DNA of 63,989 bases, the filler included, from Dirinaria sp. TL-2023a (lineage: Eukaryota): NCBI GenBank assembly GCA_051941275.1. It is 4 parts of 4 records of this genome, joined end to end, with 100 filler letters (N's around TTAATTAATTAA, not from the genome) between each part and the next. Parts side by side here need not be neighbours in the genome. Positions count along the whole stretch, not along the records: positions 33,228 to 49,683 come from JAVEBF010000488.1; 3 more parts are not named here. One strand, written 5' to 3'. The notes beneath the pieces were generated by a model, which was not told the DNA's origin, did not search any database, and saw only the letters and a list, made by a program, of their open reading frames with translations. Of the stretch, positions 1-63,989 are shown piece by piece. Every line of letters begins with the position of its first letter. Positions within the stretch are counted from its first letter, which is position 1. Position numbers and translations under genes: made by a program.

Positions 1-91
1 ATGCCAGGATCTGAACGCCTACCTTACCTACCTACCTACCTACCGCTCGCTCGCTAATCGAAAACCACCGGCACCTACTTACGGACTGAAT

Positions 92-1456
92 TCAAGAACT
101 CTCCCCCTGCTTCTCCTTCTTCTTCCTCTCTTCTTCTTCCTCCTTCCAGCGCAGGCGCTGCGCCTCCCCCGTCTCCCAATCCTTGACCAGCCGCCACTGA
201 TCCCCATCCTTCAGACCCACTTCGCGCAGATTGCACGGGCCGCGCCCCCACTTCTCGTAGTAGACGTCGCGGCCCAGGTCCATGGTCATCTGGATGCCCT
301 TCTCGAAGCCGTCGCTGTCGCGGTAGAAAGGTTCGCCCTGGCCGCCTTTCTGGCGCGACTGCCACGTGTTCCTGCCTTCGGCGCGATCGCCTTTGGCGCG
401 CTGCATGTCGTCCAGGCGGTGCAGGATGTCTTTGTAGCGCCAGCTGTTTTTGGCGGGGGGGTCCTTGTTTTTATTATCGGGGGACGGATCATCCCCCTCG
501 CCGCGAAGGTAGAGGATCTCCAGATCTTCGAGCGCCGTGTCCACGTCCCAGATCTTGCCCGCGGCGGCGCCTTCGATGGTGAAATTCTTCATCCACAGCC
601 GCTCGTGCATGTCGCAGTCCGTCATGTAGAACGGGATCAACGTGTCCCAACCCCCGGCGTCGACGAAGGACTGCGTGCGCACGAGCGAGAGCCGGTCATA
701 GGCGAACCAGCGCGCGGCGAGTGGACCCGCTGGGGTCCCGTACGTGGGCGCCATTGAGGCGCGCAGGACTTCGACTGCGCGAGCGTATGCGCTCTGGAAG
801 GGAGAGGAAGTCTCCTTTTCGTGGCCGTCGGGCTCGAATTCCTCGTCACTGACGATGGGCGCATCCATGTGCGCCCAGAAATACTGTGGCCAAGCCTTCT
901 CCACGGCCGTGTAGGTGAAGAAATTCTGCAGCTGGGCGAATGTGAGCAGTGTTGGCGTGATCAGCACGTTGATGCCCAGGATCTTCGTCAGCCGGTGGTG
1001 GTCCAGGAAAAAGGGGTTCTGGATGGTCAGTTTCCCGTCCTTGTTGCTGTGCATCACCCCGGTGTTTTCCACGACATAGATGTCCCCCGGCGGCCATCCG
1101 GCTGTGATGTAGCTCACTACCACCTGCTGCAGCAAGCGCCAGTTCCGGGTGAATCCGATGAATAACGGTGTTTCTTCCTTCACGTGCGTGCTGGGCGGAC
1201 GGTTCCACTGCGGGATCGGAGGCAGGTCTTTGGGAGATTTGGCGCCGGCTGCGAGGGGGAAGTTGTCTTTGATCTCGGGCGGTGGAGGAGGATCGGGCTT
1301 GTACAGTGGTTTCGGGGGCGGCGCATCTTTATCTGGGTTCCCAATGTTGGGGATCTTATCGCGGAGGTTGGTACGGGAGGCGGAGAAGAGGGATAGTACG
1401 AGGAGTAGGGCGAGGAAGGCGAAGATTGTGCGTTTGGACCGTGCGGGCGAAAGCAT
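92..1456 (-). CDS. Conserved fungal type II membrane protein, putative glycosyltransferase (454 aa)
   Basis: Intronless ORF. N-terminal TM anchor (IFAFLALLLVLSLF) and Pro-rich stem, then a GT-A-like domain (PLFIGFTRNW, YVVENTG, WAHMD, FYMTDCD). Confidence 0.6.
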   Translation of the reverse strand: MLSPARSKRTIFAFLALLLVLSLFSASRTNLRDKIPNIGNPDKDAPPPKPLYKPDPPPPPEIKDNFPLAAGAKSPKDLPPIPQWNRPPSTHVKEETPLFIGFTRNWRLLQQVVVSYITAGWPPGDIYVVENTGVMHSNKDGKLTIQNPFFLDHHRLTKILGINVLITPTLLTFAQLQNFFTYTAVEKAWPQYFWAHMDAPIVSDEEFEPDGHEKETSSPFQSAYARAVEVLRASMAPTYGTPAGPLAARWFAYDRLSLVRTQSFVDAGGWDTLIPFYMTDCDMHERLWMKNFTIEGAAAGKIWDVDTALEDLEILYLRGEGDDPSPDNKNKDPPAKNSWRYKDILHRLDDMQRAKGDRAEGRNTWQSRQKGGQGEPFYRDSDGFEKGIQMTMDLGRDVYYEKWGRGPCNLREVGLKDGDQWRLVKDWETGEAQRLRWKEEEEERKKKEKQGESS

Positions 1457-2305
1457 GGTGCTCAGCGACCCAAGAATCGTGGGAATAGAGCTGTCGAGAT
1501 ATGGAGAGAGGACTTCATGCTCTAGAGGATATGAGGGTCGAATGGGGAAGAATAGGTGCTCTGATAGGCAGAGTATGTCATAGGTGTAACTTCCTCGTAG
1601 TAGGGGTCAGTTAGCTCGACCAGCGGGCAGACTTGAAATTGACGTTGCCCCTGCAGTTTACTGATCGTTGTGATAGTGATGCCAATGATTGCTCTAGCAA
1701 TGAGGTAAGAATAGGGAAAGTGTTCAACCGGTGTCGATTGTGCGATATGGGGAGATGGCTGAAGGTTCACAGTCGGCAGGATCGGCCCCTCGGGCGCAGA
1801 CGAGGCGTCGCATAGTGAACTTGGCACAGTCGCAGATCGAACTGGATGATTGGCCAAGACCGGGCAGCTTAATTGTGAAGATTGTGAATATTGCAATTGG
1901 CCAATATTATTCGATCATAATACAGGATGTCAAAGGTTGCATTACCAAGAGATACTGGTACTAGTGACAAGGAAATCAAAATTTCAGACGTTGGCGGACG
2001 TTGAGATCAGCCAAATAACGTTCGACGTTGCTTTTTTTCCGACCCTTGCATGACCGAGCGTGTCCGACGCTTGACCGGATTGATTACGTTCTCTAGCCTC
2101 TACTGATATACATCTACATAATTATGCCATACAGGGCTGAGCCGGATTCTAGCGGAATCAGGAATCAAGTCTATCCGCTTGAGGTCCGCAGAAGTAAAGC
2201 TGTACAAGCTCAAAAGTCCCCAGCTCAATGACATGCATTCGGCACTCTTTGACTCTGTATGTGATGCTGCCTTTGCGTCCGTCGAGGGAATGAATCTTCC
2301 TGCCC

Positions 2306-3067
2306 TCACTTGAGTATCCTAAAGAGCTTCGGTGCCGCACACTGCGTGGCGCAATGCTGGAGGTGGAAAACTATCGGGGCAGCACGTTAGCATGGCCCGG
2401 CACAGCACGCACGAAGCAAAACTGCTTCTGACGGTTGGATTTTCAGTCTGCAACTTACATTCTTCAACGCAGTCTTCTTTCGGGCCGGGATGATCTGGGT
2501 TTTCTTCTTGCTGCCGTACTCGTGCAGCACAAGCGTCGAAGTGATGCTTGTGAGGGGCGCATTGGACGGATTGGGCACATTCTGTGAGAGATGGAGCATG
2601 AGCAGAGACCTGGCACAGGTGTGGTTTTGGTAGGCGACGTAGAATATACAATTGAGTCTCTGGAAAGGGCTTGATGTGGATGCTGGTTGCGATAGATTGC
2701 TGCTCGAAGAATTGTCGAGCCCGGGAGAGCAAGCCGTGTAGCTCCAAAGATTGAACGTATGGCATTGCTGAATTTCGAGAAATACAAGGAACTTACCGGC
2801 TTCTAGCTTTGGTTTAGGATCTTCAGGCTCCTCCTCTTCCTCTTCTTCTTCCTCTTCCTCTGCGTCGTCGTCTCCACCCTCGTCATCACCACCTTCGTCA
2901 CCTTCTTCATCACCGCCCTCGCCACTCTCTTCTCCGCTTTCTTCGCCCTTGTCCTCACCGCTCTCTTCCTCTCCACCCTCTTCCTCTTGATCTTCTGACG
3001 GAGCGTCAGCGTGGACTTCGGCGGTGAAGGAGGCGTAGAGATCCGAGAACAGGTCGGTGAAACCCAT
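2306..3067 (-). CDS. QCR6: Cytochrome b-c1 complex subunit 6 (hinge protein), 3 exons
   Basis: Acidic N-terminus ending EEPEDPKPKLE (exon 3067-2797). Exon 2 reads ECAQSVQCAPHKHHFDACAARV...KEDCVEE and the last exon FFHLQHCATQCAAPKLFRILK*. GT-AG introns with CTAAC-type branch site. Confidence 0.95.
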
Positions 3068-3613
3068 GGTGGCAGGAGGTAGGTAGATGTGAGCGAAAGG
3101 CACTGGAGGCCAGCAATGGATCTCAAGGGACTACTCTGAGTGAGTGTGGTTGAAGTGAAGGGAGGTCGGGATTAGAATCGACGAACTGAGAAAGCTTTAG
3201 AATTGGCCGCTTTTGATTGGTGGAGAGAGCGTCCTCGAAAGAGGCAAGCCCTAGATAAACCCTGGATACCTACAGTAAGATTAAGGCACATTATTGTAGC
3301 CCAATGTCTGCCTCACGCCAAGACCCCGGAAGCATGTGATGGTCAACTCTGACAGCTTGGAAATCACCAATAAAGCGTAAGTGATTCGCTGCAACGGGCT
3401 TTCCCTTCTAGCAATCTCCTTCGAAGTGCATTCGTAGAACTTTGTACTGGCCGAAGATTGGCTCCGCTATCCACCCTGAGTTCAGTGAGTCTTGGCAGTC
3501 GTTGCAGGAATCTCGGGACCTCCACGATACCCAGAAAATACAAAAAGAAAACAAATAACAGAAGCTCTCGGAACTCATCAGAGCAGGAGCCCCGGAGCTC
3601 TCTGTCCGGTACG

Positions 3614-4512
3614 ATGTCCATCAAGTAAGTACCGCTCATTTGAAGCTATGTCTCTCAACGTTGAAAACAAGGCTGATGCGATCTGTCGAGGATAGTTGGG
3701 TAATGCTCGACAAAGACACCGGTTTCGTACGTCTACCAGGCGAACGCATACTCTTTACTTCGCCTCCACGAACGACTCTCGAACTCTCTTCGCCAAATTC
3801 CTATCCGGGCAAAGAGCCACTATCAATACATTGCAGTAACGGGCGGGCGTACCTCACAACCCAGCGAGTAAGTGCTGCGAGACTCGCGCCCTCTACATGG
3901 TAGCTGATCCCATGGCCCTCAAAGCTAGTCTACCTTCCCATCGCCTCGACACCTCGATTCCAGTCCCTCTCCGCCCCAATTCTGAATCTGCAAGACACGC
4001 ACGTCACAGCGCCCTTTTTCGGCGCCAATGTGTTCGTCGGCATCCTCAAGCCCGTGCCCGGCGGCAATATCCCCGCACAGCATCCGTTCGTCGATATAAA
4101 AATGACATTCAAAGAAGGCGGAGCTTTCGACTTCTCAGCGACGTACGACCGGATCAAGGAGCGAATGGACCAGACCGTCAGTCTAGCGCGGGAAAGCGGA
4201 AGCGCCGCCCCAGGAATGGGGAGCGGGGGCGGTCTGCCTCAGGCCGATCTGGAACAGTTACCTGCATACACCGAGGCTGGAGCGCCGGCTCAGGAAGCCG
4301 CTCAGCAGCCTACAGCCTCTACTCCGCAGGCTGCACCTGCTGCACCTGTGCTGTCGTCTACGGAGGACCCGCATGTCAAGCCTGAGCCTGTTCAAGAACA
4401 GTATCTGCCGCCTACGGAGCCGCCACCTGGATATGAGGAGACCCAAGCCGCGACCGTGGCGAGAGATTTGGAGGAGAATATTAGAAGGATAGGCTCTGAA
4501 CATAGTCTTTGA
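3614..4512 (+). CDS. WW-domain-binding protein 2-like (PH-GRAM) protein, 3 exons
   Basis: Spliced MSIN|WVML...GRAYLTTQR|LVYLP...APFFGAN...FKEGGAFDF, with a C-terminal PPPGY (PY motif). Confidence 0.85.
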
Positions 4513-5058
4513 TGAGGTGCGGAGTAGGTACAGTTGGAGGGACAAATGGAGTCTTGGGAACGTGGCGCTAGCGAATCAATGATTCCACGAAACGTCAGCG
4601 TTCGCATAGCGATTGGGTGTAGAAATAGATACCTTTCGAATCCACGGCCTGCTGTGTTTTTGCTCTTTTTGTAAGTGGTCTTAGGTATATGTAACATTAA
4701 TATTCCGAAAAGCAATCCACAAAGGATTAGGCGAAGCGCAAATGGTGTATGATGCGAGGCCTTCTCTCATGGCTCATATAAGATACCTGTTTTACTTTAG
4801 GTACTTCGAAAATCGAAATCATATCATGGCCAAAGTCCCGTTGCAAAATGAATGCCATCTAGCTGTAGAAAAACAATCAATATCGGAGAAATGTAAGGCT
4901 TCTCGTCGACCTCCAACCCTGAATATCATGACAGCACGGAACTTCCATCTTATTAGCTGGTTGGAGGTAGCGCTCTGGGTGATTCAGCGAGGGCCTTACA
5001 GATGAAGTAGATGGATGAAATGCGCTCAAGGCTGCCTATGTCGCACAGCACGGTTTTC

Positions 5059-5251
5059 TACCTTAGCGGAGATATACGATTCCATGGGACCGAGAAGGCG
5101 CGGTGGCTCTGAAAACATAGTATAGACACCCTTATTGGTCGTAAAATACCGTGTAGATACTGTATCGACAACTTATTAATCGTTACGATACTGTTTTTCA
5201 GAGCTACTACCCCTTCTCGGTCCTATGGAATCGTATATCTCTGCTAAGGTA
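5059..5251. mobile_element. Fold-back / MITE-like element (~190 bp) with long terminal inverted repeats flanked by TA
   Basis: 5059-5098 is the reverse complement of 5212-5251 with 2 mismatches. Pairing continues inward (GGTGGCTCTGAAAA / TTTTCAGAGCTACT). TA lies on both sides of CCTTAGC...GCTAAGG. Confidence 0.65.
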
Positions 5252-5868
5252 TGTTTTTTTGACTATTTCAAGACCTTTATGCTTGATGGATTCTTCGTAA
5301 GAGTATGAAACCGTCATTGCGGAGAGGAATAATTCAGAAACTCTGCATCTGCTTGCCAAACGCTTGGCTGGATTAAGCATTGCATTTGCTGGGGCTTTAG
5401 AAAAGGATGACAATCTGGACGCAATGAGAACTTCTTGTACAAGGCACAGAAGCGCACGTCCTCTTCCATCGACGCAGCAAGGATTTGGACACCGAATATA
5501 GATTGAATATAGATTGAAGGCGTTCTGTAAGTGTTACGGACTGTCTTAGGCTGTAGTGCCCCATGTGAAGTAGGAGCTACTAGGCGTAGCATTGCTTACA
5601 TCACGGTTTCATTCGCAGCAGCTGCTGGTTCCGCGCAAGCGCTCAGCATTCATAGCCCGTCCAATTCCGTAGCGGGACTCGATGTTTGCAATCCCAAAGT
5701 GGCGGTCGATGTATCATCGCTGCGTTAACATGCAGGCCATGCCATGCGTTGTATATAGAGCACGTAATCGTCTGATATTGAATACGGCTATATTTGGATC
5801 GCGTGGAGTAGATGCTTTACCCATAACTTTCTGGTGATCAAGTTCACCGAGATGGCCATCTTCCGAGG

Positions 5869-7689
5869 TCAACTGTCCCACCTTTCATCCCAACCTTTTC
5901 TGTGATTTGGATAACGCAGCATTGGAGAAAGCGGCTTCTGAGTTTTCATGGTGGCTTTCCCCATAACTTGCTCGTATAGCCGCAAGTTCATCGCTGAAAG
6001 TCTTGGATCCCACCATGCCATAACGCCCGGTTGCTTGTGCTCGCTTGTCTTCCATTTATTGGTGAATAATGTATCTGGGTAGGGATCCATAGCTGATACA
6101 ACGTCAAATTGTGCCACTGCACCCTCGATGCCAGCATAAAACGTCGGGGAGAATGGTGATGGAGAAGAAAGTGAGTAAACAGGAGAGTCTGAGCGTGTAC
6201 GGAGGTACATATTGTAATTGCTTCGTATTTCCTTTGCCTGAAAGTGGTAATTGCAGCACGGTCGATGAGGCTGATAGGCTTCAATACCAGTACTCTTGAG
6301 TGGTGAGCCGGTATCGCAAGCGTCTAAATTCGAAGCGTGGTACATTCTACCACCTGGCATCCTGAGATCGAAGACTTTGATCATTGCATGTCTAGAGGCG
6401 CCAGCAGCAAAGCGCTCCTGACCAAAAGGTAGGAGAGAGTAGATAGCTGAGTTATCAACTGGGTCCATGAAGAAAATTGCTGATGATGCAGGTGATCGAG
6501 AATCATGGAGCCTAATATTTCCGTCATAGCCACCGCTCAAAAACAAATCTCCTTCAGCGCCGCCTGCTACAGACGACGGGGAAATCGGAGCAATGGGATA
6601 GATCGAAGTTGAGCCGGTGCTAGGAGCATCATTTTCCGAAGTTCGGCCTTCTGAGGTGGATTCGCCACCTCGAGCGTCTACCTCGTACTTCCAAATTGGC
6701 CTCTCCGAAAACCCAGCTTCTCGTATACCATAAACGAGTAGTGGTTGACCCGAAGGACCCCGGCCCACAGCAAGGCGGTCCTGTCGGAGAAAGCGAGAGG
6801 ACCAGGTTCTGCCAGGTCGGCCAGGGGGGATCGCGGATACTTCGCTAAGCGGCCTTTGGGAATCACCTTGGGAAACAGCCGCATATAGCGCGACTATGCT
6901 ATCAGCTAAGCATGCTGCGATGAGTGGCGCTGGCGAGTCATTGACTGTAGCTGATCTGACAGGCCGTCCATTGGTAATGTAACGAGCCACAATATTGTGC
7001 TTTGGGCCCTGTGCGGCTACAGCAACCCGATCGAGCCTACCACTAGCTCGGCCCACTATAACGTGCTCTGATCCGTCATCCAATCGTTGGTGTGGGCGAA
7101 TTAGGTTGGTAGCAGTAATGTCATCCCTACCCTCAGCCATGTCCTTCTCGTGGTAAGTGATCCATTCGTGCACATGATGGTGGTGATCAATGGCCCCTTG
7201 CCTAAGCCGCCCCCTTTGCCCTTTCCGTTTCCTTTTTGCCTCATCGCCAGTCCACTTCAGCCTCAATATTAACTCGGCGCCTCCACCCCAGGCCAAAACC
7301 TCTTTTCGCGAGCTCCAGTTGCCGCCGCCGAATTCTTCATAGCTGTCAATAACTGGCTGGTAGCCCATCGTCTGGCGCCGCTGATGTGACAAATTCCAGT
7401 TCGAGACATTTTGTCCAGGTCTGAAAGGCTCGATATATCGAGCTATGAAAGCTTTCCGATCCCAGTTCCGCGACCAGGTGGTCAGAGAATGGGCGGCGTC
7501 CTTCCAAAGGGGCGGGGTTTGAAATGAAGGGAACCGTGTTTGCACGAACACTCTGAACCCATCGGTCTGTATAAAGTGATTGAGCCTCTTGCAAGTCAAA
7601 GCAATGCGCAGCAAAGTCTGTGCGTTTTCGCAGTGAACGATGAGCTGTGCAAGGAGCTCAGGAGGCAATTCCTCTAAGGACAGAGTCAT
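5869..7689 (-). CDS. F-box domain protein with C-terminal WD40-like beta-propeller (606 aa)
   Basis: N-terminal LEELPPELLAQL F-box-like motif. WD-like segments FLSGGYDGNIRLHDSR and MIKVFDLR. Confidence 0.8.
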   Translation of the reverse strand: MTLSLEELPPELLAQLIVHCENAQTLLRIALTCKRLNHFIQTDGFRVFVQTRFPSFQTPPLWKDAAHSLTTWSRNWDRKAFIARYIEPFRPGQNVSNWNLSHQRRQTMGYQPVIDSYEEFGGGNWSSRKEVLAWGGGAELILRLKWTGDEAKRKRKGQRGRLRQGAIDHHHHVHEWITYHEKDMAEGRDDITATNLIRPHQRLDDGSEHVIVGRASGRLDRVAVAAQGPKHNIVARYITNGRPVRSATVNDSPAPLIAACLADSIVALYAAVSQGDSQRPLSEVSAIPPGRPGRTWSSRFLRQDRLAVGRGPSGQPLLVYGIREAGFSERPIWKYEVDARGGESTSEGRTSENDAPSTGSTSIYPIAPISPSSVAGGAEGDLFLSGGYDGNIRLHDSRSPASSAIFFMDPVDNSAIYSLLPFGQERFAAGASRHAMIKVFDLRMPGGRMYHASNLDACDTGSPLKSTGIEAYQPHRPCCNYHFQAKEIRSNYNMYLRTRSDSPVYSLSSPSPFSPTFYAGIEGAVAQFDVVSAMDPYPDTLFTNKWKTSEHKQPGVMAWWDPRLSAMNLRLYEQVMGKATMKTQKPLSPMLRYPNHRKGWDERWDS

Positions 7690-8113
7690 TTCAGCAATCT
7701 GCGTTTTGCTAGCATCACGATAACGATGGAACCAATAGATATACCTAGAGTTTCAATCAGTCTGAAGAAGCTCAACTGTTCATGATGTTCGGATCGGATG
7801 TCGAAGATGAAACTTTACATGATGACGGCATCCCCTTCCCGATTATCATACGGTATTAAGATGCCTCGGATGCGTAATTGCGTACTCGTACCTTATCGAT
7901 AAGCCCTACCAAATTCTGCCGCCCTCCCGCCGAACCGCAGCGGGAGATGAACAGGGGTTGGAAATAACACCAGGGGATAATATTGGATGAACTGCAGTAC
8001 TTGCAGGTAGGAAGGCACAGGTACATAAAATACCATACCTTTCCATCTCTGACCTTACTGTATAAAGACTGGTCTGTCTCTTCCATTGAGCTCATAGTCA
8101 TGAAAAGTGTAAC

Positions 8114-9608
8114 ATGTGCTTAAATCATGTGCCGAGGCCGCTTGATAGTCCGATGAGATCATTGGTCTTTTACTGGATCCTATGGAAGTTGCTCCTCTTG
8201 GTGATTGCCTATCTGGCTCCTGGGCCCGGCTACGATACTTCTACGCAACTCCTATTCGTTCCAAATGAACCAGATTACGCAGCAGCGGCGTCCTTCGTCT
8301 CCAAGCTCGTCAAATGGGACGCTGTTTATTTCACCCAAATTGCACATCGGGGTGCCCTGTTTGAGCAAGAATGGGCTTTTGGCTGGGGCTTTGTAAACGT
8401 TTTGGGCTGGGTATCTAGGGGTGCGAAGCCATCCGAGAATGATTAATGGAAGCGGACTGACCCTTTCAGCTATGACCTCTGCTGGGCTGAGTGAACTTAC
8501 CTCGCCAGAGGCTGTCGCAGGCATTACCATCGCTCATTCGTCTCATCTGCTCTCCGTGCTTGTGCTGTTTCGTCTGTCGAAGGCTGTCTGCCTGAACGAT
8601 TCTGAGAGGGTTGCAGAAAGGTTCGCTCTTCTAGCGGCGGCCTTCCATGTCGTTTCACCAGCAGGCGTGTTCCTCTCGGCACCCTATGCTGAAAGCGCTT
8701 TTGCTTTGTTCAATTTTTCGGGATTCTATCTATATGCTATCTCGCATAATGAGCTAAAGAGGGGTCAGGATTTTGTGAGGTGTTCCGCGGCAAGGGTGGC
8801 AGCCGGGGTTTCCTTCGGATTGGCAACTACTCTCCGGAGCAATGGCCTGCTCAGTGGTTCTCTACTCGTTTGGGATGCTGTCGAAAGCGCATGGTGGGTT
8901 CTCACACGCCACCATGCTGCAATCGCCTTGCACCGCCTTTGTATCACTCTTGCAACTGGCTGTGTCATGGCTCTAGGTACTGCGGTTCCACAGTATCTCG
9001 CATACACGGAGTACTGTGGAAATTCAGCCCAAGATCGGAGGTCTTGGTGCTCAAATTGGATCCCGAGCATCTATACTTGGGTCCAAAATCATTATTGGTC
9101 AGTCATTCTGATCAAGACTCACGCCTGACTGGAGTTAACATTCGTTAGGGGAGTAGGATTTCTGAAGTACTGGACTCTTTCCAATGTACCATTGTTTTTG
9201 CTCGCAGGTCCTATGCTGTACATTACGATCTATTCCGCAATCTGGGCTTGGAAATGGAACTCGAATGTGGTTGGCGAAAGGCTCAGAGGAAAGGTTTCTT
9301 ACGAACGTGAACAGAGGCAAAACAATTATCACTATCCACAGGTCAAGTCGGATACTATGCAGAGACTTCTGCTGCCACAGCTACTGATGGCCTTATTGGC
9401 CTTGACGAATTCCCATGTTCAAATCATCAATCGCATCTCTTCCGGCTACCCCGTCTGGTACTGGTGGTTGGCTTGGTTGACGCTGAATAATCACAAATTT
9501 CGGTTCTTTGGGAGGCATATGGGCTCTGCACATCTCGTGGTCAGATGGATGGTGGCGTATGCATTGATACAGGGAGGACTGTTCGCAAGTTTTCTTCCGC
9601 CGGCTTAA
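8114..9608 (+). CDS. GPI18: GPI mannosyltransferase 2 (PIG-V family), spliced
   Basis: Motifs GYDTST, KWDAVYF, EQEWAFGWG, SPAGVFLSAPYAES, RSNG, YTWVQNHYW, NVPLFLLA, QIINRISSGYP, LFASFLPPA*. Confidence 0.93.
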
Positions 9609-10428
9609 TGTAACCAGGGGCCACTTCATCGTTACTGCCTCATATGAATTCATTGATGGTTCCCAGTCATACAACGGTCAAAGAGCGTCATAGTGTTGTA
9701 GCTCAACCATGAAGCGATATCCCCACAATCTTAAAACCCTGAGTCCTGTTATGCTTCTATGTCACATTCGCAACGCTGAATATCACTTTGTCGAGTTTGG
9801 AGTGACGTGGTATTGTGTTGCCTGCTTTGTCAGCGGATTCTAGCTTGCGTATCATGTGGTAGCCTTGTGCTCTTGGCCACCATTGGGTATTTAACTCCAA
9901 AGAAGATCTTCAATTACGCCAGAAACACTACCGAACGCAGGGACGGTCACCTTCCCTGCTGTGCCCCCTTATATACTTTTCCGTCGCGGCTTTGATTCCG
10001 GCTTCGCAGTGTCAAGCTTTCACTTTGATCAGTCACCAGTACAGGACATACAAGGGGATTCTCTGCTGCCGCGCGGGTGGCGGCAATCTAAGGTAGAGCA
10101 CGGGCCACGCGATCAGGCTAACTGAAGCACTCGAGTCAGTCTAAGCATTTGGCTGGCCTGAAGGAAGAATTCTAAGTCACTTGGAAGGCACCACTCACTC
10201 TTGACTCTTGAGCCTTGGGAAGTCGGTACTACTGTTTGTTCCGTTCGTACCCCACCGCCTCCAGACCAAGTGAAGTATCTTACATGCGCCCCCTGATGCG
10301 CGCCATTACTCGTTTCACGATAGCTCTTACTTAACTCCGAACACAGAACCTACATCTCATATCCTGTCTACGGCGAGCACCAAGATCCTCGATTCGTTTA
10401 CCTCTGTTCCGTCACGGCAAGATTCAAT

Positions 10429-13400
10429 ATGGCTGATGACAAGCCGCCGCGGGAGCGCACATTCCCTTATTTCAGCTCTCTGCCGTATGGGATCGAAGAT
10501 GAGGCTGAGAGGCAAAAGAACTTTCAAGAGATTCTCAAACATCTCTACGTCGCGGTGGAGGCTGGAGACTTGGCGCCTGGGGCGCTACACTGGACAAGAG
10601 AGCTGAGAAGCTGGCTCGGTCTCAAATTTAGACCATCCAAAGAGCAGCGTGTCATACTCACGAAGTTGTACTATGAGCTTGCTTTGGCCCCAGGAGTTGA
10701 TATCAGTACAGCGGATAGGTTCGCCAGCATGTTCATGGTACTGACGAAGTAAGTATCCGTTACGACATCGTCAAGCTAGCTCAAGATAACCAGGCACAGG
10801 AGGAAGCATTACATGAAACCTGGGAAAGATTTGACCCTGAATTGGAGGCCTCTCCTGCGCCAGCTCAAGCTGTTCGTGTTGCCTTCCGAAAGTGGCACAT
10901 CAGAGGTGCAATCTCTCAAGCACAACCTCAAGACGCTCACCAAAATGTGCGCATTCGCGCAGGTTTATTTCGACCCTGCGGACATTCCGGCGCTTTTGAA
11001 CGAAATCCTACCTTATTTTACCACATCCTTGGCAGAGAATGCTTTCGTAGTCGCAGGTCTGCTCAACCTACTGTTTCCGACGGCTGCAGCGTCTGCTGGT
11101 GACGAGAAGTTGGCACCGCAATACTATCTGCCTACTTTCTTCCATCTGTGGACTTTGGTGAATCGCTCGCGGGCGTTCGACACCGCCTTTGTTGATTTGT
11201 TCTCAAGGCTCGCCCGAGAGTCTCTCACTGCGGAGCATGTGGCATATACCGAGTATGGCATCTTTACCAAAGACCAATCATCTCTGATATTCACCTCAAT
11301 ACTTCGCCTGCTTGATATTCCTGTAGGCCAAGTCACATCACCTTACAGTGCCGCCGTCGATGGTTCTGTGGGTGCTGGTATAATGGTCGAGCGAGACGCG
11401 AGGAAAAATCCTGTCGCGCATTCTATTGCGCGTTGGGTCATCATGTCGCTCTCGCCGGCCTGCTTAGACAAGCCTGATTCAATCCTTGCTAACCTTGAAG
11501 GGCTGATACAGGCCGTCGAAACCTTCTTCCACCCATCCAATCAAGGTGCTTGGACGAAGACTCTATTCCAGTTAGTACATTACCTCGCAGATTTCTTCGT
11601 CATGCGTTGGAATCGAGAGAGGAGTGGTGAGATGGAGGTACCAGCAGGCCGGGGACTAACTGATGAGCTCAAGCGACGCTTCGTCCTGAGCATTCGCGAT
11701 GTCATCTTTATGGGCATATACGCCAAGAGCGGTACTGCCATGAATCTGGCTTTGTCAACTTTGCAGTCGCTGGCTTTCCTTGAACCCAATCTGATACTCC
11801 CTGGCGCGTTACAACGCATATATCCGTCCATGCAGGGTCTTGTTGAGGTACACCGAACATCGTCATCTCTGCGTTCCCTGCAGCATCTGTCTGGAATCAT
11901 GGCACGAACGAAGGGTTTTCGATGCCACATAACAACCATGCTTGGCCTCGCTCTGCCGGGCATCGATGCGAATGATTTGGAGAAAACTCTCTACACGTTG
12001 CAATACATACAATCTGTGTGTTACAACATACCTTTACACGATCTCACGAAAGATAGTGACAATGTTAGTGGAAACATGATCGCCATGGAATGGATTACTT
12101 CCGAGGTAGACCGCATGGAGCAAGAAGGTGCTAATGTAAAGTTGGAATATGACACCAAGCTTGACGATAAAGACGAAGAACTGATCCTGCGCTCGTCAAC
12201 TGCCGGTCTTGCAGAATTCGTGAGCTCATTCCTTGGGAAGATTTTCACGGTGTTGGAGAACCTGCCAGATGCATCGAGAGTAAGATCGGGGTCACCTGAG
12301 GAAAACATTGTCAACACTCTGCCGGCGACCTTTACACCACTTCTGGCCAGTTTGTCCCCAGAGCTCTATAATCTAGCGCTTAACAAAGTGGCTGAATTTG
12401 CTGCCAATCATGTAATACATCAAGGTCGTGATGGAATGGCCTTCATATGTAGCGCTCTTTGCAAAGTAAACCCCGAAAAGGCCCTCAAGCGTCTTGTGCC
12501 AGTTCTGATCCAATCTATTCGGACCGAGATCGACGAGAATGGAGCTGCTTCAACAAGGACTACCGGTACGGATGTACTGCCGAGGGATAGAGGGCTCGTC
12601 TGGAGTGTTAGCCTACTCAGCATGTGCGTTGTTCATGTTGGTGATGCTGTCTTAACGCATAGAGACGAGCTGCTTGATATAGCAGTCTACATGCAGCAGA
12701 AATGCAAAGGCATTCCAACCGTGCATATTTCGAACTATATCCACCATCTCCTTCTGAGCTTGACTGGCATCTATCCGGTCGACTATTCTCTACATGAGAA
12801 TGACGTCTTGGAGCGTGGGATCAGCCCTCTGGACTGGGGCCGTATACCCGATCCCAAGAGCATCAACATACAATGGCACGTACCATCCAAGGGCGAAGTT
12901 GACTTTGCGGTAGAGCTCTTCCGTAATCAGGGTGAAAGCGCTTTGGCGCATTTGGCAAAGCTTATCGACGGGACTTCAAGTATCAAGCGTGATGGCGTTG
13001 GTAAGGCATGGTCAGATGAAATATCGAGAAATCTTGTGTTGCTAAGGCTGCTTCTCTCGGGCGTTGCTGTTCTCTTTGACGCGAAGGCTTCATCGAAGCA
13101 GAGCGAAGGCTTTGAATCCGAGTTGAGCTCCGACGTTGAGATGGTTGAAGCTAATGGACATAACTCAGAAGAAATAACAGAGGAAAACCTAGACACGTCT
13201 GTCGAGGAGTCGGAAGAGAACGAAGTCAAGCCGACATTCAAATATCCGACCGGCTATCTTCTAGACGAGAGCAGCCAACTATACGACGAGGTGCATGATC
13301 TTCGAGAGCGGATTGGTAAGACTTTACATAAAGTCCACGAATTCCTGGTCGAAAAGCAAGAGGATGATGTTGCATGCTTTGGCCCTCTATACACAGCCTA

Positions 13401-16374
13401 CCGATCTTGGTTTATCGATGTCGGGATTGAGCGTTCTGCTCATGTGTTTGACCGTGTCGCCAAGCTTCTCGCAGTTGATATACAGCCTTTCAAAATCAAC
13501 GGTCTACGCAAGCATTACCCAAGGCCATTGTTGGTACGAAGAGCGAGCCTCTACCACTTATCGCGACTACGACACAACTCTGCCCCAAGAATCAAGTCAG
13601 ACCTTGACAAACAGCTGTTGTTCGATCTTGCTCATTCTTCAATGTCTACGTATACAGAAGTCCGACGCAATGCTCAGAATGCAGGCGAAGCGGCTTTCAA
13701 AGCCATCATCGGCTCGAGACCGCTTGTGATACCCACAATCTTGCGCGCATTCGAAGCCGGCCTCAAAGCGAACAATTTTCCACGTATCAAAGGCGGCTTC
13801 TATACGTTGATTTTTGGAAGTCTTGCGAGAACAATTGGACGAGACTGGCGATACACGCCAAGGGTCGTGAAGTGCTATGTTGAGGCAACTGTCGTAGATA
13901 GGCCCTCTATCCAGAAACTGGCTGCAGGAGCAACAATCCAGATGATGGACTTCGGAAGACCCACGGAGAGGATGGTGATCCTGGATAAAGGCGTCGTTCA
14001 GGAAATCGCCCCTTCAGAAGATGTTCAATTGAGCATTGAAAAGAAAAAAGGGAAGGTCGCCAAAAAAAGAGCAAACTTCGTAACAAAGAAAGCCGCGCTT
14101 TGCGAAGAGCTCGTGGATATTACACGTACATCGCATTGGAAGCAAGCGCAACGAATCGGGACCATCTTGCTTGCACTTGGGCTAAGATTCGATGAAATTG
14201 CGTCTGATAACCTGATCGATCTGATCTTTAAGGGCGCCATAGACACTCACCCAGGATTGAGAAGCCTTTATCAAGGATCATCAACGGCTCTTTTTTCAGT
14301 GATTGAAGCTCGTGCGTTCGCAGATCACAAATACGAAAACTACATCAGCGACAAACAGCATCTACCGGCAAGGATCAAGGTGCAAACTCGACGGGATGAC
14401 CCAAAATGGACCAAGGACTTTCTTTCAAGTTTTGCTGTACCAGATGCGGAGTATCACGTCGATCACGATCATCCCGGCTGGCTGGTGTGGGACGAAACAA
14501 TGACAGCTTTCAAACCGAGCCCAGAAGCTGATATCGAGTTTGACGATCATGAAAAGAGCGTACTTTCGAAGATAGGGAAGATTCTGGATCGAAAATGGTT
14601 CTCGAAATATTGCGAATATCTCAAGCAGGAACCTCGTGATACTGCGGCAGACCGATTCCGTCTGTCCAGCGCCGTGCAGCTTGAATGCGTATTCGCAGCG
14701 ATGCATCATGGCTTCACCACTCTAACATTCTCGGAGGTTCAGGAAAAAATCTATGATGTGTTTGGAGACGGTTCTGATAAACACCAGCATCGCGCGACAG
14801 CTGAACTTCTTGGTGCACTTCTGAGTTCTACAATGGATAAACCCATCGAGCTTCGCACCGAAATCTGGGATTGGGCTTTTCCCATAGTGAGAGGCATCTT
14901 TCTAGACGGCTTGACGCCCGAGAATCAAGGGTACTGGTTAACTTTCCTACGGTTGGTATTGCAGGGCAGAGATCCGAGGCGCTCATGGCCGATGGTGGAT
15001 TGGCTTTGCTCTCTCCGGCTCGATATGACGTCTAATGCAGCATTCAAAGAGAGTTCTAAAGTTAGGATGCTGCAGCAGTGTGTCATCGATATTGGGTGGC
15101 ACTTTCAACTTGAAAAGCCGATCGCAGAAGACTTCCTCGCCCACCTTGACCACCCTTACAAAGGCGTCCGAGAGGTTATCGCCACCACTCTTTCAAGTAT
15201 CTATCGCTCACGCTACCATGAGTCGTACAAAGACGTGGAGACGTTGATGTTGGCTCAAAGGGAAGCATCCTCAGTTGGCACACGTCCGTATCAACCAACG
15301 GAAGATTTCACCGAGACGATGAGATCAGTGTTCGACCAGCTGGAGAAGTGGCGGCAAGAACGCACGCCTGGACAACAAACGCCCTCGCCTTACACTCTGG
15401 GCAGTAAGACCGTCCTTCTTTGGCTGGATACCACGCTCACCTCCCTCGAATGTATCGGTCTTGTACCCTTCTTTCCCGACGTCTTCATGGGCCAATTGTT
15501 GCAGATGATAGACATCCGCGAAGACGTGGAGCTTGCCAGTCTTGCTTATCACGTCTTCAAACATCTCCCGAATATACCCCACGGCATCGGCGAGGATATA
15601 CCGTTTATCGAAAGCCTCATCAAGGTAGGACGGACTTCTACCTCGTGGCATCAGCGTCTTCGATCCATGGTGAATATGCAAGCAATCTATTTCCGGCGGC
15701 TATTCCTCATTGCGCCTGAGCAGCAGCGCAGTCTATTCGAGTGCGTAGCGAGCATGCTCGAAGATGCCCAGCTCGAAGTCCGCTTCGGAGCCTCGTCCAC
15801 CCTGTCGGGAATGATCCGCTGCTCCCCGCTGCCGCTCCGCACGACCGTTGTCGCGGACCTGGAAGCGCGCTTCACGAAGCTGCTCCTCGACAACCCGCTC
15901 CCCAAGAAGCCCAAGAACAATCGCATGTCCGCCCCCAGCACGGGCACCAGCACCCCGACACCCGAGCACGAAGCGCTGGTGCTCAAGCGGCACGCGGCGG
16001 TCCTGGGCCTGGGAGCCCTGGTGCAAGCGTTCCCCTACAGCAGCCCGCCGCCCGAGTGGATCCCCGGCGTGCTGACCACGCTGGCGAACAAGGCGAACGC
16101 GGATCCGGGGATGGTGGGCAAGAGCGTCAAGAGCATCTTGAGCGAGTTCAAGAAGACAAGGCAGGATACATGGCATGTGGACTTGAAGGTATGGTTTTTT
16201 TTTTTTTTTTTTTTTTTTGCAAACATTTCCTCGTATTGATTAACTTGGCCACGGAAAGATTATCATGATTTTTTTTTGATGATAGAAGAAGAATGCTAAT
16301 GTTTCAAATAGGCGTTTTCGCAAGAGCAAGCCGAGGATCTGGATGGTGTTCTTTGGAAGAGTTATTTCGCATAG
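10429..16374 (+). CDS. BLM10: Proteasome activator BLM10/PA200, 3 exons (approx. 10429-10748, 10800-16188, 16312-16374)
   Basis: Long HEAT-like ORF with ETFFHPSNQGAW, ALPGIDANDLEKT and RHAAVLGLGALVQAFPY...EFKKTRQDTW. The last exon ends WKSYFA*, the BLM10-type C-terminal proteasome-gating tail. Confidence 0.95.
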
Positions 16375-16547
16375 CACATGCATGCATACCTTACATAGCA
16401 TTCGACACCCCAGCCCCGGGGGGGGGAGGGGGTTTTTTTTTTTTTTTCTTTTTGGAGCAGCAGCATTCATTGTACAAGCATGCAGCATTCAGCATGGGGT
16501 TCCAATACTTATTTTCTTCTGTTCGGATAAGCTAGAGCGTTTAGGGG

Positions 16548-16647
16548 NNNNNNNNNNNNNNNNNNNNNNNNNNNNNNNNNNNNNNNNNNNNTTAATTAAT
16601 TAANNNNNNNNNNNNNNNNNNNNNNNNNNNNNNNNNNNNNNNNNNNN
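16548..16647. other. Artificial contig linker (N run + TTAATTAATTAA + N run)
   Basis: Six-frame-stop spacer inside N runs. Identical at three places. Confidence 0.98.
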
Positions 16648-16700
16648 CCCCACCCCAGCACACAAAAAGCAAGTATCCCCTCAAACCCGTCCAAAACCCA

Positions 16701-17323
16701 CTACTCCTCCTCGCCTTTGTCCGGACTACGACTCCTCCCCCTCGTCGCACCCCTGGCACCCCTCGCACCAGCACCGCGTGGCGGATGAGTGGCAGCACCG
16801 GCCTCCCCTTTCTTGCTGCTGGGCGGGGGCCGCACGAAGGCGTAATCGACGCTGATGGTCTGGTCGAGGAGTTTGGAGTTGGAGGCGCCTTCGATGGCGG
16901 CTTTGGCTTCGCGCTGCGTGGGGTACTCGACGAGGGCGTAGCCCTGTGTTCATTCATTCATTAGTCAAATCAGATCAGATCAATCAAACCGTGCCACCAT
17001 AGAGAGAGTGTGCGTGTGCGCAAAACACAAACCTTGACATAACCCGTCCGCCGATCGAGGTTCATGTGCAGGTTCTTGATCTCGCCGTACTCCCCGAACA
17101 GCTCCTGCAGGTCTTCCTCGCTCGCTTCCTCGTGCACGTTCGTCACCAGGATGATCCAGCCTTCGATGGAGCGCACCGCGACCGCGCCGGCCGAGGTGCG
17201 CGTTTCGCTGCTCGTCGCCGCCGCCGCCGCCGGTTGGCTGGTCGCGGTGGTGGTGGTGGAGCCATTGGTGGTGGTGTGAGGGGGGGATTGCGGGTCAATG
17301 TCCATTTCATTACTGGAGGCCAT
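16701..17323 (-). CDS. RBM8A: Exon junction complex RNA-binding protein Y14/RBM8A, 2 exons
   Basis: [22 protein letters not shown]...[22 protein letters not shown]...TISVDYAFV, with an RS-rich tail RGRSRSP. Confidence 0.95.
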
Positions 17324-18322
17324 GGTGAAGGGAAGGTTTGGCGGTCGAAAACTGTACAGGCGTCGCCGGGATTGTAATGTATGCTAGGTTGTTACTTGGG
17401 ATTGAGGTGTTGAATGTTGCGAAGACTTCAGGTTCGGTTCGCGCTAGTCTTTGAACATCAAATGCCCGTACGAGAGGTATATCATGAGGAAACTCAATTT
17501 TCGTGGTCATTTTCTACCACAGTCACACAGTTTTTTCTCTACTAATCACTAAGTCATACGCTTCTACATAGCGCAATACATATCACAACGCCAATTCGAG
17601 TCCGCTCGGATGTTCAAACTACATCCCCTTCCCAGCTGCATTCTTATGTGCCGCTGCACCAATCTATCATCTACTACTTTCAAACATAACGTACTCCACG
17701 ACGTATCTGACATAGAATGCGCCAAATCGGACTGATCGCTCACATGATAGGTCCTCTAACGGCGCAGTAATACGCACTATACGTTACGAAGCTGATGCAG
17801 GATGGGGGTAGTCAACACAAAGTGCTTACCTGCCTTATGAACTGATAATATGAGCTGATTCACATACCATGAGTTTTGCAATCGATCCATTGATAAGTAA
17901 CGCAGGATTTTGAATTAGGTAAAAGCCAAATGTTTTCCAGGCACGCACTAAGAAAATGAGACGACTAACCACTGTATGACTTACATGTAGGCAGCAAGAA
18001 CGCATCTCGACAGCTGCCGCTCACCTTTCCGCTTTGCCCATCCAACGAAGAGTTCAAGGTCGTCAGCGGATCGCAAATGCAACCGTCAACCGCCAGTGCC
18101 TAACAGAAAACCAGCCCATGATGAATGTTTAGCATATCCACTCACTATCACAGTGTGTTTGGATCGTGTAGCCCACCGTACAGGGTGAAGTGATGGAAGC
18201 TACACAGGCTGCTGTGAGTCAAAGGTCGGCGTAGATTGTGACTTATCTGGCCGATGAAGTCTCCCCATCCACCCACATATGCATCCTCATTCTCCCGCAA
18301 CCAGCTGTTCGCATGCCTGATC

Positions 18323-19769
18323 CTAAATCGATGAAGTAGTGGTTTCTGCCGCCATGCCTTCCTTCTCCCCTTTAGGATTGAATGCGTACCTTGGCAGCTG
18401 CGCCATCTTCTCCTCCGGGCTCACGTCGTTGTCTGAGTACACAAGCTTGATATTCTTATCTTTCTCTTTGCGCACCTTCTTCTCCCCTGTATGACCATCC
18501 GCTTTTGCTTTCGCAGAAGCTTCGAAGTTATCTGCGTCCTTGGCTGCTCCCGAGACGAGGTCATCCAAAGAAGTTGCATTATTAGTAATCGGCTGCGGCA
18601 CTGACGGAGACCCTGGTATCTGACCTTGGTGCATCTGCTGCATCTGGATCGCATTGACCGGAGGCGCTCCCAAAGAAGGTCGCTGAGGTAGTCCGGGTGC
18701 TGGTGGTAAGTTAGGAGCACGTGTAAGCATACCATTTTGCGGAAGAGGATGTGTGCTTGGTGGCTGGAACTGGCTCTGCTGGAAAGGTGGAGGTGAGCCA
18801 GGATTGAATGGCTGTGGTGGCGGCCCATTATGGAAAGGCTGAGTGAATGATGAAGCGACGGACTGTTGAAATGGTTGCTGAGGAGCGTACGGCTGATTAC
18901 TGGGATACTGGGGATGCATGCCTGGTGATCCAAACCCGGGTGGCTGCTGAGGGAATTGCGTTTGCTGAGGGGGGTAGTTTGGGGGTGGTTGCTGCGGTGG
19001 GAACGGGCCTGGTTGATGATTGTACGGCTGCTGAAAGGGAGCGCCATTCTGTGGAGGAGCGCCGTAGGGCGGTTGTTGATAGCCTGGAGGGCCAGCCTGT
19101 TTCACCATGTCAGACTTACAGATTCATCCAAAATGTTTGATGTACTAACAAAATTATTTGGGCTCTGTCCTGGTGGAGGACTCTGCCCTCCATATCCCGT
19201 ACCACTTGGCGTAGCATCACCACTACTGATGCCTGCAGCCTGTTCTGCCGCTACCTTCGCTTTGTGTTCCGCCAAGCGCTTCTTCAGGTCAGAAGGTGAT
19301 TCGAATTTGGGCTTCTTCGCTGCTGCACCACCTGCACCGCCTGGGCCCGGATTGCCGGTTGCGGCTCGTCGCTCAGCCTCAGCTTGCGCAAACTGGCCGA
19401 TCATACGCTGCTGGTGGGCAGTCACCACATCCTCTGGTATGCCTTCCATGCCAAATATTTCTACCTCGAGACCAGAACGATTGGGCAAGGCATTCTCAAT
19501 CGCTCCCAGCGACTCCTTGTGGACTTGGGTCATGTGGACTGACAGGCCTTGAATATATTGTCAGCTAAGGTCCGGGCATTCGCTGGACTCCAACGAGACT
19601 TACCACCGGCCGTGTTGAGCCTTCTGCCGCATCGTTCGCACTTGAAGTGTTTGGCTTTCTGATGATTGATCAGGATCTTGAGATCATCAAAATCACGCTC
19701 ACAGTAATAGCACCATGGCCTAGCGAGGATCTCCTCGAGGTCCGGATGCTTCCGCTTGGTCTTGACCAT
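18323..19769 (-). CDS. C2H2 zinc-finger protein, ZNF207/BuGZ-like, spliced
   Basis: [51 protein letters not shown]...IFGMEGIP, a Pro/Gln-rich middle, and C-terminal [20 protein letters not shown]. Confidence 0.9.
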
Positions 19770-20690
19770 CTCTGAATGACTAACTAGGAGCTAGTTCGAT
19801 AGATCGTATAACAAATTGAAAAGAGTTCAGCTGTAGAGGGATGACGATGGACTTGGTGCAGCATGCAGTGGAGTTGATGGAAGGTGTGAATGTGAAGTTT
19901 TACTTATTTGAGGCGGGCGGAGCTCGCGCTAAAATTCCGCTTAACTCTTTTGGTCAAACTATTTTGATTAGGTAAGGCGCAGTACGGCTTCAGCCGGCCC
20001 ATGATCAGGTTCTGGACAGAGAAAAAACAGGGAGGGAAGACAGGACCTCTAATGGTCTATATAGTGCAATCAACATGCATCCATTGGACTAGTAGGTTGT
20101 AATAACGAAGTCGCCACCCCCAGCAAATTGACCTTCATCCTCGACTCGGCTGCTAGATGATGTAAGGAGGTATGCATCACTTTATTCAAGGCACAATTCC
20201 AGAACCTTGATTATGCAAAATGATCAGGTCACTGGTAGAGCAGATTGGCTCTAGTAATGCTGCTACTTTCAATTATAACGCGGGGCAGTATCGTGCACTG
20301 CCTCGATACAGGTGTGAACTACTATTTAGCTCCCAGTAGCGTCGCGAATACTTCCACATACATGTAGGTATGTCTTTGTATACCTCGGACCATGTCAATA
20401 ATGTTGTGATGTATCTCCACGACGCAGTCTTTTTTTTACGCTTATCTATTACCTACTTCCTACCTGAGATATTATTACTCTTGTTGTGCATAGATGCTTG
20501 GATTATAAAACATGAGACATTGTCTCAACTAGTACTATTGTATCCATCCAGCAATGTCCCTCCAGCGCAAGATTCTTAATCTGTCAGCTACAAATCATTG
20601 AAGCACAATTTTTCACATCTTCAAATCCGTTTCCAAGACCTCCATCTCTCTCACAACAGCTTTTTAAAAACCTTTCTCTTCACATGCAGT

Positions 20691-21679
20691 ATGGTATCTC
20701 AAAAATTTCCACTAATAGACAACCCTTTCTTGAATCGCATCTACACTCTGCCAAAGCCAAGCCGTATGCGCGATCGTCCACTTCTGGTGCTCGCACTTGG
20801 CCTATCGCGCTGCGGTACAGACTCCTTACGCTCGGCACTGATATCGCTCGGCTATCGAGGCGTGTATCATGGCATTGAAAAGACAGGTCAAGACAGCATG
20901 CTGTGGACGCAGTGGTGGGATGAGAAACGCCGAAACCCGGACCTGGAAATCCCTGCTTCAGATTTTGATCGTATACTGGGGAACTGCGAAACTGTGACCG
21001 ATGCACCTTGCTCGATGTTTGCGGAGGACTTGGTGCGGGCTTATTCGGCGGCGAAGGTGTGTTTTCCCGTCTCCTCCATTCGGTTTCTTTCTAGGTCGAA
21101 TCAGTGAAAAGGCATACCTACAATGACTGACTATCCATGGGAGCGGTCAGGTGATTCTAAACCGCCGCCGAAGTGTAGAAGCGTGGGATCGTAGTATGCG
21201 TGCTACGCTTGTCCCAGTGATGCGTGACGGGCTCCTATTCAACGGGACGGCTCTCTTCGGCAGCGATGCTTTCTGGGTATGGCAGATTACCGAGCGATTC
21301 TTTAATGAACTATTTGAGAGGGATTTCGAAGGGTGTGCATCGAGGGTTTATGAGCGGCACTATTCAAGGTTAGAAGATATGCTTCGTGGGAAGAGCTACT
21401 TGAATTGGGTCCCGGAAGATGGCTGGTGAGCTGACTCGGTAAATTTGTTTATATGGCGGAAAGGCTCATTGCGTGCACAGGGAACCGATTTGTGCATTCC
21501 TTGAGAAGCCAGTACCTGACACGGCTTTTCCGATCGGGAACACTCAAGCGGAATTTCAAGATAACATGGTAAAAAGGAGAAGAGAGCATCTCTGGAATGC
21601 AGGAGTCAACGCACTACTGGTATTTGGAGCTCTGATTGCGATTGCTGTCGCCATTTGGAAGGTAATGTATAGAGTATAA
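20691..21679 (+). CDS. P-loop sulfotransferase-like protein (Sulfotransfer_4 type) with C-terminal TM helix, 3 exons
   Basis: VLALGLSRCGTDSL, DAPCSMFAEDL..AKVILN.R, DGW|EPICAFLEKPVPDTAFP.GN. Confidence 0.8.
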
Positions 21680-21898
21680 CGTTCCTGATGTGCAGTACAC
21701 CTATGTGGAAGGCGAAGATCACGTAATTTGGGTTCTTAACTAGTGGCAAGATGTCTTCGTCAGCAATTGCTTAGTATTTTCAAATCGTGAGCCACATATC
21801 GCTCAAAAGAAGAAATTTACCGATCACCTTTTATCCATGATCCACTCTTCGACCATGAGCTGTTCAATAAAGACGCAAAAGGTAAACTCTTTCTTGGA

Positions 21899-23230
21899 TC
21901 ATATAATTCTTCCTCCGCTCTCAACTGTTCCCCGCCAAATCCCAGCGCTGGCCGCACAAAGCACATAATCCCAGCCCAATGCACTAACAGCTGGACTCTC
22001 GTTCACCGCCCGCAGAATGCCTAACCCATCCTCAACTCCTCTCGTCATGACGAATAGCAACAGAACTATATTCAGCACCACCAGTGGTAGTAGGAAGAGC
22101 AATCGGTTCCGGCCCATAGCTGTGTCGAGTGGTCTGAGTGCAGGCACGAGCAGAAGAAACCTGATAGCGAAAACTATCGGAATGAAGAGTGCGGCACGTG
22201 TACTCAGCGGAGCTATGATAAGCAGACTTGCATATACAATAACAAAGAAAATTGTTCGGCTTCGACAATGGTTGGTGATGTGTAGCGACTTGGTGGGCTG
22301 CATTTCGGTCTTCAATTGTTGTTCTGTCGGTGTAAAGGCTGTAGTGTCAGGTAACTTGAGAAGGAGATTTAGATAGAAAAGGTTGAGGGTGAAGGATATA
22401 GGCAGAATTTGCGCGATGAGGAAGTAGGCCCAAAGATGGGGTGTACAACCTTTGTGGCCTAAGGTGGGGACATTAGCTTTGCATTTACGCGCTTTGGGAA
22501 AGATTCCCCTCAAGCCATGGCCTCGAAACTGAATTCTAGAATAGGCAATGTGAGACATGCTGCAACAAGCGAAACAAGCTATTATAAGAAAATCTTGTTG
22601 GGTGAATACGAGGTAGCGAACACAAATTCGGCGGACAGAACATCCGACGCCAAAGCAAAAGGCTTGGTCGATGAATTGTTATGCGATGAATTTGATACAA
22701 AAAGGGCAGAAGGTAGAAGGGAAAATGGTTCATTGCGTACCGTGAGAGCCCATGAAGACAGACACGCCCATGGTCGCCCATAGCGCCTGGCCAATCCACC
22801 AATACCTTTGCCAAGTACGACAAATCTCCTGCGCGAAATCCAGAAAGAGCGTTGAACTCGTCAGCCACTGCCAGACAAAGAGCTTCACGCTCCCTCTCCC
22901 GACTATCCCATCTATCCCAACCACTGATTGCGGCAACGGTAGACCCTGCTTCATCGCCCACTCTTTATACGACACTATGAGAAATCCAAGCATATAGTAG
23001 GAGAGAACTGAGAAACTAAAAATTGCAAGAGCAAGGAAAGTTTGGATGTGAGCGCCAATGGAGGCGAGGCCATGCCGTTGACTGAGATAGTAGCGAGACA
23101 AAGTCAGATATTTGTAGAGTAGCTTATAGCTGATAAAGATGGTAATGAAGAGGGCAGAAAGAACATAGGCAGTGAATATCACGGCACCGAGGACATTGGT
23201 GTCTGCTATGGCTGAGCTCGAGCTGGACAT
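21899..23230 (-). CDS. Conserved hypothetical multi-pass membrane protein, 2 exons (intron approx. 22740-22459)
   Basis: Several hydrophobic helices. WQWLTSSTLFLDFA, LWAYFLIAQILPISFTLNLF, PAVSALGWD. Confidence 0.75.
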
Positions 23231-24535
23231 CCTCTGGGGCTGGTCTTAGAGCGCAGAATCTCAAGCGATGTTGGTGGGGAATGGCTCGTTGAAGAATGTC
23301 GTGGGTCAGCATTTGGGATTCGAAATGGCCGCATCGAGCCCTTCGGGCCAGCATGAAAAGCGGCGCATTCTGAACCGCGTCTTGGTCGGCATTCTCCATT
23401 TGGTGAGGTCACTAGACTCATGGTCGATTGGGTGGCGTTCCTAAGCTAAAGTAGCCGTCATACCGTCTTTAGGTAGGTAGAGAGTTTGATTCTTCTAACT
23501 TCCGAGCTAGCTAGATGCCAAGATTTATAGTCAACGGCTTCCTGACTTCTGACTCGAGATAAATCACGATTGTAGAGTCTCGGAATAGTGGGAGGGTGTC
23601 CTACATACCAGGTTAGGAAGGATCATGAGGTTCAGGTGGGCCCGCCTCGGCTGTGTTTCAGCTCTGGTAAAGTTCGGAAAATCCCGACCCGGATTACTTT
23701 TGTCGGGTTAAAAGAGCCCGGTCTTACCAGTGTGACGTCATAGAATTCTTAGACCAGGCAGCCAAAATTTCAGCCTCGGCCACACCGTCGCCAATTACCT
23801 TACCTTAGGTACCAACAGGATCTGATAATGATAATGATAATGATAGCCTCCAGGTGGCATTAAAGCAGCCCATAGCCCATGATACATAATAGCGGCTGCT
23901 TCTTCCGAGCTCCGTACGACAGCCAGTGCCGACATGTTACGTAGTTCAAAAGTCTTCTCGGACGACAAGCCTTTCCCCTCCGCCTAATTCAGGGGAGGGT
24001 CAATAGGTGGCGATGCATGTACAAAAGCGACCATGGTGCATATGCATGGAGTTCATTTGTGCTGCTTGCCCCGAGTCAAGGAATTGTGATCCTAAAATAG
24101 GTCTGAGGAGTGAGGCGTCCAAGTCTTTTCCAAGTCCCATGACTGTCCTTGAAGAGCCGCGGTGGCCGTATGCCAGTGTGCTTTAGGTTTTCTGCCATAG
24201 CTTGGATTCCAGGCTTGTGTATGGGCTTAACTTCTTTTCTGGTGCAGCCATGCATTATAGGATTATAAGAAAATCTTGAATTCTCTCGTCTTTTTTTTCT
24301 TCTTATTCTTTCTTTTCTTTGGCGACCAACTATCTTGCGCCATAGTCGCCATCTATTATGTTTTCTAACCAAGATGACCCATAGAATCCAATATAAGCTC
24401 ACAGGAGTACATATGTCAATATATAGTTCCGTCCATCATCGTACAGTATCGCGAGAGAGCGAATGACCAGCAACACTTCCCTCGAAATAAGCCCAAGTAA
24501 AATCCACGGTATGCGTTCTAAATCCGTTCCCCGTA

Positions 24536-35182: not shown

Positions 35183-37726
35183 ATGGTATTGAAATCGTTC
35201 CACACAGATGTCTTGAACGGGTTGTGTTCTACGGATCAACTAGATTTGCTGAACTCTGTAGACTGTCTCCGTTCGCAAGGCATCAGTCATTATGTCTCAT
35301 TGTCACAGATTATCGTATGCGGCGATCAGTCGTCTGAAAAAAGCTCCGTGCTGAAAGCAATTTCTGACGTATCTTTTCCTGTCAAGAGCAACCTAAGCAC
35401 TCGATTTCCGACGAAATTAGTCCTTCGCAAGACGTCGCAAACGAGTGTAAGCGTGTCGATTGTCTCGCATCAAGCTCGCACTGAATTCGAACGACTTGCT
35501 CTCAGCAGCTTTCACGAACAGCTAGAGAACTTCGAAGAGCTCTCAGACCTGATTGAGAAAGCAAAAGCGACTATGAGAATCTCAGTTCATGACAAAGCTT
35601 TCTCGAAAGACTTTCTTCGAGTTGAGGTCTCGAGTTCTGATCGGCCTCACTTGACAATTGTAGATCTACCTGAACTCATTCATTCTGAAACGAAACAGCA
35701 GTCTGCTTTCGATGTCGAGCTCGTACAAGACGTCGTTCAATTCTACATGAAGGAACCGAGAAGTATCATTCTGACGATGATCTCGACGAAAAACGACTAT
35801 GCAAACCAAATCGTGTTGAAGCTCGCCCGTGCAGCGGATAAGAAGAGTAATCGAACACTGAGTGTCATTACGAAGTCTGATACTTTGCTTGCAGACTCCG
35901 AGAGTGAAGCCATGTACGTGTCTCTCGCGGGAAACCAGGATGTGAAGTTCCGTCTTGAGTGACACGTATTGAAAAACATGGACTCCGAAACAGAAGAGTG
36001 GTCATTGACGAATCGCGATGTTAAGGAAAAGAAATTCTTTTCTCAAGAGATATGAGAAGACATGTCTCGATCGCTCCTAGGCGTTAAAAAATTACGCAGC
36101 AGGCTCAGCAAGATTCTACTTGAGCAAATCGCTGCGGAGCTACCCAGCTTGATTGATGAGATTGAAGTCAAATCAAGCGCTTGCCGCAGCCGGTTAGATA
36201 AGCTTGGTGATCCTCGAGCTACATTAGCAGAGCAGCAACTCTACTTATTCCACTTAAGTCAAGCATTCCAGTCACTGGTAAAAGCTGCTGTGGATGGTAC
36301 ATACAACGATCCGTTTTTTGACGATCCTAAGTCCGGACCCGGCTATCAAAAGCGCATACGAGCTGTGGTACAGAACCTCAACCTAGAATTTGCAGACAAA
36401 ATCGTCAGACGAGGTCACTGCCGCGAGGTCACCGATTCGAATGACACAAGTCGCGTCTCCAAAGACGTAATCTCAATCATCAGAGATAGATTCGTTGACC
36501 ATATACAGCACCTGATAAAGAGAACCAAGGGCCGAGAGTTGCCAGGGACCTTCAATCCTATGATCGTGTCAGATTTATTCTTAGAGCAGTCAACTCCCTG
36601 GGAAGCCATCGCTCGGAGCCACGTTGACAAAGTCTGAAAGGCCGCTAGAGAATTTCTTGGCCATGCAGCCGCCTACGTCGCCGATGCCACAACCTTCAAA
36701 GCACTCTTTCAAAAGATATTCGAGCCTGCTCTGAATCAGCTACTGGAAAGTTTGAGTGACAAAACCACCGAGCTGCTAACACCACATCAGAGAAGTCACC
36801 CAATCACATACAATCATTATTTCACCGAAACTCTGCAGAAGCTCCGTAACGAACGCAACCAGAATGAATATTCGAAGATCGTAAAACAATTCTTTGGCGT
36901 TTCTTCCCTCGAAACACACCATTATTGTCGTGGCAACCATGACCTCTATCAACTTGTAACCACTTTGGTGCAACGTACAGAACCAGACATGAATCGCTTC
37001 GCCTGTTCCGAAGCTTTGGATTGTATGGAGGCTTATTACAAGGTCGACCTTCTATCTTTATCCTGCCCCTACTTCCACCATCTCCCTTGCTAACCTCATT
37101 ATGTGATTATAGGTTGCTTTGAAACGCTTCATCGACGACATGGCCGTCGAGGTAATCGAAGCGAAGCTCATCTCCCCGATCAGCAGTATCTTCACTCCCG
37201 TAGCTGTCTCTGCTATGTCCGCCGACCTCGTAACGAGCATGGCTGATGAATTCGAGGAGAACCGTGCCCAGCGTGAACAATTGATCAAGCAGCTTGAGGT
37301 TCTCATGAAAGGCTCTGATATCTGTAAGCGTTTCATCGGTGTTAGACTCCTTAGTAAGCCAGACCCCTGCTTGTTCCATTTTGGCATTTGCTTATATCCT
37401 GGGTAGGTGCAGACGGTGATGCACCTCAGTCTGATCCTGAGTTCAATGACGACTCTGCAAGCGATGGGTCTATTGACTTTGATAAGGCGTCTAAACTTAC
37501 CTTCGAGGGAGACACTAGATCGTCAACGGATGGATCCGTGAGGCCCAGGCGCCTTAGTATTGAAAGATCCGAGCCCGTGATCAAAGAGAAAACCCCTCTT
37601 TCTGCGTCAGATCTAGTCACAAAAACTCTAGAAAGTGAATTTGTTGAATTAGGCTTGGGCACTTCTAAGAAGTCCAAAAAGAAGTCGAAAGTTTCTGCAG
37701 CGCGATCTGTCTTTGAAGAGGATTGA
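35183..37726 (+). pseudogene. Dynamin-family (Mx-like) GTPase with GED, inactivated by in-frame TGA codons and motif substitutions
   Basis: QIIVCGDQSSEKSSVL (G1), STRFPT (G2), LTIVDLPEL (G3), VITKSD (G4), GRELPGTFNP, HPITYNHYF, AYYKV|ALKRFIDD. TGA at 35960, 36053 and 36635 in an otherwise continuous frame. Confidence 0.9.
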
Positions 37727-39650
37727 TTCTTTTTCACCAATTTCGGATTATTCTGATCAGTTGTAGCATGCACACACAACAAAGTCATGTGATGATAGGC
37801 TCTCACCGTCTTTAACCTGTCCATAACGTGATTAAAACCATGTGACGCAGAAGACTGCGGCCAAAAATAATCGCATTTCAGTAAGGACTTTTGGGAAAGT
37901 CCCCTAAATGCATCTAATCGCCACGACCACGCAATTGCGAAGTTCAGATCTTCCACCTGCATTCCAAAAATGTTCAGTCTTGAGGAGATCTTTGTAAGCT
38001 TTACCCATCAGTTGTCCCAGCGACGGTCGCATAGAGTGGGATTGATCGACTTACGTTCTCGCTGTATCCAACGTAGCATGCGTTAATCGAAGCGGCTGCT
38101 GGGCCGCCCCTTGCAGCCCGGCTGTCCCCGCTTTCGGGAGAAAACTTCGAGGCAGCTTGAAGCTTTGGTGATACGCGGCGCTTGTTATACACGGGCGGAA
38201 CGTTGGTGTAATCCTCCGCTTCTTCTGGAATCCCAAGGACCACAGGCTAACAGCAGCTTAGCCGTCCCTCATCATCGCCGCTGACTTAAATGCATGGGAT
38301 CTACACTAATGACGCCGCTGTATGCAGCGGTCCTTTTTACAGAACGAAGAGCAAGCAAAGGAAAATCCGTGCTCAGCTCCATGCCGAGAAGTCCGCCAAT
38401 CAGGAGCAAGGGAACCTCGACAGCAAAAAGTCTAAGGCTCTCGAAGCGCTTCTCTTGCAGCGTGTAGATGTCGATACCCCAATATGCCACTATATCTGGA
38501 TAATACGGTTGACACGGCACTGAAATGTGATCATCTATTTCGCGCAGATTGTTTGAAGAGCTGGGACAAGCCTTCGTGCCCGTCGTGCAGGGAACTTAAC
38601 GGCAATGTTTGCCGGCTCCAATTCTAAAGGGTTCTTTCCCACCCATCGGTCACATTGTCGTACGAGCAGACGCCGTAGTCCTCAATACGGGCAGCTTCGT
38701 AAATATGTCTGAGCACTGGAAGTAGGTATATCGATCTTTTGGATAAAGGCTAGCTCTAACCGCTGTTATTAAACACGGGAGCGGGATTACTTCCGAATTT
38801 CTAGAGTTCTCGTACTGATGTCTTCACTAGTAAGCTGACGAATTTCTCGGGCTTAGCATACTCACTGATAGGCTACAACATCTGATTCTAATTGAACTCA
38901 CGTCTGAAATATTCGATGATAAGTGATTTACTCGAGTGGCAGGTGTTCGAGAGCAACATGATCCCATAGCCTCGATAGGAGATGTAGTACATATCTCGGA
39001 TGCTGTCAAAGTCTTGCAGAAGTGTATGAGGTCAATGGCAAAAGATACCTACTTTGTTTATGGTTGACTTTTCCCCACGAGTAGCACTCGGCGTTGGCAT
39101 TTGACACTCGATGAGACCTTCAGCGGTCTATGTAAAGAGGAGAATGAATTTTGCCTTGAAATAAACTTGAAATTGATATGATATATAGAATGAATGCTTG
39201 AATCTTTACTACGAACAAGCTGCGTAAAAAATAAACGTCCAAGCGAGGCATTGATTCACATCAAGATTCTCTAGGAATGCCCGTTTGAGGAAAGTATGCT
39301 ATACACGATCAGGGCGCGAATGCAGTCACTCAGAAGTCCAAATACTTTGTTAGCAAGGCATCAACTCTCTCACTGCGCCAATTCTCCTGCTTAACGTCGC
39401 GCAGAAAAACTCGGATACTGGGTGTCAGAAACGGAGTAAAGTGTCAGAACCGGATAAGGCGCCAGAATTGAAGCAGATGCGAGAGCAATGTGTCAGTAAG
39501 TACTCGTTGCGGCAGCACTTCGACCAAAGGTATCACTCCTCTCGAACCACCCGACCTTGTCCTTTTCTCATCCTGATTACTGCGTACCTCTGAAGAAGGC
39601 TTGGACAGTGTGCTTTACACAGCAGCATGTTTTCGCCGACCAACAACACC

Positions 39651-40395
39651 CTACCTCCCTTGTCTCCACAACCACCTCTCAAATTCAGCAGCATCCAGCC
39701 CTTTCGGCACCAGCCTTTTAGCAGTCTTCCACCTCGTAGAAGCCCCAAAATTCCTGTGGCCCGCGGGATTCTCCATCAAATCCTTAACTTTCCGCGTCTC
39801 CGGGCTATCCTCCCCCTCGCAAATTACTCTCGATTTGTGTCCCCTCTCCGCAAAAACGCTCGCTCGAGCCTGGTCGCCATGAGTGATGCTGATTTGGAAG
39901 GCGTCATAGTAAAGCCTAGCAATCGAGGCATCAGCACCACAATAATACTCCTCCTCGAGGACTTAAAGTAAGGAGTGACAATCCGCTAGACAATCATCTG
40001 GCCTGCTCATCACCCTATTTGAATCACCGATTGCATCGTCCAGATGTTGGATTTGGAGTCGATGAGCGTCGCTGATTTGAAGCTCGGGAAGTGGGAGGAA
40101 GCAGACACTGCAATTGCAGTCGAAGCCGAATGCATCTTTCAGATAGGTCCGTCGGGAGTCGGAGGGACCACCTTTGTCGTAGGAGATGGTAATTTCTTCC
40201 CCTGCGTTGATGTAATGGATTGCGTGGATGGTTTCACACTTTGTACCGCTGTTCCAGCTATTGTGAGCATTTGGAAGGCAGCTGTGATTTATGAGGCAAA
40301 TGGTAGGATAGATGCCACCAATCACGGAGTTGGGACCGCAGGGCAGAGCGTTGGTTTTGACAACACCACTGAACGGGTATTTGCCAGGGAAATTG
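39651..40395 (-). pseudogene. SET-domain (SMYD/SET5-like) methyltransferase fragment, 5'-truncated, one in-frame TAA
   Basis: INHSCLPNA, GEEITISY, FGFDCNCSVC. After the stop at 39963 the frame continues VLEEEY..RLYYDAFQISITHGDQARASVFAER...FERWLWRQGR*. Confidence 0.85.
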
Positions 40396-40705
40396 CTTCT
40401 ACATTTAGCAGTGACTTTCCTTGCACGCCGTTTCAAGATGAAGGATCTAGAAGCACCTGCTCTTGGATTGCTTAGGTCTCAACTACAATCTGAAAGGCCA
40501 CCTGACGAGCTTATATATTGCATTCAAGAGCTATACGCCACTCGAGACTATGAAGCAACACATATCATCCTCACGGAAGCAGCAGACTTATACACAACTT
40601 CCAGCATTCGCGGAAACTCTTCATAAGACCGCTCGCAAGATCGGAGATTCTGCAGTCGACCTTATGAAGGGTTTCACGAAAAGTAGTAATCGGCACGCAG
40701 ATTGA
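40396..40705 (+). pseudogene. C-terminal fragment of a BTB/POZ-like protein, frameshifted
   Basis: LHLAVTFLARRFKMKDLEAPAL...CIQELYAT...KIGDSAVDLM resembles the helices that follow fungal BTB domains. No start codon. Confidence 0.45.
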
Positions 40706-41495
40706 GAGTTTCAGAAGACCCTGCTCCAACAGCATACTTAGAGTCCCTATATACCACTATAGTGTTAAGCACTGTAACTATCAAAGGCACTCCAATGACA
40801 GTTGCGCAAAGATGGGAAGGAATGTGAGAGATTGCTTGGGAAAGAAAGATGGCGGATTATGTTGCGGGAAAGCGGCGAGGGGTGGTGCTGGCGCGCTTTG
40901 CCCTATCGGAGGGACGCCAAACCCAGCTGCGCCGACACCTCGACCCAGATAACAGCACGAAACTTTCGACGCCACTTGTGCAGCACGCCTTTACAGTCAT
41001 GTGATAATGCGACACATCCCGAAGAAAGGACCCATCGCGAAGTTTCTGACCTGACCACAAGGAGCTCAAGAAGCGTCGGCTGATTATGGTGGACCCACTG
41101 AGGCTTACCGAGGGGAAGATGAGTGAAGGACGAGCAAAAAGAGGGGAGAACAGCACGTGGACCAGTGTGTTCTGGGGAGGAAAGATGCTAGGTTTTTCTA
41201 TGATCCCCTTGAGACGCTGGAATGTGGCGCACGAGGATCACTTTCTACGTAAAAAAAAAAAGCAAAAAAAAAAAAAATGAAGACTACTTCTTCTCGTCCT
41301 CCTATTCGCCGACTAGGATCCAGGCATGCTGGTTACGTTCCAGCAGTGATAGAACGCAGTGAATCCCAAAGATACAGCTGCACGCGTATTGCTAATGGTG
41401 GGGTTCCAGGCGACCCTTTAGACTCAGCCAATGGAAATCGAAAGGTGGGAAGTGGGTGCAGCTGTAAGAAGAATGGGCCCGGCTGAGGGTGCGTG

Positions 41496-41501
41496 TATAA
41501 A
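41496..41501 (+). promoter_or_regulatory. Putative TATA box of the ART-like gene
   Basis: TATAAA about 180 bp upstream of ATG 41679, followed by a pyrimidine-rich tract. Confidence 0.4.
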
Positions 41502-41678
41502 GGGAGCTTCCTTTTCGTCCTCATTTTGGGGAGTCTAACCCTTCCCAATCACACAGACACCTGGCATATGTGAGCAGAGCAGAGACTCAGCATCGCTAGC
41601 CCTCGTCGTCCCTGTCACGTTCGCTCCTCTTTGATTACCGGCATTCTATATTTCATACTCACGAAGCCGAATTTTGCA

Positions 41679-42125
41679 ATGACGCCTAGCGTGTTCTACC
41701 GAGTCCATGACGATTCGTCCGCAACTCATTTCGATGAAGAATACGGTTTCCTTGCGGGAGACGATCAAACAATGCTCAGAATGTTTCCTCGCAACGATTG
41801 GGAAGCTACAAGGCTACGCAACGCTTTAGACAGACATCTTGATTGGTTTAACAGGACAGCGTCGTCTTTTATTTCAGTCTACGTCAACTATGACGCTGCA
41901 TTCAACGGCGCTATTGCGCGGAAAAATCAGGGCAAGAGAGGAATTTTTATCGCTCATATCGACGTTCGGAAAAGTCGTGAGTGCATGTGGCGCCGGAATG
42001 TGCGAGAAGTCGCAGTCGATGTAGACATCTGGATCCAGCAACAGGCCTGGAACAACTCGGAATATGAGTATCTCTTTCTCAACCATATTTCAGCGGAGGC
42101 TGTGACTAAATTAGAGGACTTTTGA
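41679..42125 (+). CDS. Small ADP-ribosyltransferase-fold protein (R-S-E type, DUF7587-like), 148 aa
   Basis: Intact intronless ORF: VFYRV (catalytic-type Arg), RHLDW..SSFISVY (Ser motif), IAHID, SEYEYLFLNHI (ExE). Confidence 0.7.
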   Translation: MTPSVFYRVHDDSSATHFDEEYGFLAGDDQTMLRMFPRNDWEATRLRNALDRHLDWFNRTASSFISVYVNYDAAFNGAIARKNQGKRGIFIAHIDVRKSRECMWRRNVREVAVDVDIWIQQQAWNNSEYEYLFLNHISAEAVTKLEDF

Positions 42126-42862
42126 GTAAATTCCGTTGATCAAGAATGTACGAAACTCAGAGTGAGTTGGTAGGTCTTTCTTTGCTGCGACTTGAATTAA
42201 TCAAGCATAGGGTTTATTTCGCGTTCGTATAAGAGACCTGTCAGAGGAGAACAGATGGCCCAAAGTTTATATCAGACCTCAGAGGCAGAAGTCGTGTGAT
42301 AGCTAGAGCGGAAGCATAAAATTGATAGGATAGGAAGCGGATACAATTGTGGTGTTACCTGCGCCGCAAAGATTTGAGCTGCACCCTTCACTAGAATCTA
42401 GTTCCATGAGGATCATTATGAATACTATACATTCGTAGCTTATTGCATGCTACAGGCTGTAGGGCTCTTGGAAAGAATAATTGAGACCGTTTTAAAGGGA
42501 AATCCGTAGCTGCTATAGATATCCATCCGCAATCGCTTGCCCACGCTCTAGAGTACCTAGCAAGGCTAGAGGGAAGTGCCTAGTTGCCCACGATGTCACC
42601 TCATGAAGGTCATTTTCGTGACTGGCTTGCGCAATTGATAGGTATGTGGTCGCTTCTAGGCAGAGAGCTGACATAGAGCACACTAGGCATAGGCCTTCTC
42701 GATGCAGTTAGCGGCATGAGGATGAGGTTTTCGCAGCATACTTGGCAGTCCTCTTGGCGGTGTGCCTGGAGGAGCATATAATGCTCCATTTGCACCTCGT
42801 TTTTTGGGCTTCTACAATTGCTTCATCTTCTGCTAGCAACGCACTCGATATCGCATTGCAGA

Positions 42863-43038
42863 AGCGCTTTCCCACCCACCCACTCCAGGTATCGGCCGCA
42901 GAGGTAGATGGAGTTGTTGGCGCTAGAGGCAGCATGTTTTTGGCTTGCTAGATAAACGCCTTTGGCGCCGACGAGGCCCAAAACCTAATAGATATGACTT
43001 TGCAAAGAACTAGTCCCATGTGGCAACACAAGCACTTC
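42863..43038. repeat. Left copy of an inverted repeat pair (partner 49486-49683)
   Basis: The reverse complement TTTGGGCCTCGTCGGCGCCAAAGGCGTTTATCTAGCAAG…AAAACATGCTGCCTCTAGCGCCAACAACTCCATCTACC…GGAGTGGGTGGGTG matches 49544-49683 with one ~20-bp indel. A weaker match (CATGGGACTAG, GAAGTGCTT) extends further. Confidence 0.9.
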
Positions 43039-44619
43039 CGATCAAAAAGAACACCACAATGACTTATTCCCACATCCGCCAGGTGGTCAAGGCAAGCGAG
43101 AATTTCATCCGCGAGTTCAATGGCGCGATCTTTGTTGAAAGCTTTTTCTCAATCGCTTCTTCTTGGAACCCTCCGGAAATGATAATCTTGATGCTAAAGA
43201 ACCTTTCACGTAATACTTGGTATCCAACAGCAATCGCTTGATCATGTAAATTCTGACAAGATACCTCACGAAGTATATAGGGTACGCCGAAATTTGGATG
43301 GAGATCTGTAAGATGCGGCATTCCTCCCTCAAGGAAATCAAGCTCATCTTGCATAGAGAGGTTCAGACGTTTCGTGACCATCTCGAAGCTCAGAATGTGA
43401 TCAAAAAGACGCGAGGCTTCACAGATTCAATATATCTGTGGGCTAGAAAAAGGTAACGTCTCTCCCTACATAGCAAGAAACCTATCGTGCTAAGAAAAAC
43501 GATGGGTACTTTGACTTCAAGCAACTTAGACTCTGTGCATGCATCATTATTTCTTATAATTCTGTATAAGCCGTGTGCTGTAGCCGCTCTCGGACACTGG
43601 AGACCGCTCTCATCTAGAAAATTACGTTCGCGGCGTCATCTTACCGTCTGATTTGTGGAGAGCCTCCTTTCATAAGATAACGGAATTTCTTCACGACCGA
43701 ACCACCATCGAGCTCTTTTCAGTCTGCGACTCCTGAACGCGTTCGACGAACTGCCAGCGGCGCGCAGCATGCGATAGACCGCATTGACGCCCTCTCCTGC
43801 AAGCCTGGTTGCGGCCGCCCCGAAGTCCGCCGTCGTCATCCGTTTGCGTGAGCGTGCCGCTTCTCCGAGCTGCGGGGCAACTTCATTGTCCTCTCAGTCC
43901 TTGAACGGACACAACCTTGTATACTGAGCTCCTTGTGCGAACAGAATGGCCCGCCGTGAAGTCAGCTCGCTGTTCTGCAATCTCACCGCACGCTGTTCTG
44001 AGACCGTGGCTTCTTTCCTCGACCAAATTGGGCTCAGCGCTACGGTAGAGAAATGGAGAGTGCGCGAGCGAGTTCTAAAAATGGTGCTGCAAAGTAGGAA
44101 CTTGGAGTCCTAGAGACATCGATGCAACACCGATTATCTCGGCACGATCAAGCCCCGCTTTTGGAGAGTCGCACACGCCGAGTCTCAGGCAAAATCGAAT
44201 AGTTGCGGCGACACTGCGGCATCGAAAACAGCAGCGGACGTTCAGAGTCGTCAGGACTTGAAGCAGGTCGTAGAGCGACATCTGGATTGGCGATGCCGCA
44301 TACTCAGCAGCTTCATATCTGTTTTTGATGACAGAAAGCTAGCAGGGAAGGCACAGAATGCTATCAATCGCAATTAATCGTAGTCTGAATCGTTCTTCGA
44401 ATAGGGATCGAATCTTCTCCTGTGATATTCTTTCAACCACTGCTCTTTCTTCTCCCGCTGCGTCTCTCGCTCATCAATGAGGAACTGCTCATTGTTATAT
44501 GCCTGGTAGTCTTCTTCATTGTGAAATTCAACTCAATCATCCAGAGGGATCCATCTTTTTTTGTGGGAATTTTGTGACCTTGAGAGTTCATCCGTAGTCG
44601 TGCATCTCCTTCGTCAAAT

Positions 44620-45215
44620 CATTGCTTGGATCCTGTTCGGGGTACACGTCGAAATTGACAACAATCTCTTTGGGGAAGGAATATGCCTGAAGTGCGTGTC
44701 GAGTAAATCTAACGCCTTCGCTGCGATTGGCGAATCGCTGAGTGCGTAGTTCGCGCAATCCGGTGAAATCAACAGTTCAAGAGTCCTTATGCTTGTACAG
44801 GTATCTCGGACGAGATCTAGATTTTTAATATGCGCATTGTGAAGCCTAGCGCTATTCGGCTGAGGATAATTGAAGGTAGGGAAGGCAATGCAGATATGGC
44901 GAATATGGCTTGCTTGGGATACGATTTGGTGAAGGAATGGGGCGATGTGGGCGCTGTCCGTGGCAGACGGTATGGAGGTGAATAATTCAGGGAACCGGAA
45001 GCGATTCCTGGAATAGAGTAGTTTGTTGGCTTCGCTTTACATCCTCTTATTGATACGGAGGAGAGCTGGACACAGCCCGTCCTTTTTGAACCGATAGAAT
45101 GGCGGTGACTAAGGGCCATAGTTAGCTACAAGGACGATCGGTTCTGAGAGAACGAGGAGTTCCGAGTAGACGTTGAGCCAGATTTCACGAGCGGTGTCGA
45201 AGATATTCATTTCAG
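44620..45215 (-). pseudogene. Degenerate F-box-like / hypothetical fungal protein
   Basis: REIWLNVYSELLV…LCPALLRINKRM*SEANKLLYSRNRFRF…IRHICIAFP, with stops and a frameshift. Confidence 0.45.
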
Positions 45216-45617
45216 TTGGAGTAATGGAGGCGATGTCAAGTGGGAGTTGGTCATACGTTGTGCATGATATAGTACAGTTAGCATGATTTTCAATTGGGCA
45301 GGGGATCTCTGCTAGCGTATCGGAACATCTCGGTGGTACTCTTGGTGTACGTCTAGTGGTTACTAGTTCTATATCCGACGTTAATGATTAGCGTACTTAA
45401 GAGGATGCTTCGATCAAGAAGCAACTATCGGCGTTGTTAAATTAAGTCCTAGGAATTATATAATAGAGGCTTCTTGTACCTTGCACTCAGTTCTCTTCTC
45501 GACACCTTCGTCATCTTTGTGTTCTCTCTGCTTTATCCTGCCTCTATCCATCTTGCCTCAAAGTACTCAAAGAAGTACGATTCCTCAGCGTCGCCCTTTA
45601 CATCAGTCAATCGTCAA

Positions 45618-46088
45618 ATGAAAAGGTGTACAACAATAGTTGATGCGCTTTTGAGACGGTGGCATGGAATGTTAGGTCTACCGCGGCAATCATCACCATT
45701 CTGGTACCGAGATCGACTTCGGGAGGAACTACAGGAACGTCGGATCGCAATATCACCCTGGCAGAAGCTCAGCGAGACATCAGATGTCCTTTTTTCCATC
45801 AGTCGAGCTCAGTACGACGGGTTTTCGGTTCGAAAATTGCCCCCCTTTGTTGCGACTAGCCATGTCCTCGTCTACGTGTATATGCTGGCAAAGTTCACTT
45901 TACGATGGAATTTCTTCCGAACAGCTGCTATTATTTGCAACGCTTCTCATTACAACTTAGTGCGCGAAGTAGTGAATCCTAACAAAGACCAAAAGCTCGA
46001 AGAAGTCGCTTTACGTCACCAGATTGACCCGATGGAATTTAAAAGAGTTGGCTGCTTGCTGCGACAAGTATGGCCTCTTCTCCCGTAA
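45618..46088 (+). CDS. MazG/DUF550-like all-alpha NTP pyrophosphohydrolase candidate (156 aa)
   Basis: Intact ORF from ATG 45618. RLREELQE-x13-ETSDVLF matches the ExxE...ExxD metal-binding signature of all-alpha NTP-PPases. Followed by MLAKFTLRW and VREVVNP.KD.KL. Confidence 0.6.
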   Translation: MKRCTTIVDALLRRWHGMLGLPRQSSPFWYRDRLREELQERRIAISPWQKLSETSDVLFSISRAQYDGFSVRKLPPFVATSHVLVYVYMLAKFTLRWNFFRTAAIICNASHYNLVREVVNPNKDQKLEEVALRHQIDPMEFKRVGCLLRQVWPLLP

Positions 46089-46463
46089 AGACGCTCTTTC
46101 GGTGATCGTCAGACTCAGCCATTGGAACGAGATCGAGAGAATACCAAAGCCACAGCCAATGACTTGATGCAAATCTCTTAGTCTTGTGTAACATTTGTTC
46201 AGTCATTGCTCTATTCTCTGTCGTTTGCCACTTCCATATCTTAAATTTCCCCAAAGGGGCTGGGTGCATGCGTGCAAAAAGTGGGCTGCTGCGGCAGAGT
46301 TTTCGAAAATCAAGGTCGCCCAGAACTCGATAACCAGTGCGGCCGACCTTGCATCTTACCTCCATATCGCCTTACACTGGCTAAATCTAATAAGATATAT
46401 ATCATCGAATATCGGATTAAGTTTCCTACCCACTCTTCCTAGAAGACCGAGGAAGTTAGTATA

Positions 46464-48569
46464 ATGCCTACAAACTTTGAGAACGCATTCAGCAACACAT
46501 CGAACTCAACGGCGGATCTTCAGCTAAATCAACTTTCAATCACTGAAGTTCGATCTGCTTCCGATCAAAAAGCAGTAGTTGTCGGCTTGTACGAAGTTTC
46601 AGGCTCTGGCAAAACGTTTCTTCTAAATCAGCTGAAGGACACACTCGGACAGACGTATTTCGCGTTCTACGAAGACTTCGAGATGATTGTCACTCTTGTT
46701 CCTGGCGGTCTTGAAGCATTCCAGGGCATGGAAGAGCAAGAGAAGACGCATTGGCGCCGGCATGCTATCGACACAATTGAAAAGAGCTGCGCTGACAGCG
46801 GACACGTTGCAGTTGTCGCTGGACATTTCATGTTTTGATTAGAGGAGCAGGAAGCTGAATGGCCGGTGTATACCCAAAATGACTTGGAAATATTTACGCA
46901 CATTCTCTATCTGGACATCCCCGCAGAGGTTGTCGCTCAACGTCGTATGAACGACGCGGAAAGGAGTCGTCCGTCCACATCGGCAAGTCATCTGTACAAG
47001 TGGCAGCAGGAAGAAAAGACTCAGCTACGCGATCTCTGCCGCCGTCATAGCATTTTGTTCTCGCTTGTATCTTCAAATCCGAGTCTGCTGAACAAAGTCT
47101 CGATACTTCTAAACGACTTCAGGTATCACGTCGAGAATTATAACCTATCTCAGGTCGAAAATAAGCTGAACGATGCCATTTTTGTCAGTCAAGGTCGGCT
47201 GGAGACAGTCTTGTTCGTGAACGCCGATAGGACGTTGGCTGCAGAGGACACAGGCGCGTTGTTCTGAAAGAGAATTTCCGACTTGCGCTCATTGGAGTAT
47301 GAAGCATCTACACTGAAGAAGTTATTCAGCGGCCCTCTCGGTCACTCATATACTGCTTTTCGTCAGGCGGTATTGCTGTATGAAGAGACGGCCAATGATC
47401 AAGAGTTTGATGCCCTTTGCCAAGACGTGGCATTGGGGGTGACCATGCATCCCGAGTTTGTGTCCCTGCTGCGACTGGTGGCAGAGCAAAAACATGTTGG
47501 CGCAGTGGTGGTCATCTGTGGGCTGCGCCGTGTCTGGGATAAGGTGCTGGAGAGAGAAGGCCTATCTGAGAAGGTGAAGGTCATTGGTGGGGGACGTATT
47601 GCAGATGGTTTCGTCGTCTCCGCGGCAGTAAAAGACGCCTTGGTTAGCCGTTTGCGAGAGACCCACCACATTTGTGTCTGGGCGTTCGGAGATAGTCCGC
47701 TGGACTTGGACATGTTGTGCATGGCAGATCAAGCCATTATTGTGGTTGGTGAAGAACAGACCAGGAGCAAGACCATGGATGCTGCCTTGACAAGTGCCAT
47801 CGACTACCACGGTCTTCGGGCACGCCAGGCTGTGTTGCCAATTAAGGCCTCGCCACGGCTAGATATTACGAAGCTTCCCATGATCAAGCTCACTGAGCCA
47901 GAGTTCGTCGAGTCTCTCCTATGCGGCCGATCCACACATGGTGGTCTTCAAGTCCTTTGCCCCACAGATACGAATGCCGCGAAACTGCTCGCAACGCCGA
48001 TGCGCGATGCAGCTGTTGCCGGCCCTGGCCTAAGGGAAGCGCATCGCTTTGTTGGACGGTATCTGGCGATCGAGTTCCTGGCCGATGTAATAGGTCTCGA
48101 ACAGACTCCAATTCGGCATGTCCTGAGTCATCAAACAATGGGCTACCAGCTTTTTCACGAGCATCAGACAACGATCGTAGCTCTAATGCGCGGCGGAGAG
48201 CCCATGGCTTCTGGTGTCAATGAGGCCTTTCCACTTGTCATGTTCGTCCACGCCAGCGATGCTGACGACATCAAACCCCATCATTTGCAAGGACAGGTCA
48301 CAGTAATACTAGTTGATTCGGTAGTCAACACCGGCAAAACGATTATTGAATTTGTGCAGCGCGTTCGCAAGCTTCATGCCACTGTTCGCATCGTGGTAGT
48401 TGCCGGTGTTGTTCAGGCTCAGTGCGTTTCAGGGGGAAGTCTCAACCACACACTTGCACGTCACGCACAACTTCATCTTGTTGCACTTCGCCTTTCCGAC
48501 ACCAAATTCACCGACAGTGGCATCACAGACACCGGCAACCGACTATTCAACACGACGCATTTACCATAA
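46464..48569 (+). pseudogene. Tri-domain P-loop (NMP-kinase-like) - HAD - uracil phosphoribosyltransferase fusion (~701 codons), two in-frame TGA at Trp positions
   Basis: VVGLYEVSGSGKT and THILYLD..RR.D (kinase). VLFVNADRTL and WAFGDSPLD (HAD). IVALMRGGEPMA, VILVDSVVNTGKT and TDTGNRLFNT (PRTase). The three ORF pieces are in one frame, split only by TGA at 46836 and 47265. Confidence 0.88.
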
Positions 48570-49485
48570 CTAAATCTCTTACACCAAGTACAGTTCCGCA
48601 TGAATAAGAACCGACTGGACGATCTCAACACCGTTCCGAGTTTCTGTACACTGAGAACTAAAAATGCTACTTCGTCAAAAGCTCTACGTACTTTTCTACA
48701 TCATTTTCATTTCCAATAAACTTCCTAATGAGACAACATTGCATAACTCGTGCTGTATTCAGTGCATTAAGAGCTCCTGAGACTTTATCGATTCTAGAAA
48801 GAAGAACAGTCCTAGTAAATGATGGGCTCCTGAGATAACTTTCTTATGAGGCTAAAGTTCAGGCACGCCCACCTAGACGCCAGTAACTATTAGGAAATAA
48901 GGCGTTAAGGATAGATATTCCCGAACGATTATTATCAAGCAGACACCTAGAAATACGTAGAGTTTATTCCTGATACTGTGCCTGGGATAGCATAGGTTCT
49001 AGGAGACTTGGCTGGGGAGAGCCAATTTCCGCGCGGATATTGCTGGAAACCTAATATTAAAGTTTTGTGAGGAATTGCTGATTAGGGTTTTGTGAGTAGG
49101 GCCTTATGGAAGTAGGATGCTCAAATTCCAGTTTCTTGGAACTTTCCACCATCAAAATCGTAAAATAAAGAACGTATGATTCACCATCTTGCGCTGAGGA
49201 CCTTTCATATGTGTAAATTGCCATAATATTCTGAATATTGCAGTAACACGTCCAGCAATTGACTCCGCTTTCCGAGATCATTGCACGTCAAGAGCTAGCA
49301 GCGCGCTTCAGAGAGAAGTTCTTGTAGACTGTGGCCATGTAAAACACGTCAACGAGAGCTCCAAGAGACCCATGTCTCACCACACGAATCTCCGTTGTAG
49401 ACTGTAGCCATGCAGAGGTCGCGTCTTGACGCGTAACAACCGTGAGTGTATGTCTGTGTTTTTCAATGCCCGAACTCAACTCCAA

Positions 49486-49683
49486 GAAGTGCTTTCGATG
49501 CCTCATGGGACTAGCAAATATAGGCACAAACGAGTGAACTGAATTTGGGCCTCGTCGGCGCCAGAGGCGTCTATCTAGCAAGCAAGCAAACGAAAACACG
49601 ACCTCAAAACATGCTGCCTCTAGCGTCAACAACTCCCTCTACCTATGCGGCCGATATCTGGAGTGGGTGGGTGAAAAAGCGCT
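49486..49683. repeat. Right copy of the inverted repeat pair, cut by the contig end
   Basis: See 42863-43038. The ORF track shows matching peptides MLPLAPTTPSTSAADTWSGWVGKR (-) and MLPLASTTPSTYAADIWSGWVKKR (+). Confidence 0.9.
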
Positions 49684-49783
49684 NNNNNNNNNNNNNNNNN
49701 NNNNNNNNNNNNNNNNNNNNNNNNNNNTTAATTAATTAANNNNNNNNNNNNNNNNNNNNNNNNNNNNNNNNNNNNNNNNNNNN
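49684..49783. other. Artificial contig linker
   Basis: N run + TTAATTAATTAA + N run. Confidence 0.98.
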
Positions 49784-51682
49784 CCCCAAAACCTGCCTGA
49801 CCCCGACCCCCCCATGCTGCCTCAACCTGCTCTTCTCAATCACTTCCCTCTCGTGATTCCTCTGCCAAAGCAGTTCCTTCGTGGGCGGCGGAGCGGCGAC
49901 GCGGTCCGTGGTCGGGATGGGGTCGATGCCCGGGACGGTTTCTTCGTAGCGTGTGCCGCGGGGGATGGTACATTTCGGCGACTTTTTGGTGGTGGTGGAT
50001 GGATGGTGGATGGGTTTGAGGGAGAGGGAGGGGCGCCGAGGTTTGGATTGGGTTTGAGGTTGCGTTTGCTCGCGCTGGAGAGGGGGTTGTGGTTGAGGTT
50101 TAGGGTTCGGGCTTACCGGTGAGGATTGGGCGCGTCGGTGCTGCTGATGGAAGGGCACTGTGACTGGTTTGGACGCCGGCCTTACGCGCAGGATGGGTGG
50201 AGGTGTGGCGTCGTCGATTGAGGAGCTGGCGCTGGATGGTCGGTCTTGGTCCTGGTTGAGAGACGAAGAGGAGCGGGTGCGAGGAGGTGAGATGCGGAAG
50301 ATTGATGGGCCCATGCCAATACCGAATTCCCAGGGGAGGACTACCATGTCTTTGTTAGGTCTTGGGACGCCGGAAGGTTGCTGCTCGAGCTTGGCGCAGT
50401 GTTTTGAAGAGAAAGAAGAGATCGATGCGAAGGTTGGGGAGGTGGGAGGCGTTGTTTGAGGTGAAGGAAGCGATTGGCCTCGAGACTCCGATGTTACGTT
50501 TGAGCTGCCCGTTCCAGAGCTTGGGACGTCAGAGTTGGAACGAGATTTAGAACGCTCAATTGTGTGCTCCCCCGCTATACGAGCTGGCGCTTGTGCTTTG
50601 ATCCTGGATTCGCGCGGTGGCGCCATGTTTCGGATGGGTTTGATAGGTACGTCCGTTGTGCTGGTTTGGTTAAGGGAGGCGTTTGAGATCCAATTGTGGC
50701 GGGAGGGTGAGGCAAATCCTCGAGTTCGATATCTTGATGGCCTTGAGGTTGGGTCGCGAGGTTGCTGATCCGGCAGCTTTGGCAAGGGTTTATCGACCCT
50801 TGGCGCGTGACTGACACTCCTCCGAATGTTAAGCGGAGCTGGGGTTGGTGTTTCTGCAAAAATACGAGATGGCCCCAGGGTGGCATGCTCAGACAACATT
50901 GGAGATTCGGAATGAACGGTATTCGTAACGACTGCTCCTTCAAGCTCAGACGACTGCGTGGACTCTTGAAGTAGTCTGCCCGAGGTGTCTAATGCGTCAG
51001 CCTGATTTGAAGTTCTAAACCGTTCGAGTGGATGCGGTTGCTGTTCCTTGTCTTCCTCCAATGATTGAATGGGATCGTCCCTCCCTAGCACTATTCTGGG
51101 CTTGTGTGCATCTCTCTCTGTGTGTACTGGCTTGCTATCCTCGTTCTCTGCTCCATTCACAAGTAAGCAATTTGACTCCTTATAGGCGAATGTCGAGGTT
51201 TGCGCATCGCCACAGGAAGCCTGCGCCGCACATGGTTGTGCTTCCGTGACATAAAGCCTCTCTTTAGAGGCATATCTAGCAGCAGTCTTCGCCTCCCAAT
51301 GCTTTGAGGCTGTGCGTGGTATGTGAGGTCTTCTCACATGTTCCTCCTCTGGACTGGGCGACGACGGACGGCTTGGTGCATAGATCTGGGTCACGACAGA
51401 GCTACTGCGTCTTAATGAATCTTCTGACTGCTGACCCGGGTCTGACAGCGGTTGAAGCCTAGAACGCTCTGAACATTGCTGCTTGAAGTGCGACTTCGAA
51501 GCGGGGTCTTGAGGTGGAGAGTCGACAAAGGAGAGAAACTCGGCAACAACTTGAGGCTTTGGCTTATGGACACGTAAAGAATGAGACTTGGAAGGCGTAA
51601 GCCTTCGAGGGTCATGACTTAGGAGACCTGAGTCTTCGTAATGGGTGAGGACGAGCGCATGAGAATACTTATGGTTCGCCAT
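49784..51682 (-). CDS. Hypothetical Ser/Pro-rich, probably disordered protein, 3' end cut by the contig end
   Basis: >630-codon open frame from MANHKYSH running into the N linker. No recognisable domain. Confidence 0.65.
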
Positions 51683-54600
51683 GCTACTACACAAGGACAA
51701 GGAGACAAGAGAGAGGTGACGTGAGGTTAGGAAAGCGTGGAAGTGAGAGGCCGCTGGTCTGAAGAGCAACGAAAGCAGGCTCCGACCAGGATAGTAGACC
51801 AGGATAAGAAACTAAAGGTCAGTGGAGCAGCGAAAACCAGGCCTCAGCAAAGTGTTCGACATATGCTTTCCGTGGTCCAAGAGCCAATCATGAAAAAAGT
51901 CGAAGTCGCCCAATATTGCCTTGTCCCACGCTGACTGGCACATGGGTATGGGATCTACACGACACAGCTCCGCCAATGCACGTCACAAATGTGCCGAAAG
52001 GTTCCTACCACTTGAAATACACCTGAAGCGTTGGCGTCGAGGTATCCCTTCAGTAGTTGGCTGGTTGCGTGGATTAAGGTGTTCCTCAAGGCTTCATGAT
52101 GCAACCTTCGATGCCCGAAGAAACGCCCTAAGAGGCCGCTTGGCTCTTGGACTGGACGACACACTAGGATTTCACCAATTGGGACATGAAAACTCATGCA
52201 GCGATATTAATTGGTTTCAAAGTAAAGTTTTGGCTGGTCGCCGAAAACCGTCAACCAGTCAAATGCGAGGTGGAAGAAAATCCGATAATGCGTTACTGCT
52301 CCATTTCGCGTGTGCATATGTGCTGTGAGATCTTGGCATTGCAAAATTATTCCCTTCCCTTACACGCGGAGTCTAATATCGTTTTTCAATGTCTGCGTCC
52401 TCACCTCGATGCTTCAGCATTAGAATGGCAAAGTCATCTTCTTTTTCTAGCGTCCTTGAACATGCAGTGATCTGCCGGTTTGACAGTGGCACTTTGATGG
52501 TGAATTAATTCATCTTCACTTCGTCAAAACGGTTTTTGCTCGAACTTCGCTCTTTCACTAAGGAGGAACGAATACATCTAATCTTCTAAATCCTGAGGCA
52601 GCAAAATGTCGGAGGATTTTTGCTAGGTGAAGACTAATTTTCGACACTGACCTGAAATGCGTTTGTGACTGCGCATGTAAGGGAAAGGAAGAATTTCGAG
52701 ATGCCAAGATCTTGCAACACCCATGCACACGCCAAACAGCTCGCTAAACCGTCCCATTCCGGAGCGACCCTGGCGATCGCTTATTTCCGCCTCGTTCCCG
52801 TTTGAAACCAATGATGGATCTCTTGGCAAGGATAATCATCATATCAACTCGGGGGTCCAGAGTAGGTATCTAAGACACATAAGGTATTCAAGGACATCGC
52901 CCAACATCAAATGTCCGTTGCCATGAGCGACGCCAGGAACAAGCGATGCCAGGTGGAGCTTGGGGGAATTGTCATTAAACCCCAAAATCGTCTCCCTGGA
53001 CAGAAAGGATAGAAATATTGATTAACTAGCTCTGTGTGTTGGACATTGTTGAACGATCATCAGTCTGGCGGGAACAAGGGAAGGCTTTCTAAGGTTGGAT
53101 TCAGCCGTGATAAATCCTCAGCATTTTCTCGAGTCTTTCGGGCATTCGTAGCTTCATTCTGGCAATCCTACAACCATTTGAGATCTCATGCTAGCCATCC
53201 TTGATTGAATACAAAGGAGAGAAATACAGAAGAGAGCGGATGCAGTCATCTTAGAAGGTTTTAGAGCTTGGCCCTACGAAATAAATTTGATTGACTGCAA
53301 TAATAATGTTTCGTATGGCACTGGGTTCCGACTAGGCCATGCTGTTGTCGTCGAATAGAGAGATCCACGGCGGTATTCATTTGAAGTCCATCGGACTCTG
53401 CATGATAGAAAGTAGCATGCGCCTCTTAGAACGGTGCTCACTTGATTACTGTCCGACGTCAAGTACAGGACCAAGCTGACACAGATAAGATGGCACTATG
53501 AACAGAAAACTTTCTGACGTTGCCGTGCCTAAGACTTAACGAAGCTGAGGCCAGAGTCAACGTGAAACCCTCTAAACCTGTCTTGAACTGCTGTGGCCAT
53601 CAAATTGTAGAATGCCGAGGCCACATGGCTAAATTCTGTAGGTTTGAGAACACTAGACAAGAATGCTCAGCCAGTGTACTGTTGCCAAACGCTGCCATGC
53701 AGTCTTTCAGACCTTTGCAAAACACTCAACTAAAAGCCAAGTCATCCCATCAATTTCGTAGGGCATGACCTACCAAGTAATGCACGCCGAATGGCCCCAC
53801 AAGATCGCTTCACAATGATCTATCCTGCCACTTATCTGCGCGGACGGCATCCATATGGAACAGGAATTAAAGGAGTGCTGGTTCTTTTAGCACCAGTCGT
53901 TATATCTGTAATCCAATGCCGCGAATCGGTCCTTCAGCGTAGACTTTTGACACTGTTCTCCATTGAGCCCAACCCTGGAGGGCCTTTCTGCTGGAAACGG
54001 CCTGAGCTGTTACTACCTGTCCCTGGCCTGATTACAGGCACACGATCGCCGATCAATCCGCGGCACGCAATCAATTCCCCCTAGAAATTTGACAGACGGA
54101 GGTATATACCAGTAGTATTGGTGAGATCCATTTTCCAGGTTCGCCATTGCGGTTGAAGGGCAAATAATGTCTAGCTTTAAGCGGCACTGGCTCTGAAGAC
54201 GGAATGCATTCACCAATAAAGCAAAGCCTGTCAATTTGCGTATTATTAGGGCCCGTGTTGTAAGAGGAAAAAGAGACATGATGATGATTAATTGACCGTA
54301 AACCAGAGAGTATCATCAATGATCCAGCGGCCGAAAAAGAGACGCTAAAATCCTCTTCGGAAAAGCGCTTACGCTCCCCCTATCCTTTTCTCCCGCCCTC
54401 TTGGTCTGTTTAAAATCTTATGCCGCTCCTCTGTCTCGACTGATTGGCTGTTGAAGATAATAATGAAGAGTCAAGATACAGCTAGCATTCGACACTGTTC
54501 ACCGCCTTGTGTAGTGTAATGGATTGGGCTATCATTTGGTCAGGCGACCGAAGTTTGGGAGAGCACCTGTAGTCGAAGTCTGACAAATCATTGGAGCGCC

Positions 54601-55999
54601 TGAGAGCTTAGTGAACGCGGGAGTGCCGCATTAGAGCGAGAATCTGATGATGTTATCTTCGATTTTAATTCTCCGAAGATGCAGGCTTGCAGATATGTCA
54701 GTGTGTCACTCGTTCGTTCATGATCGGTCCGCATTGCCAAGCTGCAAGGCCAGCGCCAGAGTGGCAGATAAAGATTCTTCTAGCGGTCTCCACATTACTA
54801 GTACATACAGTATAGACAACGTAGACACATTGACCGCTGTACAAGCGGGATGACTTGTCACAGCATGATGAGATAGTAGGGAGTAGTACCTGCAGACGCA
54901 AGAGGGATTGACTTCACCGTCAGGCTCTGATCTCGAAGCATGTTCAGTGGGCATTGTCTCTGTTGCTCCTGAGTGCGAAGACAGCCGAGCCATCAGATTT
55001 TAGGCGCATCATAAATCCTCCGACCCCTTCATGAACTTTGCCGCTAGTGCTCTCACCTGAGTCATGTGATAGCGGACATCTGGTGACTAAATTAGCGAGT
55101 TTTGGAGTAGGTCCGGCAGCAACGGACGAGAAGTGACCTCTTTAAGTACGGCTACGCGAGAAGGAAGCAAATAGCGGCAGAATCTTTTAGTTTTCGAGTC
55201 GGACAATATTTCGATAGACCGGCTGTTAGTGTGAAACGAAGGAATGCGGAATTGGGATTAATGTACCGAGATCCCTGCTGTGTACAGGTTAGGGGGCAGT
55301 CAGGAGTTTTAGCAATTTTCCAAACCCCTTGTAGGACAAGCAAGAACTCGTCAAAAAGAGAGAGCAAGCGGTTCGTGGTGTGACATGTTTTGGGGAACTT
55401 GCAATTATAAATATGGTAGTGAGGTCAGGATAACGCTGTTGACGGGATGAGGGTAGAAAATCACGATTGCGGCGCTGATGCAGAGATCTAAGTGGGTTAT
55501 CATGTATCTTGAGACTCGAGTGTAAATCGAGCCTCCTTCCATTGCTAGAGGAGTACATCATCAATCTCTTCAGATATGGTCCCCTAGTCCTTGCCTCATT
55601 GAGACCTCTATTGTTTTTGTAAACAGCAAAATGAATGGAAACTCGTGAAATCGTCGATAGCGGTGTGTCAAAGTATGTACAGCCGAAACGCTTATCATGC
55701 CCTTGTAAACGCTCAAAAGGGGGGCATCGCTACGCATGCTATGCAGATTGTAAATGTCAAGGGCCGTGCTGCAATCAAGAGCAAATTGCGGCCTTGCCTA
55801 TGCTGGACAGTGGGAGAAGAACGCCTTTCCATGCCAATTCGGTATCATAACTTGTGTTCCGTGCTCCGCTCGGGCCGGGATTTGTGGTAGCAAAGGGTAT
55901 CCATATAAACGAAACATTGTAGATGTTGAGCATAGGTTCGTTAACGAGAAGCAAATTCGATCGTCCAGCGAGACGCATCCGGGAATTGCGCGGGCGCGG

Positions 56000-57061
56000 C
56001 TACTCGTCCACCCTAGCAATCCGTGCATCTCTCATCCCATTGTTCGATTTCTTCTTCCACACGAGCATCTTCTTCCATGCTGTATCACTCCGTTGTTTCG
56101 GGCTGGTGCCTCCAATGTCGCTTGAGGGCGGCGTGTTCGGTGGCGTCATAGGTTCTTTCGGTGGACTTGACGTGCTAGAGTCATCGGTCATGCTGGCATC
56201 ACCACTGCCGTTCGAGAAATGGCTTGTAGATCTATGACCTTTGTTTGAAATGACTGTGAGGCTTGAGGTGGTCGAAGGTGGCGGTCGGGAAGGGTTGTGA
56301 TATGTGAATGTATCGGTAGAGGAGGCAGGAGATGGTCGCCGACGTGAACGGCTCCGGGTTACTTTTCTTTTACTCGAGCTTTGGCGGACTGCCCTAGACC
56401 CTGACCTTACGATGCTTGTCTTCTCCGCGGGTGAATGTGAACCTCTTGAAGGGGGAACATCGTTCAAGAAAGACACCAGGACCGATTCCTCCATCAAGTT
56501 ATAGATGATTGTAATGGCATCATCGAGCTCTTCTGGCCGCGGGGGTATCGTGTCATTGGGTAGGGAGAGCAATGTCTCTCGGACATTGCTGGGGATGTTG
56601 ATCTCTCTGGAACCGTCTGGAATGATATAAGCGTCCAAAAGGCGCTGCCAGAGCATCCTCAAATATTGGCAATCGTCCACCTCGGATGCGTTGGACTTTC
56701 GAAACTTCATCGCGTCAAAGCGTTCGCGGTACCGATCTGCATCCATGGTGAACTCCAGATTTTCCAGACAATGATTTTGGGAGAGATAGGCGGTAAAGGC
56801 ACTCAATGTCCACGGCGGTGGTGCCGAGTTCGCCAGCACGTCAGGCAGTGTTGGCCTGGGGGGTGCATATGGTCCAGTAGAATGCTGGTCGATGTGTGAA
56901 CCAGCAGCACTGAGTGGTCGGGACGGTATCAAGTCCTCGGTTGACATTGTATCCTCGTCGTCTGCGTCACAGTCGGACGCAGCAGCCAAGGAACGGGGTG
57001 AGCTTTCTGGCGGAGGGGTCGCAAGATATAATGACGGTGGGGATGGTTTGCGACGGATCAT
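56000..57061 (-). CDS. rgsA: Regulator of G-protein signalling, RgsA/Rgs2-type
   Basis: PTLPDVLANSAPPPWTLSAFTAYLSQNHCLENLEFTMDA…LWQRLLDAYI..GSREINIP…LMEESVLVSFL. Confidence 0.88.
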   Translation of the reverse strand: MIRRKPSPPSLYLATPPPESSPRSLAAASDCDADDEDTMSTEDLIPSRPLSAAGSHIDQHSTGPYAPPRPTLPDVLANSAPPPWTLSAFTAYLSQNHCLENLEFTMDADRYRERFDAMKFRKSNASEVDDCQYLRMLWQRLLDAYIIPDGSREINIPSNVRETLLSLPNDTIPPRPEELDDAITIIYNLMEESVLVSFLNDVPPSRGSHSPAEKTSIVRSGSRAVRQSSSKRKVTRSRSRRRPSPASSTDTFTYHNPSRPPPSTTSSLTVISNKGHRSTSHFSNGSGDASMTDDSSTSSPPKEPMTPPNTPPSSDIGGTSPKQRSDTAWKKMLVWKKKSNNGMRDARIARVDE

Positions 57062-59132
57062 GGCGCGCTTCCAAGATCTTATCCTAGAGTTTTTCCAACC
57101 GATCTTACCAGCCTTTGAGGACTGGGAAAACCTATGGCTCACACTTTGGCAGCGTGCAACTTCTGGGCGAGCCACTTTGTTGCGATGCCTTGATGTCGGT
57201 GGAAACCTTTGTTGACGGTCACGGCTCCTGATCTCGCCGTGAACTTGTCGAGATAAGACAGCTTGATCGATACTTTTCTCTTCTTCGTAGTGCCGGTACT
57301 AGCGACGGCTTTGTGATCCCAATTGTAAATGTTTGTCAACGATCAGGACATGCAAGTTACCGTAGTATGCAGGCAGCTTCTGTCATGGAAGCGTCGAAGA
57401 TGATACTAAAGTGGATCACAGGGAAGCTAAAGACCGGCAAGCAGCAGAAATGCAAACGCCTTCTTTCCGCGCCACAGGTGGATGAGTCAGTGACGAGACG
57501 GGGTATGATACGTTATGTGTGAATCGACCTTAAGGCGGTTGCGAATGACGGGGGACGCACGTCGATGTGAGATGAGTTTGACTTGAGCGGGCAGCAAGCG
57601 AGTGATTGGGATGAATGCAAATGGGACGATGGCAAGGTAACGAGGGTGAGAGGAGAAAGTTGCGATGCAATAGCGTTAGGCGGTTGATATGCGGAGTTTC
57701 GAGATTGGGGGTGGAGACAAGAGCAAACCACGTTGCTAAACTTTGCGCTTTGCAGAGTGGAGAAAGCGCAGAAGGACGCAGACATGCGACTAGAAGGCTT
57801 CTTAGTGTCTTCTAGAAGTAATGTCGAAGGTCCGGTGGTCCAATGAAGAGATGCATTGGTCTAAGCCTTGCATGCCCCCCTTACGCAGTACGTCCGGTGC
57901 CCTGTTGGGTTTTGCGAAGCGCTTCTGTTATTCCCAGCCCGGCCAGTGTCCATCCGCTCAAGTGCAATTCTTGCCACTTGCCACTACCGTAAGCCCACTT
58001 GGCCTTTTGCCGCTGAACCGGCAGAGGCTGCCCACGCAACTCTACATATGACGCTAAGCCTGTCGGAAGGCAAGGGCTGGGGTCGGGGGGAGAAGGAGTG
58101 CCGAAGGGGTTCACGTTGCGAAACCCTCTTGATCTTCCCACGTCAGAGCCGACCACTCGCTCAGCGGTGACAGGGAGAATTGTTCTCTGCAGGGCGCGGC
58201 GAAGCCGTTACACATTGAGTCGATTTCCAACACAAAATTCTCCGATGGGGGCGTGCAGTCCGTCCATCCTGTTCCAGCATGGTTGGCCGCACCCCACCCG
58301 CAGTCTCAGGACTTTCTCCCTGTGCCAATGCTAAAGTCCTCAACCGGGACCCCTAGCACGGACGGCGCTGATTGGTATCCGTCTGCTTCCAGGATGCCGC
58401 CGCTTTATGCTTTCTGCCCATGAAATGATCAGGGTCCCTGCCTGGTGATAGGGTGTCTTGACCGAGAAAACGGGTTGATTACTCAGAGATCGTCAGCAAA
58501 CCGAGCCATCTGATTGTCGCGCATAATAATACGGTATGAGCAGGCTGCAGAGTAACTTTCCTGGCCACGGCGACGTTGTCAGTACTTTCATCATTTTCAT
58601 CGTCCCCCCACTATCACCATTAATCTGACGTGCTCAACGAAAATAACTATTCGTATACGATTATTTCCAGAGCTGAGATTGGCCTCATTGCGTCAGCTTT
58701 GCTGCCGACAAGCAATGTATGGTGACCCGAAAATAATAATGTCTTTCCAGAAGACTTTCGTCATGCGGTAGCCGACGCCGATCACTTTCATGACATGCGA
58801 ATCTTGTCCTTGCGCTTATGTTGCACTTGTACACGAATAATGCATTATTGCCGCGAAGCCATTTCTTTGGCCAGCTTCTTGTGCGACATTACAATACTTC
58901 CCTCTCCAACAGCTTACAGCGCAGATCATCTACACTGCGATGATGGTATTCCGACGCCCCGCGGAAGCCTTGATGGAGCGTTGTAGAGTAAAATCTGTGC
59001 ACAGCGTGAATCTCAGCCCACAGGGCTAGCCAGGGGTCATGCTCGCGCAGACATTCCTTCGCTTTCCGATATAGAAGTTATATATATTTTTGTCCACAAG
59101 CACCACTACCAACCAATTGCAAGATGTCATTT

Positions 59133-61451
59133 TTATGTTTTGCCGGGATTGCTGCTACCTGAAAATAGGCGCAAGCGAGTACCGGAAGCTGTTTCAAGGT
59201 TGACCATACCAACATCCCATCCAGCAGAAGATATTTGATCGACAAAAGTGGGCCAGCGTCCATTGAGATCGGTGAGCGTGGATGACAGCTCATCCAAGAC
59301 ATCAGTAGCTGATGCGCTTGTCGCGTGTCTTCTGTTCAGTCGATATGCAAGCAAGAGAGCATTCGCCCACGCCTTCAACAACGCCATTGGCCTCGAGTCC
59401 TCCTTCATGACCAGACGGGCTGTTTTGTACGTGCTATCGTACCAAAGCAGGTACATTTCCTGGTCAAAAATTTGAAAAAGCTTCTCTAGCTCTGGGCTGG
59501 CTTCACGAGTAGAACTTGTAACAGCATGAGCTGGCGAGAAAGATTCCAGAAGTGACTGCAAGGGTACTCCGATGCAACCTTTTGCAAACGGCGCAGAGCC
59601 TCTCCAGCGAAGTAGGCCGTCCCGCTCAAAGATATGCTCTTGCTGCGATACTTCTTCTGGGATCAAAATTCTGTTCTCATCCCAGAAGACCGAAAACACT
59701 ATATTAGCTCTTTGCTTATTTAAACTTCGCAAGCTGACAGCTCTGACAGCTGCATGGTTCATCGCGAGATGTACTGATAACAGCATGATCAAGCATGTCC
59801 AAGTAGCAGCCGTTGTTGAGATCAGTGAAACTGCAACGCTTCCGGCCTAAAAGTTGTCTCAGTAGTATCATGGCAACGCTCTCTGGAGACTTACCAGCAT
59901 TCCCAACAAAGAAATTACTGTCTCTTGGCTTGAATCTTTCTGTGCTATCATCAGCCCTATGCTCGCAGCAAGTATTTTCACTTGAGGTTTTTTCCACAGG
60001 CTTCGAAAAATTTCTTTCTTCATGATCAGCAGAGGGTCCGAGATGCGAAGCCCACTACCAGACCCTAAGCCTTCTCAGCGCAACGGAACAGTCTGATCTC
60101 AGGATGGCTAAATAATAGGATGACCCAGGACTATTACCGAGTGCAACCTGATGCTGGGCAAATTTTGGTCATTTGAACCCAAACCGGTCCATCCTCAAGA
60201 GTATCAAGTCGTTAAAGGCCTTAAAATTTGTAAGGCGAACCACGCTGCATATGTGTTACGTAGAGGACTGAGCTGCTTGGGTGTTGGAAGTTCTAAAAGC
60301 CACCCAAGCGCCTTGACCAACAGGCCTTTTGAGGTGATAACGAGGATCATAGACCATATGATAAATATCGCAGTTCGGGGAAGATAGCAAAGAAATAAAT
60401 ACCTACAGCATTCAGTTCCCCTAGGTTACCCCATTTGGCGAAGTGAGCACTCAAAGTTGCTTTCGAACTCCCGGCTGCCACACCACACAGGGCTCTCAAT
60501 ACGCTTGAAAAGCCTAGTAAGAGCACTTTTGCGGCTCTTGGTAGAGCTGGAGACAAGCAGTCCAGTACCTATGTATCCATTAGCAAAGTCTGTGTCACGC
60601 ATATGTATGTATGTTGTCGCTGTTGGGTCGCCACATACCATCGCAGCATCGTTGAAAACATCAGCAGCAAGCCTGTACATTTTGCATTCAGGCTCAAGTG
60701 ATGTCCCGAGTTTGTGTGCAAACAGTATGGTTGCAATTCTACCCATACTTTCTTGTAGGATGGAGAGTAACAGAGCGGATGTGGGAGAAGCTGACGAATC
60801 CCCTACCCCAACGCCTACATACAATCGTATAAGGTACGGTTCAGCTTCTCTAGGCTTGTACTCGCCTTCAAGAACTGCCCTTGACGACAGAAGACCTGCA
60901 ATTGAGCTTGAAAAAGCCTGAAGGGAGTCCTATATGTTGCATTGTTGGATACAGATCCCAAGCATTGAGAGGTGCCATCATTACATATATCTGGTATCTG
61001 GGATCGCGTTAGTATTTCATTTCCTTGAGTCAAATCTGCGGCCTACTGTGTGTAATCCTAGTCAATATCAAGGACATTAGTCTTGACTGAAAACTTGGGG
61101 GATTAGAACGAGAGAAATTCAAGGCAGTCCTCTCAAGCCATGGAAGATGTACTTCGATGTTCGTCCTTTAGTATATTAAGAATGTGAACAAAGTACCTAC
61201 ACTCGTTACGCTATGGGGGTAACCAGCCGGAAGAAATACCGCCAGCACACGTGACCAAATGGTCTCATCTCGCGTCGGCTTCTGTAGCGCCGCAAAGCAT
61301 TAGGTATCAATAAAGAAGGACGAGACGTTGTATACGCTTGGTTGGCCTCAGAGTAACGTACGACTACATCGATCCTTGTACCAGCGCTCGAGGTCAAGTA
61401 GGTAGCGGTCAGAGCGCCCGTCTCATCTACTTCTTTCATTTCGAATATCAT
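59133..61451 (-). CDS. RUS1 / DUF647 family protein, multi-exon
   Basis: VFLPAGYPHSVT|DYTQ|YQIY|DSLQAFSSSIAGLLSSRAVLE|GVGVGD…LEPECKMYRLAADVFND…SAHFAKWGNLGELNA|KDSSQETVISLLG…LNKQRANIVF. Confidence 0.92.
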
Positions 61452-62051
61452 TTTTGTAGCTCTTCCTCGAAGTCAACCTTTCCGTTGGAGTAAGCTAGTA
61501 CCTTAGATTGAAGAATCTCATTTGCGCGTAAACTCGTACTGTAGTCACAGGAACAGAAGAAACCGAAAGCCCAGCCGAGAGCGGATTACTTTGGATTAGT
61601 GTACCAAGTGAATTGGAATTGCTGGAATCCAGTCCAACAAATGTTACCTTATCATCGCCAGCTCTGACTTCTAAATGAAACCTACATCAACCCTTGAATT
61701 CTGAAGGGACAAAGGGGAATTATCATACTTGACTATTCTGGGATAAAGCCGATAAAGCCGAGCTGAGAGAGAGCTTTCCTTATTGCGATGAAGCATTGTG
61801 GAAGTTTAAGGATTAAGGCATTGCCATATTACTAAGGTAACTGTATCACCTCATTCCGGATTCAGAGCACATCGGCACAGCCACGTAGTTATAAATCCAA
61901 CAAAACCCCCCGAATCACACCCAGCACATACCTTAGGCACAGACTCACATACTTTCCAAACCTTAGAAAGCAAAAACAAGTCAGTTACCTACCAGTCTCC
62001 CGTGTTGAGATCTACGTACAAAGAACCCAATACTGCCGCTACTCTCTCATC

Positions 62052-62371
62052 ATGGCCGACGTTGCAGCTCCTCACCATTACAAATTCAATATCCAGATGA
62101 ACTGCGGAGGGTGCTCTGGTGCCGTAGATCGCGTGCTCAAGAAACTGGAAGGTACATCATCCGCCGCCATCCACAGCGAAATCAGATATATGCAGCGAAA
62201 TGCTAATCCTCGCTTGCAGGTGTCAAGTCCTACAATGTCTCGCTTGAGAAACAAACAGCAGATGTCTACGCGGAAGAGACCCTTCAGTACGAAGCAGTCC
62301 TTGAAAAGATAAAGAAGACCGGCAAGCAGGTCAAGAGTGGGGAGAGAGATGGTGTTGCGGCTGAAGTATAG
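62052..62371 (+). CDS. ATX1: Copper chaperone ATX1 (HMA domain), 2 exons
   Basis: YKFNIQMNCGGCSGAVDRVLKKLE|GVKSYNVSLEKQTADV…LEKIKKTGKQV. MxCxxC motif. Confidence 0.93.
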
Positions 62372-63989
62372 GCTCAAGACTCGATGCCGGCGGTCAGTAG
62401 CTGGCTTGAGCTATTCAAAGGCCCGTTGTCGATTCCACGCTCAACATTCTATCACAGCTTGATCCTTTCTATTGCGAAAATCTTTCCTTCCACTGCTCTC
62501 AGGAACTCCAAGAATCTCTCGTCGCTTGCGAGAGCTACATCCAAAGTTCATTCAAGCTGATTCCTGGTGATGACTCTGATCGTAACCTTGGCCTACAGAA
62601 TCCAAATCCACGGTTCGACCGCCTTACTAAGTATTCTTGTTCCCGCTATAGTGCACTGTTGAGATTGATGATTTCCAAATCGCAATCCAGGTTTTCCCTA
62701 GATATCTAGTTACATGGCGCCCCGGGATCTGTGCATAGCCTCATATCGCCGCAGCCCTAGCAGCAGCGACCACCGAACGTCCGGAAATTCTAGCCTTGTT
62801 CTCTGCCCGTTGAGTTGCACACCTGCTGGAACTGTACTCTGCTCTGCTCATTTCATTGGCACTCTTGTTCCAACCTCTGCGAGACGTGACGCAACAGTAA
62901 CGCAGATTGTTCCTCCGGAAAATCAGCTTGGTTCTTGCAGCTCTTATACATAAATATGGGGATAATGTCGAACCCATGACAATGGCTATTTGGCTATACC
63001 TGAATCGATTTCCCTCCGCCAGTTCCCTCGGAGCTTCTCCTTCCCTCATGTTTCTCTTAGGGCCGCTACTACCATGATCCTAAGACGTTATCTATTACCT
63101 TGGACTAAAGAAGCTTTTGCCAAAGCAAGTCGATCTAATTGCTCACATGCAACCAACCCGCCCTTCACCTGTACATACGCATGCAAAAGAGGAACGTACC
63201 AAAAGGGATGGAAAGATTGAAGATGCCTCCCGAGCCATTCGCCTCGTCATTACGTCTATCTATGAAATCAATGAAGGTGTAGCGGAAAAGCATTTGATGC
63301 ACAGCAATAGAGGGCTATACTCCTGCAGATATCACTATCAGTGTGTCCCTCAAGGCCCGATTGTCGGATAGAGCAGACTCTCCACATGAAGCATGCCATT
63401 GCCTTTCATGCCTATAGACCTGAGCCGCTGGATACTCTTCTGTAGTTCTCAGACTAACATAGTATTCATAACGCAAGTAGACTAGGATACAGAGGGAGAG
63501 AGGTAGCCCATGTCAGAGTTATCCCGGGCTTGATATTGCATAGTGACAGACCATCTGATAACAGGTTGTGATTAGAGAGCCGACTAGAGAGTTAATGATT
63601 GAAACTACCTATTTCTAACTTACTATCATGAAATCTCGCAATAGTCTGACAATCAATTGTATTAGTAGTGCTGTTGAAATTCAAACTCGAAATACGTTCT
63701 TGATGTTAATCCCCTAAAACTTAGGCTCTTCGGTCCCTAAACTCGCCGCCCGCACTTCTCGAACCACGGGCTCTCCCGGCGGGTTCTCTACCTAGCAGAA
63801 TACCCATCCGCTAGGCACATACATGTACCCCAAAGAGTCTCAATCAATCATAATCTAATCAAGCCCCGTCCAGCATCACGATGTAACCGCCGCTGCCCGC
63901 TGGCTCGCTTCTCTAAAAACGCGTGCCCAATATTAATACCAATACCAAACCTCCAATCCCCAACCCTCTCTCTTATCCAATAAATACCA

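Follow-up and report, generated by a model that had tools for sequence, protein, structure and literature searches.

Duplicated genes and transposons of a lichen fungus carry C-to-T mutations at the first C of CC that CpA-based RIP tests miss

Results

Genes and repeats at the locus

The window, i.e. the whole stretch of 63,989 nucleotides analyzed here, was taken from an assembly of a Dirinaria-like lichen fungus that has a methyltransferase of the RID type. The features described below are located on contig C488 (Table 1). The rest of the window consists of three other contigs with N spacers between them, and genes on different contigs need not be neighbours. The assembly is fragmented into 3105 contigs. 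Partners were found in it for most of the duplicated segment, the exception being 34789-35433. In run X8, a single contig spans 34524-36232 and departs at the junction of C748. The differences among copies of the two short repeats at the end of C488 are mostly at CpC. A DDE_1 search of the assembly yielded 5 loci, and no look-alikes of these stretches were found in the other genomes compared.

Table 1. Coordinates of contig C488 and its features, counted along the window
Feature	Position	Strand	Remarks
Contig C488 (JAVEBF010000488.1)	33228..49683	.	Accessory block bearing repeats
Duplicated segment with dense CpC>TpC mutation	33228..36232	.	Assembly partners C836, C265, C748
Part covered by C836	33228-34045		88-95% identity
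Part covered by C265	33232-34788		77% identity
Part covered by C748	35434-36232		93% identity
Dynamin-family GTPase pseudogene, first exon (Dynamin_N, Dynamin_M)	35183..37045	+	TGA at 35960, 36053, 36635
Dynamin gene, two GT..AG introns and the exon between	37041..37406	+	Introns at about 37043-37112 and 37354-37406, absent (spliced) from RNA contig X1
SET-domain gene	39651..40478	-	In-frame TAA at 39963-39965, possibly from CAA
AAA_17-HAD-UPRTase fusion pseudogene	46464..48569	+	TGA at 46836, 47265; 10 CpC-type changes
Two short multi-copy repeats at the contig end	49166..49683	.	49166-49479; 49485-49683

The dynamin gene and the fusion gene could each be read in one frame without any indel, as stated in the first-pass annotation, and homologues have tryptophan at each of the five TGA codons, consistent with its interpretation of these stops as TGG>TGA. 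The changes that it named in dynamin (P41S, G52E, E58K, G62D, G164E, P232S, G259E, W260*) and in the fusion gene (G44E, W125*, D253N at 47220, W268*) depart from conserved columns, defined as residues kept in at least 80% of the homologues, and each is explicable by a single C>T change, on one strand or the other, of the 5' C in CpC. The putative P>S change in the P-loop of the fusion gene is at a position outside the set of conserved columns. The broader claim that every change is of the CpC type holds for most departures from conserved residues (36/45 in dynamin and 10/15 in the fusion gene) but not for 9 of 45 and 5 of 15, which are of other kinds, CpT being a weak second target. Counted per opportunity, nonsynonymous changes in dynamin affected 36 of 102 CC sites as compared to 2 of 311 CA, CG and CT sites (Fisher p 3e-22), and the corresponding numbers for the fusion gene were 10/62 and 1/117 (p 1e-4).

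The same dynamin gene was found in spliced form in RNA contig X1 from another lichen sample, which carries mostly ancestral bases. The window has the derived base at 73 of the 83 transitions that separate the two, and 18/20 of the transitions among those listed fall at CpC (contexts read for 24 X1 rows, among 40 of 518 difference rows). An alternative genetic code, in which TGA is read as Trp, was ruled out by these ancestral bases and by numerous accompanying missense changes, which are of the same kind as the stops.

Mutations follow the duplicated segment

The second of the dense patches that had been described extends to about 47.3 kb rather than ending at 46.9 kb. The observed/expected ratio of CC was 0.51 over 33228-36232. 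On the other three contigs, 89 overlapping windows of 3 kb gave 0.94 +/- 0.05, with none below 0.81. The remainder of C488 was lightly depleted (0.85).

CC-type departures in conserved codons of dynamin numbered 34/298 inside the duplicated segment and 2/179 just outside it. In C748, the counts of CC plus GG drop at the junction from about 50 to 20 per 500 bases. The alignment of the duplicate copies contained 52 transitions and 3 transversions, with changes at 31 of 40 CpC but only 4 of 100 CpA sites. Both copies were mutated: of 68 sites that are CC in the outgroup, 23 changes were shared, 10 were private to the window and 17 to C748, and 18 sites were changed in neither (p 0.09). The two copies were mutated largely independently.

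The target motif

The mutation spectrum was resolved by aligning four internal copies of a retrotransposon to a copy with open frames, which gave 240 transitions, 3 transversions and 6 reverse changes. For 22 alignments pooled, the ratio of transitions to transversions was 544:19. In the internal copies, 184 of 225 CC sites were mutated, near saturation for CCD (176/182): CCA 63/64, CCG 40/40 and CCT 73/78, as compared to 8/43 for CCC. The other contexts were CT 35/251, CA 15/206 and CG 0/191, and a second count for CG gave 3/670. Isolated CC became TC in 132 cases, TT in 10 and CT in 1, and was unchanged in 5. Runs of CCC were converted to CTC in 23 cases, to TTC in 2 and to TCC in none, where equal rates would give an even split (p 2e-5). 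The 5' neighbour was neutral (0.47-0.56); the bases at +1 and +2 determine the target. The alignments show the motif 5'-[C]CD-3', with C at +1 and non-C at +2, and weakly [C]TA and [C]TT. The [C]CD motif is an addition of the present analysis.

For an LTR-like repeat of 350 bases, 128 of 379 CC were mutated across 13 copies, as compared to 184/225 internally; copy age is uncontrolled in this comparison (the RIP threshold is about 400 bases). A single round of RIP gives strand-coordinated clusters. In heavily mutated copies, adjacent pairs on one strand (276/527, one contig being counted twice) were as expected (268 +/- 11, p 0.23), whereas in one lightly mutated alignment all 11 of 11 changes were on one strand.

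Genome-wide extent and performance of RIP indices

Most CC and GG had been lost at 17 of 30 reverse-transcriptase loci. Core contigs were normal, and normal CC was also retained in ordinary genes and in the one retrotransposon copy with open frames. Within the assembly, mutation is restricted to repeats and spreads little beyond them; the exception is the fusion gene, of which no second copy was found in a search of the assembly. None of the 30 loci was flagged by CpA-based RIP indices, which were marginal in 2 of 536 windows; the indices are negative because TpA is depleted.

Several known processes were ruled out by these counts: canonical CpA RIP of the Neurospora type by CA 15/206 against CC 184/225 and by the 0/30 positive loci, and deamination of 5mCpG of the Masc2/DNMT5 type by both CG counts. 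APOBEC3G mutates the 3' C of CC and reads its context on the 5' side; editing of this type was excluded by the ratio of TC to CT (132 to 1) and by the neutral 5' base. For the SBS11 alkylation signature as a class, the rank order agrees, yet the effect here is limited to repeats.

RID, DIM-2 and the signature in other organisms

A gene for a RID-type C5 methyltransferase was identified on contig C1379, with an open frame and motifs I, IV (PC), VI and VIII, and it groups with RID-type proteins of lichen fungi in a quick tree. A search of the assembly did not find the last exon, to which the target-recognition region belongs. DIM-2 was not found in this incomplete assembly with queries PF00145, BAH and DUF7893, the last of which we take to be a DIM-2-linked domain. 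A BAH domain was listed in none of 23 proteins from a search for longer proteins.

The signature was also observed outside this genome, a further addition of the present analysis. In metagenome contigs of other organisms, 614 of 897 CpC were mutated, as compared to 9 of 1260 CpA, and relatives of the same gene in metagenomes displayed ordinary CpA RIP beside CpC-type cases. Loci L105-L107, L134, L135, L158-L160 and L180 are of the CpC type, and L109, L117-L119, L122, L131 and L165 of the CpA type. The signature comes in different flavours: CC then CT in this genome, CC alone in L180 (CT 18/1312), and CC plus CG in L134 and L135. L158, L159 and L160, which come from independent assemblies, have the same signature, differing between alleles. 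The RID of this clade has residues of its own in the catalytic loop and after motif VI, but no link could be made between them and CpC mutation in the other organisms.

Discussion

The duplicated genes and transposons of this lichen fungus have been wrecked by changes of the first C of CC to T, and the usual RIP tests miss it. The first-pass annotation proposed a RIP-like defence with CpC specificity. This agrees with alignment spectra dominated by CpC, rather than by CpA or context-free changes, with the absence of the changes from intact homologues, and with targeting of repeats, as seen at the edge of the duplication and at the stripped reverse-transcriptase loci.

Like RIP of Neurospora crassa and other Pezizomycotina by the RID route, the process changes C:G to T:A only, affects both copies of a duplication and follows the duplicated stretch, in an organism with a RID-type gene and with context on the 3' side. 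The differences are the target, CpA there and [C]CD here, and the stops, TAA/TAG there and TGA here. Moreover, the +2 base matters here, whereas in Neurospora there is little effect beyond the dinucleotide, according to the part of that study available (10.1101/344036). A dinucleotide target that varies among fungi has precedent: in the sections consulted of PMC4352252, RIP contexts differ among species and track RID, with CpT in Botrytis, Sclerotinia and Magnaporthe, and CpG or TpCpG in Tuber, rusts and Microbotryum. That survey, of 10 genomes, names CpA, CpT and CpG only, and no context is spared more than CpG in the present genome. Coccidioides repeats are mutated "especially" at CpG and CpC according to an excerpted review (PMC9409882), making CpC a target of repeat mutation as here and resembling the loss of CC plus CG in L134 and L135; the excerpt pairs CpC with CpG, without numbers, whereas CpC dominates here and CpG is spared.

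The data are probably explained by a genome defence of the RIP type whose target has shifted. Duplicated DNA would be recognized by homology, a step suggested by the way in which the mutations follow duplicated stretches. An enzyme of the cytosine-C5-methyltransferase fold, most likely the RID homologue, would then flip cytosines in 5'-[C]CD-3', and the flipped C would become T by methylation and deamination or by direct deamination, by analogy with Neurospora RIP for both enzyme and chemistry. C5 methyltransferases read the 3' side of the target C, and the 3'-side context would count toward such an enzyme. Repeated rounds on both strands and both copies would exhaust CC/GG, with erosion of CpT next, converting TGG to TGA, removing Pro, Gly and other CC/GG codons and killing transposons along with duplicated cargo genes, this dynamin among them. 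We infer RID as the cause of the CpC changes, in what may be premeiotic RIP, the timing in the sexual cycle being assumed by analogy. Counting against a RIP-type process run by RID are the last RID exon not found in the assembly, the near sparing of CpA, the usual RID target, and the lack of strand clustering in heavily mutated copies. Spreading or lost copies must also be assumed, because the fusion gene is single-copy in the assembly and light depletion extends over the remainder of C488.

Both of the latter observations would be explained by a heterochromatin-directed DIM-2-like methyltransferase that acts on CpC in repeats and their flanks, whether by methylation or by direct mutation, and at least in part during mitosis. 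DIM-2-dependent mutation, as in Neurospora linker RIP and the mitotic Dim2 mutator of Zymoseptoria, likewise spares CpG and reaches single-copy DNA near repeats; it differs in preferring CpA. Z. tritici Dim2 causes more C>T at CA in mitosis with CG spared, CC being its second CHH methylation context (PMC8016269), and 10.1101/344036 describes mutation of single-copy DNA next to repeats by the DIM-2 route in Neurospora. We consider this explanation unlikely, given the three queries that did not find DIM-2 in the incomplete assembly and the sharp drop at the edge of the duplication. Recruitment to repeats of an unrelated cytosine deaminase or another new enzyme would accommodate a target unlike every RID context in the portions of the literature surveyed, as well as the varying flavours of the signature. 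It is quite improbable: the known enzymes of the APOBEC/AID family recognize bases 5' to the target C, and the 5' base is neutral here.

The lesion could instead be on G, with mispairing of O6-alkylguanine yielding GG>GA and AG>AA, fixed in heterochromatin beyond the reach of repair. The COSMIC signature SBS11 (temozolomide, O6-methylguanine) consists of C>T at NpCpC and NpCpT, with the same rank of CC > CT > CA > CG as here (PMC12556801, in the part available). Such chemistry is neither repeat-targeted nor saturating, whereas 176/182 CCD were mutated in repeat copies while another copy and ordinary genes kept normal CC; the uneven outcome of CCC runs and the mutation of CC without CT in L180 also argue against it, and we regard it as very improbable. 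Errors of sequencing or assembly, or damage in stored specimens, could be suspected from the fragmented assembly and from a matching protein labelled by one source as coming from a metagenome-assembled genome. An artefact is, however, largely refuted and exceedingly improbable, since only repeats are affected, at differing sites in differing copies, with open-frame elements and core genes untouched, and since alleles of L158, L159 and L160 differ in the same signature.

RIP is nearly always scored with CpA-based indices, and these were silent on all 30 retrotransposon loci although 17 had lost most of their CC/GG. In such genomes, the occurrence of RIP, cryptic sex in lichens and the decay of transposons or giant elements would all be misjudged. 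The naturally altered target also gives a way to ask whether RID itself is the mutator, and what sets its specificity. It is conceivable, if somewhat short of probable, that fungi of more than one lineage possess, in the CpC mutation of repeats, a second mode of genome defence that has been overlooked. Fungi with the same mobile genes may then switch between CpA and CpC, as set by a few RID residues or by a different enzyme, and genomes that appear "RIP-free" by CpA indices may include active cases.

Decay of the dynamin and fusion genes

The assembly comprises 27.7 Mb in 3105 contigs whose length decreases with contig number, and the four pieces of it that make up the window are therefore probably unrelated to one another. 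The first-pass annotation had described the decay of two genes, with TGA as all five stops and the frames unshifted, which was confirmed by the reading of each gene in one frame.

Features of the window and location of the candidate methyltransferase
Feature	Location	Description
Contig C486	1-16547	one of the four window pieces
N spacers with short linker	16548-16647, 33128-33227, 49684-49783	window not one continuous locus
Contig C488	33228-49683	holds the entire finding
Dynamin gene	35183-37045	single frame, three TGA stops
AAA_17-HAD-UPRTase fusion gene	46464-48569	single frame, two TGA stops
RID-type methyltransferase	C1379 (L006)	sole PF00145 match of the genome

Comparison of the dynamin gene with the best 60 of 120 listed homologues showed that 45 of the 477 conserved columns depart from the homologues. 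Thirty-six departures can each be accounted for by a single C>T at the first C of CpC, on one strand or the other, one is CpT, one CpA and seven are neither. For the fusion gene, compared with the best 40 of 150 listed homologues over 182 columns, 10 of the 15 departures were of the CpC type, one was CpA and four were other. The claim that every change hits the 5' C of CpC therefore holds for these 36 and 10 departures, but not for the remainder. Per opportunity, CC was changed at 36/102 sites in dynamin and 10/62 in the fusion gene, as compared to 2/311 and 1/117 for CA, CG and CT together. P>S, G>E and G>D departures numbered 14 in the window, against a median of 0 and a maximum of 4 in the homologues.

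An RNA contig from another lichen sample (X1) spans 35073-37757 with two GT..AG introns spliced out. The listed differences from the window to X1 are dominated by A>G (43) and T>C (30), with five C>T, five G>A and three transversions, and thus the window carries the derived base at 73 of 83 transitions, which argues against changes common to functional orthologues. Among the 24 differences listed with context, the window is derived in 20 (18 CpC, 2 CpT), the others being three CpG sites with X1 derived and one transversion. Words of the dynamin gene were most abundant in five sequencing runs, all lichen metagenomes. A DUF7587-domain open frame is located at 41574-42125, amid the broken genes of C488.

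Mutation of duplicated DNA

A copy of 35434-36232 lies on contig C748; 52 transitions and 3 transversions distinguish it from the window, with CpC changed at 31/40 sites, CpT at 12/127, CpA at 4/100 and CpG at 3/103. Further duplicates on C836 (33228-34045) and C265 (33232-34788) together with C748 span most of the dense mutated patch. The suggestion of a repeat-directed defence agrees with these data: of the conserved dynamin codons, 34 of 298 show a CC-type departure as far as 36232 but 2 of 179 past it (p = 8e-6), and both copies are mutated. With five metagenome homologues as outgroup, CCD sites (D, not C) inside the duplicate were changed at 31/61 for the window copy and at 33/50 for the C748 copy, and 6/48 were changed in the window beyond it. 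Out of 68 outgroup CC sites, 23 were changed in both copies, 10 and 17 in one only and 18 in neither, which is close to independence. Counted against duplication-following mutation are the fusion gene, for which no second copy was found in the assembly, and the rest of C488, which is only lightly depleted (CC observed/expected 0.85).

On C748 the dynamin copy is truncated, and it departs from the window sequence at the same junction, window 36232 (L002:1471-1501), as a contig of 13 kb from another organism's run (X8). The truncated duplicate therefore also exists outside this assembly, although X8 and C748 are not identical at several sites. Related short multi-copy repeats, with about 40 genome matches, are located at 42760-43040 and 49485-49683, and one member of the group has inserted within the duplicate carried by C836. 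A palindromic MITE-like element of about 195 bases in C486 (window 5059-5251) is also present in locus L050.

Retrotransposons and the target motif

We surveyed 30 reverse-transcriptase loci, taken from 32 matches. The ratio (CC+GG)/(TC+GA) was below 0.2 in 17 of them, as compared to 0.82-0.86 in the gene-rich contigs of the window, and none passed the CpA-RIP indices (TpA/ApT >1.15 and substrate <0.75). Of 500-base windows over the loci examined in this genome (n=536, some overlapping), 106 were CC-depleted and 2 appeared marginally CpA-like.

We used as reference a Ty3/gypsy element (L071) whose frames are open and whose CC content is normal. Its 40 matches gave 30 loci and 22 alignments (>=84%, >=100 bases, one duplicate locus dropped; overlapping in the LTR), with 544 transitions and 19 transversions distributed as CC 361/699, CT 85/1069, CA 38/918 and CG 3/670. 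The dominance of CpC in an alignment-based spectrum, as expected from the first-pass annotation, was thus observed both here and against C748. Four non-overlapping internal copies showed 240 transitions, 3 transversions and 6 reverse changes. Their CC sites were changed at 63/64 (CCA), 40/40 (CCG), 73/78 (CCT) and 8/43 (CCC), their CT sites at 16/50 (CTA), 13/77 (CTT), 4/71 (CTC) and 2/53 (CTG), and CA and CG at 15/206 and 0/191. Isolated CC became TC in 132 cases, TT in 10 and CT in one, with five unchanged; CCC became CTC (23) or TTC (2) but never TCC, and CCCC became TCTC (6) or CCTC (3). Based on these rates and outcomes we conclude that 5'-[C]CD-3' is the motif and that [C]TA and [C]TT rank second. 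The base 5' of the mutated C was neutral (0.47-0.56). Once neither copy has CC left, additional differences are mainly CpT, then CpA (e.g. L019 compared with L020).

The reference element, at L071:1860-5798, bears a chromodomain and persists among saturated copies, with some CpC sites of its LTR-like part already changed.

The signature in metagenome contigs

Metagenome contigs were scanned with an unbroken homologue of dynamin as query, which gave 79 loci, with a CC-depleted kilobase in 10 and a CpA-RIP kilobase in 11 or 12, depending on the scoring rule. All of these belong to a single accession series, which contributed 55 of the loci; the other 24 loci had neither. Of the ten, L128 shows heavy mutation irrespective of context and is not a clean case; the remaining nine represent about four independent places. 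Alignment of L180 with L130 over 9758 columns showed 711 transitions, 695 of them derived in L180, and 19 transversions (CC 614/897, CA 9/1260, CG 22/1010, CT 18/1312); the +2 effect was weaker, with CCC at 60/201 versus 0.63-0.77 for CCD. Loci L158, L159 and L160 are near-identical alleles differing mostly at CC (118/795 versus CA 5/1153), in a patch resembling a DDE transposon locus of the Dirinaria assembly. Comparison of L105-L107 with L129 gave 0.71-0.74 for CC as against about 0.08. Neither CC nor GG occurs over 3854 bases of L134 and 1854 of L135, where 191 and 76 were expected. The best Dirinaria match of a flanking GH76 protein in L135 is 49%, which suggests that this host is not close to the Dirinaria genome, although the match may be a paralogue.

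Loci L117-L119, L122 and L109, which belong to this series too, carry ordinary RIP in the same gene family, with stops of the Q>TAA/TAG and W>TAG kinds and CA at 0.21-0.56; thus, decay through TGA stops alone is not inherent in the gene. Because the contigs are metagenomic, the CpC and CpA loci of a single assembly may stem from different fungi.

In the zero-CC/GG stretches (L134:10001-13854, L135:12001-13854) there is a depletion of CpG as well and an enrichment of CpA, which makes a third flavour of the signature (CC plus CG). At L128:6001-8176 the dynamin homologue is wrecked by C>T whatever the context (stops from Q>TAA/TAG, R>TGA and W>TGA/TAG), with flanks of 18% GC.

Candidate enzymes and origin of the signature

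The C1379 methyltransferase, presumably RID from its domain layout, aligns with residues 14-170 of M.HhaI, and its open frame includes motifs I, IV, VI and VIII. Over 153 residues it shows no difference from an NCBI protein with the label Dirinaria sp.; the other relatives that carry names come from lichen fungi, and a quick tree groups it with RID-type proteins of such fungi. Given these relatives and the lichen metagenome runs, we regard the source as a Dirinaria-like lichen fungus. No Pfam BAH match was found in it, nor was the last exon of the gene in the assembly. Several changes separate the protein and its three close relatives from the other 131-134 aligned proteins, including F>I, T>V/I and, after motif VI, RR>SG; most lichen-fungus homologues have RR at the SG position. 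The catalytic-loop D>P of this clade is present also in 20 other aligned proteins.

The C>T change follows repeats, affects two copies and both strands at [C]CD, and saturates in transposons. Canonical CpA RIP was rejected as its source on the CpA indices (0/30 loci) and the CA rate (15/206). We consider it probable that duplicates are recognised by homology and that the mutator is a premeiotically acting enzyme of the C5-methyltransferase fold, as the context on the 3' side would suggest, namely RID. A DIM-2-like or mitotic mutator is possible but unlikely; DIM-2 was not found in the assembly with PF00145, BAH or DUF7893 queries, which does not establish its absence. An enzyme different from these is improbable. 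Alkylation of G with a repair shadow would explain the order of contexts, which is the same in the available text on SBS11 (PMC12556801), but SBS11 is without repeat confinement, saturation or the CCC rule, making this origin very improbable, and an artefact is hardly credible.

The broadest survey of RIP contexts is reportedly that of Clutterbuck from 2011. In the available text, CpA, CpT and CpG signatures are described over 10 genomes without CpC (PMC4352252), CpC is one of four possible classes with CpA dominant (PMC2621366, PMC3017866), CpC is unmentioned (PMC7882544), and RIP in Cladonia and Xanthoria is described without CpC (PMC12542154, 10.1101/2025.11.25.690456). The nearest precedent in such text is one sentence in which CpG and CpC are named for Coccidioides repeats (PMC9409882). 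No CpC-dominant case was found in the available text of this literature or of PMC8016269, 10.1101/344036, PMC13297926, PMC8959702, PMC5555474 and PMC5602860; the supplements of PMC12542154 (112 genomes) and PMC7882544 may be relevant here, and Clutterbuck 2011 may hold a precedent.

The proposed RIP-like defence with CpC rather than CpA specificity is thus upheld as a repeat-following [C]CD change, in which RID would be the mutator. The signature is real, repeat-directed and not canonical CpA RIP; the process resembles RIP with a different target, and it is not private to this genome.
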